In this document: piece by piece, positions 1 through 64,000 of the stretch
How the letters are laid out: each line of letters starts with the position of its first letter
Numbering within the stretch: position 1 is the first letter of the stretch
Origin: Longimicrobiales bacterium
GTDB taxonomy: Bacteria > Gemmatimonadota > Gemmatimonadetes > Longimicrobiales > Gaopeijiaceae
Assembly: GCA_041690395.1 (NCBI GenBank)
Contig: JAWLHJ010000003.1
Coordinates: 384,001-448,000, forward strand
Length of the DNA: 64,000 nt
Direction: 5' to 3'
Made by a program: the position numbers and the translations under genes
The notes under the pieces: model-generated
Seen by the model: the letters and a program-made list of their open reading frames with translations, nothing else
Told to the model about the DNA's origin: nothing
Databases searched by the model: none

Positions 1-1255
1 ACCACCGTTCCACCGCCGTGGGCCGCCCACCCAGCCCCACCGGCCGGTCGCCCCGCCCCGTGTTCCGCTCGAAGCCCGACCTCCGCCACATGGACAGCAA
101 GTGGCGCGCGGCGCGGAGCAGATCCGCGAGGAACGGAACGGGGTCGCGCCACGAGAACAGCGCGAACGCGAACCGTCCCCGCCAGGACCGGAGGACAGCG
201 AAGGGGGAGATGCGTCTCTGGAGCAGAAGGGACGCACAAGCCTGGACGTCGCGCCGAACGTAAATCCACTTCGTCCCCCGGTAGCGTTGCACCCGCTCCG
301 CGGGCAACGGCGCTCCGACGAGATCGTTGTACATGGTCATGAGAAGCTCGACACCCGCTCGCTCGGCGGCCGTGGCCCGGCCCGTGGGCCGACCGACGTT
401 CGCCTCGATGACGACGTGCTGCCCGGAGCGGGCATCCCACATCGACTCGACGTAGCCCTGGCCGTGATGGCCCGCCTCCTTGAACAGGCGGATCGCCTGC
501 TGACGCACCTCCTCGTTCCGGTGCTCCACGCTGATGCAGCCCTGTCCCACCACCGGAGGCCATTGGCGCAGCTTCCGGGACGTGAAGGTCACGAGCGGAG
601 TCCCGTCGGTCGAGAAGTAGCCGTCGCACGTGTAGTGGTCGGAGGCCTCACCCGGAACGAGCTCCTGGACCACGAACCGGTTCGCCAGTGGTGCGTGCCG
701 ATCGTAGTGCGCGAGCAGCGCGCTCGGAGTCTCGGCGACGAGTGCCTTCCCGGGCGCATGCCGATCCCACCGTACGGACTTCAGCGCGGGCTTGAGCACG
801 CAGGGGTAGCGGGTATTACGCGCGGCTCGCTCCGCGTCGGCACGGCTCCGCAGGACGTGGGTCGCCGGAACGGGAATACCGCGTGCCACGGCGAACTCGG
901 CGAAAGCGGCCTTGTCCATGAGCTGCTCGATGACGACGTGAGAAGGCACCGAGGTGAGGAAATGCTCCCGGAGCGTCACGCCGTGACGAGCCACGCCGAG
1001 AACGGCGAGGTCGGTGCATGGAACGAGGACGGCCGGCTTCTCCAGCTCGCTCGCGAGCTCGAAGAGGGCCGAGGCCATGCTTTCGGGGTCGCGGTCGGCC
1101 CTGATCACCCGGCGGCAGCTCCGCGTTCGGGCGCAAGGGTGCCGCACGTCCGCCGCGATGCCGATGACTTCGATGCCCCTGGCCGCGAACACCCTCGACA
1201 CCTGCAGGCCGGTGGGACCATCGAGCCCCATGACCACGACCGGCGGGCCGCTCAC
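1..1255 (-). CDS. ATP-grasp carboxylate-amine ligase (D-aspartate-ligase/COG3919-like), 3' end runs off window
   Basis: Absent from ORF track because it has no stop in the window. My translation from GTG 1255 (GTGA overlap with the GT2 stop): VSGPPVVVMGLDGPTGLQVSR..LMDKAAFAEFA..YPCVLKP..VVQELVPG..RKLRQWP..VIEANVGRP, which are ATP-grasp motifs. Confidence 0.85.
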   Translation of the reverse strand, partial: MSGPPVVVMGLDGPTGLQVSRVFAARGIEVIGIAADVRHPCARTRSCRRVIRADRDPESMASALFELASELEKPAVLVPCTDLAVLGVARHGVTLREHFLTSVPSHVVIEQLMDKAAFAEFAVARGIPVPATHVLRSRADAERAARNTRYPCVLKPALKSVRWDRHAPGKALVAETPSALLAHYDRHAPLANRFVVQELVPGEASDHYTCDGYFSTDGTPLVTFTSRKLRQWPPVVGQGCISVEHRNEEVRQQAIRLFKEAGHHGQGYVESMWDARSGQHVVIEANVGRPTGRATAAERAGVELLMTMYNDLVGAPLPAERVQRYRGTKWIYVRRDVQACASLLLQRRISPFAVLRSWRGRFAFALFSWRDPVPFLADLLRAARHLLSMWRRSGFERNTGRGDRPVGLGGRPTAVERW

Positions 1256-2421
1256 ACGTCACCGCCCTGTGCGGCCGTATGCCTCTGCGGTGTCCAGCGC
1301 TCGATGCGTCTGCCCTGAACCAGATTCCAGAGCGCGGCCGCACCCGCCAGGTTCGCGAGGCAGAAGAAAAACGGGACGTAGAAGATCGGGTTCTTACCGA
1401 CCCGGCTGCCGCGCATGGCCCATCCCAGGATGGCGAGCGAGAGGAAGCCGACCTGGGCCGCCGCGATCGCGAAATGGAACGAGCTGATCGGAGCCAACAG
1501 GAGGCTCACCACGAACAGCGGTGGGAAGAACAGGGGTAGGACGCGCCGCAGAACCTTGCGGGAGGCGAGCGCGACGGCGTAGAACCCATGACGCATCGGG
1601 TTGAGGAGCTCGCGCCGGAGCAGCACGCCGGAAAGCCCGCGCGTCATGAGCCGAACGCGGCGGCGGAACTCCGGGCCGCTGCTGGGCATGGTCTTCTCCA
1701 GGCCCAGGGCGTCACGCTCGAACACGAGGCGCTTGCCCTGAGCGACGACCGCGGTCGAGATCGCGAAGTCGTCGGTCACGGCCGGGTCCTCGACGGGGCG
1801 GAAGAGCTCCCGCCGGATGGCGTACATGCCGCCGTGCGCCGAAACCACGCTTCCTGTCCTGGTCTCGAGGTGCTTGAGCCACGTGTCGTAGCGCCAGTAG
1901 AGGTCCTCGCCTCGACCCGACGACTGCGTGTCGGCGGCCACGACGTACTCGGTCCTCCCCGCCACGCCGCCGACGTCCGGATCGGCGAAGTTGCGGGCCA
2001 TCATGGCCAAGGCGTCCCGGTGGAACATCGTGTTCGCGTCCGTGAACACGAGGACCTCACCCGTGGCCTGCCCCACGGCCGACGCGAGCGCGGCGGCCTT
2101 CCCCTTGCGAGGAAGGTCGAGAACCCGCACCCGCGAAGGATCCACCGCGGAGGCGAGCGCCACGGTGTCGTCGGTCGAGCCATCGGACGCGACCACGACT
2201 TCGATCCTGTCGCCCGGGTAGCGGGACTGGAAGATGTTCTCGAGGCGCGCCTCGATGTCTTCGGCCTCGTCGTATGCAGCGATGACGACGCTCAACCGGG
2301 GCGTCACCGGTCGCTTCCCGACCTTGCGGTCGAGCAGCGCCCCGGCGATCGCGGCCGTCACCGGATATCCGAAGTATCCGTAGGCCACGATGGCGACCAG
2401 GCTCCAGAAGACGATGGTCAT
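1252..2421 (-). CDS. Glycosyltransferase family 2 (PgaC/IcaA-like, membrane-bound)
   Basis: SVVIAAYDE, DGSTD, GKAAAL, FTDAN, TDDF, RRRVR motifs; N- and C-terminal TM helices. Confidence 0.9.
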   Translation of the reverse strand: MTIVFWSLVAIVAYGYFGYPVTAAIAGALLDRKVGKRPVTPRLSVVIAAYDEAEDIEARLENIFQSRYPGDRIEVVVASDGSTDDTVALASAVDPSRVRVLDLPRKGKAAALASAVGQATGEVLVFTDANTMFHRDALAMMARNFADPDVGGVAGRTEYVVAADTQSSGRGEDLYWRYDTWLKHLETRTGSVVSAHGGMYAIRRELFRPVEDPAVTDDFAISTAVVAQGKRLVFERDALGLEKTMPSSGPEFRRRVRLMTRGLSGVLLRRELLNPMRHGFYAVALASRKVLRRVLPLFFPPLFVVSLLLAPISSFHFAIAAAQVGFLSLAILGWAMRGSRVGKNPIFYVPFFFCLANLAGAAALWNLVQGRRIERWTPQRHTAAQGGDV

Positions 2422-2434
2422 CGGCGTGCACCCA

Positions 2435-3154
2435 TCATGATGCGCCGCGGCCGCCGAAGACGGCCCCGAACGTCCGGATCAGGATGAGCAGGTCGAGCGT
2501 CAAGCGACGGTTCTCGATGTACGCGATGTCCAGCCGGAGCCGGTCGTCGAAGTCCAGATCCGCTCGTCCGGAAACCTGCCACAGGCCGGTCAAGCCGGGC
2601 TTCACGTCGAGTCGAGCCGTGTGCCAGAGGCTGTACGTATCGGCCGCGAACGATGTCGGACGGGGTCCGACGAGGCTCATGTCCCCGGCGAGCACGTTGA
2701 AGATCTGGGGGAGCTCGTCGAGGCTCGTGCGCCGCAGGAACGCGCCCACGCGGGTCACGCGTGGGTCGTCCTTGATCTTGAAGTCCGGCCAGGTGAGCTG
2801 GTTCAGATGGGCGTACTTCTCCTTCAGCTCGGCCGCGTTCTCGACCATGGTGCGCATCTTGTACATGCGGAACCGTCGGCCATGCCGTCCGGTGCGAAGC
2901 TGGGCGAAGAACGGGGCTCCCGGGGTGTCGATGCGCACGGCCAGGGCGCAGAGCGCGAGCACGGGTATGACCACCGGGAGCGCCACGAGCGAGAGCACGA
3001 CGTCGAGAGCGCGCATGACAGCCAGGTACGTGCGCCGGCTGAGCATGGGTCGGGTCTCGAGCTCGTACCACGCCGGCTCGTGAAGAAGAGGACCCATGGA
3101 AGGCGCTCCTCGCAGCGCCTCGTCGAACGATCGGACGTCGAAGGACATACTCAT
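2435..3154 (-). CDS. Priming sugar (polyprenyl-phosphate) transferase, Bac_transf domain
   Basis: FRMYKMRTM, DDPRVTRVGAFLRRTSLDELPQIFNVLAGDMSLVGPRP, KPGLTGLWQVSGR. Confidence 0.93.
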   Translation of the reverse strand: MSMSFDVRSFDEALRGAPSMGPLLHEPAWYELETRPMLSRRTYLAVMRALDVVLSLVALPVVIPVLALCALAVRIDTPGAPFFAQLRTGRHGRRFRMYKMRTMVENAAELKEKYAHLNQLTWPDFKIKDDPRVTRVGAFLRRTSLDELPQIFNVLAGDMSLVGPRPTSFAADTYSLWHTARLDVKPGLTGLWQVSGRADLDFDDRLRLDIAYIENRRLTLDLLILIRTFGAVFGGRGAS

Positions 3155-3834
3155 TCACTCCCCAGGGCTTCACGGGCGACTTCGGGCGGGGCACCGGTGC
3201 GCGAAGTCCGAGGCCTGGATCGCGCGCGAACCTGGGGAGACGGAAGCTCGCGGGGAGGACGCGCGTCGCCGGATCCCGCCGACGAGGCTCGATCGTCCAC
3301 GCTCTCAGCGCGTTCCAGCGCCGTTTCCTCGAGATCTTCGAGAGTGAGGCCGTCAGCCGGGAAGGACGCGACGCCGGCCACCAGACCGATCTGCAGACGC
3401 CTCCGGAACAACTCCCCCACCCGGATCATGGCCTGCCGCGCCTCTTCGCCATCGGACTGGGGGAGCCCGAGGACGAAGCGACCGGCCATCGGCCGGTAGC
3501 ACACGACATCGCTCTCCCGCAGCGCCTCGCGAAGGCCGAGCGCCGCGAGGAGCGGGAGGACGTCGGGTCCAGCTGGTCCGTCACCATTGGAGCCGGGCCC
3601 GCCGTTCGAGCCGGGCCCGCCTGGGCCTTCCTCGAACCGCACCATGCTCAACACCACGATCGTAACGGCCTGTTCGTAACGACGCGCCCTCGTGAACTCG
3701 CCGACGAGCGTCTCGTCGGAGTCGATGACACGTGTCGGCGGCGGAGCCCCTCGAATGGAGGGCGTCCGCTCCGGCGAGTCGGCGTTGTCGCTGCTGTGAC
3801 CACCGACGATCCGTTTGATCCACTTCATGCTCAT
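3151..3834 (-). CDS. Degenerate GGDEF-fold protein with RxxD I-site (PelD-like c-di-GMP receptor candidate)
   Basis: EFTRARRYEQAVTIVVL..LRESDVV..FVLGLPQSDGEEA..GVASFPADGLTLEDL follows the GGDEF fold, but the GGDEF motif is replaced by PMAGRF. Start/stop overlaps with both neighbours. Confidence 0.65.
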   Translation of the reverse strand: MSMKWIKRIVGGHSSDNADSPERTPSIRGAPPPTRVIDSDETLVGEFTRARRYEQAVTIVVLSMVRFEEGPGGPGSNGGPGSNGDGPAGPDVLPLLAALGLREALRESDVVCYRPMAGRFVLGLPQSDGEEARQAMIRVGELFRRRLQIGLVAGVASFPADGLTLEDLEETALERAESVDDRASSAGSGDARPPRELPSPQVRARSRPRTSRTGAPPEVAREALGSE

Positions 3835-6092
3835 CAGACACCTTCAGGTTGGTTGTTCGACCGCGCGACACGGGATGACATGCTTTCGGCGGAACGCGGC
3901 GATCGTGCCGAAGCCGGGGAGGCGTCTTCAGGCGGCGTCGCGTACTCGGCGAAGTAGTCCCCGAAGTCCGGCATACTGCCCTTCTGGAGGTCGTTCACGA
4001 CCACACCCATGAGGTTGGGCACCTCTTCGGGGAGCCGGGCGACGAGGCCCTTCGGCGTCGTATTGCTGCGCACGACGACGACGACACCGTCCACCACGCG
4101 CGACAGCAGCGTCGCGTCGGCGGCGTTGATGAAGAGCGCGGGCGCGTCGACGATGACGAAGTCGTAGCGGGCCTCCGCGTCATGCAGGAGGGAGCTCATT
4201 CCGTGGCCGGCCAGGAGATCCGCCGCACGCGACGTCTCCCCGCCCGACGGAAGCACGTCCAGGCCGTCCGCGACGCCGAACCTGACCGACGCCTTCCAGT
4301 CGGCTCCGCCCTTCAGATGATCGGAGAGCCCGGGACCGGCCGGGATACCGAGAGCCCGGTGGACGGACGGCCTACGAAGGTCCGCGTCGACCAGCAACAC
4401 GCGGCTGCCCAGCTTGGCCAGTGACATGGCGAGGTTCACCGAGATGGTGGTCTTCCCTTCTCCCGCCCTGCAGCTCGACACCAGGATGGACTGCGCTACC
4501 GGTGCGCCGTTCCGGAACAGGACCGCGGTGCGCAGGGCCCCGAACGCGTCGACGATTGCATTGCTGTGCGCGGCTCCCTTCTCGAGCATGTCGAGGCGGA
4601 GCCAGGAGCCCTGTCCGGATCGCCTTCGGACCCTCGGCTCCAGGGCGGAGGGACCCTCGTGCGCGGGAATCATGCCGAGAATCGGCAGCTCCATCCGGCG
4701 CGGAAGGTCGCCCACGGTCTTCAGCGTGTCGTCGAAGAGCTCCTTGACGAACGCGGCGCCGATGCCGAGCACCAGCCCGAGCATGAGCGCGAGCCCCATG
4801 GTCATGGCGAACACCGGGCGGTACGGCTGCAGGGGGGGAACCGCCGGGTCGACCACCGAGAAGTCGGTCGGCCCGATGGCCACCGCGGTCTCCGCGTCGC
4901 GCTGCCGCTCATGGAGCGTGACGTAGAGCGCCCGGTTCGCGAGCACTGCCTGACGGAGGATATGATGTCCTCCGGACTCCGGACCCAGCTCGTTGGCCCG
5001 CTCTTCCTGCTCGTCGATCGCCTGCGCGATCATCCCCTCGCGCTGCAACGCCAGTCGGTACTCGTTCCCGACCCGGCCGGCCACGCGCTCCCGCTCCTGC
5101 GCGATGAGCCCCTCGACGTTCGCGATCTGGTTGAGCACGTCGGCCGTGACCGGATAGTCGTCGGTGAACGTCGACGAGAGCCGGGCGTATTCGCGCCGTA
5201 GCCCGGACAGCTGAGACTCCAGCTCCCTCAGAGCGGCGTCCTCGACGATGTCCACCCCGCCCTGGTCCGCGACGACGTTGTAGAGCGCCTGGTTCTCGTA
5301 CCGCACGCCTTGAGCTTCGGCCAGTCGAGCCCGCAGGTCTCTCAAGCGGGTCCCGATCTCGGAGGTGATGTCCTCCTCCACCAGGTACGGAAGGCCGTTC
5401 TCCTGCGTGTACCGCCGCAGCGCCTCTTCCGACTCCTCGAGCCTCCGTCCCACTTCCTCGACCTGGGCAGCGATACGTTCCGCGCCCTCCTCGCGCATCT
5501 CCGTGCGAAGCGTCGTAAACGACGCGACGATCTCGTTGACGATGAGAGCCGCGAGCTCGGGCGATCCGGCGGAGAAGGTCACGCGTACCAGCCGGCTCTC
5601 GGCGACCGGGTCGATGACGAGACGCTCGAGGAAGCGCGACACCATGCCTTGTCTCGTGGTCTCTTCGTCCGGAGCGAACTCCTCGACCTGCTCCAGCTCG
5701 AGCGTCTCGATGACGCGGTTCGCGAGGGTCTCACTGCGAAGCAGCTCGAAGTTGGTCCGCAGGTGCTCCTCGGTGGGGTCGCCCTCGGCGAAGAGGCTCG
5801 CGACGGAGGGGACACTCCCGTCGCCCCGGCCGATCTCCAGCAGCGCGCTGGCGCGGTAGACGGGCGTCTGGAACAATGTGAACAGGAGCGCGGCCGCGAC
5901 CACGCCGAGAAAGATCCCGCGGATCAGCGACGCGCGGCGACGCAGGATGCCGACCAGCGTTCTGAGGTCGACCTCCATGCCGTCCCGCTCACCCGGCAGG
6001 GGACCGCTTTGCGCCCGGTAGCGCGAAGGGAGAGTTCCACCGTCACCGGGGATGCGCGCGAGCGAACGCCCGTTCCTCGACTCGGGGGCCAT
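3834..6092 (-). CDS. wzc: Polysaccharide co-polymerase / BY tyrosine kinase (Wzc/GumC-like)
   Basis: EVDLRTL..TM..PVYRASALL N-terminus, coiled coil, second TM, Walker A SCRAGEGKTT, VLLVDADLRRP, FVIVDAP. ATG 6092 overlaps the wza stop. Confidence 0.9.
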   Translation of the reverse strand: MAPESRNGRSLARIPGDGGTLPSRYRAQSGPLPGERDGMEVDLRTLVGILRRRASLIRGIFLGVVAAALLFTLFQTPVYRASALLEIGRGDGSVPSVASLFAEGDPTEEHLRTNFELLRSETLANRVIETLELEQVEEFAPDEETTRQGMVSRFLERLVIDPVAESRLVRVTFSAGSPELAALIVNEIVASFTTLRTEMREEGAERIAAQVEEVGRRLEESEEALRRYTQENGLPYLVEEDITSEIGTRLRDLRARLAEAQGVRYENQALYNVVADQGGVDIVEDAALRELESQLSGLRREYARLSSTFTDDYPVTADVLNQIANVEGLIAQERERVAGRVGNEYRLALQREGMIAQAIDEQEERANELGPESGGHHILRQAVLANRALYVTLHERQRDAETAVAIGPTDFSVVDPAVPPLQPYRPVFAMTMGLALMLGLVLGIGAAFVKELFDDTLKTVGDLPRRMELPILGMIPAHEGPSALEPRVRRRSGQGSWLRLDMLEKGAAHSNAIVDAFGALRTAVLFRNGAPVAQSILVSSCRAGEGKTTISVNLAMSLAKLGSRVLLVDADLRRPSVHRALGIPAGPGLSDHLKGGADWKASVRFGVADGLDVLPSGGETSRAADLLAGHGMSSLLHDAEARYDFVIVDAPALFINAADATLLSRVVDGVVVVVRSNTTPKGLVARLPEEVPNLMGVVVNDLQKGSMPDFGDYFAEYATPPEDASPASARSPRSAESMSSRVARSNNQPEGV

Positions 6093-7156
6093 CAGTAGAA
6101 CAGTCCCCGGAAGGTGAGCATGCTGACCAGAGCCCCCAGCACGCCCAACCGCCACGCCTTGTTGCGATTGTTCGGAACGAACAACACGTCGCGCGGCATC
6201 AACGCGGGCGGGGCGACTTCACCGTCCAGCATCTTGTCGAGGTGTATGGGGATCTCCTGCCTGGACCCGTCTTCCGCCTGCCGGACGATGACCGCGCGGT
6301 CCGCGGCGGCGGTCCTGCCGAGGCCCTCCGCCATCGCGAGCGCCTGGAGGACGTCGAGCGGAGGACCGGTCGGGATCTGGAAACCACCGGGCTGATTCAC
6401 CTGCCCCGCGACATACACGAGGCCGGCAGGTCGGACCTGCACGATATCCCCCGGAAGCACGTCGAGATTCTCGGACGTCCGCCCGTACGTGAGCAGCGCG
6501 CCGAGATCGACTTCCATGACTTCGCTTCCCGGCGGACCCAGGGACGTCGCGGCCGTGCTGACCGGCATCGTGCCGGAGGTCGCTCCCCCGTGCGCCGGGC
6601 GCACCACGAACACGCTGTTCCCCGCCGTCTCGGTCAGCCCTTCGGCCATCGCGAGGACGTCGAGCAAGGTGCTCCTGCCCATGATCTGGTAGACGCCGGG
6701 CTGGCGCACGGACCCGATCACGGAGACGCCACGGCTCGACACCTCGGAGATCTGGACCGTGACATGCGGGTTGCGCATGTAGGTCTCACGGAGCTTCTCC
6801 GCGATGGAGTCTTCGAGCTCCCTCGCCGTCAGGCTGGCCGCCTCGACCGCGCCGAGCAGCGGGAGCGCGATCTCTCCGCTCTCCTCGACCTGGAACGTGC
6901 CGTTGAACGTCTCGACGCCGAACACGTCGATCTGGACCTGATCCCGTGCGCCGATCCGGTACTCGCTCGACACCCTCGCCGAGTCGGTCCGGGTTTCTGC
7001 GTTCGCCGTCAGGATTCGGCGATTCGCCTCCGCGATCCGCATGGTGTCGGCTTCCATGGGCGGAAGCGTTCCCGCGTCGTAGTTCGATCCGCCGCCCGAC
7101 GCACAGCCGGCGGTAAGGAGCAGGACGAAAAGGAAGGTTGTCCGAGCCATGGTCAT
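6092..7156 (-). CDS. wza: Polysaccharide export outer-membrane lipoprotein (Wza/SLBB)
   Basis: Lipobox LTAGC; EYRIGARDQVQIDVFG..GEIALPLLG poly_export motif; two SLBB domains. Confidence 0.9.
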   Translation of the reverse strand: MTMARTTFLFVLLLTAGCASGGGSNYDAGTLPPMEADTMRIAEANRRILTANAETRTDSARVSSEYRIGARDQVQIDVFGVETFNGTFQVEESGEIALPLLGAVEAASLTARELEDSIAEKLRETYMRNPHVTVQISEVSSRGVSVIGSVRQPGVYQIMGRSTLLDVLAMAEGLTETAGNSVFVVRPAHGGATSGTMPVSTAATSLGPPGSEVMEVDLGALLTYGRTSENLDVLPGDIVQVRPAGLVYVAGQVNQPGGFQIPTGPPLDVLQALAMAEGLGRTAAADRAVIVRQAEDGSRQEIPIHLDKMLDGEVAPPALMPRDVLFVPNNRNKAWRLGVLGALVSMLTFRGLFY

Positions 7157-7160
7157 GGTC

Positions 7161-8180
7161 CTATCGCGCATTGGCGACAGCGGGTTGTTGCATCGTGCGG
7201 CTCCGGCGGCGGGCCGGCCGGGCCTCGGGGTGTTCCGTGTGATACCAGTCGGCGAATCGCTCGAGGCCTGTCGCGAACGGGGTGGCCGGCCGGTAGCCGA
7301 ACAGTCTCTCGGCCTTGGACACGTCCGCGTACGTCCTGCGGACGTCGCCGGCCTGGTCGGGCATCTTCGAGATGTGGGGCTTGGCATCCATCGCGACGCC
7401 GACCTGGTCGATCATCTCGCGCAGGGAGATGGTGCGGGCGCCGCCGAGGTTTACGACATCGTAGATCTCCGGACTCCTGCCGAGCAGTCCGAGAGCTCCC
7501 TCGATGCCATCCAGGATGTCGTCGATATAGGTGTAGTCCCGCTCGGACCCACCGTCGCCGAACATCGGGATCGCTTCGCCCGCCGACATCATGCGGGCGA
7601 ACTTGTGGATCGCGAGATCCGGACGCTGCCGGGGCCCGTATACGGTGAAGAAGCGCAAGCAGAGAGCCCCGATGCCGAAGAGGTGCGCATGCGCATGGAC
7701 CAGGAGCTCACCGGCCCGCTTCGTCGCGGCGTAGGGGGAGATCGGCCGATCGCCGGGGTCGTCCTCGGAGAACGGAACCGACGCCGCGTCTCCGTATACG
7801 CTGGACGACGAGCCGAAGAGCAGACGACGGATGCCGCGCTCACGCATGAAGTCGAGCAACAGGATCGTGCCCCTGAGGTTCACGTCGACGTAGAGGTGAG
7901 GGTCGTCGATGGAGGGACGTACGCCCGCGCGCGCCGCGAGATGAACGACGGTGTCGATGTCCTCCGGGAGTCGCGCGTAGACCCCGGGATCGCGAATGTC
8001 GCCACGCACGTCCGTGAACGTCCCGAAGGCCCGGCACCTCGCCAGGTTCCGTTCCTTGATGGCCGGATCGTAGAAGGTGTCGTAGCTGTCGAGCGACACG
8101 ACGTGATGCCCTTTTCCGAGGAGACGCTCGCTCAGGTGGGATCCGATGAAGCCCGCGGCTCCGGTGATCAGAACCTTCAC
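7161..8180 (-). CDS. NAD-dependent epimerase (UDP-glucuronate 4-epimerase-like)
   Basis: GAAGFIG, HLAARAGVRPS, SSSSVYG, YAATK, LRFFTVYGP. Confidence 0.92.
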   Translation of the reverse strand: MKVLITGAAGFIGSHLSERLLGKGHHVVSLDSYDTFYDPAIKERNLARCRAFGTFTDVRGDIRDPGVYARLPEDIDTVVHLAARAGVRPSIDDPHLYVDVNLRGTILLLDFMRERGIRRLLFGSSSSVYGDAASVPFSEDDPGDRPISPYAATKRAGELLVHAHAHLFGIGALCLRFFTVYGPRQRPDLAIHKFARMMSAGEAIPMFGDGGSERDYTYIDDILDGIEGALGLLGRSPEIYDVVNLGGARTISLREMIDQVGVAMDAKPHISKMPDQAGDVRRTYADVSKAERLFGYRPATPFATGLERFADWYHTEHPEARPARRRSRTMQQPAVANAR

Positions 8181-8302
8181 GCCCGGTCCCTCCTGTTGCT
8201 CTGCCTACGACACGATGCCGGCATTCTTCCCCCTCTGGCTGACTGGACCACCGTCTCCCCGTCGTAGACGGAGATCCGAAGCGGTGGTGGACAGCCCAAG
8301 AG

Positions 8303-8319
8303 TTGCACGGCTCGTGCCC
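8303..8319 (-). promoter_or_regulatory. Sigma-54 promoter of the EPS operon
   Basis: Minus strand GGGCACG-AGCC-GTGCAA (GG-N10-GC), about 120 nt upstream of the epimerase. Confidence 0.65.
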
Positions 8320-8575
8320 GGGATGGACACGGGTTGGGCGTGAGACCCGTGGACGCTGGAACCGCAGACGCGAAGCCATATCGAGGCGTCCCGGAGGGCG
8401 AAAGTCCCAACCCGGAAGCAGACGGGACATGGGTAGGAACCGCGACACTGGCGCGTACTCGCGCCAACGGGAAATCAGGCTGCGGATAACAAGCGCCACG
8501 CGCCCGACCTCGGACGGTCGCGCGCGTGGCGGATAAGAACTGCGCCTGCACCGGGAGGGTGGAGGGATCCTGGGG

Positions 8576-8725
8576 CTACAGCACCTTTCGGCCCTGGAGG
8601 AGCTGAACGATGACCACGATGATCGCGATGACGAGCAGGATGTGGATCAGTCCTCCGGCGGTGTAGGATGTGGCCAGTCCGAGAGCCCAGAGGACCAGAA
8701 GGATCATGAAGATCGTCCACAACAT
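8576..8725 (-). CDS. lmo0937-family small membrane protein (DUF5670), 49 aa
   Basis: Below the ORF-track cutoff. MLWTIFMILLVLWALGLATSYTAGGLIHILLVIAIIVVIVQLLQGRKVL with a GGGAGA RBS. Confidence 0.88.
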   Translation of the reverse strand: MLWTIFMILLVLWALGLATSYTAGGLIHILLVIAIIVVIVQLLQGRKVL

Positions 8726-8895
8726 GGTATGTCTCCCATCAAGGGGGGGCTGAGGCGTTCACTACCATGAGAGCAACCTTCGTGCTAGAACTCAAAACCC
8801 TATCTGACAAGGGCTTAGGTCAGACGACATACGGAGCCAACCGTCGCTCGAGGGCGACATGGGGCTCCGTCTCGACGCCTGGGACCCCGGCTCCC

Positions 8896-10413
8896 TCAGA
8901 GCTCGGGCGGCGGTGCGACCGAGCCTCCGGGGCTCCGTTCGAAGAACTCGACCCTGCCGTGGCCCTTCCGCTTCGCCTCGTACATCGCGGTGTCGGCATC
9001 GCGTATCACGTCCTCGGGCTCATGGTATCGGGCATCGCTGAGCGCGACTCCGATGCTCGACGTGACGATCAGACTGTGGCCCTGGATCTCGAAGGGCGCG
9101 GCCATGCGCTCCTGGACCCGGTCGGCGACGAGGGTGACGTCCCGAACGTCCGTCACCGCATGGAGCAGCATGACGAACTCGTCGCCACCGAACCGGGCCA
9201 ACGCGTCACCGGGCCGGATAGCGCCCTCGAGCCGGCGAGCCGCGGATGCCAGCAACTGATCGCCCAGAACATGACCGTATTCGTCGTTTACCGCCTTGAA
9301 GCCATCCATGTCCAGGAACAGGACCGCGAAGCGATAGTCCGGCCGCTCGCCGGCCCGAGCGATGGACAGTCGGATCCGCTTCTCGAGCACGTCGCGGGTC
9401 GGAAGACCGGTGAGGGCGTCCCGGTCGGCACGTCTCAATGCCTGGCGGTCGCTCCGCTCCTTCGTGATGTCCCTCTGGATGGAGACGAAGTGCTGGGCCC
9501 GCCCGTCCGACTCGACGATCGGCGACGCGTGCCACTCCATCAGGAACTCGCGCCCGTCCCTACGATAGGCGACCAACTCCGCATAGGACGCTATGCCCTT
9601 CCGGAATCTCTCGTGGATCGCCTGCAGCGCGGCCCGGCTCGTCTTGGCCCCCGCGAGGAGGCTGAAGCTCTGGCCGAGGGCCTCCATCTCGAGGTAGCCC
9701 GTCATCCGAGTGAACGCGGCGTTCACATAGAGTATGGTCGGTGCGCGACCGAGCGTCCCGGTGGTCGACACGACGATCGCGTCCCGCACATGCGCGGCTG
9801 CGGCGCCGTGGAGACGGAACTCCTCGGCCGTGGCCCGCCGCTCCCTCATCCGAGGTACGACCGCGAGGTGCGATCCACGTTTCCTCTCGAGCGAGTGCCC
9901 CCAATCCGTGGCCACATGGTCCAGAACGGTCAAAAGGTCCTCGTCGATTCCATGCGGCTCCGGGCAGAAGAATTCGAGCACGAAGCTCACGTCGCCACCC
10001 ACGGAGACCGGTACCGCGACCGCCGCTCGCACGGGCGGGTCACCCGCCAGGTCGACTCCGGTGAAGCGCCGCTGAAGCGTGAGGTCGTCCGTCCATCGTG
10101 GACCTCGGCTCATCAACGCCGAGCCGGGGAGATCGTCGCCGGGGCCGAGGGAGACGGCGACCGCGGCGTCGAAGAGCGTGGGGTGCAGCCCCGGTCGACG
10201 CTCGTGGCGAGCCGTCGTGGGCACCAGAAGGTCCCTGGCCCGATCGAAGCGATACGCATGGCCTACCGGCCATCCGGTGTACCGGCACACGGCGGCAAGA
10301 ATCCACTCGGTGGCCTGCGGCCGGTCGTCCATACCCGCCAGTCGGACGTCGTTCAGGAGGCGCACCAGCGCCGCGTGCCGCCCCCCAGCGGGATCGTTCG
10401 GCGCCTCCGACAC
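8896..10413 (-). CDS. Diguanylate cyclase, GAF-PAS-GGDEF
   Basis: PAS ILYVNAAFTRMTGY..YRRDG; DALTGLP, FLDMDGFKAVNDEYGH, RPGD I-site, RFGGDEF. Start at GTG 10413 is inferred. Confidence 0.9.
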   Translation of the reverse strand: MSEAPNDPAGGRHAALVRLLNDVRLAGMDDRPQATEWILAAVCRYTGWPVGHAYRFDRARDLLVPTTARHERRPGLHPTLFDAAVAVSLGPGDDLPGSALMSRGPRWTDDLTLQRRFTGVDLAGDPPVRAAVAVPVSVGGDVSFVLEFFCPEPHGIDEDLLTVLDHVATDWGHSLERKRGSHLAVVPRMRERRATAEEFRLHGAAAAHVRDAIVVSTTGTLGRAPTILYVNAAFTRMTGYLEMEALGQSFSLLAGAKTSRAALQAIHERFRKGIASYAELVAYRRDGREFLMEWHASPIVESDGRAQHFVSIQRDITKERSDRQALRRADRDALTGLPTRDVLEKRIRLSIARAGERPDYRFAVLFLDMDGFKAVNDEYGHVLGDQLLASAARRLEGAIRPGDALARFGGDEFVMLLHAVTDVRDVTLVADRVQERMAAPFEIQGHSLIVTSSIGVALSDARYHEPEDVIRDADTAMYEAKRKGHGRVEFFERSPGGSVAPPPEL

Positions 10414-10438
10414 GAGGAATCTCCCGTTCAGCTCACGT

Positions 10439-11953
10439 TCAGTCCAGAACGTCGCCCTTGGTGAGGCCGTGGCGCTCCAGGAGGCGATACAGCGTGGCAC
10501 GATTCACCCCGGCCACGCGCGCGGCTTCCGAGACGTTTCCGCCGGTTTCCTGAAGCACCTGTGAGAGATAGTCCATCTCGAAGCGGGTCATGACCCGCTC
10601 ACGCGTCTCGTGGTAGGGTCCGGTCGGCGTGCCCGGCTCAGGTGCGTAGGGCTGGGGGCCGGAGCGAGCGAAGTGTGCCTGACCCGCGACGTGCAGATCG
10701 GATTCCTCGATCACGTCACGGTCTTCGGCGAGCACGATCGCGTGCTCGATGACGTTCTGCAGCTCCCGCACGTTCCCCTTCCACGGCCGTTGTTGGAGCT
10801 GTCGCACGGCGTCGTCCGAAAGGACCGGCGGCGGGCGGCGGGTGCCGCGGTGACGCGGCCAGTACTCGTCGAGGAAGTGCTTGGCCAACAACGGGATGTC
10901 CTCCACACGCTCGCGGAGAGGAGGGACGTGGATCGGCACCACCGCCAATCTGTAGTAGAGGTCCTCTCTGAGCCGTCCGTCATCGATGGCTTCACTCGGG
11001 TCGCCGTTCGTGGCCGCGATGAAACGGACGTTGACGACCGCATCCGTACGGGACGACCCGACGCGCCGCACGACGCCGTCCTGCACGACGCGCAGGAGCT
11101 TCGCCTGGGTCATCGGCGCGAGCTCCACGAGCTCGTCGAGGAACAGCGTGCCCCCGTTGGCTGCCTCCATAAGCCCCGCCTTGTCCCGCGTCGCACCGGT
11201 GAAGGCGCCCTTCACGTGCCCGAACATCTCCGATTCGAGTAGCGGTTCCGGAAGGGCGGCGCAGTTGAGCGCGACCATCTCCCGACTCCTGCGACGGCTC
11301 ATCTTGTGGATGAACTGCGCCACCATCTCCTTACCGGTTCCCGACTCTCCCGTGATGAACACGGACGCGTCGGTCGGCGCGACCTTTCGTGCGAGAGCCA
11401 CGACCTCCCGGAAGATCGGGGACGTACCGAGGATCATGGCGTCGTCCGCCTTCGACACGCTCTCCTCCGCCTCCTGCTCACGGGCCTCGCGCGACACGAT
11501 GACGGTATGCGCCGCGCGGCCTACCAGGATCTCGAGCTGGGGCGCGGAGAAGGGCTTGGGCAGGTAGTCCCATGCTCCCTTGCGCAGGACCTCGATGCTC
11601 GACTCGACGGACGGCCTGCCCGTGATCAGGATGACCACCACGTCGGGGCGCGCCTTGATGGCGGTGGCGAGGAGGTCCAGACCGGAAATGCCGGACATGT
11701 AGAGGTCGATCAAGGCGACGTCCACGGTCCCCTCGCGGAGGATGGCCTCGGCGTCCGGGCCCCGGCTCGCGCTCCGCACCTGGTAGCCGTTGTGCTCCAG
11801 AATGTTGACGGAACTCTCGAGGATGGTGTCCTCGTCGTCCACGACCAGAACGCTGATCGAGCCCTTTTGCTCCTCGGTGAGAGGGAGCTCGATCAGCGTC
11901 GCATCGTCGCGGCGGCTGACCAGGCGGGCTTCTGAGTCGTTCTGGTGTCTCAC
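10439..11953 (-). CDS. Sigma-54-dependent response regulator (NtrC family; REC-AAA+-Fis HTH)
   Basis: VLVVDDE..LIDLYM, GESGTGKE, GAFTGA, LFLDE, LREDLYYRL, WKGNVRELQN, GNVSEAARVAGVNRATLYRLL. Confidence 0.95.
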   Translation of the reverse strand: MRHQNDSEARLVSRRDDATLIELPLTEEQKGSISVLVVDDEDTILESSVNILEHNGYQVRSASRGPDAEAILREGTVDVALIDLYMSGISGLDLLATAIKARPDVVVILITGRPSVESSIEVLRKGAWDYLPKPFSAPQLEILVGRAAHTVIVSREAREQEAEESVSKADDAMILGTSPIFREVVALARKVAPTDASVFITGESGTGKEMVAQFIHKMSRRRSREMVALNCAALPEPLLESEMFGHVKGAFTGATRDKAGLMEAANGGTLFLDELVELAPMTQAKLLRVVQDGVVRRVGSSRTDAVVNVRFIAATNGDPSEAIDDGRLREDLYYRLAVVPIHVPPLRERVEDIPLLAKHFLDEYWPRHRGTRRPPPVLSDDAVRQLQQRPWKGNVRELQNVIEHAIVLAEDRDVIEESDLHVAGQAHFARSGPQPYAPEPGTPTGPYHETRERVMTRFEMDYLSQVLQETGGNVSEAARVAGVNRATLYRLLERHGLTKGDVLD

Positions 11954-12026
11954 TTCGGGCTCCTTGGGGATCGCCGTATCACCATACGATCGAAGTAGCG
12001 CTCCGGCCAGTCGGTTAGTAGGGTCA

Positions 12027-13139
12027 TCACCGCGCCTTGCCGCCGGAGCCCGAGAGCAGAGTCGTCGAGTCGAGCGCCGATTGCACTCGATAGGAGCTCC
12101 GGGTCACGCCGCGCCCCGCGGCACGAACGAGCGCCCCGATCTTCGAGCCACGTGACCAGGCCCGGGTATGGTCGAGCGCATTGTTGACGGCGCGGAGGGT
12201 GGCGTTGGTACTCACCGACGCCACCGACATGTCGAAGGAGCCCGACGCGGCCCTCAGCTTGTAGCGTTCCTCACCGGCACCGAGGTCGATGCGCTGGATG
12301 CCACGGTCGGCGGCCGCGCGGGCGAGCTCCATCAGGGCCAGAAGCCCGGGGGAGTAGCGCCCCAGCTCGTGGTTGTAGGCTGGAATCCAGTAGTGGAGGA
12401 CCCGCCGCGTCCGGATGCCGAAGTGGGCCGCGGCCAGCGTGTCACCGACCCAGAGCGCGGAAAGCACGCCCGCGAATCCCTCGCCATCGAGTCGGCGGAG
12501 TCGCTGGATGAAGGCGCGCGCCCATCCGAGATCCAGGATGTTCGGCGTCCCCGTGGCCTTCCGCTGGGCGGCCTTCCACGACAACAGCGTATCGAAGACG
12601 GTGTCGTCGTCCGTGTGCCACTCGAAACGCCAGGGTCCGACGTCCCGAGTCAGTCCCCGACCCTTGCGCTCGATCTGACTCATCATGCTCGACCCCGAAT
12701 CGATTCTCTGCTGTCGGTAGGCCGCGAAGCCGTCCGACAGGTCGAGCACCGGAGCCGCCACGCCGTCGCTCTGGAAGCGCTGGAAGGCCTTCATGGAAGC
12801 GGGCACTCCCGGCAGCCTGAGCGTCCGGAGGCCCGCGCCCCTGACGAGCTCCTCGGGACTCCAGGGAACGTCGGGCTTCACGAAGGCCCCGGCCACGTCA
12901 CACAGACGTGAGCCGACCGGCCCCCCGACGCCGAAACGCGATCGCTGAAACGGGAGGAACCCGACCACCTCGTCACCGCGCGTGATCACGCCGACCTCGA
13001 CGTCGTCGCGCACCAGCCCAGCCGTGCGTGCATAGGCCGGATGAAGGAAGGGTCCGCTGAGACCCTCGTCCGCGTCGTGCATCTCCTCCCAGAGCGCGAA
13101 GAGCTCCGGGGAGAGTGTGCCTACGGGCTCGGAATGCAT
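12027..13139 (-). CDS. GNAT family protein, CelD/BcsL (Acetyltransf_6) type
   Basis: LDLSDGFAAY, LWVGDTLAAAHFG, YNHELGRYSPGLL, IDLGAGEERYK. Confidence 0.82.
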   Translation of the reverse strand: MHSEPVGTLSPELFALWEEMHDADEGLSGPFLHPAYARTAGLVRDDVEVGVITRGDEVVGFLPFQRSRFGVGGPVGSRLCDVAGAFVKPDVPWSPEELVRGAGLRTLRLPGVPASMKAFQRFQSDGVAAPVLDLSDGFAAYRQQRIDSGSSMMSQIERKGRGLTRDVGPWRFEWHTDDDTVFDTLLSWKAAQRKATGTPNILDLGWARAFIQRLRRLDGEGFAGVLSALWVGDTLAAAHFGIRTRRVLHYWIPAYNHELGRYSPGLLALMELARAAADRGIQRIDLGAGEERYKLRAASGSFDMSVASVSTNATLRAVNNALDHTRAWSRGSKIGALVRAAGRGVTRSSYRVQSALDSTTLLSGSGGKAR

Positions 13140-13167
13140 GCCGCTCGCTCCAGGATCGGGATCAGAA

Positions 13168-14316
13168 TCAGTAACCGAAGTGCAGCCATCCTTCGCCCTC
13201 CAACCGACTGAGGAAGACGTTCGATGTGGCGAACGCGTGCTCGACGCGCCGGTTCGACGTCTGCAGGAGCATCCAGGTACGACCGGGACGGATGCGGCAT
13301 GAAGTAGTCTTGAACGCTGAGCTCCAGGCCGGATCGGACTGGCCGGTCACCGCGACGTTCCCCTCGCTCAGGGCGTCCGCGAACAGGTGTTTCAGAACCC
13401 GTTCCTGCGCCTCCGGCGCGGCCCCCAGCTGCAGTACGCGGCCGACGCCTCCGGTGCGCGAGTAGTACACGTACCAGCCCACGATCTCGCCCGACGCCCG
13501 GACGGCGGCGACCCTGAGGCTCTGTTCACGCCGGGTCCTGCGCAGGACCTCGAGTAGCCAGGCGAAGGTTTCCTCCGTATAGACCGGCCTGAGCGACAGA
13601 TGCTCCGTGAGTCGGCCCATGATCTGGACGAGCGCTCTCGCGTCCAGGGGCTCGGGCCGGTCGGCGGAAGCACTTCGGGTCCGTGAGATCGACAGCGCCC
13701 GTGCGATCGAGCCGGGTAGGGCCGAAAGACCGGCCAGGGCACGGTGGACGGCGTGAGGGGCCTTCCACCCCGTCAGCACCTCGTCGATGAGGTGGACACC
13801 GAGTCCGACTGGGCGGAGGACTCGGAACCACCGATTCGAACGGGACAGCAGCGTCCTGGCACCGAGCGCCTCGGAGATCTTGCGAGCCGTGGCGTTTCCG
13901 TCCGCCAGCGTCAAGTCGGGTGCTCCGGACATCAACGCGCGCATAAGTTGGATGGCCGCGAGGCCGTCGCGCTGGCCGGGAGCAACGATGAAGTTGTGCG
14001 AGACGACGGCGCGGATCGGCTCGCCGCCCAGAACCATGGGCCTCGGCATCGACCCCAGGCATCCTACGAGGTCGCCTGTCTTGCTGACGTATGCCCAGGA
14101 CGGAAGCGAGTCGTCGAGCCACGGATGGCCGAAGAAGACATCGCTCAGGAAGGTTCGCAGCTCCTCGCGGGGCGCACCCTCTCCGAAGCCCTGGCGATGC
14201 AACTCGACCACCTGGTCCATGTCGTCGGGTGTGAGCGGCCTGACGTGGGCCTTCGCGACGGCACTCCGGCGGTTTGCTCCCCCAGGGAGGGCGCTGTCGA
14301 TGGTTGGACGTAACAG
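13168..14316 (-). CDS. Tandem-GNAT-fold acyl/aminoacyl transferase (start uncertain, 14220-14316)
   Basis: VRPLTPDDMDQVVELH, LVGCLGSMP, HNFIVAP, second lobe GWYVYY. A sigma-54 motif at 14372-14387 argues against the track start at 14415. Confidence 0.7.
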   Translation of the reverse strand: MLRPTIDSALPGGANRRSAVAKAHVRPLTPDDMDQVVELHRQGFGEGAPREELRTFLSDVFFGHPWLDDSLPSWAYVSKTGDLVGCLGSMPRPMVLGGEPIRAVVSHNFIVAPGQRDGLAAIQLMRALMSGAPDLTLADGNATARKISEALGARTLLSRSNRWFRVLRPVGLGVHLIDEVLTGWKAPHAVHRALAGLSALPGSIARALSISRTRSASADRPEPLDARALVQIMGRLTEHLSLRPVYTEETFAWLLEVLRRTRREQSLRVAAVRASGEIVGWYVYYSRTGGVGRVLQLGAAPEAQERVLKHLFADALSEGNVAVTGQSDPAWSSAFKTTSCRIRPGRTWMLLQTSNRRVEHAFATSNVFLSRLEGEGWLHFGY

Positions 14317-14371
14317 GTGCGAACTCCTTCGAGGGGCGTAGGCGCGGACGGGACCGGACAACAGTATTGAG

Positions 14372-14387
14372 CGCAAGCTCCGTACCG
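14372..14387 (-). promoter_or_regulatory. Sigma-54 promoter for the GNAT pair
   Basis: Minus strand CGGTACG-GAGC-TTGCG (GG-N10-GC). Confidence 0.6.
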
Positions 14388-14565
14388 CCCGCTCGTTGGC
14401 CGGAAATGCTCTCACGCCATTGGCTTATCACCCCGAGAACCCCCGCGGATAGTGTCTCGCATACGCGTCACCCGCCAGGGACCGTCGCTCGCCTGCGGCA
14501 CCTGACAACCCTTGTAACACGCCGTCAACCACGCACACGCACCCTCGCCGGAAGTCGTTCCCCGG

Positions 14566-14581
14566 TGGCCCGGATCGTGCA
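14566..14581 (+). promoter_or_regulatory. Sigma-54 promoter for the A-domain/ACP/gvp operon
   Basis: TGGCCCG-GATC-GTGCA, about 45 nt upstream of ATG 14628. Confidence 0.65.
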
Positions 14582-14627
14582 CCCATAGGCCTGGTGGACC
14601 ACGCGCTTATCGCATTCGGAGTCGGGC

Positions 14628-16283
14628 ATGACTTTCATAGAAGGTGGAGACTACGGGACCGGTCTTCTGCACGACTGCGTGAGCGAGGTCGCTCGCTCGC
14701 GCCCCGACGCGCGCGCCGTGATCGGCGAGGACCGCACCTTCACTTACGCCGACCTCGACGACTATTCGAATCGCGTCGCATCGGTGCTTCGGGCCCACGG
14801 GTGCGAGCGAGGGCATAGGGTCGCGCTCCTCATGCCCAACTCGGCTCGTGCGGTCGCGACGCTCGTCGGCGTGCTCAAAGCCGGGTGCGCGTACGTTCCT
14901 CTCGACCCGGCCGGTGGCATGAGCCGGATCGGGGACATGCTTCGCCAATGCGAGCCGAAGGTTCTGCTCGCCAACGGCTGCAGACCGGAGGTCGTGGCGG
15001 ACCTCGATACCCGAGGTGTGGTGACGGGCTGGCTCGGACCCGACCCGGCCCCACCGCGGACGGACTTCACTCTGGCCGACATCCGCGCCACGGCGCCGCA
15101 TCCGCCCGAGAGTGACGTGGGCCCGGACGATCTCGCGTATATCCTGTTCACCTCGGGAACGACGGGCTCGCCCAAGGGCGTTCCCATTCTGCACGGAAGC
15201 GCGCGGGCGTTCACCGACTGGGCCACCAGGCAGTTCGAGTTGGGTCCCGACGACAGGATTTCGGGGCACACCGCCCTGACGTTCGACCTGTCGATCTTCG
15301 ACATCTTCGTGTCCTTCCGAGCCGGAGCGGAGCTCCATCTGGTGCCGAAGCGGGTCCGCTTGCTTCCCCACGAAGTCGCTCGCTTCATCGAGGAGCGGAA
15401 GCTCACGCTCTGGTTCTCGGTACCGTCGCAACTGGCGTACGTGGCCCGTTTCGACGCCCTGGGGAAGGAGGACCTCGGCTCGCTCCGCCATGTGGCCTGG
15501 TGCGGCGACGTCCTCACCACTCCGAGCCTTCTCTACTGGAAGCGGAGGTTGCCCGGCGTCACGTTCACGAACCTCTACGGGCCGACTGAAACCACGGTCG
15601 CGAGCAGCTACTACGTGGTTCCAGAGAGCTTCGACGACCCGACGGCCACCATTCCCATCGGCACGGCATGCGCCGGGGAGGAGTTGCTGGTGCTCGACGA
15701 GCGCCTCGCGTCCGTCCCGGAGGGATCGGTCGGCGACATCTACATCGGCGGGGTCGGCCTCAGCCCGGGATACTGGAGGGACCCCGCGCGCACTGGAGAG
15801 GCCTTCATTCAGGATCCCAGGTCGCCCAACGGACCGGAGCGACTCTACCGCACCGGCGACCGCGGCAGGCTCGGGCCCGGCGGCACGGTGGATTTCCTAG
15901 GTCGGGCCGACTTCCAGATCAAGACCGCGGGGTACCGGGTCGAGCCCGCCGAGGTCGAGGGCGCCGTCCTGGCGCTGCCGGAGGTGGCGGCTTGCGTGGT
16001 CGTCGCCGTGACGGTGGACGACTTCAGCGGAAGCGCCGTCGGATGCGCGTACGTTCCGTCACCCGGAACGGCCCCGCGCGCCGGTGAGATGAAGAAGCGC
16101 CTGGGCGACACCCTCCCCGCCTTCATGGTGCCCTCGAGATGGCTCGCCCTCGACGAGCTCCCTCTCGACGGCCGTGGCAAGATCGATCGCGTTCGGGCCA
16201 GGTCGCTCCTGGAAGCCCCGCCGGACCCGGCCGACGGGTCGACCGGCGGCCACCGTCCACTCGACCAGCTTCAGCGCATATGA
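14628..16283 (+). CDS. Stand-alone amino acid adenylation domain protein (DltA-like)
   Basis: AYILFTSGTTGSPKG, FDLS, WCGD, NLYGPTETTV, LYRTGD, GRADFQIK, GKIDR. Confidence 0.9.
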   Translation: MTFIEGGDYGTGLLHDCVSEVARSRPDARAVIGEDRTFTYADLDDYSNRVASVLRAHGCERGHRVALLMPNSARAVATLVGVLKAGCAYVPLDPAGGMSRIGDMLRQCEPKVLLANGCRPEVVADLDTRGVVTGWLGPDPAPPRTDFTLADIRATAPHPPESDVGPDDLAYILFTSGTTGSPKGVPILHGSARAFTDWATRQFELGPDDRISGHTALTFDLSIFDIFVSFRAGAELHLVPKRVRLLPHEVARFIEERKLTLWFSVPSQLAYVARFDALGKEDLGSLRHVAWCGDVLTTPSLLYWKRRLPGVTFTNLYGPTETTVASSYYVVPESFDDPTATIPIGTACAGEELLVLDERLASVPEGSVGDIYIGGVGLSPGYWRDPARTGEAFIQDPRSPNGPERLYRTGDRGRLGPGGTVDFLGRADFQIKTAGYRVEPAEVEGAVLALPEVAACVVVAVTVDDFSGSAVGCAYVPSPGTAPRAGEMKKRLGDTLPAFMVPSRWLALDELPLDGRGKIDRVRARSLLEAPPDPADGSTGGHRPLDQLQRI

Positions 16284-16561
16284 TCACCCCATCGCAAGAA
16301 CGCCGCGCTCCTCCGCAGCACGCGGGGGTGGAGGCGACCGTCCACCGGATCTTCCGCGACAGCCTCGAGCTCGACGTGGAGGTGGATACGGACGTGATCT
16401 CCGGCGGTATGCTCGACTCGTTGGCGTTCGTTCAACTCCTGCTCGCGCTCGAGGAGGAGTTCGGGGTCAAGGTCGACCTTTCGGACCTCGAGCTCGAGGA
16501 CTTCAGCTCCGTGGCCAATGTCGCTCGCCTGGTGACGGCCAGCGCGGAGGGGGCGGCATGA
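16280..16561 (+). CDS. Acyl/aminoacyl carrier protein (DltC-like), 93 aa
   Basis: GMLDSLAFVQLLLALEEEFGV phosphopantetheine Ser motif; ATGA coupling to the A domain. Confidence 0.88.
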   Translation: MITPSQERRAPPQHAGVEATVHRIFRDSLELDVEVDTDVISGGMLDSLAFVQLLLALEEEFGVKVDLSDLELEDFSSVANVARLVTASAEGAA

Positions 16562-16824
16562 CCCTCTGGACAGGGGCGCGGCCGGCCCCGGGAACGACCG
16601 ATCTGCTGGAGGTCCTCGACCGTGCCCTGACGGGCGGCATCGTGATCGCCTCGGACCGGAGGGTTCACGTGGTGACGCTCGAACGGGCATCCCTTCGCGC
16701 AAGGATCGTGGTGACGGCCGCGGAGACGTATCTTCGACATCCGGAGCCGGAACCCGGAATTCGTCCGGTGGCACGGGTCGTGGCCGACCGGCTCGGGCAG
16801 CGGCCAAAGAGGAGACACGGGTGA
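16558..16824 (+). CDS. Divergent gas vesicle structural protein GvpA/GvpJ-like, 88 aa
   Basis: DLLEVLDRALTGGIVIASDRRVHVVTLERASLRARIVVTAAETYLRH aligns to GvpA (L.EVLDRILDKGIVI..ARVVIASVETYLKY). ATGA coupling to the ACP. Confidence 0.7.
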   Translation: MTLWTGARPAPGTTDLLEVLDRALTGGIVIASDRRVHVVTLERASLRARIVVTAAETYLRHPEPEPGIRPVARVVADRLGQRPKRRHG

Positions 16825-17198
16825 GCGATGTCGCGAAACGGATCCTGATCGTCGAGGACGACGAAGACAGCCGAGAGGTCTACCGGGAAGTCCTGGAAGA
16901 CAGCGGCTTCGACGTCGACACTGCGGTTACCGGCACGGAAGCGCTACGAATGGCCCGAGAACGGCATCCGGACGCCATTCTGATGGACATCTCCGTTCCG
17001 GAGATGGACGGGTGGACCGTCACTTCCGAGCTCAGCGGAGACCCCGGCACCGCCGACATCCCGGTCATCATCGTCACGGCCTACGCCTTCCAAGCGGACC
17101 GGGTCCGGGCGGAGGGCCTGGGCTGCGCGGGCTTTCTCACCAAGCCGTGCGAGCCCAGCCGGGTGCTCGCCGAGATCGAACGGACGCTCGGTGCGTAG
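16821..17198 (+). CDS. Single-domain response regulator (CheY/DivK-like)
   Basis: ILIVEDD, ILMDISVPEMDG, IIVTA, FLTKP; GTGA coupling. Confidence 0.92.
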   Translation: MSDVAKRILIVEDDEDSREVYREVLEDSGFDVDTAVTGTEALRMARERHPDAILMDISVPEMDGWTVTSELSGDPGTADIPVIIVTAYAFQADRVRAEGLGCAGFLTKPCEPSRVLAEIERTLGA

Positions 17199-18024
17199 GC
17201 ACCCGGGCCATGGACGGCGGCCATCCGCCGTCCGAGGTCGCACGCCGAAGGGTCTCGGGCCGGCGGCGGGCGGGGGACGATACGTATACTGCATCGTCGA
17301 CACCGACGACCCGGTCCAGCTGAGTGCGCTCGGCATCGGCGAGAGCGAGGTCTACACCGTGCATGAAGCCGGCCTGGCCGCGGTCGTGTGCGAGACGCCC
17401 CTGCGGCGCTACGAGCCGACGCAGGAGAACCTGCTCCTCCACGAGACCGTCAACGAAGCGGTGATGCGGGACCATACCATGCTCCCCATGTCGTTCGGCA
17501 CGGTCTTCCGCTCAGAAGACGATGTGACCGAGATGTTGCGCTCGACGGCCCCCGCGCTCAGGGAGGTCCTCGCCGTGGTCCGAGGGAGGGTGGAGCTCGG
17601 CGTGAAGGTCTCGTGGGACCGCGAAGAGGCGATGTCCGAGCTCGAGCGCACGGACCCGGAGGTCCGGACGCTCAAGGAGGAGATCGGGCGAGGCGGCGAC
17701 GGATCGGCGTACTTCGCTCGGCGCCAACTCGGTCGCGTGGTGGAGGAGGCCATGGAAGAGCGGGCGAACGCATTGACGTGGAGCGTCTACGAGCCGCTCC
17801 GCCCCCTCTCCGTGGCGAGCCGGAATGCGAAGCTCATCGGCGACGACGTGATCCTGAACGTGGCCTTCCTCGTCGAGCGCGTTCGGGAGGACGAGTTCGA
17901 CCAGGCGGTCGAGCGGCTGGCCAGTCGCCACGAAGGCCTCCTTTCCTTCAAGTACACCGGACCGTGGCCCCCCTACAGCTTCGTGAACATCCGGCTCGAC
18001 CTGGAGTGGGCCGGATCCGACTGA
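17191..18024 (+). CDS. GvpL/GvpF family gas vesicle protein
   Basis: YVYCIV, HETVNEAVM..LPMSFGTVF, GRVELGVKV, LNVAFLVER, YTGPWPPYSF. Exact start uncertain. Confidence 0.85.
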   Translation: MRRHPGHGRRPSAVRGRTPKGLGPAAGGGRYVYCIVDTDDPVQLSALGIGESEVYTVHEAGLAAVVCETPLRRYEPTQENLLLHETVNEAVMRDHTMLPMSFGTVFRSEDDVTEMLRSTAPALREVLAVVRGRVELGVKVSWDREEAMSELERTDPEVRTLKEEIGRGGDGSAYFARRQLGRVVEEAMEERANALTWSVYEPLRPLSVASRNAKLIGDDVILNVAFLVERVREDEFDQAVERLASRHEGLLSFKYTGPWPPYSFVNIRLDLEWAGSD

Positions 18025-18053
18025 CCCGGGTCCGGACGCCGCGGGCTCCGCCC

Positions 18054-19085
18054 CTACTCCGCCACGGGAAGCGTAATCTCGAAGCGTAGCGTCACGGCTC
18101 CATCCTCGTCGGCCGGAACCACCTCGAGCTCCGAGCCCATGGCCCGGAGAGTCTGCCGTCCCGCCGAGAACGAGAGCGCGTTCGCCGAGAGGGTGTAGCC
18201 GTCGGAGCCGGGGCCGGTCCGGAACAGGAGGAACGGGTCCTCTTCGTGGCCCGTCGTTCCCGAGCCCCCCCCACCGGTCAACGAGAACGACACGGTGTCT
18301 CCTTCTCCACCGTCCACGTCGAGCGCGACCGTGCCGTCCCGCGTCGTCAACGCCAGGCGCGTCGCCAGACCCAGCAGGGCCAGGCCCAGCCCGTTGGTCG
18401 GTCCGCGTCGGGGCCGCTCCACCGCCACACGGACGACCAGCTCCGACCCACGCGCCTCCGTGACCGGCCGGACGACGTCGGCGACGGTCCCGACCAGGTC
18501 CGCGACCGAGAAGCGGTTCGTGGCGCCGTAGTGCTCTTCAGGGGTGGTCAACGTGAGGATGTCGCTGCTCGCCGACGCCGCGCTGGTCGCCGCCCGGTGA
18601 ACGATGCGCAGCTGGCGCTGCTGTTCCTCGTTCAACGGACCGGCACGCTCCTCACGCAACCTGCCGGCAAGCATGACGAGCGACCCCAAGGGCGACAGGA
18701 GGAGGTGGACGACCTCACGCAGCAGGCTCCTGGAAAACGGGCTCGCGGCCACACCATCGTCGGCCCCGCCCAGGGCGCGTTCGGCCGCCTCGAACGCCCG
18801 CATGGTCTCGAGCAACGAACCGTCGTCGTCGGACCACTCCTCCAGCACGGCGCCACGCAGCGAGCGGAGGAGGCGGTATCGGTCGATCTGCATGTGCTTC
18901 GGCGGCGCGGGCTCCAGGCCCTCCAGCGCGTCCCTGACACCTTCGATCAACTCCGCCAGCACCTCGCGGAGCATGCCCTCATCGGGCGAAAGGAGAGGTT
19001 CCGTGGGGGCCCTCTCGATCACGGACTCGGCGGCGCGCTCGAGGAAATCGGGCTCGGGAACGCCGGTCTCGGGCCCGAGCCTCAT
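18054..19085 (-). CDS. Degenerate histidine kinase (pseudokinase)
   Basis: HisKA-like VVHLLLSPLGSL..GPLNEEQQRQL; the HATPase fold lacks N, G1 and G2 boxes. ATG 19085 overlaps the cheBR stop. Confidence 0.65.
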   Translation of the reverse strand: MRLGPETGVPEPDFLERAAESVIERAPTEPLLSPDEGMLREVLAELIEGVRDALEGLEPAPPKHMQIDRYRLLRSLRGAVLEEWSDDDGSLLETMRAFEAAERALGGADDGVAASPFSRSLLREVVHLLLSPLGSLVMLAGRLREERAGPLNEEQQRQLRIVHRAATSAASASSDILTLTTPEEHYGATNRFSVADLVGTVADVVRPVTEARGSELVVRVAVERPRRGPTNGLGLALLGLATRLALTTRDGTVALDVDGGEGDTVSFSLTGGGGSGTTGHEEDPFLLFRTGPGSDGYTLSANALSFSAGRQTLRAMGSELEVVPADEDGAVTLRFEITLPVAE

Positions 19086-22000
19086 ACCAACGCGGTCGGG
19101 CTCGGCGGCCGGCGGGGGATCCACAGCGTGAAGACGCTACCCTTCCCCAGCTCGCTCTCCACGTTGATGTCTCCCCCGAGGACGTGGCTCAGCTCGCGGG
19201 CGGCGGAGAGGCCGATGCCCACCCCGCCGGCACTCCGGGTCAGCCCTTTGCTCACCTGCCAGAAGCGTTCGAAGATGTTCTCCTGGTCCTCGGGCTGGAT
19301 GCCGATGCCCGTGTCGTGGACCTCGAACGACACGCGGTCGTCGTCCGAGCGCAGCACGATGCGGACTTCGCCCGCCTCGGTGAACTTGATCGCGTTCCCG
19401 ACCAGGTTCACGAGGATCATCCTGAGCGGGTTGCCGGCGGTCACCACGACCACCGGTTCGTCAGGCATCTCGACCTCGAGCGTGAGGCCTCCGGCCACCG
19501 CCACGGGCTCACACATCTCGAGGACCTGGCCGACCGTATCGCGCACGTCGAGGGACGACGTCCCCTCGAGGTCCGGGTTGCTGTCCAGCCCCACGAGGTG
19601 GAGAATCTCGTCGATCATGCTGTTGAGGTGCCGGACGGCGGCCTGGATCCGGTCCAACTTCCGCTTCTGCTCGGCCTCGAGGCGCTCGTCGCGCGCCAGC
19701 AGGTCCGCATACCCCATGATGCCGTTGAGCGGGGTGCGGAACTCGTGGGAGAGCGCCGACATGAAGAACCCCTTCGTGCGGTTCGCGGCCTCGGCCTCCA
19801 TCTTCGCGGCACGGAGCGCCTCGTCCATCTGCCGACGAGTCGTGATGTCGAGGAAGGTCACGATGGCCCCGGCGATGCGGGCTTTGGGTCCTGGCGTGCC
19901 GGCTCCCGGAACGCGGACCGGGGCGGCGTTCACCAGGAGCACGATCTCCCGACCGTCGGCGAACCGGATCTCGATCTCCTCGTCACGGACGACCCGGCCG
20001 GTGCGGATCAGCCGGGAGATCGGCCACTCCCCGTCCTCGAAGCGCGTTCCGTTCGCACGGAACGCCACGTAACGGGCTTCGGCGTCGAACGTCGGAGCAC
20101 TCAAGGGAACCCCTTCGTCGCCCCAGATGGCGTGGGCACGCTCGTTGGCCATGAGCACCCGGCCCGAGGGAGCCTCCACGAAAAGGACGCCGGCCGGCAG
20201 CTCGTCCATCAGCGTCTGCAAGCGCGCTCCTTCGAACTCCGCGCGCTCCCTGGCCGCGTGCTCCGCATCGCGCCGTTGCTTCGCCTCGGTGACGTCGTAC
20301 AGCGTGATCACGACACCGTCGATCCGGTCACCCCCGTAGAGGTACGGACGCATGCGGACGCTGTACCAGTTGCCGTCCTGGTCCGGAACTTCCCGCTCGA
20401 GCGACTCGACCGACGTCAGGACCCGGGCGGAGTCGTCGAGCATGTCACCGTAGTCGAGGCCGTGGGTGAAGTGACGCAGGGGGCGACCCTCGTCTCCCCG
20501 GTGCAGATTGAAGATCTTGCTGATCGACGGCGAGAATCGGCGCACGTTGAGGTGCCGGTCCAGGAAGATCGTCGCGACGTTGATCGCCTCGATGAGGTTC
20601 GTGAGATCCGCCGTCGTGTGCTTCAGCTGTTCGATGGTGGAACGGTGTTCCTGATTGACCGTGCTCAGCTCCTCATTGAGAGACTGGAGCTCCTCCTGGC
20701 TGGTCTCCATCTCCTCGAGAGCGGTGCGGTGCTGCTCGTTGATCGACTGGAGCTCCTCGTTCGCCGCCCTGAGGTTCTCGACCGTGCCGTCCCGCTCCTT
20801 CAGCACCGAAGAGAGCTGCTCCCTGACGTGCCGCACCTCCCGCTCCAGGCGTGCGATCTCCGCCCCGCCGGGCCGGTCCTCCTCTCCGTCGCCTTCGCCC
20901 ACCGCGGCGGAGACGTCCCCCGCAACGTCCGGCGATTCGTCGAAGATGACCAGCACGTAGGGCTTCTGGCCCTCGTCGGCGTCCACGGCGCTCAGGCGCA
21001 GCTCTACGACGCTCCGTCGACCATCGATCTCGACGGGCACGGAGCGCTCCGTCGGCGTTCGCTCCTCCAGCACCTCGTGTAGAGCGGCGCGCAGCTCCAC
21101 CCGGAGATCTTCCGGTACGAGGTCGAGGAGGTTCCACTTGGGAGCACCGCCCTGAGGCCGCACGAAACGACCAGCGTTGGGCGAGAGATGCACCACGCGA
21201 CCGTCCCCATCGACGATCAGGCTCGGTGGTGCGTAGGCTTCGAGCATGCGAATGTGAAGCGCGGCATAGGAGAAGCCTTCATCCCCCCAGTCCCGCCCTT
21301 CGATAGCCGTGTCCTGCCGATCTCCACGCTCGTGCGGACCGGGCGCCGACCTGGGCAGGAATCGACGCTTGGCTTCGAGGCGAGTGTAAATGCGCTGCTT
21401 CGCGTTCACCGCTTCGAAGAGCCCCGTATCCCCGGCGAACTCCGCCGAACCCAGGAAGAGGTACCCACCGCGGCGGAGGCCGTAGTGGAACGTCAGAAGC
21501 ACTCGCTCTTGCGCTTCGGGTCCCAGATAGATCAGGAGATTCCTGCAGCTCACGAGATCGAGCCTGGAGAACGGCGGGTCGTGCAACACGTCGTGGGGGG
21601 CGAAGAGGACCACGTCCCGCAGCACGTGCTTCACACGATATCCACCGGCCTCCGGCTCGAAGAAGCGCTCGAGACGCTCGGCGGACACGTCGGCCGCGAT
21701 CGTTCGAGGGTAGAGCCCCATCCGTGCGCGGCGGCATGCCTCCTCATCGAGGTCCGTCGCGAAGATCTGGATTTCCGGACGCTCGGACAGCGTTTCGGCA
21801 TGCTCCTGAAGGAGGATGGCGATGGAGTAGGCCTCTTCGCCGGTCGCGCATCCGGCCACCCACACGCGCACCTGATCGCTAACGCCCTTCCCCTCGAAGA
21901 GCTTCGGGATCACCTCGCTTTCGAGGACCGCGAAAGCCTCCGGGTCACGGAAGAAGCTGCTCACGGAGATCAGGAGGTCCTGGAAGAGCCGGTCGGCCTC

Positions 22001-22846
22001 GCTCGCATCCTGCTCGAGGAGCCGCGCGTACTGGGGCAACGTGTCGACCTGTCGGAAGGCCATGCGGCGCGCGACCCGCCGGAGCACGGTGGAGCGTTTG
22101 TACCCGCTGAAGTCGCGACCCGTCCGCTTCGCCACATGCCGTAGGACGACGGACAGGGGCTCCCCGGACAGGGTGTCCATCTCCGTCGGGTCGGGGGTCG
22201 TCCGCGGAAGCTGGGGATTGGCCCCATTCAGGTCGATGATGCGCGCCGCCATCTCCGCCACGGGCAACACCAGATCCACCTGACCGGTCTGGATGGCCGA
22301 CTTGGGCATGGAGGAGAACTCGGCCTCGGCGGGAATCTGCGCGATCGTGATGCCGCCGGCCTCCCGGATCGCCCGGATGCCGATGGTTCCGTCCGAGCCG
22401 GTGCCGGACAGCACGATTCCCACGGCCGCGGCGCCGTACGTCTCCGCCAGCGTACGGAAGAAGAGATCGATGGGCGCATGGTGGTCGCGCGGAGCCAGCT
22501 CGACCCGCCCGTCGACCGCCGAGAGGTTCTTGTTGGGCGGGATCACGTAGACGTGATCCGGCTCCGGTGTGAAGCTCTCCGCGATCTGCTCGACGGGTAT
22601 GTCCGAGCAGCTCCGGAGCAGCTCCGCCATGCGGCTCTCATGGTCGGGATCGAGGTGCACGATGACCACGTAGGCCATGCCACTGTCCGGGGGGACGGCC
22701 CCGAAGAAGCCCTTCAGCGCGGTCAGGCCGCCGGCGGAAGCCCCCACACCGACCAGCGTGACCTCGGACTGGGCATCGGTCGCGGCCCTGCCGGAAACGG
22801 CGGGCACGGCTCGATCACGCTCGGTCACGTCGATGGGAATCCTCAT
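19082..22846 (-). CDS. CheB/CheR fusion with coiled coil, PAS domains and histidine kinase
   Basis: GASAGG, HLDP, LSGTGSDG (CheB); WVAGCATGEEAYS, SCRNLLIY (CheR); NEELQS repeats; SHEFRTPL, NLVGNAIKFT, DTGIG, GIGL. Confidence 0.93.
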   Translation of the reverse strand: MRIPIDVTERDRAVPAVSGRAATDAQSEVTLVGVGASAGGLTALKGFFGAVPPDSGMAYVVIVHLDPDHESRMAELLRSCSDIPVEQIAESFTPEPDHVYVIPPNKNLSAVDGRVELAPRDHHAPIDLFFRTLAETYGAAAVGIVLSGTGSDGTIGIRAIREAGGITIAQIPAEAEFSSMPKSAIQTGQVDLVLPVAEMAARIIDLNGANPQLPRTTPDPTEMDTLSGEPLSVVLRHVAKRTGRDFSGYKRSTVLRRVARRMAFRQVDTLPQYARLLEQDASEADRLFQDLLISVSSFFRDPEAFAVLESEVIPKLFEGKGVSDQVRVWVAGCATGEEAYSIAILLQEHAETLSERPEIQIFATDLDEEACRRARMGLYPRTIAADVSAERLERFFEPEAGGYRVKHVLRDVVLFAPHDVLHDPPFSRLDLVSCRNLLIYLGPEAQERVLLTFHYGLRRGGYLFLGSAEFAGDTGLFEAVNAKQRIYTRLEAKRRFLPRSAPGPHERGDRQDTAIEGRDWGDEGFSYAALHIRMLEAYAPPSLIVDGDGRVVHLSPNAGRFVRPQGGAPKWNLLDLVPEDLRVELRAALHEVLEERTPTERSVPVEIDGRRSVVELRLSAVDADEGQKPYVLVIFDESPDVAGDVSAAVGEGDGEEDRPGGAEIARLEREVRHVREQLSSVLKERDGTVENLRAANEELQSINEQHRTALEEMETSQEELQSLNEELSTVNQEHRSTIEQLKHTTADLTNLIEAINVATIFLDRHLNVRRFSPSISKIFNLHRGDEGRPLRHFTHGLDYGDMLDDSARVLTSVESLEREVPDQDGNWYSVRMRPYLYGGDRIDGVVITLYDVTEAKQRRDAEHAARERAEFEGARLQTLMDELPAGVLFVEAPSGRVLMANERAHAIWGDEGVPLSAPTFDAEARYVAFRANGTRFEDGEWPISRLIRTGRVVRDEEIEIRFADGREIVLLVNAAPVRVPGAGTPGPKARIAGAIVTFLDITTRRQMDEALRAAKMEAEAANRTKGFFMSALSHEFRTPLNGIMGYADLLARDERLEAEQKRKLDRIQAAVRHLNSMIDEILHLVGLDSNPDLEGTSSLDVRDTVGQVLEMCEPVAVAGGLTLEVEMPDEPVVVVTAGNPLRMILVNLVGNAIKFTEAGEVRIVLRSDDDRVSFEVHDTGIGIQPEDQENIFERFWQVSKGLTRSAGGVGIGLSAARELSHVLGGDINVESELGKGSVFTLWIPRRPPSPTALV

Positions 22847-22932
22847 CGGAGAGGGTCGATGGCGTCAGCCGTCGACAACACGCTCGAAGATTATGGGCGC
22901 GCGAGGACGTTGTCCACCGACGACGCACCGAG

Positions 22933-23340
22933 TCAGGTGCGCTCGTAGCGATGTTCCCGCGAGACCGAGCCGTCGGCCCTGTGGATGACCAGCTGGCTGG
23001 GGGCCGCTTCGGCGGCGGCCGCGCGCGCCGCGCGCAGCGCCTCGCGCTTGGTCCCGAACGAGCCCACCGGGGTGGAAGAGCCGCCGTCACGGATCATCCA
23101 ACCGTCTTCACCGTCGGACACCACGTGCAACGTCGCCGCTCCGTTCGGGCGTCTCAGGTACCGGTAGGCGGTGACCCCCGCGGCGCCCACGAGCGCGACC
23201 CCCAGCGCCGCCGCGGCCGATCGACCGGGATGGGACCGGGCTTCATCCGCGACGCTCTCGACCGAGTCGCCGACGGCCTCCCGGACCGCCTTCACGCCCT
23301 TGCCGAGCCGCTTCTCCATCTTCTTGGACATCTTCACCAT
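22933..23340 (-). CDS. DUF2188 domain protein with TM anchor
   Basis: HVVSDGEDGWMIR..FGTKREALRAAR..LVIHRADGSV. Confidence 0.78.
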   Translation of the reverse strand: MVKMSKKMEKRLGKGVKAVREAVGDSVESVADEARSHPGRSAAAALGVALVGAAGVTAYRYLRRPNGAATLHVVSDGEDGWMIRDGGSSTPVGSFGTKREALRAARAAAAEAAPSQLVIHRADGSVSREHRYERT

Positions 23341-23391
23341 CAGGTCGCTCCGTTCGGGTCATGGATCGTAGACCTTCCGTGTTCCTCCTCA

Positions 23392-23407
23392 CGCACCAAT
23401 CGTGCCG
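23392..23407 (-). promoter_or_regulatory. Sigma-54 promoter (DUF2188 gene)
   Basis: Minus strand CGGCACG-ATTG-GTGCG. Confidence 0.6.
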
Positions 23408-23549
23408 TGCCCGCGCACCGCGTGGGAGAGCCCACGACGCTCGATGGACGGAACCCGACGGTGTTAGATTGTGATTACCCGAGCCGCCATCGTCGCGCTC
23501 GGGCGGCACCCGCGGCCGCGAGAACACCCAATGGGACCAGGGTCTCCAA

Positions 23550-23565
23550 TGGCGTGGATCGTGCA
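23550..23565 (+). promoter_or_regulatory. Sigma-54 promoter (serine protease gene)
   Basis: TGGCGTG-GATC-GTGCA, about 50 nt upstream of ATG 23614. Confidence 0.55.
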
Positions 23566-23613
23566 CCTTCAGTACTGGTGGCCTCCGTCGGGGCCTTCCC
23601 ACGATCTGCAGCG

Positions 23614-25098
23614 ATGCAGGAGTCCATTTTGTACCGTCTGTTCTGCTCGATCCCGGGTGCCTTCGTCTGCGCCTCGATGCTCCTCCTGTCCCCCTCCGCG
23701 GCGAGCGCCCAGCCGGTATCCCCGGCCACGACGTCGCTCGAAGAGCTCGCCGAGCGGGTGACCCAGGCCGTCGTGCTCATCGACGTCCGAACCGCCTCCG
23801 ATACCCGTCAGGGAAGTGGATTCCTGATCGATCCCTCCGGGATCATCCTCACGAATTATCACGTCATCCGTGATGCACGGGTCGCCCGGGTGAAGCTCGC
23901 TTCCGGTGACGTGTACGATCACGTGTCCATTCTGGCGCAGGACGAGCGTCGCGACATCGCGGTCATCCGGATCGCCGCGTTCGAGATGCCCACCCTCCCG
24001 CTGGGCAACTCCGACAGCGTCCGGATCGGGACCCCGGTCGTCCTGGTCGGAAGCCCGCTCGGCCTCGACAACACGGTATCGACCGGCATCGTGAGCGGGC
24101 GCCGGCAGGAGCCCGAGGGCTTCCAGCTCCTCCAGATCACGGCCCCCGCGTCGCCCGGATCGAGCGGTGGCGCCGTGCTTTCCGCCGAGGGCGACGTCGT
24201 GGGCATCGCCGTGTCCCAGCTGCCCTCGGGCCAGAATCTCAACTTCGCCGTCCCCATCAACTACGCGCGCGGCATGCTCCAGAGCCTCGGAGACACCCCC
24301 GTCGCCTCGCTGGGGCCGATGTCGAGCTCCGGTGCCGACGGCACGAGCCGGCCCATCGCGAGGACGACCACGGTCAATCAGGGCATGGTGTTCGACCTCG
24401 AGGACCTTCGCGGCTATGTGGTCGAGTCGTCGGTGGACCTCGGCGACGAAGGCGTGCGGAGAACACGGATCACCTATCGCTTGATCGACACGGTCGGCGG
24501 CGTGCCGCCGCGCCTCGAACGTTATCTGGAGAGCGAGACGACCCGGGTGACCGAGCCGTTCGGCACACAACAAACGACCCGGCGCGAGCGCGTACGCTCG
24601 CTGTCCGGCTTGGACGGGCTCGGCCCCATCTCTTCGACCGGCGAGGTGACCTGGTGGACGGCGGAGGGATGGCAGACCGCGTCGCACAACGTCCGATTCG
24701 TCGGAGACCGGGTGCTGGGTGCCGTCCGCGACAGCACGGGTCGCGCGGTGGAGCTCGACCAGGCGCTGCCACGCGGCATCATCATGCGGAACATGCGTGA
24801 CCTCGCCTTCGCGATGCTCGGGGCCGACTCGCTCGTGGGCCGGAGCGTGGAGTTCGTGACGTTCGACCCGTGGACGGGTGAGATCGCCAACGACCGGTAC
24901 GATATCCTGGGAGAAGAGGAGATCGAGGTGGCCGGTGCCGAGCGTCAGGTCCTTCGTGTGAACGTCGCCACGGGGTTGATCAACGAAACCGTCTTCTTCG
25001 AGCGACAGAGGCCTCGCATCACTGTTCGACGCGTGAGTCAGGACGGTACCCGGATCGAGGACTCCATGAGCACCACCACCTTCGCAAACCAAAGGTAG
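23614..25098 (+). CDS. Secreted trypsin-like (S1C) serine protease without PDZ, with unknown C-terminal domain
   Basis: Signal peptide; GSGF, TNYHV, DIAVI, PGSSGG triad, NLNFAVP. Confidence 0.85.
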   Translation: MQESILYRLFCSIPGAFVCASMLLLSPSAASAQPVSPATTSLEELAERVTQAVVLIDVRTASDTRQGSGFLIDPSGIILTNYHVIRDARVARVKLASGDVYDHVSILAQDERRDIAVIRIAAFEMPTLPLGNSDSVRIGTPVVLVGSPLGLDNTVSTGIVSGRRQEPEGFQLLQITAPASPGSSGGAVLSAEGDVVGIAVSQLPSGQNLNFAVPINYARGMLQSLGDTPVASLGPMSSSGADGTSRPIARTTTVNQGMVFDLEDLRGYVVESSVDLGDEGVRRTRITYRLIDTVGGVPPRLERYLESETTRVTEPFGTQQTTRRERVRSLSGLDGLGPISSTGEVTWWTAEGWQTASHNVRFVGDRVLGAVRDSTGRAVELDQALPRGIIMRNMRDLAFAMLGADSLVGRSVEFVTFDPWTGEIANDRYDILGEEEIEVAGAERQVLRVNVATGLINETVFFERQRPRITVRRVSQDGTRIEDSMSTTTFANQR

Positions 25099-25137
25099 GA
25101 AACACCTTACGACCACTTCTTTGGATGTGGCACATCG

Positions 25138-25153
25138 GGGTACGGGGGTTGCA
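25138..25153 (+). promoter_or_regulatory. Sigma-54 promoter (secreted protein at 25228)
   Basis: GGGTACG-GGGG-TTGCA. Confidence 0.55.
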
Positions 25154-25227
25154 CCTCTCCAACGTGAAGGGGAACGCACCGCTCGATCGGGCGGCTGCTT
25201 TCGAACTCACAGCAGGAGAAGCACACC

Positions 25228-25659
25228 ATGCAGACCCTCACCCTAACCTCTGGCGCCGTCCTTACACTGGCCGCAGCCGTAGCGCTGATGCCTTCGAACG
25301 TGAACGCTCAGGATCTCATGCCGGACCTCGAGTGCACTGCCCAGGTCACGCCGGCCCAGGTCGAAGCAGGCGCCGAAGCAGTACGCGTGTCCGTCACCTT
25401 TTCCGAGGACATCGGAGACGTGACGGGAGTCGACCAGGAAACCTCTCACGGTATCAGCATCGCGTCGCCGATGGATGTGCCTCGTGCCCCGATGGCCGCG
25501 GGCGATCCGCCCCAGACCCCGATCCAGATGGGGGATGACGCGTTGACGTGGACGTTCTGGTTGAACACGTCCGAGGCGGAGGAAGGGACTCATTCCCTCG
25601 TCTTCGTGGCCGGTGAGAACCGGTGTGAGGCAGAGATCGAAGTCGTTCCGACTGGTTGA
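25228..25659 (+). CDS. Secreted hypothetical protein (Ig-like beta sandwich, 2 Cys)
   Basis: AGGAGA RBS, signal peptide ending VNA-Q. Confidence 0.7.
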   Translation: MQTLTLTSGAVLTLAAAVALMPSNVNAQDLMPDLECTAQVTPAQVEAGAEAVRVSVTFSEDIGDVTGVDQETSHGISIASPMDVPRAPMAAGDPPQTPIQMGDDALTWTFWLNTSEAEEGTHSLVFVAGENRCEAEIEVVPTG

Positions 25660-25663
25660 AGTC

Positions 25664-25707
25664 GACCGCCCCTCCCCCGGCACGCCGCCGGGGGAGATGG
25701 GCGGGTC
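25664..25707 (+). terminator. GC-rich hairpin after the 25228 gene
   Basis: GACCGCCC-CTCCCCCGGC..GCCGGGGGAG..GGGCGGGTC inverted repeat with no U-tract. Confidence 0.35.
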
Positions 25708-27421
25708 GGTGACGGCCCGCCTGCTGTTCGCCCTGGCCCCGCTCGCGTTCGTCGCGGTCGGGGCTTCGGCGCAGGATCTCGCGGGGAGCCTGGCCGCCTG
25801 TGAAGGAAGGGTCGTCTCGGAGATCGTCGTCACGGCTCGGGAGCCCGTGCTGCCACGGCTCCCGTCCAGGCTCGGTTGGCTGACGGACGCGGTGGGAAGC
25901 CTGCACACCACGACGAAGCAGGAGGTGGTCGAACGCTTCCTCCTTCTGAGCCCGGGTGAGCCGTGCACGGAAAGACGCAGGGCCGAATCGGAGCGCATCC
26001 TCCGGCTGCAGCCCTTCCTGGCCGAAGCCACGGTCCGCGCGGTTCCCGACCTCATCGGAGGGACCACGCGTATCGAGGTCGAGACGACGGACGAGATCTC
26101 GCCCGTGCTCGATGTGCGCTTCCACGGCGCACGACCCTCCTCGGTGCGTCTCGGCAGCGGGAACGTGGCCGGCCAGGGACTCGCCGTCGTGGCGGGCGTG
26201 GAGCGAGGGTTCGCGTACCGGACGGGTTTCCGCCTGCACGGCACGGCTTACCAGGTGTTCGGGCGTCCCTACACCCTGGCCTTCACCCTGGACCAGGCCC
26301 CGCTCGGGCGCACGCGCAGCCTGTCGCTCGGATATCCCTTCCTCACCGACCTGCAGCGCAACGCCTGGTACATGGGGTACGACGAGTTGCAAGCGTACAC
26401 GTCCTTCGCCCGTCCGGGCCTCGCGGACCTGTCGCTCGAGGTCCGCCGACGCTTCTGGGGGCTCGGAGGAGTCCGACGGCTCGGGATCGGCCGCGAGAGC
26501 GCCTTCATCGGTGCGCTCGTCACCCACGAGGACATGGCTCCCGCGCCCTCCGCCGTGATCATCTCCGATTCGGGCCTGGTCGCCGACACGACCGACGCCC
26601 TCGGCGGTGCGCCCCCCTCGTACCGGAACGTACGCTTCAACGCGGTCCTGGGTGCGCGCATCCTGTCGTTCACCCAGGCCCGTGGGCTCGACGCGCTCCT
26701 GGCCGGTCAGGACATCGCGACGGGCATCCAGCTCGGCCTCCTGGTGGGCAGGGGAATTCCGCGCCTGGGCTCCGCGGCGGATGACGTGTTCGTCTCGGCC
26801 GACATCTACGCCGGGCTCGGCTCTCCCCGGTCGTTCGCTTCCATGCGCATCGGATTGGAGGCACGCCGCGACCAGAGGCCGGACCGCTGGGACTCGGTGG
26901 TCGGGAGCGGGCGGGTCGCGTGGTATGCCAAGCCCGCCGAAGCGCACCTCGTGATCTCGAGCTTCGAGATGGCCGGAGGATGGCGAAGCCGGGTGCCGTT
27001 CCAACTGCGGTTGGGAGACCCGGAGGGAGGCGTGCGCGGGTACGCGGCGTCTCGGGCGGGTGGTGCGGTTCGGGGCCTGAGCCGGCTGGAGCATCGTTGG
27101 CTGTTGGGCGAGGTCGCTGACCGCGCCGCCTTCGCGTGGGCGACGTTCATGGACGTTGGTCAGGTTTGGGCCGGGGATGCTCCCATCGGCCTCGACAGCG
27201 GAGCGCGCGTGGGCGTCGGAGCGGGCCTGCTGGTGGCGTTCCCTCCGGAGTCGCATCGGACGTGGCGCCTGGACGTGGCCATACCCCTCGGGTCCGACCC
27301 CGACGCGCGCTGGGAGGTGCGGTTGACCGGCACACGGGTGCGCCCCTTCTGGCGCGAGCCGTACGACGTGGCACGGGCGCGGGCGGATGCTTCGCCGGCG
27401 ACGATCTTCACCTGGTGGTGA
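25697..27421 (+). CDS. Outer-membrane protein, Omp85/TamA-like (POTRA + barrel)
   Basis: Signal peptide; TTKQEVVERFLLL..ESERILR POTRA-like segment; GGVRGY, FMDVGQVW, VGVGAGL. Confidence 0.7.
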   Translation: MGGSVTARLLFALAPLAFVAVGASAQDLAGSLAACEGRVVSEIVVTAREPVLPRLPSRLGWLTDAVGSLHTTTKQEVVERFLLLSPGEPCTERRRAESERILRLQPFLAEATVRAVPDLIGGTTRIEVETTDEISPVLDVRFHGARPSSVRLGSGNVAGQGLAVVAGVERGFAYRTGFRLHGTAYQVFGRPYTLAFTLDQAPLGRTRSLSLGYPFLTDLQRNAWYMGYDELQAYTSFARPGLADLSLEVRRRFWGLGGVRRLGIGRESAFIGALVTHEDMAPAPSAVIISDSGLVADTTDALGGAPPSYRNVRFNAVLGARILSFTQARGLDALLAGQDIATGIQLGLLVGRGIPRLGSAADDVFVSADIYAGLGSPRSFASMRIGLEARRDQRPDRWDSVVGSGRVAWYAKPAEAHLVISSFEMAGGWRSRVPFQLRLGDPEGGVRGYAASRAGGAVRGLSRLEHRWLLGEVADRAAFAWATFMDVGQVWAGDAPIGLDSGARVGVGAGLLVAFPPESHRTWRLDVAIPLGSDPDARWEVRLTGTRVRPFWREPYDVARARADASPATIFTWW

Positions 27422-27431
27422 AGTCCCGGTG

Positions 27432-27447
27432 CGGCCCCCGACTTGCA
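27432..27447 (+). promoter_or_regulatory. Sigma-54 promoter (kinase operon)
   Basis: CGGCCCC-CGAC-TTGCA. Confidence 0.45.
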
Positions 27448-27587
27448 TCTGATGTAGGGCGAGGACCCTCGATCCCTTCTGCTCCGGAACCACGACCATC
27501 GAGACCGCCGCGACCACACGACGCCCGGCCTCGGCCACCGCCGACGCGGCGCTCGAGGGAGGACGGGACACCCGGGCGAGGACGCCC

Positions 27588-28694
27588 GTGACCGCCCCCG
27601 GGGCCGACGGCATCGACTTCGGTGTCGCGGGCGTGCTGCGGGTGGGCGTCCAGGGCGACGGTCGGGACGATCGGGTTGCTGTGGCACGCGACGTCGGCAG
27701 GACGGACGCCGTGGGCGACCGCATCCCCGACGTGACGATCCGCTTCGTGGACGAGATTTCGCCGGTGCACCTCCGCGTGTTGGACGGCGGATGGACCGGA
27801 TACGGCGATGACGGCGTGTACTTCCTCGATCCGTCGACGCACGCACCACTGGCCACCGTGTCACAGGGGGAGCGTTGGGGCGAGGCGCGGATCGTCTGCC
27901 GACGAGGGCTCGGACGCGTTCCGTTTCTGTCGTCGGCATTGGACCTCGCGGCCCTGTTCCACCAGTGGGCTCCCGTACACGGCTCCGGGTGGGTCACGCC
28001 CGAGGGAAAGGGCGTGCTCGTGACCGGATGGGCCCATAGCGGCAAGACGGGTGCACTGCTGTCTGCCTGTGAGGGTGGCGCCCTGCCCGTCGGTGACGAC
28101 CGGATTCTGCTGTCGCGAACGGGGTCGCGCATGATCGGCATGGGCCGCCCCGTTGGAGTGAAGGACTGGCACATGGCCCAACTCCCGCTCGCTTCGCTCG
28201 GGCGGAGACCCGTTCGCCGGGCGCTCGCGCGGATGGCGCCGGCCTTCGGCGCATGGACGGACGGGGCCATGCGCGGCCCGGGCCTCCGGTTGGCCGGCAG
28301 GGCCATCGACCGGCTCCGGCGCGGGCTGGAGCTGGAGCTTCCGCCCGAGCGCCTCGGGGCGCCCCCGGCCGATGCTCGGGTCGATGTCCTGGTCATCCTG
28401 GAGACACACCCGCACGCGTCGATCGTGGCCGAGCCCGCGGCCCCCGGCTGCGCCGCCCGGTGCGTGGCTGCCCAGACCGAAGGCGAGCTGCTGTCGGCCC
28501 TCCGGGCGCAGCTGGCCTTCACGTACGCCCTCCCTGGCGGTGGCTGGACGGGCGTGGGGCGAGCGCCAGCCGAAGCCCGGAGCATTCTCGAAGATTCGAC
28601 TCGTGGCGTGCCGACCTACGTCGTGCGCCACCCCTACCCTTGCCCTCTCGAAGCGCTCGACGCCGTCATCGCCGGTGTCGTGGCCGAGGTCTGA
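27588..28694 (+). CDS. HprK-related P-loop kinase-like protein
   Basis: PVHGSG..GVLVTGWAHSGKT..VGDDRILL matches the HPr kinase H..GxxxxGKT..DD pattern. Confidence 0.65.
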   Translation: MTAPGADGIDFGVAGVLRVGVQGDGRDDRVAVARDVGRTDAVGDRIPDVTIRFVDEISPVHLRVLDGGWTGYGDDGVYFLDPSTHAPLATVSQGERWGEARIVCRRGLGRVPFLSSALDLAALFHQWAPVHGSGWVTPEGKGVLVTGWAHSGKTGALLSACEGGALPVGDDRILLSRTGSRMIGMGRPVGVKDWHMAQLPLASLGRRPVRRALARMAPAFGAWTDGAMRGPGLRLAGRAIDRLRRGLELELPPERLGAPPADARVDVLVILETHPHASIVAEPAAPGCAARCVAAQTEGELLSALRAQLAFTYALPGGGWTGVGRAPAEARSILEDSTRGVPTYVVRHPYPCPLEALDAVIAGVVAEV

Positions 28695-28695
28695 C

Positions 28696-30399
28696 ATGAT
28701 GGCTACGCCAGGACGAATCCTTACACTGGTCGGCGCCGACGGCGCGGGAAAGTCGACACAGGCCAAGCGGCTGTGCTCCACGTTGAACGGGTCGGCCAGG
28801 TACATCTACATGGGGTCGAACCCTTCAGCCTCCACGCACACCCTTCCCACCACGAGGGCGTGGGCCCGCATCAAAGGCGCGATGGGCAGGAATGTCCACC
28901 ATTCCGGCCCACCCGAGGAGCGGACGACGCGCCGTCCGGAGAGCGCGCTCGCGCGCGGTGCCCAACACCTCAAGTCGCTGGCCGCGTTGGGGCTTCGCGT
29001 GAGCGAGGACCTGTACCGGCTGCTGGTGGCGGCCACCTACGCTCGCACGGGCCACACGGTGATCATGGATCGGCATCCGTACCCCGACTACTACACCCGA
29101 CGCGTGCGGGATACCGGCGCGTGGCTTCGGTGGGGCGACCGCATCCATGGATTCCTCCTTCGGCACGTCTATCCTCGTCCGAGCAACCTCGTCATCCTCG
29201 ACGCTCCGGCAGAGGTCCTCCACGCCCGGAAGCCCGAAGGCTCCCTGGCCGCCCTCGAGGCCCGACGACGGGAATACCTGGACATGATCGGGACCGGCCC
29301 CGATGCAAGCGTCACCGTGATCGATGCGTCCCGGCCCGAGGAGTCCGTCTTCCGCGACCTCCTGCGCCTCGCGGAGGCACGCGCGCCGCTCTCCGGCCAT
29401 GGTCCGCGGCCCCACCTGTCGCACGCCCTGGCCCTGCTCGCGGTACCGCTCCTGATGGCGTGCGACGGTTCCTCTTCGACCGACGTGGTGCCGCCCGAAG
29501 CACCCGGCATCGTGACCCTCACGGTCATGACCTACAACATCTTCCACGACGGGGCAGACCCCGGTCGGGGTATCCTGCCGTGGTCCGAGCGCCGAGACGC
29601 GGTGGTCGCCATGATCCGGAGTCGCACGCCCGATGTCGTCGGGCTGCAGGAGGCCGAGGTCTGGCAGGTGGCGTGGCTCCTCGACCAGATGCCCGAGTAC
29701 GAGGCCGTGGCGCGCGGTCCCTACGCAGACGCCGGAGTCCTCGATGCGGAGACGGTCGCCGTGCTGTTCCTGAAAGAGCGGTTCGCGCTCCAGGAATCCG
29801 GCCACTTCTGGTACTCGGAGTCACCCGACCAGCCAGGCTCCTACGGCAGCGCAGCCTTCGGCGGAACAGCCTTCCCCCGTATGGCCACATGGGTTCGTCT
29901 CGTGGAGCGGGATACGCCGCAGGAGTCGGGCTTCTACCTGTTCAACACCCACTTCGTCGCCGAGGAGCACGCCGACGATGCCCAGCTGGCCCGCTTCAAG
30001 AGTGCCGAGCTTCTGGCCGAGCGGATCGCCGACCGTGCCCATGACGATGCCCCGTTCCTGGTGACCGGGGACCTCAACACGGGTCCGGGATCGTGGCCGC
30101 TCAGGTACCTCCTCGGGAGCCGATGCGAGTCAGGGGAGTCCTGCTCCGCGCCCGAGCCGGATCTGCGGATGATCGATGCCTGGGAGACGAACCATCCGGG
30201 AAACACGGAATCGGGGACGCGCTGCAACGCCGAGACGGGTTCGGACGGCCCGCGCGTGGACCACATTCTGGTTTGGGATCCCCCAACCGGGGCGGATAGC
30301 CTCCCGGACGTCTTGACGGCCGACATCCTTGCGGCGCCGGTCGGCTGCCCGTCGGACCACCGGCCCGTGGCGAGCAGGATCGCGCTCCCGGTACCCTGA
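28696..30399 (+). CDS. Fusion: thymidylate-kinase-like P-loop domain + internal lipoprotein signal + EEP endonuclease/exonuclease/phosphatase
   Basis: GADGAGKST, IMDRHPY, ILDAPAEVLHARKPE; then ALALLAVPLLMAC; then MTYNI, DVVGLQE, FNTHF, TGDLN, VDHI, SDHRPV. Confidence 0.75.
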   Translation: MMATPGRILTLVGADGAGKSTQAKRLCSTLNGSARYIYMGSNPSASTHTLPTTRAWARIKGAMGRNVHHSGPPEERTTRRPESALARGAQHLKSLAALGLRVSEDLYRLLVAATYARTGHTVIMDRHPYPDYYTRRVRDTGAWLRWGDRIHGFLLRHVYPRPSNLVILDAPAEVLHARKPEGSLAALEARRREYLDMIGTGPDASVTVIDASRPEESVFRDLLRLAEARAPLSGHGPRPHLSHALALLAVPLLMACDGSSSTDVVPPEAPGIVTLTVMTYNIFHDGADPGRGILPWSERRDAVVAMIRSRTPDVVGLQEAEVWQVAWLLDQMPEYEAVARGPYADAGVLDAETVAVLFLKERFALQESGHFWYSESPDQPGSYGSAAFGGTAFPRMATWVRLVERDTPQESGFYLFNTHFVAEEHADDAQLARFKSAELLAERIADRAHDDAPFLVTGDLNTGPGSWPLRYLLGSRCESGESCSAPEPDLRMIDAWETNHPGNTESGTRCNAETGSDGPRVDHILVWDPPTGADSLPDVLTADILAAPVGCPSDHRPVASRIALPVP

Positions 30400-30519
30400 T
30401 CGGCGAGCGCGACACTGTCGCGCACCTTAGGCAGAAACGACCCCGCCGAGCGCCTCCGCGCGTCCGCCCTGCACCGAGCATTCCGCACCGCGCCTACATC
30501 CATGGGTGACGGGGAAAGC

Positions 30520-30535
30520 TGGTACGGCCCGTGCT
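30520..30535 (+). promoter_or_regulatory. Sigma-54 promoter of the lipoprotein/adhesin operon
   Basis: TGGTACG-GCCC-GTGCT, about 50 nt upstream of ATG 30585. Confidence 0.62.
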
Positions 30536-30584
30536 TCGAATAGGAGAGCAGATCCACGAATCCACTCTCAGAATCGGTAGCCGG

Positions 30585-31451
30585 ATGAACCAGATACGAA
30601 TGATTCGACGGGCCCGGAGATGGGCCGCCACGCTGAGCGTGGTCCCGTTCCTCGCCCTCGCCGGGTGCGGGGACGACCCCGTCGGACCCGGGGACGGCGT
30701 CCGCTACCTGGACGAAGTGTTCGACGTCGCTACGGAGACCGATCTCCAGTACGGTCTGGCGATGGACGAGAACGGGGACGAGGAAGTCCTTCTTCTCGAT
30801 CTCTACCAGCCCGAGGACGACACCCTGGATCGGAGGCCCGCCGTCCTCTGGATGCACGGGGGGAGCTTCCAGTTCGGCCACAAGGGCGAGATGACCGAGT
30901 TCGCGCGCAGCTTCGCTCGCCGCGGCATGGTGAGCGTGTCGCTGAACTACCGGCTCCGGGAGAACCAGACGTTCGACTACACGGACCCGGACGATGCCGT
31001 GGGGGAGCAGGCCAAGCGTGACGCCCAGCACGATATCCAGGCCGCGGTGCGTTGGCTGAGGGCGAATGCCGACGACCTGGGCGTCGATCCGGATCTCATC
31101 TATCTGGCCGGATACTCCGCCGGAGGCACGGCGGCGCTCCGCGTCGCCGCCTCGCCCGACGACCCCGGATCGAGTGGTAACCCCGGGCCGTCCTCGAGCG
31201 TCGCCGGTGTGGCCGGCATCTCGGTGAGCATCGAAGAGGGCGTGCTGGAAGCGGCCACGGGCCGAACCCTGCTCATCCACGGAACCGACGATACCAAGGT
31301 GCCGTTCGCCCAGGTGGAGGCGGCATGCGACGCGGCGGCCCGCTGCGAGATCGTCGCCATCGACGGAGGAGTCCACAACATGATCAACTCGGCCAGTGCC
31401 CAGATCATCTCCGAAACCGCGCGCTTCCTGCACGGGGAGGTGGCTCCGTGA
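30585..31451 (+). CDS. Alpha/beta hydrolase (carboxylesterase) lipoprotein
   Basis: LAGC lipobox, LDLYQP, HGGSF, NYRL, GYSAGG, HGTDD, GVH. Confidence 0.85.
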   Translation: MNQIRMIRRARRWAATLSVVPFLALAGCGDDPVGPGDGVRYLDEVFDVATETDLQYGLAMDENGDEEVLLLDLYQPEDDTLDRRPAVLWMHGGSFQFGHKGEMTEFARSFARRGMVSVSLNYRLRENQTFDYTDPDDAVGEQAKRDAQHDIQAAVRWLRANADDLGVDPDLIYLAGYSAGGTAALRVAASPDDPGSSGNPGPSSSVAGVAGISVSIEEGVLEAATGRTLLIHGTDDTKVPFAQVEAACDAAARCEIVAIDGGVHNMINSASAQIISETARFLHGEVAP

Positions 31452-31921
31452 AGCGGCTCGCGCTCGGCGCGGTCGTGATCATGGCCGTCCTCCCGTCGGC
31501 CGTCCAGGCCCAGGCCACGCTCGGCCCCGCCATCGCCTACCACGACGACTTCAAGCTGGGCATCGGCGCGGCGCTCAACGTCCCGATCCAGGAGTTCGAC
31601 CAGGGCGTAGGGATCATGGCCGATTTCTTCTACTTCTTCCCGGACGGCAGCGTCAACTACCTCGAGCTCAACGGGAACTTCACCTACTCCTTCGAGCTCG
31701 ATCGGTCACCGGTCACGCCATTCGCGCTGGCCGGGGCCAACGTCTCGAACACGTCGAACGATTTCACCGACACCTCGAGGACGGAGGTCGGAGTCAACCT
31801 CGGCGCCGGGCTCTCGTTCGCGTTGGGCGGGGTTCGGCCCGCGATCGGTGCCAAGGTCGAGATCGGTGGCGGACGGGGATTCGTTGTGTTCGGCCACCTC
31901 CCCTTCGTGATCGGTCGATAG
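31448..31921 (+). CDS. Small 8-stranded outer-membrane beta-barrel protein
   Basis: Signal peptide AVQA-Q; amphipathic strands DFFYFFP, PFALAG, VGVNLGAG; GTGA coupling. Confidence 0.75.
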   Translation: MKRLALGAVVIMAVLPSAVQAQATLGPAIAYHDDFKLGIGAALNVPIQEFDQGVGIMADFFYFFPDGSVNYLELNGNFTYSFELDRSPVTPFALAGANVSNTSNDFTDTSRTEVGVNLGAGLSFALGGVRPAIGAKVEIGGGRGFVVFGHLPFVIGR

Positions 31922-31942
31922 GAAGGTCGCCCCGAGGAGTAC

Positions 31943-32428
31943 ATGAGGAGACAGCTCGCGGTTGCCGTCATGGCCATGGGGTCGATGGGATCGGCCGCAG
32001 GATGCCGGACCGAGTTCGTCACGTCGGTCGTCACGTCGAGCGTCGTGGTGGCCCCGGAGGAAGCCGGCATCCTGGAAGGCGAGAACCTCCAGTTCACGGC
32101 GACGGTGATCGACGAATTCGACCAGCCGGTCGTTCAGGCCGTGGTGACCTGGTCCGCGAGCGATTCTTCGATCGCGCGCGTGGACTCCGACGGACGTGCC
32201 TGGGGGCTCGCCCCGGGAGCGACGCTCGTATGGGCAAGGTTCAACGGCGCGGCCGGCTCGGCCCTGATGACGGTGGCCCCCGCTCTGGACTGTGGCGACG
32301 ACGTGCTCACTCCCGGGAAGAAGAAGAAGGGCGGCAATACAGGCTCCGATGACGACGACGACGACGACGATGATGACGATGATGACGATGACCCCAGATG
32401 TACCCCCCCGGCCGATACAGGACCCTGA
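31943..32428 (+). CDS. Ig-like (Big_2) lipoprotein with poly-Asp tail
   Basis: AAGC lipobox; LQFTATV..VTWSASDSSIARVDSDG..PG; D15 tract. Confidence 0.8.
   Translation: MRRQLAVAVMAMGSMGSAAGCRTEFVTSVVTSSVVVAPEEAGILEGENLQFTATVIDEFDQPVVQAVVTWSASDSSIARVDSDGRAWGLAPGATLVWARFNGAAGSALMTVAPALDCGDDVLTPGKKKKGGNTGSDDDDDDDDDDDDDDDPRCTPPADTGP
32348..32392 (+). repeat. (GAY)15 coding repeat, poly-Asp
   Basis: 15 consecutive mixed GAC/GAT codons. Confidence 0.95.
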
Positions 32429-33573
32429 TGACCGATCTCGAACGCATACGCTCGAACGCGACCAGGGCCGTGGCGGGAGCCGTGTTGTGGACCATGGGAG
32501 CAGTGCTACCTCTCGCCGCTCAGGAGCTTCCCCTGCGGCATCAGTCGGACAACGGCGAGGCCGAGACCTGCCCGAGCTCGCCGGACGTCGTCGTCGACCC
32601 GGGACCCGACGCTCGCGCCCAGGCGGTCGAGCTCGCGTCCACCGCGGATCAGTCGGTCGTTCTCGGTGACCTGGAACGAGCGGCCACCCTCCTGGAGCGA
32701 GCCACCGAGCTCGACCCGTTCTCCGCGGAACTGGCCTATCGGCGGGGGAGGGTCCTGGAGGATCTGGGACAGACCCGGGCCGCGACCTCGTCCTACTGCC
32801 GCGTGCTCGACACGGTGGGAGCAGAGGTCACGCTCGCTGACGCCCGTGACCGGATCCAGAGCCTCAACCGGAAAGAGACGATTGTCCCGGAAGCGACACG
32901 CACGGCAGCGGCACAGGCAGTGGCCACGGCCGAAGCCGGTAACCTGGACGGGGCCCTCGAAGCCTTCGACCAGGTGGTGCGCGACGCCCCTCTGTGGGCC
33001 GACGGGGCGTACAACCGGGGGGTGACACTCGACCGGATGGGAAGGAGTTCGGACGCCGTGCTCGCATTCGGTCGGTATCTCGAGTTGGAGCCGTCGGCGC
33101 CCGACGCGATCGCCGTGTCACGTCGTATCGGCCAGCTCGAAGCGCTCCTCGCGGCGCTACGGGACACGCCGAGCCCCTACACGGCTCTCGCCCTCGGGGC
33201 ACTCGTCCCCGGCATGGGACAATTCTACTCGGGGCGCGCTCGGGGCGGCCTGCTCGTCGTCGCGCTCACGGCCGGGACCCTCGCGGGCGGCTACTTCATC
33301 ACCGAGGTGAACGTCCGCTGCCAGATTCCCGTCGAGCCCGGCGCCTCGTGCCCGCCGGAGTCAGTCGCCTCGAAGAGCAATGAACGGCCCCACATGTGGT
33401 CGGCGGTCGGCGTGGCCGCCGCCGTGGCCGTGTTCGGGGCCACGGAGGCGTTCATCAACGCGCGCCTCCGCAGGCGTGGCCAGGGCCCGTACGCGGAGCG
33501 GATCACCGGGCCCTCGATCACGGCCCGCGGCTCCGGTGTGGACCTGAATCTGTTGTCTCTCCGCTTCCGTTGA
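32428..33573 (+). CDS. Secreted TPR-repeat protein with C-terminal membrane segment
   Basis: Signal peptide; TPR units ATELDP..AYRRGRVL, AYNRGVTL..YLELEP; LVPGMGQFYSG motif. Confidence 0.78.
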   Translation: MTDLERIRSNATRAVAGAVLWTMGAVLPLAAQELPLRHQSDNGEAETCPSSPDVVVDPGPDARAQAVELASTADQSVVLGDLERAATLLERATELDPFSAELAYRRGRVLEDLGQTRAATSSYCRVLDTVGAEVTLADARDRIQSLNRKETIVPEATRTAAAQAVATAEAGNLDGALEAFDQVVRDAPLWADGAYNRGVTLDRMGRSSDAVLAFGRYLELEPSAPDAIAVSRRIGQLEALLAALRDTPSPYTALALGALVPGMGQFYSGRARGGLLVVALTAGTLAGGYFITEVNVRCQIPVEPGASCPPESVASKSNERPHMWSAVGVAAAVAVFGATEAFINARLRRRGQGPYAERITGPSITARGSGVDLNLLSLRFR

Positions 33574-33577
33574 GCCC

Positions 33578-34987
33578 ATGCGAGTCACTCCGTGGCCTCG
33601 ACCCCGAGCACGCCCTGGAGGCGCCGCGCGACCGGCTCTCCGAGCGCTGCTGATCGCTGCCTTCTTCCAGGCCTGCGCGACGGAGAAGGTGACCCAGGTC
33701 GTGGTCGTGTCCGTCACCGTCGTTCCGGGCAACGCGGCCATCGAGCCAGGAGGTACGGTGGACTTCGAGGCCGTAGTGGCGGACGAGGCGGGCGGCGCCC
33801 AGGTCGGCGCGCCGGTGGTGTGGTCGAGCGATCCGCCCGACGTCGTCTTCGTGGATCAGTCGGGGACCGCCCACGCGCTCTCGACCGGCGTCGCGACCGT
33901 CGAGGCGACGTACCAGGGCGTCACCGGCGCGGCAAGCGTCCTGGTCGTTCCGGGCCCCACCCTCGTCATGGACCCGGACGTCGTCTCGATGGCCGGAGAC
34001 GTGGATGGGGACGGACCGCCCCAGGAGGCCGTATTGATCGGCAATGGAGGCCTGGGTCGCCTGACCGGGCTCGCCTCGGAGGTGAGATACGAGTCGGGAG
34101 GCGGGGAGGACTGGCTCGGGGCCAGCCTCTCGGGGGACGCGACGCCGGCGACGCTCACGCTCTCCCCCGATGTCGAAGGGATGCGCGCGGGCGTGTACGA
34201 CGCCGTCGTCGTGGTGACCTCCGGCGATGGCGACGACCTCAGCGCATCCCTTCCCGTCCGCCTCTCGCTTGCCGGCATCACCGTGCGGCACACCGGGGGG
34301 CGCACGTCCGTCGAAGAATCGGGGTCCACGGATGCGTTCTCCGTCGTCCTCGACCTCGATCCCGGCGCGGAGGTGAGCCTGTCCGTGACGGCCGAGGACC
34401 CGGACGAGATCGAGGTCAGTCCATCACGCCTCACGTTCGACCCGACGGATTGGTCCACATCCCGAACCGTCACTGTGACCGCCGTCGACGACCGGATCGT
34501 CAATGGAGATCGGAGCACCCGAATCGTCGTCTCGGTCGAGGGGGGCGAGCAGACGCCCTACGCGGTGGTGGGCGCCCGACGGCTCGACGTGACCATCGTG
34601 GACGACGACGTCGCCGGGTTCCTCGTCTCCGAGACCCAGGGATGGACGTCCGCGAGGGAGGACGGCCACAGCGATTCCCTCTTCGTCGTGCTGACCGCCG
34701 AGCCCCGGAGCGACGTGGTCTTCTCCGCGCGGACCGATGACGAGAGCGACGCGACGCTATCACCCGACGAGCTTACGTTCACGCCGTTGAACTGGGACGA
34801 CCCGAGGCTCCTGGTCTTCTCGGCCGTCGACGACAACCGCCGCGACGGGTTCGGCTTCAGAACCGTGACGATCGCCGTGGACCCGTCGCGTTCGGACCCC
34901 GCGTTCCACGGGCTCTCGCGGACCGTCGACGCCGTCACGTTCGACGACGACCGGTCCCGCGACTCCGACTCGGGACCAGGTGGCTGA
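33578..34987 (+). CDS. Multi-Ig-domain lipoprotein (Big_2, BACON-like, two Calx-beta-like repeats)
   Basis: FQAC lipobox; repeated LTFDPTDWST..VTAVDD / LTFTPLNWDD..SAVDD units. Confidence 0.75.
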   Translation: MRVTPWPRPRARPGGAARPALRALLIAAFFQACATEKVTQVVVVSVTVVPGNAAIEPGGTVDFEAVVADEAGGAQVGAPVVWSSDPPDVVFVDQSGTAHALSTGVATVEATYQGVTGAASVLVVPGPTLVMDPDVVSMAGDVDGDGPPQEAVLIGNGGLGRLTGLASEVRYESGGGEDWLGASLSGDATPATLTLSPDVEGMRAGVYDAVVVVTSGDGDDLSASLPVRLSLAGITVRHTGGRTSVEESGSTDAFSVVLDLDPGAEVSLSVTAEDPDEIEVSPSRLTFDPTDWSTSRTVTVTAVDDRIVNGDRSTRIVVSVEGGEQTPYAVVGARRLDVTIVDDDVAGFLVSETQGWTSAREDGHSDSLFVVLTAEPRSDVVFSARTDDESDATLSPDELTFTPLNWDDPRLLVFSAVDDNRRDGFGFRTVTIAVDPSRSDPAFHGLSRTVDAVTFDDDRSRDSDSGPGG

Positions 34988-34988
34988 C

Positions 34989-36749
34989 ATGGCACCTCGT
35001 GTTCCCGACATCGAGCTCCCACCGCTTCCGACGTCCGGTGAGCGGGCGCGGCGGCCCAACTCGGAGCCGCCGGAGAGGACGAGGTCACGGTCCGGGCCAG
35101 GGCCGTGGACGTGGATCGTCGTCGTGATTCTGGGCGCGGCCGGCGGCTACCTCGGCGGTATGGGAAGCCGGGGCCTACCGTTCGGACTGACGGCCGAGCC
35201 CGGAGGCGCTTCCGGGTCGCCGTCCTCGGCCGGAGCGGGTGCGGCGGACACCGCGACGGTCGGAAGCGAGTCGCCGAGTCCGGCGGAGCCGGGCGTGGTC
35301 GGCGCGAGCGGTCTTCCGGCGCGGATGGACTACCTCCAGGGGGACGGTCAGGCCGCCGAGGCGGGCTCGACGCTGCCCGGACGATTCGGCGTGCAGGTCG
35401 TAGATGCCACGGGTCAGCCGGTCCAGGGCGCCGAGGTTCGCTTCCAGGTGGTCGCCGGCGGAGGCCTCACAACCCCCGCCCTGGCCCTGACCGACTCCCT
35501 GGGTCGGGCCACGGCCAGCTGGCAGCTCGGTCCCGGCGCCGGATTCCACCGGCTCACCGCGACCTCACCGGACCTCGAGACCGTCGTCACCTTCACGGCC
35601 ATGGCCCGATCGACCGAAGTCGCCGCGGAAGCGCCGCAGCCGGAGGCGCCGCCGAGTCGTGAGGTCCAGTCCCAGGCCCCGCCTGTCACCGAGACCGTGT
35701 ACGAGCCGCCCCTCTCGACGGCCCCGCGCGTGCCGGCAAGAGTCTCCGTGGTGCCTCGCGACCGCGTCGTGGGGGGATCGACGGTGTGCATGTTGGCCGG
35801 GGGCGGGGTGACGTGCCGTGGAGCCGACGACCGCGGACAGCGCCTCGAAGACGGGGCGTACGGAACGCGGGCCCTGACCGCGGGCCTCTTCCACGCATGC
35901 GCGCTGGACGCGTCGGGCATGGCGTCGTGCTGGGGCGCGAACGAGGCGGGGCAGCTCGGAGACGGCACGCGCACCGATCGTGACCAGGCGACACCCGTGG
36001 CGACGGACCTTCGCTTCTCGACGCTCAGCGCCGGCATCGCGCATACGTGCGGCCTGACCGGCGACGGGCAGCTGGCCTGCTGGGGGCAGAACATCGGGGG
36101 CCAGCTCGGAGACGGATCCCGGAACGATCGCACGACGCCGGTGCTCACTTCGACCCCCTCGCTCAGGACGCTGGAGTCCGGGTGGAACCACACGTGCGCG
36201 ATTGCCGCTGCAGGCACCGTGTACTGCTGGGGCCTGAACCGTGATGGACAGGTGGGAGACGGCACCCGCCTCGATAGACTGTCACCGCGACGGGTCGAGA
36301 CGTCCGCCGAGGCCCTTGCCGCGGGAAGCTCCCACACGTGCGCCCTGTCCGCCGGAAGCGTGCTCTGCTGGGGTGACAATCGCTTCGGGCAGCTCGGAGA
36401 CGGCACCACGGAATCACGCACGAGTCCCACGGCGGTCTCGGGTCTCCCGGGCCGGGCGACCGAGTTGGTCTCCGGAGCGGCCCACGCCTGCGCGCTGCTC
36501 GCGGACGGAACCGTCTACTGCTGGGGCCAGAACCTGCACGGGCAGCTCGGGAACGGCTCCACCCTCAACGCGACGACGCCTGTCGCGGTGGCCGGCAGTA
36601 TCACCTTCGCCCGGCTCTCCGCCGGTGGAGCCGTCACCTGCGGCATGTCCATCGAAGGCCTCGAGTACTGCTGGGGGCTCAACCAGAGCGGTCAGCTGGG
36701 AGACGGCTCGCGCACCAACCGGGCTGCGCCGGCGCGCGTCGGGCGGTAG
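34989..36749 (+). CDS. Membrane-anchored Big_1-like + RCC1-repeat protein
   Basis: TM WTWIVVVILGAAGG; GDGQ..VQVVDATGQPV..TDSLGRA; repeated HTC..CWG.N..GQLGDG. Confidence 0.88.
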   Translation: MAPRVPDIELPPLPTSGERARRPNSEPPERTRSRSGPGPWTWIVVVILGAAGGYLGGMGSRGLPFGLTAEPGGASGSPSSAGAGAADTATVGSESPSPAEPGVVGASGLPARMDYLQGDGQAAEAGSTLPGRFGVQVVDATGQPVQGAEVRFQVVAGGGLTTPALALTDSLGRATASWQLGPGAGFHRLTATSPDLETVVTFTAMARSTEVAAEAPQPEAPPSREVQSQAPPVTETVYEPPLSTAPRVPARVSVVPRDRVVGGSTVCMLAGGGVTCRGADDRGQRLEDGAYGTRALTAGLFHACALDASGMASCWGANEAGQLGDGTRTDRDQATPVATDLRFSTLSAGIAHTCGLTGDGQLACWGQNIGGQLGDGSRNDRTTPVLTSTPSLRTLESGWNHTCAIAAAGTVYCWGLNRDGQVGDGTRLDRLSPRRVETSAEALAAGSSHTCALSAGSVLCWGDNRFGQLGDGTTESRTSPTAVSGLPGRATELVSGAAHACALLADGTVYCWGQNLHGQLGNGSTLNATTPVAVAGSITFARLSAGGAVTCGMSIEGLEYCWGLNQSGQLGDGSRTNRAAPARVGR

Positions 36750-36812
36750 CGGGAGGCGCCGGATTCGCCCCCGCGGGTCGCCGCCGCGCCTGCCATCGCG
36801 CGACGCTGTGGG

Positions 36813-38333
36813 TCAGGAGGCGGCCAGCACCCGACGCACGGCCTCGCTCAACGATTCGACGGAAAAGGGCTTCTGTAACAGCCCGCGCCCCCCGGTGAAC
36901 GACCTGAGGCTGTCGTCGCCCTCCAGGGCGTAGCTCGCCAGGAGGAGCACGCGGAGACGGGGGTCGGAAGACTGGAGGCGGTCCGCCAGCGCCTCGCCGT
37001 CGATGCCGGGAAGGCCCAGTGCGGTCACCAGCAGGTCCGGCTCCTCCGCCGATCCCTCGAACGCTGCCATTGCCTGCTCGGCGGAGGCCACCGAGACCAC
37101 CGTCCACCCCAGGCCCTCGAGGACGCGACAGGTGGCGCGTCGCACATCGTCGTCGTCGTCGACGACGAGAACCCTGGGCCCTCCCCCCGGCGGCACGGGC
37201 TCGTGCGTGGGCGTGTTCTCGGACGACGTCGGACTGGCCCTGGGCAGGAGGATTCGGAACGTCGTGCCCACGCCAGGAGCCGAGTCCACCGTGATGAAGC
37301 CGCCGCTCTGCCGGACGATCCCATAGGCCATCGAAAGGCCGAGCCCGGTTCCCTGGGGCGCCGGCTTCGTCGTGAAGAAGGGCTCGAAGACCCGGGCGCG
37401 GGTGATCTCGTCCATCCCCGTCCCCGTGTCCTCCACGGTCAGCTGGGCGTAGTCCCCAGGGGGGATCGACGGATCCTTCCGGGCATCCTCCGGCGACACC
37501 GAGACATTCTCGGTAGCGAGGACGAGGACGCCGCCCCGGGGCATGGCGTCCTGTGCGTTCACGGCGAGGTTCATGATCACATGCTCGAGCTGGTTCGCGT
37601 CCACGCGCACCGGCCAACGATCAGGATCGATCCGGCTCCGGATCTCGATGTGATCCGTGAGGACGCGCTCCAGCAGCTCCACGCTGCGCTCGACCACCTC
37701 GGCGAGGGAGCAGACCTCGACGCGCATCACCTGCTTCCGGCTGAACGCAAGGAGGTGTCGGGTGAGGACGCTCGCCCGATGGGCCGCTCGCTGGATGACC
37801 TCGACATCGGTTTTCGTGTCCGGGTCGTCCCCCACGTGCTCCATGAGGAGCTCCAGGCCGCCCAGGATGACGGTCAGCGCGTTGTTGAAATCGTGCGCGA
37901 CCCCGGCCGCGAGCTGACCCACGACTTCCATCTTCTGGGCCTGCTGCAGCTCCCGCTGGATCTGAAGGCGTTCGGTGACTTCGTGGATCGTGGCGATCCG
38001 CACGGGCCGCCCGTCCACGACGGTATCGCGGGACCAGACGTCGGCCGCGAACAGCGATCCGTCCTTGCGGCAGTGCCGCGCAGCCGTGGTCTTCCAGAAT
38101 CCGTGGGGCATCTCGGACATCACCTGTATGGCCTCGGCGCGGCCCTCGGGAGGGCGCACCTCCAGTGCCGAGAGGCCGACGAACTCCTCCCGTTCGTAGC
38201 CATACTGCTCCAGCGCGGCGTCGTTGGCGGCCAGGATGACCCACGAAGCGTGGTCGATGACCAGAACGGGGAGGGCCACGCCGTCATAGACCTGCCGGTA
38301 GTCACCGATGAGGAAGGGGTCCGACGCGGTCAT
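36813..38333 (-). CDS. PAS hybrid sensor histidine kinase with atypical receiver
   Basis: AQKMEVVGQLAAGVAHDFNN, NLAVNAQDAM, DTGTG, FEPFFTTK, GTGLGL; receiver DLLVTALGLP. Confidence 0.9.
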   Translation of the reverse strand: MTASDPFLIGDYRQVYDGVALPVLVIDHASWVILAANDAALEQYGYEREEFVGLSALEVRPPEGRAEAIQVMSEMPHGFWKTTAARHCRKDGSLFAADVWSRDTVVDGRPVRIATIHEVTERLQIQRELQQAQKMEVVGQLAAGVAHDFNNALTVILGGLELLMEHVGDDPDTKTDVEVIQRAAHRASVLTRHLLAFSRKQVMRVEVCSLAEVVERSVELLERVLTDHIEIRSRIDPDRWPVRVDANQLEHVIMNLAVNAQDAMPRGGVLVLATENVSVSPEDARKDPSIPPGDYAQLTVEDTGTGMDEITRARVFEPFFTTKPAPQGTGLGLSMAYGIVRQSGGFITVDSAPGVGTTFRILLPRASPTSSENTPTHEPVPPGGGPRVLVVDDDDDVRRATCRVLEGLGWTVVSVASAEQAMAAFEGSAEEPDLLVTALGLPGIDGEALADRLQSSDPRLRVLLLASYALEGDDSLRSFTGGRGLLQKPFSVESLSEAVRRVLAAS

Positions 38334-38491
38334 GATCGTCTCTTGGCTGGATGTTCGGCGGGCATCGACACCAATCTACGCCACACCGGATGACAGTGGT
38401 GCGCCATGCGCCCAGGGCCCTGCCTGGATGAGGCCCCAGGAGACGCGCGTAGAGTGCCGACCCCTCCAGGGGGGGCTGGTGTAGCAGGCGC

Positions 38492-39439
38492 ATGATTCGA
38501 TTCCACAGCATCCGGCTCGCCGCCGTGTTCGCGGCCGCCCTGATCGTCGTCCTTCCGGCGTGGACCGCCCCGGCGGCGCCCGCTGAGGCGGCCGCCGCCC
38601 GCCACTCCGGGCGTCCCGTCGTTCTCATGCTCCCAGGTCGGGGGCTGAATGGCAGCGACACGGCCAGCCTGCGTCGCGACTGGAACAGCGCCCTGGAACA
38701 GGGAATCGCCTCGGTCGCGGGCGAACGCCTCCTCGACGAGGACGACCTGCGCCTGGTCTGGTACGCCGACGCCCTTGAGCCCGGCACCCGGTCGTGCCCC
38801 GCCCGGAGCCCGCAGGAGCAGGGGACCGCTCAGCATGGCGACCAGAAACGAGCGGAATGGGCGCGCGAGGTCGGCGCCGCCCTGGGATCGGCCGGCAGGC
38901 TCATGGGACTCGTGGCACAATGGATGGAAGGACCCGAAGGAGAGGCGCTGAGATCCATGGCGGGCGACCTCGTCTACCTGGGTGACGACCGCCAACGTTG
39001 CGGCGCCGAGGAACGACTCGCCGAGGCGCTGGCGACGGCCGAGCGCGAGGGGCGCCCGGTCATTCTCGTGGCGCACAGCTTCGGCGCCCTGGTCGCGTAC
39101 CATTACCTGCAGACCCGTCCCGACGCGTTCCCGCGCATCGAGCGATGGATCACCGTGGGATCGCTCCTCGGTCATCCGGAGCTCCGTGAGGTCTTGCTGA
39201 CCGGGGGCGGAGGAACCGGAGTGCCTGCCGGGGTCGGCTCCTGGGTCAACGTGAGCGACCCCCGCGATCCGCTGGCCGCACGCCTTTCGGGGATACGCGC
39301 ATCGCCAGGGGACTCTGTCGCCATCGAGGACCGGACCACCGAGAGCCCCGCCGGCGGGAACCCCCACGATCCCGAACGCTACCTCTCCGATCCGGCCACG
39401 GCCCGGGCGGTGGTGGAGGCGTGGGGTCGGGCGTGGTGA
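38492..39439 (+). CDS. Secreted alpha/beta hydrolase-fold protein
   Basis: Signal peptide, AHSFG nucleophile elbow, TVGS, DPRDP, NPH. Confidence 0.72.
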   Translation: MIRFHSIRLAAVFAAALIVVLPAWTAPAAPAEAAAARHSGRPVVLMLPGRGLNGSDTASLRRDWNSALEQGIASVAGERLLDEDDLRLVWYADALEPGTRSCPARSPQEQGTAQHGDQKRAEWAREVGAALGSAGRLMGLVAQWMEGPEGEALRSMAGDLVYLGDDRQRCGAEERLAEALATAEREGRPVILVAHSFGALVAYHYLQTRPDAFPRIERWITVGSLLGHPELREVLLTGGGGTGVPAGVGSWVNVSDPRDPLAARLSGIRASPGDSVAIEDRTTESPAGGNPHDPERYLSDPATARAVVEAWGRAW

Positions 39440-39598
39440 GGCGCGCTCGCTCGACCCTTCGAAACGACAGCTTCCGCGGCGGATCGCACGGCCACTCCCT
39501 CATCCACGAGCACCTTGCCCGCCCTCGACCCCGATCCTTAGGATTCGCTGCAAACGCACTCCGCAGACGCGCGCGTCTCTCCATCCACCTCGACGGAC

Positions 39599-40123
39599 GT
39601 GGAGTCCCGAAGCATCGCCTCCCGCCTCGCTCTCCTGCTGCCGCTCCTGGCCACCGCCTGCGTGATCGGCGACACGGCCTCGGAGCTCGTCGATGCACCC
39701 GCTGCGATCGGTGGGTCCTTCGGCCGATTCGCCGAGCGCTACGTACCGCTCATCCTCGACGCGGCCGACCGGGCGGGCTACCACTCGGGGTTCACCGACG
39801 ACCCGGAGGACGTCCGAGGCGCCCCGAGCACGTTCGTCCCACGCGTGTCAAGAAGAGACAGGGTGAGAGGCTTCTACTCCGGCGACCTGAGCTTCACCCT
39901 GCACGCTCATGACCCGGGCAACGACAACATCTCCAGGACCTTGACGCTCTACCTCGAGCTCGTGCGTATCCCTCGCGACACGACCTGGTACCTTCTCACG
40001 GAAGACGGATCCCTGGCCTGGCACGAGGAATACGAGCTGTCGACCGACCTCCAGACGACGATCAGGGACGTCTTTCCCGATCGAATGGAGCTCGCGGCCT
40101 ATGCCGAAAGGCATGGGTCGTAG
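39599..40123 (+). CDS. Hypothetical lipoprotein
   Basis: LLLPLLATAC lipobox. Confidence 0.55.
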   Translation: MESRSIASRLALLLPLLATACVIGDTASELVDAPAAIGGSFGRFAERYVPLILDAADRAGYHSGFTDDPEDVRGAPSTFVPRVSRRDRVRGFYSGDLSFTLHAHDPGNDNISRTLTLYLELVRIPRDTTWYLLTEDGSLAWHEEYELSTDLQTTIRDVFPDRMELAAYAERHGS

Positions 40124-40148
40124 GCATCGATGAAGAGCTGAGCCGGGC

Positions 40149-41558
40149 CTACGGGCCGGCAGGGTCGATGCCCCGGGCCGTCCACAGCCACCGCACGCTC
40201 CACCCCCGCGCCCCGGCCAACGCGCGGACCATCCGTACGTCCAGCGGAGTCACGACGTCCGGAGCGTAGAGCACCCCGTCGTCCGGCGCCCAGACCACCA
40301 GCGATCCGGGCGCGTCGGGCAGGTCGATGGGCTCCAAGTGCAGAAGCCGGCCACCCCGCCGCAGCTCCGTCGGCTCGAGCACGACCGTGACCCCACGTGC
40401 ACGGACCTCCGCGCCCCGAAGCACGGCGTCGACCAAAGGCGCCGCGGCAACGGACGTGTACACGGGTACCCCCGCCTGGACCAGTGTCGCCGCACCCCCG
40501 TTGCCCGGCCGAGCGGCCGCTACGATCGCCGCCTCCAGGTCGGTCACGCCCGCCGCGGCCAGTGCCGCGCTCCCGCGCTCGAAGCTGAGTGGCGCGTGCC
40601 CGGCCTCGAGCAGCACCCAGCCGTCCCCGAGCCGCAGAGCGCCCTCGGGAAAGCCGAACCCGTGCACCCGCGCCACGCCGTCGCCCACCACGCTCACGGA
40701 GTCCACCGTCCTATCGTGCATGGGCCCTCGAGCCTGGAGGAATTCGGAGCGCAGCTCGGGCGCCACGTGGAAGGAGTCCGCCGCGAAGTCAGGATCGAGA
40801 TCGGCGGCGCGGACGGTCATCCGCTTGTAGGGCGCGCCCGCCCGCTGGACGTCCCACTGCGTGGGGATGCTCACTGTGCCGAAGGTGCGCCACGCCGAGT
40901 ACCACACCTCCACGTGCATCTCCCCGAACGGAACCAGACCGAAGTCGTTCGGATGGGCGGCCCGGAAGCGGAGAAGCGCCGGCAGGCCCGTGCCGGCATG
41001 GAAGGCCACGGTCACGGGCACGTCCCCACGGAGCGTCGCCCGCACCTGCGTGAACTGTTCGCCTCCTACCACCGTGTCCCCGCCGGCGCGGAGGTCGGCC
41101 GCGCCGTCCAGCATCAGCATGAGACGGTCCGGCGTGTACATGAAGAGCTCGTCGCGCTCGTCGACGTACGCGACGCTCTGCGGCCGGGGGCCGTCGCCCA
41201 TGTCCGTGGTGGCCACGGTGTCCCTGACTACGTTGACGATGCGCTGCGCACCGAAGTCGCGGGTGTTTCGCCAGGCCGGAATCGTGTAGTCCCTCACGTC
41301 CGTGTGCGGCTCGAACGACGGACGATCCGTCCAGGGAACGTCGCGGTACGCCGTGCGCTGCCACTGGGTCATCATGTCCAGCCGGACACGCTCCACGGCC
41401 CGAACCGCCTCGCCGCCCATGAGGTCCAACGCCCGTGCGACCGTACCCCTCGCGTGATCCTGCCCCGCCACCGGCGCGGCCAGGCACGCCAGCGTCGCGC
41501 AGAGCACGGCCGCCCCCGCACGAATCCCCACGATCGAGCCGTTTCCTTCTCCCCGCAT
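40149..41558 (-). CDS. Secreted protein with degenerate metallo-beta-lactamase-like C-terminal fold
   Basis: GGAGG RBS, signal peptide; WVLLEAG..SLVVWAP..VLYAPD, but no HxHxDH. Confidence 0.6.
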   Translation of the reverse strand: MRGEGNGSIVGIRAGAAVLCATLACLAAPVAGQDHARGTVARALDLMGGEAVRAVERVRLDMMTQWQRTAYRDVPWTDRPSFEPHTDVRDYTIPAWRNTRDFGAQRIVNVVRDTVATTDMGDGPRPQSVAYVDERDELFMYTPDRLMLMLDGAADLRAGGDTVVGGEQFTQVRATLRGDVPVTVAFHAGTGLPALLRFRAAHPNDFGLVPFGEMHVEVWYSAWRTFGTVSIPTQWDVQRAGAPYKRMTVRAADLDPDFAADSFHVAPELRSEFLQARGPMHDRTVDSVSVVGDGVARVHGFGFPEGALRLGDGWVLLEAGHAPLSFERGSAALAAAGVTDLEAAIVAAARPGNGGAATLVQAGVPVYTSVAAAPLVDAVLRGAEVRARGVTVVLEPTELRRGGRLLHLEPIDLPDAPGSLVVWAPDDGVLYAPDVVTPLDVRMVRALAGARGWSVRWLWTARGIDPAGP

Positions 41559-41730
41559 CGTCGCCCCCTCCTCCTCGGTCCATGAAAAACTCGCTCCGGA
41601 GCATGCGCTTCCGTCGCGCGCCGTGGTATCGTTCGAAAGGACGATGCCGGGTCGGCCCGGTTTCCGAGGGGGCGCACCCGGCCCTCTCGAGGACGGTCTC
41701 CAGGGAGGGCGGTGGATGGGCAGGGAGAGC

Positions 41731-43158
41731 ATGGCGAACGACGGGGGCGCCGGTCCCGGGGAGGTCGATCCCCGGATGGTCGTGGCGCTGCTCGACGGCG
41801 ATGCGGACGACGACGCGGCCCGCCTCGAGGCCTGGGTCACCGATGGAAACGAGGCCCGCGACCTTCCGAACGCCGTCCGGACCGTCCGTCATGCCCGGCT
41901 CGCCTCCACGGCCCTCAGGTCGGGGAGGACGGACGAGTTGGTCCTGGAGACGCGTCGGGCGCTCGACGCCGCCCCCACGTCGTCCCCACCTCTGCTCTTC
42001 CTGGTGGGAAGCCTGCTGCAGGCGTCCTTCCGCTTCACCGGTGACGCCGAGCTCGGGCGCCTCGCCCTGGACGTCCTCGGCCGGGTGGCGGATCGCGTGG
42101 AAGTGCCACGCCTGGCCGTGCCGGCACGCGGGCTGATGGCGAACATCCACATGATGAGGGGCGATCTCCACCGAGCCGTGGCGGTGGCGGAGGCCGCGGT
42201 GGCGTTGGCCGAGGCGACCGGCCTGGGAGACGACCCCGCGCCCGCCATGGCCTGGCAGTTCCGCGGCTACGTCCTCTTCGAGTGGAACCGTCTGGAGGAG
42301 GCGGAGGAAGCCCTCCAGCGCGCGTGGGACCTGAGTGAGGGCTCCAGGGGCGTGCGGTCCGGAGCGGCGCGCGTGCTCGCCCGGGTGCGGGCGGTCCGGG
42401 GCGACGCCGAGGGAGCCGACGCCTGGCTGGAGCGGATGGAGGCCCTGGTCGCCGAGCCGCTGACGCTACGCAACCGGGAGTGGCTCGCGGCGGTCCGGGC
42501 CGGTCACGCGCTGGGGCCGGGCGCGTTCAAGGAGATCGAGGGCTGGCTCCGCGCGCAGGGGTACACGCCTGCGGACGCCGCACGGTGGGACGATGCCTGG
42601 ATCCTGACCCGCCTTCAGGAGCTGGACCAGGCCCTGGCCCTGCTCGAGGCCACGAGCCAGTGGCCGTCGGTCCTCGCCGTGGCCGGCAGGATCGTCTCGT
42701 GCGCCCGTGCCGAGCGAAGAGGCTTCGCCGTGCGCGCGCTCACCGCCGAGGCCGTGGCGCTGGAGGCCCTCGGACGGCCCCGTGAAGCGGACGCGTCGCT
42801 CGCGCGAGCGCTCGCCCTCGGGACCGACGGCGGGTTCGTCCGCGCCTTCGTGGAGGGGAGCCCCCTCCGCATGGCTCTGCTGGCGCGCGCGGCGGCGGGC
42901 GGACCGGAAGCCCGGGAGGCCACCCGAGTCCTCGAGGCCGCGGCGGCTCCAGGCGCGCCTCCGAGCGCTCGTTTGACCCCCACGCAGGCCGATGTCCTCC
43001 GGAAGGTGGCGACCGGCGCGTCCAACAAGGCGATCGCGCACGCCATGGGCATCTCGGTCACCACGGTGAAGACCCACCTCCGCGCCGTGTTCCAGCGGCT
43101 GGAGGTGTCGTCACGGACCCACGCGGTCGCGCGCGGAAGAGAGTTGGGGCTGCTCTAG
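41731..43158 (+). CDS. LuxR-family regulator with MalT-like TPR region
   Basis: LTPTQADVLRKVATGASNKAIA..VTTVKTHLRAVFQRL..RTHAVARGRELGLL. Confidence 0.85.
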   Translation: MANDGGAGPGEVDPRMVVALLDGDADDDAARLEAWVTDGNEARDLPNAVRTVRHARLASTALRSGRTDELVLETRRALDAAPTSSPPLLFLVGSLLQASFRFTGDAELGRLALDVLGRVADRVEVPRLAVPARGLMANIHMMRGDLHRAVAVAEAAVALAEATGLGDDPAPAMAWQFRGYVLFEWNRLEEAEEALQRAWDLSEGSRGVRSGAARVLARVRAVRGDAEGADAWLERMEALVAEPLTLRNREWLAAVRAGHALGPGAFKEIEGWLRAQGYTPADAARWDDAWILTRLQELDQALALLEATSQWPSVLAVAGRIVSCARAERRGFAVRALTAEAVALEALGRPREADASLARALALGTDGGFVRAFVEGSPLRMALLARAAAGGPEAREATRVLEAAAAPGAPPSARLTPTQADVLRKVATGASNKAIAHAMGISVTTVKTHLRAVFQRLEVSSRTHAVARGRELGLL

Positions 43159-43223
43159 TGGGGCGATCAGCTTTGCTCCGTCGGGCAGCCACGATATCGT
43201 AGGAAGCGCCAGAGGACGCCATT

Positions 43224-43619
43224 ATGCACCCGATCATCAAGCCAGCCCTCGCCGTCACGGCCGCTGCGCTCCTCGCAGCCATGGGTTGTTCCACATCTGC
43301 CACGAACGCCCCGTCCCGCCCGAACGTCGTTTCGGTCGAAGATGCGCACCTCGCCACCCTCCGAGCCCGCGTCGAGCCGCCGGATTCCTCGGTGCTCGAA
43401 GCCTTCGAGTTGATGAACATGATGCCGGAGCCGTGCGAGGAGCTGTGGAACCCCGCGTCCTTCGCCGCGAAGTCGACGGTCCTGAGGCTGACCTACCTCG
43501 AGGACGGGCGCTTTCCGGTCTCGAGTGCGTTGAGGACTCTGGAGGAAAGGGCTCGCCACCCGGAGCGTACGCGCTCCGCATGCCTCGCGGATCCTCGCGA
43601 AGTGAGCCTACCGTGGTAG
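43224..43619 (+). CDS. Hypothetical lipoprotein
   Basis: AMGC lipobox, GAGGA RBS. Confidence 0.5.
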   Translation: MHPIIKPALAVTAAALLAAMGCSTSATNAPSRPNVVSVEDAHLATLRARVEPPDSSVLEAFELMNMMPEPCEELWNPASFAAKSTVLRLTYLEDGRFPVSSALRTLEERARHPERTRSACLADPREVSLPW

Positions 43620-44863
43620 ACGTTCGACTCGGAGGGTGGCCGGTGGGACGGGGTGCGTTGCCCGGTCTCGGGTTGCTGCTGGTGGCTTGCGCGGGGTACG
43701 AGCAGGGGGCACAGGAGTCGGTCGTACGGGACAGCGCCGGTGTCTCGGTGGTAGAGTATCCGCAGGGCATCCCCACCGGCCCTTCCTGGTCGCTGGCAGC
43801 GGAGCCTACGGTCGTGATCGGAGAGGCGGACGGCCCCGAGGAGACGCTTTTCTCCCGGGTCGTGGCGGCCGTGAGCGGTCCTGACGGCGCCCTCGTGATC
43901 GCAGATGGGCAGAGCAGAGAGATCCGGTGGTTCGACGAGAATGGCGAGCATCTCCGAACAGTCGGAGGCTCGGGAGACGGCCCCGGCGAGTTCCGACATC
44001 TCTCGTGGGTAGGGCGCCTGAACGGTGATACGATCGGCGCGTGGGATCGGTCGGCACGTCGATTGAGCTTCTTCTCATCAGCCGGAGATCTCGTAGCGTC
44101 GCAGGAGGTGGGACCGATCGAGGCCACCTTCGACTCGCCCCCCGGCACGTTCATCACGATGACGCCGCAGGTGCGAGGAATCTTCGGTGATGGATCGATG
44201 CTCGCCGAGCTCATCATCGTCTATCCGAATGTCGCGCCCGGGGTGCGGAGAGATTCCGTCCCCCTCATGCTCTTCGATCGAGGGACAGAGGAATGGGACC
44301 GGATCGGTACCATACTCCCGGCAGAGCTCTTCATCGATTCCGAGTCGGCGGTGGCTCTGCCCCTTCCCTTCGGACTCCGGACCCAACTGGCGGTCGCGGA
44401 CGAATGGGCGGTGATTGGATGGGGGGACGAAGCGGGGCTGACCGTCATCGATCGCGGAGGTAGTGCGAGAGCGGTCATCCGGCCGAATCTCGAGCGCATC
44501 CGCCTCGGTCAGGACGAGATCGATGCTGACCGACGGGCCCGTATCGAGGTCATCGCGGAGCCGGATCGAGACGCGTACCGGAGGGCGCTGCAGGCCGTCG
44601 CGTATCCCAACGTGCGGCCCGCCCACGGACGGATCGTCGCTGGTCGCAACGAATTCTGGGTGGAGGCGCCGAGCGGTTCGGGGGCTCCGGAATCCAGCTC
44701 GTGGTTGGTCTTCTCGGATTCAGGGCAGTATCTCGGGTCGCTCGAGGCACCTGGCGGCCTGCAGATTACCGATGTTGGTGACGACCATGTCGTTGGGGTG
44801 CTGACCGACGAGCTCGGTGTTCCGAGAGTCGTGAGGTTCGAGCTGCGAAGAGGGGTGTTCTGA
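43613..44863 (+). CDS. 6-bladed beta-propeller (NHL-like) lipoprotein
   Basis: LVAC lipobox, VRDSAGV, GGSGDGPGEF, C-terminal DELGV. Confidence 0.78.
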   Translation: MVDVRLGGWPVGRGALPGLGLLLVACAGYEQGAQESVVRDSAGVSVVEYPQGIPTGPSWSLAAEPTVVIGEADGPEETLFSRVVAAVSGPDGALVIADGQSREIRWFDENGEHLRTVGGSGDGPGEFRHLSWVGRLNGDTIGAWDRSARRLSFFSSAGDLVASQEVGPIEATFDSPPGTFITMTPQVRGIFGDGSMLAELIIVYPNVAPGVRRDSVPLMLFDRGTEEWDRIGTILPAELFIDSESAVALPLPFGLRTQLAVADEWAVIGWGDEAGLTVIDRGGSARAVIRPNLERIRLGQDEIDADRRARIEVIAEPDRDAYRRALQAVAYPNVRPAHGRIVAGRNEFWVEAPSGSGAPESSSWLVFSDSGQYLGSLEAPGGLQITDVGDDHVVGVLTDELGVPRVVRFELRRGVF

Positions 44864-44885
44864 CTCGACGGGATCAACGTCGGGG

Positions 44886-45101
44886 ATGAGCAGTTATCGG
44901 AAAATGAGCCTGGATCGGGTTGCGGCGGGAGGGCTCGCCAGGCATGGGGCTCTTGGAAGGCGAAGCCGTGAGGACCGTCCTGACTCCGATATCGACTTCC
45001 CTGTGGAGTTCGATGGAGACACAAGTCTCTTCGACGAGCGTCGGCTGGAAAGGCGGCTCAGGCGACGGCGCCGGCCTATCCGACGCGTGGCAGAAACGTG
45101 A
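44886..45101 (+). pseudogene. Remnant of minimal nucleotidyltransferase (MNT antitoxin)
   Basis: EDRPDSDIDFPVEFDGDTSLFD..RLE matches the MNT core. The FGS motif is degraded and no HEPN partner is present. Confidence 0.55.
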
Positions 45102-45273
45102 CACGGCGGGTGGGTGCGGCGACCGCGCGGGATGTTTCTGCCGCATACGGTGGTCAACATGCCACGGGGCGGGATCTCGGCGGCGGCCTTGTGACCTTTC
45201 TGCCGTATAGGGTGGTCAACATCCCAATCGCCGGTCGAGGTCGTACGGGTTGGGATGTTTCTGCCACGTTCGG
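45080..45273. repeat. Cluster of ~35-bp imperfect palindromic repeats (REP/MITE-like)
   Basis: 45129-45163 and 45191-45225 are 29/35 identical. A third partial copy starts at 45252 and an inverted copy lies at 45080-45102. Confidence 0.75.
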
Positions 45274-45445
45274 TCGAGCGACACCGGCAGCGGTTTGCCC
45301 TCCAGGCTTCCGGCCACGGGTCCGTCCCGGGGTACCCTCGCTGTTTCTATCCGGCACGGGTCCATGTATGTCCTAGGTATGACCTACTGGATCCTCGAAT
45401 CACGCCGTGGGCGCCCGCCGGAATCCCCCGGAAAGGCCGACCCAG

Positions 45446-45471
45446 TGAAACCGTCGCACGCGAAGACCGTA
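45446..45471 (+). promoter_or_regulatory. ECF-sigma-type promoter
   Basis: TGAAAC-N16-CGTA upstream of the DUF3224 gene. Confidence 0.5.
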
Positions 45472-45516
45472 CGGGTGATATCCGCAGATCCGACACCTCA
45501 CCCATGGTAGGCACAC

Positions 45517-45903
45517 ATGCACGCTGAAGGCACGTTCGAAGTGGAGCTCCAGCCCACGAGCGCCTCGCCCGTCGAGACCCTCGACCTGAAGAAGCGGTTC
45601 GCGGGCGGGCTCGAAGGAACAAGCGAGGGAACGATGCTCGCGTCCCGCTCCGAAGGCGGAGCCATGTACACCGCCATGGAGAAGGTCCAGGGGACGCTGG
45701 GCGGCCGGGCCGGGACGTTCGTGCTCGTGCACCGAGGAATCATGGCCGCGGGCAAAGAGGAACTCGAGATCATGGTGGCGCCTGGATCGGGCACCGCTGA
45801 GCTCACCGGGCTCTCCGGGCGGATGTCCATCCAGATCGAAGACGGGGTCCACCGCTACACGATGGAGTACGACGTCGCGGAGGAGGAACGGGCGAGTCGG
45901 TAG
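45517..45903 (+). CDS. DUF3224 domain protein
   Basis: AEGTFEV, KRFAGGLEGTS, YTAME, GTFVLVH, PGSGTAELTGLSG. Confidence 0.85.
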   Translation: MHAEGTFEVELQPTSASPVETLDLKKRFAGGLEGTSEGTMLASRSEGGAMYTAMEKVQGTLGGRAGTFVLVHRGIMAAGKEELEIMVAPGSGTAELTGLSGRMSIQIEDGVHRYTMEYDVAEEERASR

Positions 45904-45918
45904 TCCCGAGGCACCGGC

Positions 45919-46398
45919 TCAATCCGAGTCGCCCTGGAGGGCCTTCGTCGCGTCGCGCTGCCGGGCCGCGGCCCTGGACATGAAGGCGGCGATCACGGCG
46001 AGATCCTCGTCGGAGTAATCCTCGTAGAGCTGACCCAGCCGCTCCGTAAGGCCGGCGAATAGCTTGTAGAGCCCCCGTACCCCCTCGTGGTTCACCTCGA
46101 CCCACGTCCGACGGCCATCGTCCGAGTCCTGGACTCTACGAATGAAGCCGCGACTCTCGAGCCGATCGAGGATCCCCGTGATCGAGGGCGGCTTGAGACC
46201 CGCACGCGTGGCGATATCGCCGGCCAGGAGCGGCCCATGCGCTTCCACGAGCCCGAGTACCTTCCACTGGCTGGCGCTGAGACCGGCATGCTCCCCGAGC
46301 ACGGTGTGGTACATCACCGCGGCATCGCTGAGCTCCCGTCCCGCCGCAGACACCCGCTGGATGATCTCGTCGCGGCCACCCTCTCGCCTACCTGCCAT
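45919..46398 (-). CDS. MarR family transcriptional regulator
   Basis: GLSASQWKVL..AGDIA..ITGILDRLE..DDGRR. Confidence 0.9.
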   Translation of the reverse strand: MAGRREGGRDEIIQRVSAAGRELSDAAVMYHTVLGEHAGLSASQWKVLGLVEAHGPLLAGDIATRAGLKPPSITGILDRLESRGFIRRVQDSDDGRRTWVEVNHEGVRGLYKLFAGLTERLGQLYEDYSDEDLAVIAAFMSRAAARQRDATKALQGDSD

Positions 46399-46966
46399 CT
46401 TCCTCTTCCGATGTGGTGAGCACCCGGCGGATCGCACCCCCGCCCCGCCCCGTCGCCCTTCGGGCCTTCGCCCGTCGTAGATCGTCGGCCAGGGGCGGTC
46501 TGCGGAGTCTCGCATGTCGCGCCAGATAGGCCCAGTCCGCGGCCGTGTCGTGCTTCAGCTGCACATGGTAGTAGTTCGCGTACTCGAGCGCGGCAAAGGC
46601 GACCAGACCCACCGCCCATGTCAGGTCCAGCAGGTCCAACGCGCCCGAGCGCCACTGCATGAAGGCGATGGCTGCGACCGCGGCGAATCCGGCCAGGGAT
46701 ACGGCCCTGAGAAGCTGAAACGTCGATCGGAACCAGCGAGGTAGCCGCAGACGGCCGCGCCGAATGGCTGTCAGCTTCAGGTGCCAGTACGTGGCACCCG
46801 AAGCCAGCAACCAGACCGCCAGGACGAGCGCACAGACCCGCAGTGTCCAAGCTCCTTGGTGGTCGCTCCGTCCCCAGGCCGTGACCACCAAGGCCGGGAG
46901 GATCAGAACGTTGGCGCCCTCCCAGTTTCGAAGCCAAAGCAGTCTTCGGCGGATCGCTGAACGCAC
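46388..46966 (-). CDS. Hypothetical 4-TM membrane protein
   Basis: Four hydrophobic segments, LEYANYYHVQL; overlaps the marR start. Confidence 0.65.
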   Translation of the reverse strand: MRSAIRRRLLWLRNWEGANVLILPALVVTAWGRSDHQGAWTLRVCALVLAVWLLASGATYWHLKLTAIRRGRLRLPRWFRSTFQLLRAVSLAGFAAVAAIAFMQWRSGALDLLDLTWAVGLVAFAALEYANYYHVQLKHDTAADWAYLARHARLRRPPLADDLRRAKARRATGRGGGAIRRVLTTSEEEDGR

Positions 46967-46990
46967 TTGAAACTCCTTGGTCCCTTCTTT

Positions 46991-47017
46991 CGTTCATACA
47001 AACTAACTAACTGAACG
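46991..47017. promoter_or_regulatory. Candidate MarR operator in AT-rich divergent promoter
   Basis: CGTTCA-N15-TGAACG inverted repeat between the divergent units. Confidence 0.5.
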
Positions 47018-47026
47018 GCCTTTTCC

Positions 47027-48262
47027 ATGGAGTCAATGATGCCAGACCCGCTGTCACGGCCCATCCGGCCGCCCATAGCCCGTCCCCTCCCCTCTGCCAT
47101 ACGCGCGCTCGTCATCGGCGGCGGTGTCGCGGGCCCGGCGGCGGCCGTCGCCCTTCAGCGCGTCGGCATCGACGTCGAGCTCTTCGAGTCTTCCGAGGCG
47201 TCGTCGTCCAGCCCCGGACTCTTCCTCACGCTCGCCGTCAACGGCATGCGCGCCCTGGACCGGCTGGGTCTCCTGGAGGGTGTCCTCGAGCAAGACCCGC
47301 CGCCCGTACCCACACCGTCGCTGGTATTCCAGAGCAGTAGCGGTAAGACGCTGGGCACGGTGCCCAACGGCTGGCTGGACGCCGATACCCCATCCGTCAC
47401 ACTCCCTCGTAGTTCCCTCCATGAGGCCCTGGTGCGCCAGGCAGACCGACGCGGCATCAAGGTGCATCGCGGGCGACGACTCGTCTCCGCAGAAGAGACG
47501 TATGAATCCGTCGTCGCCCGGTTCGAGGACGGCTCCGAGGCCACGGCTGAGTTCCTGGTCGGGGCCGACGGCATCCGCTCGGTGGTCCGCCAGCTCGTCG
47601 ACCCTGCGGCTCCTGTCCCGCGCCACACCGGGCTCATGAACCTGGGCGGAATGCTGGCCGGCTCACCGCTCGACCCGACCCCCGGCGCCATGCATATGCT
47701 GTGGGGGACGAAGGCGTTCTTCGGGCACACAGTAGCTGACGATGGACGAGTGCTGTGGTTCGCCAACGCACCGCCGCCCTCAGTGCCTCCAGGGCCTTCT
47801 TGCGCGGACTGGAAGGAGCACCTCCTCGAGCTCTTCGATGACGACCCGCCGGTGGTGTCCCGGATCATAGGGTCCACACCCCAGGTGGGCGCATGGCCCA
47901 TCGAGGAACTTCCGGAGCTCCCCACCTGGCACTCCAGGCGCATGGTCCTCGTTGGGGACGCCGCCCATGCAGTCTCCCCCAGCACCGGTCAGGGGGCCTC
48001 ACTGGCCATCGAGGACACCGTGGTCCTGGCTCGGGCCTTGGCAGACTCGAGCGACCTGCCCACTGCCTTTCGGCACTACGCCGCTGAACGCAGACCGCGT
48101 ACGACGCGCGTCCTCAAGGTCGGACAACGCCGCGGGGCCTACAAAGCCCCAGCAAACCGCGTCGTACTCTTTCTTCGTGATCTCTGCCTCCCCATCGCCA
48201 TGCCCCTCTTCGCCAACGAAGAGCGGCTTGCCTGGCTCCACGACTACGAGGCCGTCCTATGA
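47027..48262 (+). CDS. FAD-dependent monooxygenase (UbiH/salicylate hydroxylase family)
   Basis: GGGVAG, GADGIRS, LVGDAAH..GQGASLAIED. Confidence 0.92.
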   Translation: MESMMPDPLSRPIRPPIARPLPSAIRALVIGGGVAGPAAAVALQRVGIDVELFESSEASSSSPGLFLTLAVNGMRALDRLGLLEGVLEQDPPPVPTPSLVFQSSSGKTLGTVPNGWLDADTPSVTLPRSSLHEALVRQADRRGIKVHRGRRLVSAEETYESVVARFEDGSEATAEFLVGADGIRSVVRQLVDPAAPVPRHTGLMNLGGMLAGSPLDPTPGAMHMLWGTKAFFGHTVADDGRVLWFANAPPPSVPPGPSCADWKEHLLELFDDDPPVVSRIIGSTPQVGAWPIEELPELPTWHSRRMVLVGDAAHAVSPSTGQGASLAIEDTVVLARALADSSDLPTAFRHYAAERRPRTTRVLKVGQRRGAYKAPANRVVLFLRDLCLPIAMPLFANEERLAWLHDYEAVL

Positions 48263-49701
48263 ATCTCCTGCACACGCTGCGCTACTGGACACTCGCGACC
48301 CTCCTTCTTCACGTCGGATGTGCGCCCGGACCCAACGCCCCCGGGCACGCATCGTTCGTGTATCCGCTTCCCATCCCACCCCTGGCCGAGTCCCGTCGGG
48401 ACGGAGAAGGCCGCGTCGAGTTCCGACTCGAGGCGCGAGAAGGCACCCGTGAGTTCCGCGCCGGTTACCGGACGGCCACGCGGGGGCTCAATGACGACCA
48501 TCTTGGTCCTACGCTGAGGATGGCGCGTGGCGACGAGGTCGTGGTGCACCTCACCAACGCCCTGCCCGAGGCCACGACCATGCACTGGCACGGCATGGAA
48601 CTGCCCGCCGTCATGGATGGCGGTCCTCATCAGATGGTGGAGCCCGGCGCCACGTGGTCGCCGACGTGGACCGTGCGTCAGCCGGCGGCCACCCTCTGGT
48701 ATCATCCCCACCCCCACGGGGCCACGGAGCGTCACGTGTACAGCGGAATGGTGGGCATGATTCTCATCGACGACGACGGCTCCTTTTCCGACGGGGCCCT
48801 GCCGGACACGTACGGAGTGGACGATGTCCCGGTGCTGGTTCAGGACGTCACGCTGGACGCGGACGGACAACTTGTCCGGCACAAGCCCTGGTACAACCAG
48901 GTCGGCCCCCTGGGCGAGATGGTCCTCGTGAACGGAGCTGTCACTCCGTATCACGATGTCGGCGACGAGCTCATCCGACTAAGGCTGCTGAACGCCTCGC
49001 TCTCGCGCGTCTACGCCTTCGGGCTCTCGGATGGTCGCGCGTTCCACGTGGTCGCCTCCGACGGCGGGCTCCTCACCGAGCCGCTCCTGACTGAACGTAT
49101 CCGACTGTCTCCCGGCGAGCGGGCGGACATCGTCGTACGGATGGAGGGTGGGGACACCATCCGACTTACAAGCCATTCGCCGGAGCTCGGGACCGACTTC
49201 GTCAACAACCGGTTGGCCGGAGGCCAGGACCGGTTCGAGCTCCTGGAGCTCCGGGCGAGCGACACCCTTAGCACCTCCCCGCCCCTCCCTACGCGTCTCG
49301 CCCGCATCGAAGCGCCTGACCCATCCGCGGCCGACAGAGTCCGGTCATTCAAGGTCTCCTCGTCCACCATCAACGGGCTATCCATGGACATGCGCCGCAT
49401 CGATGCGCACATCCACCGGGGTGCCACGGAGATCTGGGAGGTGGGGGGTATCGCCGTGCCGCACAACTTCCACGTCCACGGCGTCCGGTTCCGCATCCTG
49501 GACATGGACGGACACCGACCGCCGCCGGAGTTCGCGGGCTGGAAGGATACGGTATACCTCGACCCCGATACGGTGACGCGCCTGCTTATCACGTTCCCCG
49601 AGCAAGAGGACGACGTACCCTTCATGTTCCACTGCCACTTCCTGCGACACGAGGACGACGGGGCCATGGGCCAGTTCCTCGTGGGCTCGGAGCGCCCATG
49701 A
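48259..49701 (+). CDS. Multicopper oxidase (CueO/bilirubin oxidase-like)
   Basis: HWHG, WYHPH, HNFHVH, HCHFLRHEDDGAM. Confidence 0.92.
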   Translation: MNLLHTLRYWTLATLLLHVGCAPGPNAPGHASFVYPLPIPPLAESRRDGEGRVEFRLEAREGTREFRAGYRTATRGLNDDHLGPTLRMARGDEVVVHLTNALPEATTMHWHGMELPAVMDGGPHQMVEPGATWSPTWTVRQPAATLWYHPHPHGATERHVYSGMVGMILIDDDGSFSDGALPDTYGVDDVPVLVQDVTLDADGQLVRHKPWYNQVGPLGEMVLVNGAVTPYHDVGDELIRLRLLNASLSRVYAFGLSDGRAFHVVASDGGLLTEPLLTERIRLSPGERADIVVRMEGGDTIRLTSHSPELGTDFVNNRLAGGQDRFELLELRASDTLSTSPPLPTRLARIEAPDPSAADRVRSFKVSSSTINGLSMDMRRIDAHIHRGATEIWEVGGIAVPHNFHVHGVRFRILDMDGHRPPPEFAGWKDTVYLDPDTVTRLLITFPEQEDDVPFMFHCHFLRHEDDGAMGQFLVGSERP

Positions 49702-49980
49702 CGATGAAGACGAACCCCAGCCGATTGCCTGACGTATCCCTCGCGCTGACGGCGGTAGCCTTCGGGCTCCCTGGCCTGGCACCCCACTGCCCTCCTCCTG
49801 CAGGTGCTGGCGTTCGCGGGGCTATTCCTCGGCCGCGTCTACGTCCTGGTGGCAGATGGCGCGCCGGAACGCACCACTCTCGGCCTCATGACCCTGGAAC
49901 GGCTAGGCGTGATCATCGGTCTCGTTGCCTACCACGCGTCGTCCCGTCCTCCGCCAGAGAGCGACGGCAGCGATCGCTGA
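49698..49980 (+). pseudogene. Frameshifted, internally deleted DUF4345-like membrane protein
   Basis: N-terminus SLALTAVAFGLPGLA, then in another frame ALLLQVLAFAGLFLGRVYVLVADGAP..LMTLE. Confidence 0.5.
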
Positions 49981-50069
49981 AGGCACAGCCACCAACCAGA
50001 ACGCCAGGCCCGCGAGCACGGCCGGCATGATGCCGGCCATCGCCTCGAAACCATGGCCGCCACCTACCC

Positions 50070-51422
50070 TCAATCCGCCAACGTCCGCACGAGCCGCGCG
50101 AAGTCGCCGAACCCGTCCCGGTCCGGATCGTAGTCGGCCCCGCCCTCGATCATGCGGACGCCGACGAGTCGCTCCTCGGGATAGATGACCAGGTACTGAC
50201 CGAGGAAGCCGGAAGCGAGAGCGCCCACCACTCCACCTCCGTCGTCCTCGTCGCGGATGAGCCACCAGAGGAGCCCGGCGCTCGGATTGTGCTCCGAGCC
50301 CGGCGAAACGCTCTCCTCGAACCACGACGCCTGGATGAGCTGCTCTCCCTCCCACTCGCCGCGCTGAAGGACGAGCTGTCCGAGCTTGGCCAGGTCCTCC
50401 GGGCGTATCTGCAGGCCCGCCATTCCGTGCGGATTATTGGCGTCGTCCAGGCTCCAGGTGGCGTCGGTGATGCCCAGGGGCCGAAAGATCTCGTCCTGGA
50501 GCAGCGTGTCCATGCGGCGGCCGGCTGCCTCGCCGATCACTCCAGCGAGCAGGTTCGTGGCGTTGTTGTTGTACTCGAACATCGTACCGGGCTCGGACAC
50601 GAGCTCCGAGTCGAGCGCGTAGCCCACGAAGTCACCACTCTCGTAGATCGGATTCGTAGGCAATGGAGACGCGAGCCCTGACGTGTGGTTCATCAGATGC
50701 CGAATCGTGACACGCGCCTTCTCCCCCTCCGACCACGTCGGATAGAAGTCATGGACGGGCGTGTCGAGGGACTCGAGAAGCCCGGTGGTGAGGAGCCGGC
50801 CGACGGCGAGGTTGACCACCGACTTCGTGGCGGACATCGCTTCGATACGGCGAGACTCGTCAGCCGCCAGCCAGGATCCGACGAGCTCGCCGTCGTGAAG
50901 CACGACCATGGCGCTCGAGCGACTTGCGGTGGCGGCATCCATCAGAGCCTCGAGGGCGGCCCGGTCCACCCGCTCCACGGCCGGGCCTTCGCGCACCGTC
51001 GCAAACCCCTCCGGGTTCCCCGCAGCCTCCGCTTTCTGCTCCCGGTAGGCCGACCAGGCCGAGGTTCCCGCCCGGTACAGCGTGAGCGGAGCCTCCATGC
51101 CGTTTCGGTCTCCGAAGGTCACCGCGCCCGTGATGGAATCCCCATGCACCACGCCTTTGAACGTACGTTGCGGTGTGAGCGTCAGCGTAAGCGCACGCTC
51201 ATCGAGCTCCACCCTCGCGACAGGGACGTCTCGCACCCCTTCGGCGGGAACCGAGAGGGTCGCGTCCCACGAGTCGGCCGCGCCCGAGAATGAGACCTCG
51301 AACGTGAGTGCCAGCGGATCAAGCCTCAACGGCCCTTCCCATTCACCCTGCAGGTCCGGAGGCACTCCCGGCGCAGTGGCCGCGATGATCACGAATCCCG
51401 CCAGCGCGCACATCAACTTCAT
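50070..51422 (-). CDS. Serine hydrolase, beta-lactamase/AmpC family, secreted
   Basis: SATK (SxxK), HLMNHTSG, FEYNN, ASGFLGQ. Confidence 0.88.
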   Translation of the reverse strand: MKLMCALAGFVIIAATAPGVPPDLQGEWEGPLRLDPLALTFEVSFSGAADSWDATLSVPAEGVRDVPVARVELDERALTLTLTPQRTFKGVVHGDSITGAVTFGDRNGMEAPLTLYRAGTSAWSAYREQKAEAAGNPEGFATVREGPAVERVDRAALEALMDAATASRSSAMVVLHDGELVGSWLAADESRRIEAMSATKSVVNLAVGRLLTTGLLESLDTPVHDFYPTWSEGEKARVTIRHLMNHTSGLASPLPTNPIYESGDFVGYALDSELVSEPGTMFEYNNNATNLLAGVIGEAAGRRMDTLLQDEIFRPLGITDATWSLDDANNPHGMAGLQIRPEDLAKLGQLVLQRGEWEGEQLIQASWFEESVSPGSEHNPSAGLLWWLIRDEDDGGGVVGALASGFLGQYLVIYPEERLVGVRMIEGGADYDPDRDGFGDFARLVRTLAD

Positions 51423-51472
51423 CCCTACCTCCCCATCCCGATCGAAAGAGCGACGAACTCGTTTCCATTGTC

Positions 51473-51556
51473 TACGAGGCGATCCGCCGTCGGGATTCAC
51501 GGCGCAAGCACCTTGTCCGCCATGCGATCTGAATCGGATCGAGGCCCCTGCCCGTA
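51473..51556. promoter_or_regulatory. Back-to-back ECF-type promoters
   Basis: TGAATC-N17-CGTA on minus (51473-51499) and on plus (51530-51556). Confidence 0.55.
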
Positions 51557-51623
51557 TGGAGGGGCGACCACATGGTGACCGCACGGCAGCGGGACCTTCA
51601 GAAACGACCCAAGGAGCTGGATC

Positions 51624-52622
51624 ATGCGTGGATACCGCGCGGCAGGACTGCTGTTGTTCAGCAGCTTCGCCATCGCTTCAGGCCCGACGCCAGTCACGGC
51701 ACAACAGGACGATGTCGTGGGCCCTCGCTCAGACCTACCGGCGACGGAAGTCCGTGTCGTCGACCTGACGCCTCGCTTCCTCGCGTTCTACGACGCGGCG
51801 TTAGAGGAGAACGCGGATGAGGCGAGGCGGTGGGAGCTCTGGCAAGAGATGTACGGTTTCGCCGCCCTGCCTCCCGTACCCGAGCGGGACTCCCTGGCCC
51901 GCCAGATGCTTGCCGGCGCCTGGCCACGGTATCCAAGCGTCATCGATCGCATCCGGGAGGGAGCGGAAGCGATACGGCCCACGCCGGATTCCATACTCCG
52001 AGCCGTGGCCACACGCCTTGAAGCGGATGAGCCCGTTCGCGTGGAGCTGCTCGTCTTCGCCGGCGACGTGGCGAGTGGCGGGTTCTTCGCGCCTCAGGAC
52101 GGCCGGATGGTGGTCGCGCTCCCCGTGGAAGAGGAGCCCGACCAGCGAACACAGACGCTCGTCCACGAGTTCACGCACGTGGCCCATCACGCGCTGGGGC
52201 ACCTTTCCGAGGGCTGGGAGCGAAGCCTCGCACGTACCCTGTTCGCCGAGGGACTCGCCAACCGCATGCAGCAGGCGTTCTTCCCCGACCGTCCGGCCGC
52301 GGCGTTCGTCGAGCACCGCCCCGGTTGGTTCGCGGAGGCCGAGGCCCGGGAGGCAGCCATCCTGCGCGGCCTTCGCGAGTCGTTGACGGACGCGAGCTCC
52401 GACCAGGTGATGCGGTTCACCATGGGGACCGGGACGACCGGCATCGAGCGAGAGGCGTACTACGCCGGCTGGGTGGTCGTCGGGTACCTCCTCGAGCACG
52501 GCTGGGACCTCTCGGAGCTCGCTAGGGTGCCCGAGGATGAGATCACCCAGCTGGTCGCTCAGACCATCGACGACCTGCTCGACCGACGAGCGGATCGCTC
52601 CAGCCCCATCGACAACGCGTGA
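51624..52622 (+). CDS. Secreted Zn-dependent protease (DUF2268-like)
   Basis: AAGGAG RBS, signal peptide, HEFTH..EGLA..YYAG. Confidence 0.75.
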   Translation: MRGYRAAGLLLFSSFAIASGPTPVTAQQDDVVGPRSDLPATEVRVVDLTPRFLAFYDAALEENADEARRWELWQEMYGFAALPPVPERDSLARQMLAGAWPRYPSVIDRIREGAEAIRPTPDSILRAVATRLEADEPVRVELLVFAGDVASGGFFAPQDGRMVVALPVEEEPDQRTQTLVHEFTHVAHHALGHLSEGWERSLARTLFAEGLANRMQQAFFPDRPAAAFVEHRPGWFAEAEAREAAILRGLRESLTDASSDQVMRFTMGTGTTGIEREAYYAGWVVVGYLLEHGWDLSELARVPEDEITQLVAQTIDDLLDRRADRSSPIDNA

Positions 52623-52644
52623 ACTCTATCGAAGAGGTGCTTGG

Positions 52645-53421
52645 TCACGATCGCTCTGCCGTAAGGGCCAGGAACAATGGGATGTCTCGGTTCGGCTCCC
52701 CACCCTGCTTGTCCCGCCCATCCCGCGACCGCTCCGAATCGAGGCCGGGGATCTCGGCGAGGCGACGCACGCTGAACCCAAGCTCCGCCAGGGCATCGAC
52801 GTAGTCCTGCAGGGGCCGATGATAGCTCCGGGTCTTCCCCCGGTTTCTCCCTTTCCCGTGGGATTTCATCGGGACGGCCAGAGGCGTCAGATATCGATCG
52901 ACCCGTCGAAAGGAGAGCTTCCGGGACGCGTCCCACGCCCAACCGCTCTGTCGGGGCACACGGAAACACGGGTGCGTCATCAGCATGACGATGCGCCCGT
53001 TAGGCTTGAGCGCCCAGGCGGCTGACGCGAGGACCTCGTCGAGCGGCTCGATGTCCTGGATGCTCAGGAGGAACGTGGCCGCGTCGAACGCTTCCGGCCC
53101 GAGTCCGTCGGTGCGGCGGAGGCAGGTGGCGTCGGCCCGCAGGAACCGAGCCTTTCGGGGTTGAACCTTACGTGCATACCGCACCAAACGCGCGCTCAAG
53201 TCCACGCCGGTGTAGCGACTCCCAGCCTCGATCACGGGTCGGCACAGCGCTCCGGTGCCGCACCCGACGTCGAGGATGTGCTCACCCGGTCTCGGGCCCA
53301 ACAGGCCGAGCAGCTCCGGAATGGCGATCTCGATGTGATGGCGGCTGCCGCGTGGTCCCACCCATCCGGCGTACCAGTCAGCAACCGGGTCCCAACTCCC
53401 ACTCCTTCTCTTCTTGCCCAT
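52645..53421 (-). CDS. Class I SAM-dependent methyltransferase
   Basis: ILDVGCGTG, GVDLS, ADA; SWDPVADWY, HPCFRVPRQSGW, YHRPL, IPLFL. Confidence 0.9.
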   Translation of the reverse strand: MGKKRRSGSWDPVADWYAGWVGPRGSRHHIEIAIPELLGLLGPRPGEHILDVGCGTGALCRPVIEAGSRYTGVDLSARLVRYARKVQPRKARFLRADATCLRRTDGLGPEAFDAATFLLSIQDIEPLDEVLASAAWALKPNGRIVMLMTHPCFRVPRQSGWAWDASRKLSFRRVDRYLTPLAVPMKSHGKGRNRGKTRSYHRPLQDYVDALAELGFSVRRLAEIPGLDSERSRDGRDKQGGEPNRDIPLFLALTAERS

Positions 53422-53690
53422 GGCTCTTCATCCGTTCCAGCGCTCCAGTTCAGTAGAAATCGGAGGGCACGCCAGACGGACGGAGTCCATCCTCAAGGAG
53501 GGGCAAACGCACGGACAGGACGCGATTGGCCTTCCCGGATGGGAAGGCGCGAGACTCGCTAGTGGACGTCCGAGCGATCAGGGCCCGCGGCTCGAATGGG
53601 GTCGCGGGACTCCCCACCTACCTAGAGGCGTGCCGAGGCCTCGAGGCGGATGCGGATGAAGATGGCCGTGTGCTGGGTAAGAATGCTCAT
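53422..53690 (-). promoter_or_regulatory. Structured 5' leader / translational attenuator of the methyltransferase
   Basis: Nested inverted repeats 53425-34/53653-62, 53466-73/53627-34 and 53482-88/53607-13, plus a hairpin at 53530-53549. Confidence 0.7.
53622..53690 (-). CDS. Leader peptide MSILTQHTAIFIRIRLEASARL (22 aa, leaderless)
   Basis: ATG lies 6 nt after a TACAAT -10 box; its codons 10-13 are complementary to the downstream RBS region. Confidence 0.65.
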   Translation of the reverse strand: MSILTQHTAIFIRIRLEASARL

Positions 53691-54625
53691 GAAGCCATTG
53701 TAGCCACGGTTCCGCGCGAGTCCAAGGCTGACTGAAAAGCGCGGATGAGCTGTGGAGCCAACCGGAAGGGAACCGCGCCAGCCGTCGCTTGGTCCACCGT
53801 TCCGCTGAGGAACAGATCCAACTCCGGAGCATGAAACAGCCAGGATCCCGTCGACCCCGTGTGGCCGACCACGGCTGGTACGGGACGGAACGGATTGAGG
53901 AACCGGGATGCACGGAAGCGCATCATGCCAAGGCCATATTCGATGGGCCAGGGTGGTAGCCGCAAAGCGGTCCGGTCCAATGGGAATCCGAAGCGGTTCC
54001 AGCGTTCCTGCATGAGCCGCGACGTCGCCTCGTCATCGAAGGCGTCGCCACCGAGTAGGGCACGAAGGAACAGAATGGTGTCGTCCACCGTGCTGTAGAG
54101 GTCGCCGAGCGACGCGAGGACCAGTGGTTTGTCCATCGGCTCGCCTCCAACCCATGGCGTCGCCGCCAAGGGCGTCGGGTCAAGCGGCGGGTGCCCTGGC
54201 AGCCACGTGTGGTGAAGCCCGAGCGGCCGGAACAGCATGTCCTCGTAGACACGCCCCAAAGGCTTCCCGGTAACCGCTTCGATGATGGCCATCAGCAAGC
54301 GGAAGTTCGTATCAGAGTACCGGGCCCTCACGCGTGCCGCTTTGAATGCCTGGGGGGCAAAATGCGGTCTGAGCTCGTTCCGCACGGTGTGCGTCACGAG
54401 CTCGATGTCTAGCCTGCGGTCTTCGCCCTTAAAGACGCGCTCCAAAAGGCAGGGCCCGTGCTTCGGATAATCCTCCAGCCAGTCCGGTAGGCCCGACGTG
54501 TGACTGAGCAGGTGGCGTGGGGTGATCCGCTCGGTATAGTCGACGCCGTCCAGGCGGTGGAGTCCCCTTCACGTGGCGGCGGTGATCCGCTCGCCCGAGA
54601 CGGATCTGTTCCTCCCGCCACATCG
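53687..54625 (-). pseudogene. Truncated serine hydrolase (beta-lactamase family)
   Basis: Frame extends upstream to GLHRLDGVDY..HLLSHTSGLPDW and contains YSDTN and GHTG. An in-frame TGA lies near 54570 and the SxxK N-terminus is missing. Confidence 0.7.
53697..53725 (-). promoter_or_regulatory. Sigma-70 promoter (leaderless transcript)
   Basis: TTGGAC-N17-TACAAT-N6-ATG. Confidence 0.7.
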
Positions 54626-54731
54626 AGGCACGAGGTGACCCGTCCGTCCTGACATGGCGCATCGAGCGCCTCAGGTCTATCTGTTCCCAACGGTCGATCA
54701 CACTCGCTCGCCCTCAGCATCCCTTTCATCC

Positions 54732-55661
54732 ATGGATCGAACCTTGAGGGATCGTCGCCCCCTGGAGGTCCACGGCCGCGCCCTGACCGCCTTCGACGGA
54801 GTCCGCCGGGCCTTGGCCACGGGCGGGCTGCGGGCAATCTGCGTGGTGGCCGTCGGGCTGACCGCGCCCGCATGCGGCCTCCGCGGGCAGGAACCTCCGT
54901 CGCCCCGTCAGCTGGTCGCGACGATCCAGCAGGCGGGAAGTATCATGCCGGTCGTCAGCCACCTGAGCCTCGATACGTGTCCGGGCGGCCGGACCGAAAG
55001 CGTGTTCGACGTGATCTCGGAAGCGGAACTCCCTCCGAGCGCGATGGCCGAGTTGGCGGCATTCTGGCGCCCTCTTCTGGATCGGTGTGGCTCCACCGCG
55101 TTGCAGCGTTGGTACGATCGCGCGCTCGGAACCATGCTCGACGCCAACGACCCTGGTGCCAGAGCTCACTTTCTCGAGTTCCTGCCCACCGACCTCTCGG
55201 CCGAATCCAGAGCGGCTCTTTGGCGTGCAGCTGAACGGGAGTCCGTGGGGAGCCTGCCCCGGGGACAAATGGCGTCCCGCGCGGTGCGAAGCGACGATAC
55301 CGCTCAGCGCATCGCATTGACAGTCGAGGCCTTTCGCGGTCGCGACATGTCCGCGGACTGGATCTATGAGGAATCGGGAGTCGTGCTTCGGGAGGATGCC
55401 GAAGGCTATCTCACGGTTCTGGCCCATCGGTCCGTGGACTTCGAAGATGCCCGGCTATCCGTCGTCCTCGGGGTGATCAACGCCCACGTGCGGGCCGGGG
55501 CGATCGACGAGGAAAGTCCAGCCCTGGGGACGCTGAGAAGCGCGATTGCCGGGCGCACGGGGATCTCCGCAGAGCTGCGAGCGCTGCGCAGAGGATTTTT
55601 CCTCTCCGATGAACCTGGCGTGGTGGATGCGGCGGAACCCCACCGGGAGTGTAACGCATGA
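54732..55661 (+). CDS. Hypothetical helical protein, possible lipoprotein
   Basis: Hydrophobic stretch ending APAC; ATGA coupling to the next gene. Start uncertain. Confidence 0.5.
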   Translation: MDRTLRDRRPLEVHGRALTAFDGVRRALATGGLRAICVVAVGLTAPACGLRGQEPPSPRQLVATIQQAGSIMPVVSHLSLDTCPGGRTESVFDVISEAELPPSAMAELAAFWRPLLDRCGSTALQRWYDRALGTMLDANDPGARAHFLEFLPTDLSAESRAALWRAAERESVGSLPRGQMASRAVRSDDTAQRIALTVEAFRGRDMSADWIYEESGVVLREDAEGYLTVLAHRSVDFEDARLSVVLGVINAHVRAGAIDEESPALGTLRSAIAGRTGISAELRALRRGFFLSDEPGVVDAAEPHRECNA

Positions 55662-57400
55662 AGGATCCACTCCAGACCCCGTTCCAGGCCGCGGCTCGCG
55701 CCCCCGTCGGGAGATTCGGACCGAAACTGGTCACCGCCTTTCTCCTCCTCTCCCTGGTCGTGGGCGCCCTCACGGCCAGAGCCTTCGCCGACACCGAGCG
55801 GGTGTATCTAGAGGAGGCCCCGGTCCCGTTCGGAAGCTGGGCCATGGAGTGGGATGCCACCGCATCTCCTGCCTCGGTGGAGCAGGCCGCCCAGACAAAC
55901 GCGCTTCGTCGCGTCGCCGTGGGCGTCACCGGCCTGGTCTCCCTCCTCGCGTTCCTGACGTTGATCACGCTTCAACGCCAGGAGCATCGTCTTCGCGCGG
56001 CGGAGGACTACGTGCACTGGGCGGTCGGTGCGCGCAGGGTGCAGTTCGTGGCCCGGCTCGTGGGACGGACGTGGAGACGGGCGGTGATCATCGCCCTGCT
56101 CGCGGTTGCGGCGGTGGCTCTGGTCCTCCGGGCGATGGAGTCATCGTTCCCGGGTGACGCCCATGTGCCCGCTCAATGGGCGCCGTTCCTGATCCTGACC
56201 GTGGTCATCGGCGTGCTTTTCGTGAACTGGGAATGTCGCGCGGGCGAGCGGGCTGCGAGGTCCCGACCCGACCGGCTCGGCCAACTCGCCACCGGCCCCG
56301 TGGCCGTCTCGGCGCTGGGCTTCGCCGTCCTCACGGCGGTGGGCCTCCTGTCGGCACACGCGCCCAAGTCCGATGCCCACGGTGGCGACACCCTGCTGAC
56401 CGCAGGTGTGTCGCTCGGCGACGGCGCGCAGCAGGCGGACATCAGTGATCTTTTGAACTGGGTGAGCCGAACGGCCCAGACCACGGGACCACTCGGGGTG
56501 GCGAGTGCCGGCACGGTGCGCGGCGCCGGAGTGGCCGCCCGCGCGTGGGTAGACTGCGGGCGCTGCTTCGAAGGCGGCCTCCCCATGCCGTTCAAGACCG
56601 TGCGCACCGAGGTCGCCGCCGTCGGCCAGGATACGTTCCCACACCTCGGCCTCGAGGTCGCCGAGGGCCGGGACTTCGACAACAGAGTGGACGTGGGAGA
56701 CCCCGCCGTCGCCATCGTCAGCCAGACCCTGGCTCGTCGGCATTTCGAGCGGGGTGAAGCGGTGGGACGTCGGATCCGCTTCGGAGAGGGCGGCTGGCTA
56801 ACGGTCGTCGGCATCGTGACCGACCGTGGCGACAACCGCGACCACATGGAATACGCCGTCTATCTGCCCGTCACACAGACCCGCCCGACGGAGCTCGAGG
56901 TCATGGGACGGGCCTCCAGAGACCAACTCCGTCGAGCGGCACACGTGACGGCAGCCGGGATCTCCGTGGCCGACCCCAGATCGCTCGACGAGGTCTTCGC
57001 CGTCCACAATTGGTTCGGCTGGGTGCTAGATGTGGCCGGCGTGCTCTCGTACCTCCTCGTCGTGCTCGGGGTGTGGCTCGGGGCATCGAACGAAGCCAGG
57101 GCCACGGAGTTCGAGATATCGCTTCGCAAGGCCGTCGGAGCCACGCGCGCCGATCTCATCCGTCACTATCTCGGCCGCACGTCGCAGAGCCTCATCGTGG
57201 CCCTCGGTGTGGGCGCCTGGCTCGCCCTGTTCGCCGGCGTCGGGCTCAGCGAGGCGTATGGAGCCATACCGGTGGCCGACCTGTCGGTCTACGCCTGGGC
57301 TGCACTGCCCGTCGTGGCCGCATTGGTCGTGGGGTTCTGGCCCTCGTATTCGCGCTCCATCAGGCGCACGCCGAGTGTCGGGCTGCGGGAGGGCGCGTGA
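55658..57400 (+). CDS. Divergent MacB/FtsX-type ABC permease (ADOP-like, shortened)
   Basis: HWAVGARR, EGRDFD..AIVSQTLARRHF..AVGRRI..VVGIV, EISLRKAVGA. Confidence 0.72.
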   Translation: MKDPLQTPFQAAARAPVGRFGPKLVTAFLLLSLVVGALTARAFADTERVYLEEAPVPFGSWAMEWDATASPASVEQAAQTNALRRVAVGVTGLVSLLAFLTLITLQRQEHRLRAAEDYVHWAVGARRVQFVARLVGRTWRRAVIIALLAVAAVALVLRAMESSFPGDAHVPAQWAPFLILTVVIGVLFVNWECRAGERAARSRPDRLGQLATGPVAVSALGFAVLTAVGLLSAHAPKSDAHGGDTLLTAGVSLGDGAQQADISDLLNWVSRTAQTTGPLGVASAGTVRGAGVAARAWVDCGRCFEGGLPMPFKTVRTEVAAVGQDTFPHLGLEVAEGRDFDNRVDVGDPAVAIVSQTLARRHFERGEAVGRRIRFGEGGWLTVVGIVTDRGDNRDHMEYAVYLPVTQTRPTELEVMGRASRDQLRRAAHVTAAGISVADPRSLDEVFAVHNWFGWVLDVAGVLSYLLVVLGVWLGASNEARATEFEISLRKAVGATRADLIRHYLGRTSQSLIVALGVGAWLALFAGVGLSEAYGAIPVADLSVYAWAALPVVAALVVGFWPSYSRSIRRTPSVGLREGA

Positions 57401-57418
57401 GGGCCCGGCGGCCTCACG

Positions 57419-58615
57419 ATGACTGACGGCGTCGTGCGCGGCGCCTTCGCTTTGGTGGGCCTCGCGGCAGCGTGTTTGGCGTGCGACGGCCCGCCGAAGG
57501 ACACCGCCGTTCCGGCCTCGGTCCAAGACAGCGCGGGGATCCAGATCTACACTCTGGGCGACATCCCCTCCTGGGACGACCCTGCCCACCAATGGCGCCT
57601 CGTCCTCGAGCGGGAGGTCGCCACAGCGGGAGAGGACCTCTCGTCAGAGCCGATGATCTTCGAGCCCCAGGGGCTATCCCGCTTCCAGGACGGAACCATC
57701 GCCGTCCTGGACGGCGCGGACCTGCGCCTGGTCGTGCTCCATCCGGTCCGCGACTCGGTCACCGCACGCTTCGCTCCGAGCGGTCAGGGGCCCGGAGAGA
57801 TCTGGAGCGCGAATGCTCAGATCTGGGCGGACGGCGACACGGCCATCGGCATCCTCGACGCCGGTACCCGCCGGGTATCCTACTTCGCGCTGGCAGGAAC
57901 ATTCTTGCACTCCCGGACCGTGGACTTTCCAGGCGGCGGCGGGATGACGGCGCAACGTCCGGGCACCGGGGAGACGTTCGCCTGGCGGTACTTCCGCGAT
58001 CCCGAGACCGGGCTTCTCTCCGACAGCGTCATCAGGCTGAACCTCGCCGGGCCCGCGGTAGCCGTGGCTCCCCTGCGCCGGGACCGGCGTCCGCTGCCAC
58101 CCGGTGAGTCCCGTCCCCTGTTCTCCGGCTCGGGCACCTTCGCCCCCATCGGATCGGGAGGGGTCATGGTCGGCACGACGGACGTCGCCGAGTTCCGGCA
58201 CTTCACCGATGCGGGGGCGTTGACGGCCATCGTTCGCGTCCCGCTGGAAAGGCGCGCCCTCACCCTGGAGGACGAGCAGATCGTCCGGGAAGAGGTGGCG
58301 CAATTCGCTCCGAGTCTGGCGGACAACCTTGGGGATCACAACGTCCTCTGGAGTCGCCTCGAACCGTTGGGAGACTCCCTGTTCGCCCTCGACCAGACCT
58401 CTCTGACCGCGCCCGCCGGTGAGCCGAGGATCCCGCGTGATACCCGCGTCTGGCGTATCTTCTCGGTCCGCGGCCACTACCTCGGCGCCCTGGTGCTGCC
58501 GCCCGGTGTCGGGCCGCCTTATTGGAACGACGGGGAGCACCTGATGGCGCTTCAGCGGGACGAGCTCGGCGTGGCGACGATTGTGGTGTATCGCCTGGAG
58601 CCACCTGAACGTTGA
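57419..58615 (+). CDS. 6-bladed beta-propeller lipoprotein
   Basis: CLAC lipobox, QDSAGI, SGQGPGEI, DELGV. Confidence 0.75.
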   Translation: MTDGVVRGAFALVGLAAACLACDGPPKDTAVPASVQDSAGIQIYTLGDIPSWDDPAHQWRLVLEREVATAGEDLSSEPMIFEPQGLSRFQDGTIAVLDGADLRLVVLHPVRDSVTARFAPSGQGPGEIWSANAQIWADGDTAIGILDAGTRRVSYFALAGTFLHSRTVDFPGGGGMTAQRPGTGETFAWRYFRDPETGLLSDSVIRLNLAGPAVAVAPLRRDRRPLPPGESRPLFSGSGTFAPIGSGGVMVGTTDVAEFRHFTDAGALTAIVRVPLERRALTLEDEQIVREEVAQFAPSLADNLGDHNVLWSRLEPLGDSLFALDQTSLTAPAGEPRIPRDTRVWRIFSVRGHYLGALVLPPGVGPPYWNDGEHLMALQRDELGVATIVVYRLEPPER

Positions 58616-58747
58616 GCCGCAGAGTGAGACGTTTCCGGAGTCAGCACGAACAGAGGGGGATGGCATGGGATCGGTCCTCGAACGAGGGCCGCTGGACGTG
58701 GAGTTTGTCCGCGTCTACCGGCTGCGAGCCTTGATCCTGAGACGCAG

Positions 58748-59947
58748 ATGAGGAGGAGCTCAGTGGCTTCACGATGCTGCGCGGCAACCCTACTCCTGGC
58801 CCTCGTAGCGTCATGCGAACCCGCCGAGATTTCGGAGCGCTTCTCCGTCTCGGACAGTCTGGGGATCGCCGTGGCGGTGAATGGCCTTGTCCCGGAGGAA
58901 GAGCCGGTCCGTGTCCTCCGCGACGAGCCGATGCAAGAGATCACCGGCGAAGAGCTGTTCCAGATACGAGCGATCCAGTTGCTGGACAAAGGCGAAATCG
59001 CAGTGGGAGCGGCCGGTTCAGCGGAGGTCCTCATCTACGACAGGTCCGGCGAGCTGGTGCTCCGATTCGGGCGCAGCGGAGACGGGCCGGGAGAGTTCAG
59101 GCGCATCAGCGCCGTGGTGACGCTACCGGGCGACTCGATTGGCGTCTACGACTCCCAGCCGCACCGGCTCAGCGTCTTCTCGCGCTCAGGGGCGTTCGGC
59201 CGCCTTGTGAACCTGAGCGGTCTCGTACCGACGGGAGGGTCGGCCGTTCTCCGGGCCCTCGAAGACGGCCTCGTTCTGGTGGGCGTGGCCGGTCTGTCGG
59301 CTCAGCGTGCGGAGGGCGTCTACCGGGATGCGGCCCCGTCGTACCATCTCGACTGGCAAGGAAACGTCCTCGAGACCTACGGCGAGTTTCCCGGTCTCGA
59401 AGTGTTCAACGGCGCGGAGATGATGGGTCGCGTCCCGTTCGGGGCCGCGCTCTCGGTGGCGACCACCGGGACAGACCTGATCGTCGGGACGGGCGAGGAG
59501 CCTGAGCTGGAGGTCTTCACATCCGATGGCGCCTTGACCCGGATCATCCGTTGGGGCGACACCGACCGGAGCGTCGGCGAGGACCAGATCGACGCCTACA
59601 TCACCCATCTCCTGGCGGAGTCCCCACCTGAGGAGGCGGCGTTCTTCACAGAGCGGGCATCGGATATGCCGTTCGCGAGCCGTCGTCCGGCCTTTTCGCA
59701 GATCCTCGCTGCACCGAGCGGACAGCTCTGGGTCGGGGAGCACGTCGGTCCTGAGACCCCGTTTCCGGGCCGAAGGGGACCGAGCCGCAGGTGGTTCGTC
59801 TTCAGCCCGGAAGGAGCGTTCCTGGAGAGGATCAAGACGCCGGAGGGCTTCGTGCCTCACGCACTGGTCGACGACCGGGTCTGGGGTGTGTACCGGGATT
59901 CCCTCGACGTGGAGTCGGTCCGGGCGTACGCGATCGCGGGATCGTAG
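58748..59947 (+). CDS. 6-bladed beta-propeller lipoprotein
   Basis: VASC lipobox, SDSLGI, GRSGDGPGEF, DSLDV. Confidence 0.78.
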   Translation: MRRSSVASRCCAATLLLALVASCEPAEISERFSVSDSLGIAVAVNGLVPEEEPVRVLRDEPMQEITGEELFQIRAIQLLDKGEIAVGAAGSAEVLIYDRSGELVLRFGRSGDGPGEFRRISAVVTLPGDSIGVYDSQPHRLSVFSRSGAFGRLVNLSGLVPTGGSAVLRALEDGLVLVGVAGLSAQRAEGVYRDAAPSYHLDWQGNVLETYGEFPGLEVFNGAEMMGRVPFGAALSVATTGTDLIVGTGEEPELEVFTSDGALTRIIRWGDTDRSVGEDQIDAYITHLLAESPPEEAAFFTERASDMPFASRRPAFSQILAAPSGQLWVGEHVGPETPFPGRRGPSRRWFVFSPEGAFLERIKTPEGFVPHALVDDRVWGVYRDSLDVESVRAYAIAGS

Positions 59948-60061
59948 GAGGGTCCCGGATGCTCGAGCCGGCTCCGATAGTATGCTGACCAAGCGCACCC
60001 TAGCGGCTCCTGGTAATGTAGGGGTGACCTCGACGGTGGCGCTCAGGCGTTGGAGGAGGCG

Positions 60062-60583
60062 ATGGGTGGTGAACTCGCGGACCTGACGGAGCACCTCCAG
60101 CGGTACCGTGCGACAACGCTGCAGGTACTGGACCTGGTGGAGGCGGAAGACCTCGACTGGAGACCCAGCCGGAGTCAGTACAGCCTGGGCCAGCAACTCG
60201 TCCACATCGCCCAGACGGAGGATCACTTCTCCCGGGGACTGTTCGACCGAGACTGGAGCTCCGCCCGCCTTCGGTTCCCGAACCCCCTTCCCGCCCCTGA
60301 GGCCCTGCGCGCGTTTTTCGCCTCGGTTCGCCAGTACACCCTCTCGAAGCTGGAGGCCCTGGAACCGGATGAGCTCGGAGCGGTCGTTGAAGTCCCGAAC
60401 GGCCCTCCAGGCCACTCGATGCGGTCCTGGCTCTGGTTCATCCTCGAGCATGAGCTGCATCATCGAGGGCAGATCTGGGCCTACTTGCGGGCGATGGGCC
60501 TGGCACCTCCGTTCTACGCGATGCCGCTGGCGCCAGGTGAGCGGCCGGACATTGAGATGCGGGAGGAGCTCGGTGGCTTCTAG
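60062..60583 (+). CDS. DinB/YfiT family protein
   Basis: LDWRP..SLGQQLVHIA..EHELHHRGQI..LR; GGAGG RBS. Confidence 0.88.
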   Translation: MGGELADLTEHLQRYRATTLQVLDLVEAEDLDWRPSRSQYSLGQQLVHIAQTEDHFSRGLFDRDWSSARLRFPNPLPAPEALRAFFASVRQYTLSKLEALEPDELGAVVEVPNGPPGHSMRSWLWFILEHELHHRGQIWAYLRAMGLAPPFYAMPLAPGERPDIEMREELGGF

Positions 60584-60595
60584 TTGGGCACCGTC

Positions 60596-61036
60596 ATGAC
60601 CGAACCTTCATTACGACGACTCTCCACCATCTCGGGAGGCCTCGCCTTCTTCTGGGCGTGCGCGGTGACACTCCACGTCCTGCGGGCTTCCAGCCCCACC
60701 GGCATGACCGTGTCGGCCGCCATCGCAGGGGTCGCGGGCGATCCTGGTTCCATCGCACCGCCGCTGGCTTCCGCCGACGGCGTATGGGTGACGGGACTGC
60801 TTCTAATCGTCTCGGTGCTATCGGGTGTGCCCTTCGCCATCACGCTGACCGATCCACCCGTCCAGACCGTGACGGCCTGGACCATCGGCTCGATGCTCCT
60901 CGCGTTCTCTCTTCTCGCAGGGCTCTCCCTTGGCTTGCCCTACCTACCGAGCGCGATTCTGGTCTTCGCGGTTGCCATACTGGCGAAGCGGGAAGAGGCA
61001 CTCAGGGTGCTCGGCTCGTCTCACAGGAGATCCTGA
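60596..61036 (+). CDS. Hypothetical membrane protein
   Basis: About four hydrophobic segments. Confidence 0.55.
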   Translation: MTEPSLRRLSTISGGLAFFWACAVTLHVLRASSPTGMTVSAAIAGVAGDPGSIAPPLASADGVWVTGLLLIVSVLSGVPFAITLTDPPVQTVTAWTIGSMLLAFSLLAGLSLGLPYLPSAILVFAVAILAKREEALRVLGSSHRRS

Positions 61037-61050
61037 CGCCCAACCATCAT

Positions 61051-61079
61051 TTGCCGAGCCACCCCATTTAGTCTACAAT
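61051..61079 (+). promoter_or_regulatory. Sigma-70 promoter, leaderless padR transcript
   Basis: TTGCCG-N17-TACAAT-N6-ATG(61086), no SD. Confidence 0.65.
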
Positions 61080-61085
61080 GTGCTC

Positions 61086-61415
61086 ATGACAGCAAAGCAC
61101 GTGGGAGAGCTCGAGCACCTCATCCTCCTGGCCATCGTCCGCCTGGGGCCCGACGCCTATGGCATGAGCATCCTGCGGGAGCTCGAAGATCGGGCGAAGC
61201 GCACCGTCTCGCGAGGCGCGTTGTACCTCGTGCTCGAGCGCATGGTTAAAAAGGGCTACCTCGATACGCGCATGGGTGAGCCCACATCCGAGCGGGGCGG
61301 CCGCGCCAAACGCTTCTTCGCGCTCACGGACCCCGGTCGGGAGGCTCTCCGGGCCTCGGGTCGGTCCCTGCTGGCGCTCTGGGATGGCCTCGAGTCCATT
61401 CTGGAGGAAGGCTGA
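61086..61415 (+). CDS. PadR family regulator (acidobacterial ADOP-associated type)
   Basis: GELEHLILLA..AYGMSI..GALYLVLERM..RGGRAKRFF. Confidence 0.92.
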   Translation: MTAKHVGELEHLILLAIVRLGPDAYGMSILRELEDRAKRTVSRGALYLVLERMVKKGYLDTRMGEPTSERGGRAKRFFALTDPGREALRASGRSLLALWDGLESILEEG

Positions 61416-64000
61416 TGAGCCGATCTGCTCCTCCAACCCTGGCGGTCCGCCTCCTGAGGTGGGCCATCGGCACGCCGGAGGCCTTCGAGGGAATCGCCGG
61501 CGATCTGACCGAGGAGTTCCAGGAGCGATACACGTCCCACGGGGCGGCGGCGGCGAGAGGCGCCTTCTGGATCCAGGCCATATGGATCGCGGTGGTCTTC
61601 AGGACGCGGGGTCGCGATGTCCGCGCTCAGAGGCGTGCGCGCTCAAACATCCTGAGCGGGCTCCTGGACGAGCTGGTCCACGTCGGCCGGTCCCTCCGTC
61701 GCGCCCCCGGCTTCACGGTCCTGGCCGTCGCCATCCTCACGCTGGGCATCGGCACGTCCACCGCCGTGTTCGAGGCGTTCAGGTCCGTCGCGCTCGTCGA
61801 TCTTCCGGTCACGGACCCGGAGCGTATTCTCACGCTGTCCCTTCGCGACCAGACGGGTGCCGGCGTCCCCCTCGTCCCCGAGGAGATCGATGTGCTGCAC
61901 GGGGAGATGCAAGCCCTGCCCGCTGTCGCGGGAACGCTCACGCAACCCGGGACGATGCCCGTCACGGAGGGCGATCGGCCCCTCGTTCTCGACTTCGCCT
62001 TCGTCACGGCCCGTTTCTTCGATGTCCTAGGTGCGCGCCCGGCCCTGGGGCGCCTGTTCCGTGCCGAAGACGGTGCTGAAGGAGCCCGTGCCGTCACGGT
62101 CATCAGCTACCGCACCTGGCAGCGTGAGTTCGCTTCCGCACCGGACGTCGTGGGACGGACGCTCACGGCGACCCAGTATCAGGGGAGCTACGAGATCATC
62201 GGGGTGGCGCCCGCCGGACTCGACTTCCCCGTCGGGGTCGACTACTGGATCCTGCCTGGACCGCGCCGGCAGGCGCTCAACGTCGTCGCACGTATGGATC
62301 CAGGGACAACGCCGGACCGGGCCGGATCGGAGCTTCTGGCCAGGGCCCAGGGGATCGATAGTCAACGCGACCGGCCGAGCGAGCCCACCCGCGTCGAAGT
62401 GGAGCGCCTCCCGGATGCCGTCGTAGGAAACGCACGACCGCTGCTCCTCGTGGTCACCGCGGCGTCCGCGCTCCTTCTCCTCATCGCGTGCGGGAACGTG
62501 GCGGGGCTTCTTCTCATGCGCGCGGTTCGCCGATCACGAGATCTCACCGTCCGTAGGGCCCTCGGCGCGAGCTCGGGCCGGATCGCCCGGGGCTTCGTGC
62601 TCGAGGGTGCGGTGATCGGCATCGTCGCGGGTGGACTGGGGCTCCTCCTGGCATCGGGCCTCCTCACCGTGCTTCCTCATGTCGCGCCGGCGGAGGTCCC
62701 GCGCACCGAGCTGATCGCCATGGGTGGAGCTCCCCTGGGGATCGCAATGCTGGTGACTTTCCTGGCCACCCTCCTCGTGGCGGCCCTCCCTTCCCTGGCC
62801 GCGAACAGAAGCGATGTCGCCGCGGCACTGAGACGGGCGGGTCGGTGGTCGTCCTCGACACGAGGGGCACGGCGGACGCGCCGCGCGCTGGTGGCAGCAC
62901 AGGTCGCCGTGGCCGTCGTCGTGCTCTTCGGCGCGGGATTGCTCACCCGAACCCTGCAGCATCTGAATGGGCTGGACCTCGGGTACGAGTCGGAGCGCGT
63001 GGCCGTGCTCGAGCTGGGCATCGATCGGCGGAGCCTCAGCGGACCTTCGGAGCTGACCAGTCTCCTGGAAGGCGTCTTCGACGAGCTTCGGGCCATCCCT
63101 GGAGTCAACTCGGTATCTCCTGTCATGGCGCGCCCCTTCACCGGTGCCGACGGTGTCTTCCGGACGACACCGTTCGTGGAGGGCTACACTTCAGAGGCTC
63201 CGGCAGCAGACGCCGAGATCCCGCTGGAGTCGGGCGGTCCGGAGATCTTCGAGACCCTCGGGATTCCCATCCTCCAGGGTCGCGGCTTCCTGGACACCGA
63301 CCGTGAAGACGCGCCGAACGTGGCGGTCATCAGTCAGGGGCTGGCAGACCGATGGTGGCCAGACGACGATCCCGTCGGACGGCGTATCCGCTTGAGCCTG
63401 GGTCGCGAGGAATGGTGGACCGTCGTCGGCGTCGCCGGCGAGACGAGGTTCCGGAGACTCCGGGACGCCACGCCGACCATCTATCTGCCGTGGCGCCAGT
63501 TCCAGATCCTTCCCATGGCCTGGACCGTCGCCGTGCGCACCGATCGCGACCCATCGTTCCTGCCGTCACCCATGCGACAGGCCATCGCCGGGTTCGATTC
63601 CCGGATCTACCTCTGGACGACCGGCAGCCTGCGCGAGCACCTCAGCAAGGGGCCGCTGGCGGCACCCCGGACAACGGCCACCGTGTTGATTGCATTCGGA
63701 CTGACGGCGCTTCTGCTGGCGGCGGCAGGGCTCTACGGCATCATGGCGCTGGCCGTCCAGGAGCAGACTCGGGAGCTGGGCATCCGGCGAGCGCTTGGCG
63801 CGTCGGCGCGTGTGCTCCGGGTGGATGTGCTGAGGGACGCGCTACGCACCACGGCCGCCGGCGCTCTGCTGGGTCTCGGCGTCGCCATGCTCGGCTCGCG
63901 GCTGCTGGCGCCCCTCCTGTTCGAGGTGGGGCCGACCGACCCGGTCACCGTGCTCGGCGTATCGATCGTCATCCTCGGAGTGAGCATGCTGGCAGCGTAC
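61415..64000 (+). CDS. ADOP-family duplicated ABC permease (MacB_PCD/FtsX x2), runs off window
   Basis: Not in ORF track. MSRSAPP..AGDLTEEF..RSLRRAPGFT..LGIG..LLIACGNVAGL..VRRALGA..ALVAAQVA..ELGIRRALGA. Confidence 0.9.
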   Translation, partial: MSRSAPPTLAVRLLRWAIGTPEAFEGIAGDLTEEFQERYTSHGAAAARGAFWIQAIWIAVVFRTRGRDVRAQRRARSNILSGLLDELVHVGRSLRRAPGFTVLAVAILTLGIGTSTAVFEAFRSVALVDLPVTDPERILTLSLRDQTGAGVPLVPEEIDVLHGEMQALPAVAGTLTQPGTMPVTEGDRPLVLDFAFVTARFFDVLGARPALGRLFRAEDGAEGARAVTVISYRTWQREFASAPDVVGRTLTATQYQGSYEIIGVAPAGLDFPVGVDYWILPGPRRQALNVVARMDPGTTPDRAGSELLARAQGIDSQRDRPSEPTRVEVERLPDAVVGNARPLLLVVTAASALLLLIACGNVAGLLLMRAVRRSRDLTVRRALGASSGRIARGFVLEGAVIGIVAGGLGLLLASGLLTVLPHVAPAEVPRTELIAMGGAPLGIAMLVTFLATLLVAALPSLAANRSDVAAALRRAGRWSSSTRGARRTRRALVAAQVAVAVVVLFGAGLLTRTLQHLNGLDLGYESERVAVLELGIDRRSLSGPSELTSLLEGVFDELRAIPGVNSVSPVMARPFTGADGVFRTTPFVEGYTSEAPAADAEIPLESGGPEIFETLGIPILQGRGFLDTDREDAPNVAVISQGLADRWWPDDDPVGRRIRLSLGREEWWTVVGVAGETRFRRLRDATPTIYLPWRQFQILPMAWTVAVRTDRDPSFLPSPMRQAIAGFDSRIYLWTTGSLREHLSKGPLAAPRTTATVLIAFGLTALLLAAAGLYGIMALAVQEQTRELGIRRALGASARVLRVDVLRDALRTTAAGALLGLGVAMLGSRLLAPLLFEVGPTDPVTVLGVSIVILGVSMLAAY

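Follow-up and report, generated by a model that had tools for sequence, protein, structure and literature searches.

What does a 22-codon reading frame do in front of a methyltransferase that fits no named family? The question is raised by a 64,000-nt stretch of contig JAWLHJ010000003.1 from a Longimicrobiales bacterium (positions 384,001 to 448,000, hereafter "the window"), in which a short upstream open reading frame (uORF) encoding an RIR tripeptide precedes the gene for a class I methyltransferase. We hold with moderate confidence that the RIR uORF, lying in a structured 269-nt leader, is a macrolide-sensing stall attenuator that induces the methyltransferase, and that the enzyme acts, by prediction, on rRNA. 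A uORF with an Arg-Ile/Leu-Arg motif also stands before such genes in many bacteria from soil and water. The leader gives a large anonymous methyltransferase family a direct candidate function.

Organization of the locus

All features of the unit lie on the minus strand (Table 1). The promoter described in an earlier, sequence-only reading of the window, TTGGAC and TACAAT separated by 17 nt with the latter 6 nt before the uORF ATG at 53690, is indeed in the sequence. It is the sole promoter-like site in 1.8 kb: a scan of 52400-54200, which scored it as TGGACT-16-TACAAT, found no other, and shuffled sequences averaged 0.0 sites. The uORF is likewise as that reading described it. Because the -10 hexamer stands only 6 nt from the ATG, the predicted start of transcription falls at or next to 53690, which would make the uORF leaderless; from this arrangement we infer that a sigma-70 promoter drives a leaderless transcript from the uORF ATG. 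Among the leaders of the wider family, a -10-like box precedes 9 of 41 motif uORFs versus 27 of 529 other ATGs. The Shine-Dalgarno (SD) sequence of the methyltransferase is weak. A terminator scan detected no intrinsic terminator in the window leader, and a search of Rfam returned no gathering-level match for it, only three weak chance hits.

Table 1. Features of the proposed attenuator unit and its upstream neighbor in the window.
Feature	Position	Strand	Basis or remark
-35-like hexamer, TTGGAC	53720..53725	-	sequence, promoter scan
-10 hexamer, TACAAT	53697..53702	-	6 nt 5' of uORF ATG
uORF, 22 aa, MSILTQHTAIFIRIRLEASARL	53622..53690	-	sequence; family conservation
R13-I14-R15 codons, +X+ motif	53646..53654	-	sequence; stall register from PMC8298421 and PMC6851288; fold scan
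5' arm of 10-bp long-range helix to start region, lineage-specific, TCTTCATCCG	53653..53662	-	
3' arm of 10-bp helix, CGGATGAAGA	53425..53434	-	complementary to TCTTCATCCG
Segment GGCACGCC	53627..53634	-	partly in uORF hairpin; predicted pairing with 53473-53466
8-bp hairpin in the variable mid-leader	53529..53548	-	sequence, fold
Segment GGCGTGCC	53466..53473	-	common to start-occluding hairpin and alternative helix (folding)
Local hairpin, -31 kcal/mol, predicted to bury the weak SD and start region of the methyltransferase	53422..53490	-	folding
Class I SAM-dependent methyltransferase, 258 aa, basic, HPCFRxPRQSxW family	52645..53421	-	
Beta-lactamase-family ORF, 5'-truncated remnant	53687..54445	-	upstream of uORF; outside unit

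The promoter sits in the last codons of the beta-lactamase-family ORF, and the ATG of the uORF overlaps that ORF's stop codon (ATGA). Upstream, the frame of this ORF stays open until an in-frame stop near 54570, and its N-terminal part is missing. Translational coupling to it as the purpose of the unit was rejected because the ORF has lost its 5' part and because a relative about 90% identical (see below) has unlike DNA in that region. A mini-ORF at 53490-53428 was also considered as a coupling peptide and was rejected because the relative has gained a stop codon at position 53438. Elsewhere around the unit, a divergent 335-aa ORF with no Pfam match begins at 54654 and a DUF2268 protease-like ORF occupies 51624-52622. 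The interval 45919-54445 also holds a second beta-lactamase-family hydrolase (50070-51584) and, as judged by eye, MarR-like, FAD monooxygenase and multicopper oxidase ORFs.

Conservation of the leader peptide

To place the uORF in its family, upstream DNA was cut for each homologue, near-duplicates were removed, and ATG-started uORFs of 4-45 aa within 350 nt were collected. Of 95 non-redundant leaders, 38 had an R-[I/L]-R uORF; the discovery set contributed 24 (of 42 leaders) and the held-out metagenome loci 14 (of 53). As controls, the motif occurred in 114 of the genome's 3870 long ORFs and in 0 of 9 distant methyltransferases, and shuffled leaders gave a mean of 5.5 and a maximum of 12 of 95. 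When the set was enlarged to 106 non-redundant leaders of 300-400 nt from several phyla, the motif uORF was present in 41 on the sense strand versus 6 on the antisense strand. About four of the 41 are doubtful (L033 for its start, L039, L059 and L135), and 65 of the 106 leaders have no motif uORF.

An unbiased count of uORF tripeptides yielded the same motif: the top two were RLR (27, versus 5.2 in shuffled leaders) and RIR (14 versus 2.1), and the top tripeptide in each of 30 shuffles reached 8-15. R[AG]R, R[PS]R and K[IL]K showed no enrichment in the 106 leaders. The earlier recognition of RIR as a +X+ macrolide-arrest motif is supported by the conservation of R-[I/L]-R across the family uORFs; the likeness to the IFVI of ErmCL that it also proposed is not, as that sequence was absent among the enriched tripeptides. 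All six arginine codons and 31 distinct 9-mers occur among the motif uORFs, the former indicating that selection acts on the peptide. Examples of the peptides are MRLTQAFYAVRIRVASAARA (L006), MSLMVFADIVFGRLRFA (L046), MATFIRRLRIAR (L063) and MGIIYFRLRMSV (L158). In the tree the motif is spread over several subclades and is dense in the window's own clade, a concentration in related loci which means that the loci are not independent. No such leader was found for the Patescibacteria and Bacillota homologues.

Other short uORFs were seen in leaders of the family. Six loci (L036, L038, L115, L119, L126 and L139) have GTG-started uORFs that begin VTR[FIL]RN, with R-x-R at codons 3-5; these were excluded from the ATG-only counts. 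In the Anaerolineae leaders L035, L043, L059 and L064, I-R-I-W, T-R-I-W or I-R-P-W replaces R-I-R and is perhaps a variant arrest motif.

Folding of the leader and the modelled switch

The window leader folds better than its shuffles (z = -3.1). The sequence-only reading had paired the IFIR codons of the uORF with bases just before the methyltransferase ATG, and the 10-nt complementarity is perfect; a perfect helix of at least 10 nt arose in 14 of 5000 shuffles. This helix is dominant (p about 1) only in folds that end at 53411 or 53400. When more coding sequence is included, the local hairpin at 53490-53422 buries the start region in its place. The start region is predicted to be closed without a ribosome in either fold: the modelled cost of opening it is 15.7-19.2 kcal/mol over five fragment lengths. 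Of the other helices that had been named, GGCACGCC/GGCGTGCC, GGAGTCC/GGACTCC and the 8-bp hairpin can all be read in the sequence; the rod that they were said to form together is not predicted, because the GGAGTCC/GGACTCC helix does not form (pair probability 0.0 in all 8 folds).

When a 28-nt footprint was slid along the uORF, the cost of opening the start region was lowest with codon 14 in the P site at 5 of 5 fragment lengths (9.9-11.3 kcal/mol), and other assumed footprints shifted the optimum between codons 14 and 16. A ribosome on codon 1 left the cost at 17.1 kcal/mol, versus 10.1 kcal/mol at the +X+ stall codon. A ribosome at codon 14 covers the arm of the 10-bp helix and the uORF hairpin and leaves GGCACGCC uncovered. 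In the model, stalling does not simply free the ribosome-binding site (RBS) as the sequence-only reading had it: the opening cost falls, yet the local hairpin is still 78-96% occupied under the modelled stall, so release is partial. Masks placed directly on the 5' arm of the local hairpin gave 13-15 kcal/mol.

A relative from soil

A relative found in soil runs X1-X4, all from one study, aligns over 53405-53677 and differs by 26 letters (about 90% identical). Positions could be assigned to 24 of the 26 differences; the other two fall within about 30 nt of 53677, so the RIR codons may be affected. The 78 switch bases contain 3 substitutions, versus 21 in 147 bases elsewhere (p = 0.02, post hoc). 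The 3' arm of the 10-bp helix is unchanged, as are GGCACGCC (53627-53634) and GGCGTGCC (53466-53473), and the change at 53438 turns a G.U pair into an A-U pair. The 8-bp hairpin at 53529-53548 has lost one base. Beyond 53677 the DNA of the relative is unlike the window; even so, its loose end has an ATG at the same position, preceded at a distance of 7 nt by a TA...T hexamer. Searching 201 genomes of the order at the DNA level for the leader returned only short chance matches.

Structures in homologous leaders

Pairing between the uORF and the RBS is not a feature of the family. The longest helix between motif and start averaged 4.6 nt in the 41 motif leaders, versus 4.4 nt after shuffling; the window alone reaches 10 nt, the 40 others have at most 7 nt, and a conserved uORF-to-RBS helix was rejected. 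Of the 19 motif leaders examined in this way, the window included (the first 22 of the 41 less three doubtful ones), only 4 showed relief of at least 3 kcal/mol. Terminator-like hairpins are present in 23 of 41 motif leaders versus 20 of 65 others. Masking weakened them at equilibrium in only 3 of 21 cases, and terminator switching at equilibrium is mostly unpredicted by folding. Fifteen leaders of the Gemmatimonadota clade keep two tandem terminator-like hairpins with U-rich tails, in which 7 of 26 consensus pairs show two-sided changes, and the uORFs of these leaders have an invariant GUG that is able to pair into the first hairpin. In other clades, it appears, this sensor is combined with terminator-like hairpins.

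The methyltransferase

The enzyme has a Rossmann-like class I fold of the Methyltransf_11/12/25 type, with a motif I GxGxG (DVGCGTG) and an acidic residue after strand 2 (GVD). No named family among the NCBIfam and Pfam models tested fits it. The earlier observation that it does not look like Erm is confirmed by profile scores far below cut-off (Erm(37), 23 bits versus 350; KsgA, 22 versus 171), and PF00398 was matched only weakly, by 8 of 41 family members. In the alignment LLSIQD stands where an NPPY-like motif IV would be, a motif that follows strand 4 in Erm and KsgA. The RlmA zinc ribbon (PF21302) is absent in 41 of 41 members; the window's genome contains no RlmA ribbon and no Erm above cut-off.

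The structure model (pLDDT 82.8) and the sequence have the same nearest solved relatives, 3bkw, 3g5l and 3e8s, all of uncharacterized function (3bkw: E 3e-18, 28% identity; 3e8s: Z 23.7, rmsd 2.7 over 212 residues), followed by the small-molecule enzymes ToxA, MitM, RebM and CypM. Fold neighbors are mostly not RNA enzymes, no rRNA methyltransferase is among the top fold matches, which still allows the rRNA class, and an RNA-binding accessory domain was not detected in the enzyme.

The proteins of the family are distinguished by charge. All 106 are net basic (median pI 9.9). Of 15 paralogues sharing about 30% identity (pI 5.4; the set includes one from the unpublished genome G144) none is, and of 43 more distant paralogues 3 are. 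The paralogues fetched are acidic and do not have the PRQSxWxW insert of the window family, an insert in which the alignment shows invariant Trp and six invariant Arg residues. Among 20 long homologues, 13 carry an RluA-family pseudouridine synthase domain and 5 are fused to an ACPS domain. The fused protein P0132 is 37% identical to the window protein, and the six sampled synthase fusions form one clade, suggesting one fusion event. Taken together, the uniform basic charge and the pseudouridine synthase fusion make RNA the likely substrate of the methyltransferase, as far as sequence can indicate. Of the two targets proposed in the sequence-only reading, rRNA or a ribosome-targeting drug, they favor the RNA.

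The synthase fusions include P0121, P0122, P0125, P0127, P0132 and P0140, two of which are named Phycisphaerales by their sources; the fused synthase matches no named Rlu subfamily at cut-off. The Bacillota homologues L217-L222 have long N-terminal extensions rich in Lys, Arg and Pro. Two of them are fused to a holo-ACP synthase-like domain and another has it as the next gene; in this group the domain precedes an alanine racemase-like gene.

Comparison with known attenuators

On published leaders with a +X+ motif, the ribosome stops when the middle residue of the motif is in the P site, as described for the RLR of ErmDL (PMC8298421, PMC12583479), the RYR of the Bacillus subtilis tlrB leader (PMC6851288) and the RLR of Listeria hflXr (PMC6310831); by analogy the window uORF is predicted to stall with Ile14 in the P site. 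The B. subtilis tlrB gene (yxjB, RlmAII) resembles the unit in having a +X+ leader peptide before a non-Erm class I methyltransferase. Its leader, according to the same paper, controls a 23S rRNA methyltransferase through an SD-sequestering hairpin and a terminator, whereas the window leader has a hairpin and no terminator. Unlike tlrB, the window unit encodes an enzyme without an RlmA zinc ribbon or RlmA match, and its uORF is predicted to be leaderless, with the motif internal at codons 13-15. With ermD it shares an R-L/I-R uORF before a methyltransferase and the logic of translational attenuation (PMC8298421, PMC12583479), and the L004 leader even reads SMRLR, as in ErmDL. It differs from ermD in that the enzyme is not Erm or KsgA and in that the family motif is usually at codons 10-16, versus 6-8. 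The Listeria hflXr leader (rli80) also carries an RLR +X+ motif in a uORF, there in front of a gene that is inducible and connected with the ribosome, and its terminator-type control resembles the Gemmatimonadota-clade leaders (PMC6310831); the gene that it controls encodes a GTPase and not a methyltransferase. Literature searches, which covered mainly openly available papers and included the review PMC13602947, found no paper on this methyltransferase family. The putative sensor is of a known attenuator type and the enzyme family that it controls is uncharacterized; the unit is predicted, by analogy, to work like the tlrB and ermD attenuators while belonging to neither enzyme family.

A mechanism can be proposed on these grounds. 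Transcription from the sigma-70 promoter would begin at the uORF ATG. In the absence of drug, the folds suggest that one of two structures closes the methyltransferase start: the 53490-53422 hairpin, or the 10-bp helix formed with uORF codons 10-13. A ribosome with a bound macrolide or ketolide would halt with Ile14 in the P site, as on known +X+ leaders. Its footprint would block the arm of the 10-bp helix and open the uORF hairpin, and GGCACGCC is predicted to then pair with GGCGUGCC, weakening the start-occluding hairpin. The enzyme made in response would methylate RNA and thereby reduce drug binding; its most plausible target is 23S rRNA close to the exit tunnel or the peptidyl-transferase centre (PTC).

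Alternative explanations

The sensor might instead respond to general ribosome trouble, i.e. any inhibitor of the tunnel or PTC, or slow decoding of +X+, and the enzyme might be an RNA modifier for ribosome maintenance that confers little or no resistance. We regard this as unlikely but worth serious weight, since hflXr, with its RLR leader, is inducible by erythromycin and also by lincomycin (PMC6310831), leaderless uORFs could conceivably respond to start-codon stalls too, and many homologues have no leader, for example those behind rho in Patescibacteria and those with basic N-terminal tails in Bacillota. Against it, the motif is specifically R-[I/L]-R, not any Arg-rich stretch, and the modelled opening cost is lowest with the ribosome on the +X+ stall codon, not on codon 1. 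It is rather improbable that a macrolide-type sensor controls an enzyme that methylates a protein or a small molecule, such as the drug itself. The best matches in sequence and fold, which are uncharacterized or small-molecule enzymes and not rRNA methylases, and the undetected RNA-binding domain would suit such an enzyme; the uniform positive charge, the six invariant arginines of the insert and the pseudouridine synthase fusion would not. Macrolides are also cationic and would fit a basic pocket poorly.

Two further readings concern the leader itself. It is very improbable that the switch consists solely of the 10-bp IFIR-RBS helix, with the stall freeing the RBS directly, as the sequence-only reading had it. 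The helix is perfect, rarely matched by chance, dominant in the two shortest fragments and unchanged in its 3' arm in the relative, but it is absent in longer folds, the local hairpin takes over when it is masked, and among the 40 other motif leaders the longest counterpart is 7 nt. Least credible of all is the idea that the uORF and helices arose by chance in GC-rich intergenic DNA or as a by-product of the upstream gene end. The GC content of about 65%, the promoter inside the upstream ORF and the overlap of the uORF ATG with its stop would permit it; yet the family-wide enrichment of the motif under held-out, shuffle and antisense controls largely refutes it for the family, and at the locus the relative keeps the ATG position and a -10 box despite unlike upstream DNA, and the window uORF is the only leaderless R[IL]R uORF among 9 candidates listed in a scan of the genome.

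A broader and more tentative proposal, which we consider possible though less likely than not, is that these enzymes make up a third, so far unrecognized family of rRNA methyltransferases, separate from Erm and RlmAII, that are inducible and confer macrolide resistance; they would modify a new nucleotide of the exit tunnel or PTC, have spread patchily in Gemmatimonadota, Chloroflexota, Proteobacteria and Rhodothermales, and be betrayed only by their RIR/RLR leaders. If rRNA methylation and macrolide protection hold, the gene would be an environmental resistance determinant unnamed by the NCBIfam models tested, and its target would be a new ribosome modification site. Conserved +X+ uORFs could serve as a tag for ribosome-protecting genes in uncultured phyla.

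Distribution and gene neighbors

A search for the family gave 1956 hits at E <= 0.001, distant relatives counted in. Close homologues (50-60% identity) come from records of Gemmatimonadota, Chloroflexota, Alpha- and Gammaproteobacteria and Rhodothermales, and also of Phycisphaerae, Armatimonadota and Patescibacteria; an archaeal-rich cluster listed in the Atlas is a lead only. The distribution is patchy: 7 of 150 relatives carry the gene, as do 4 of 313 other genomes of the taxonomic family and none of 6 from the genus. With centres included, the counts are 15 of 151 for Chloroflexota and 3 of 121 for Patescibacteria; the gene is present in 6 of 201 Bacillota and 0 of 201 Actinomycetota genomes. 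The unpublished genomes G144, G110, G091 and G300 count in the tallies of the 150 relatives and of the Chloroflexota, and the G300 locus was excluded from the leader analysis. No family member was found on viral contigs or among PLSDB plasmids, the latter holding only paralogues of 25-32% identity.

The neighbor scan comprised 54 of 69 downstream ORFs (40 also by Pfam) and 64 of 82 upstream ORFs (16 by NCBIfam). Neighbors vary, and most are unrelated to ribosomes or drugs. In L052, L053 and L055, two of which are titled Ca. Amesbacteria, the gene lies between rho and an alpha/beta hydrolase with no motif leader, and in a Chloroflexota subclade (L191-L193, L194, L198 and L200) it follows a TauE/SafE transporter with no motif uORF. 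At L178 an ABC-F gene scoring below cut-off overlaps upstream, and at L049, whose leader reads MRMRIVR, a ribosomal-protection-like ABC-F above cut-off lies 29 nt downstream.
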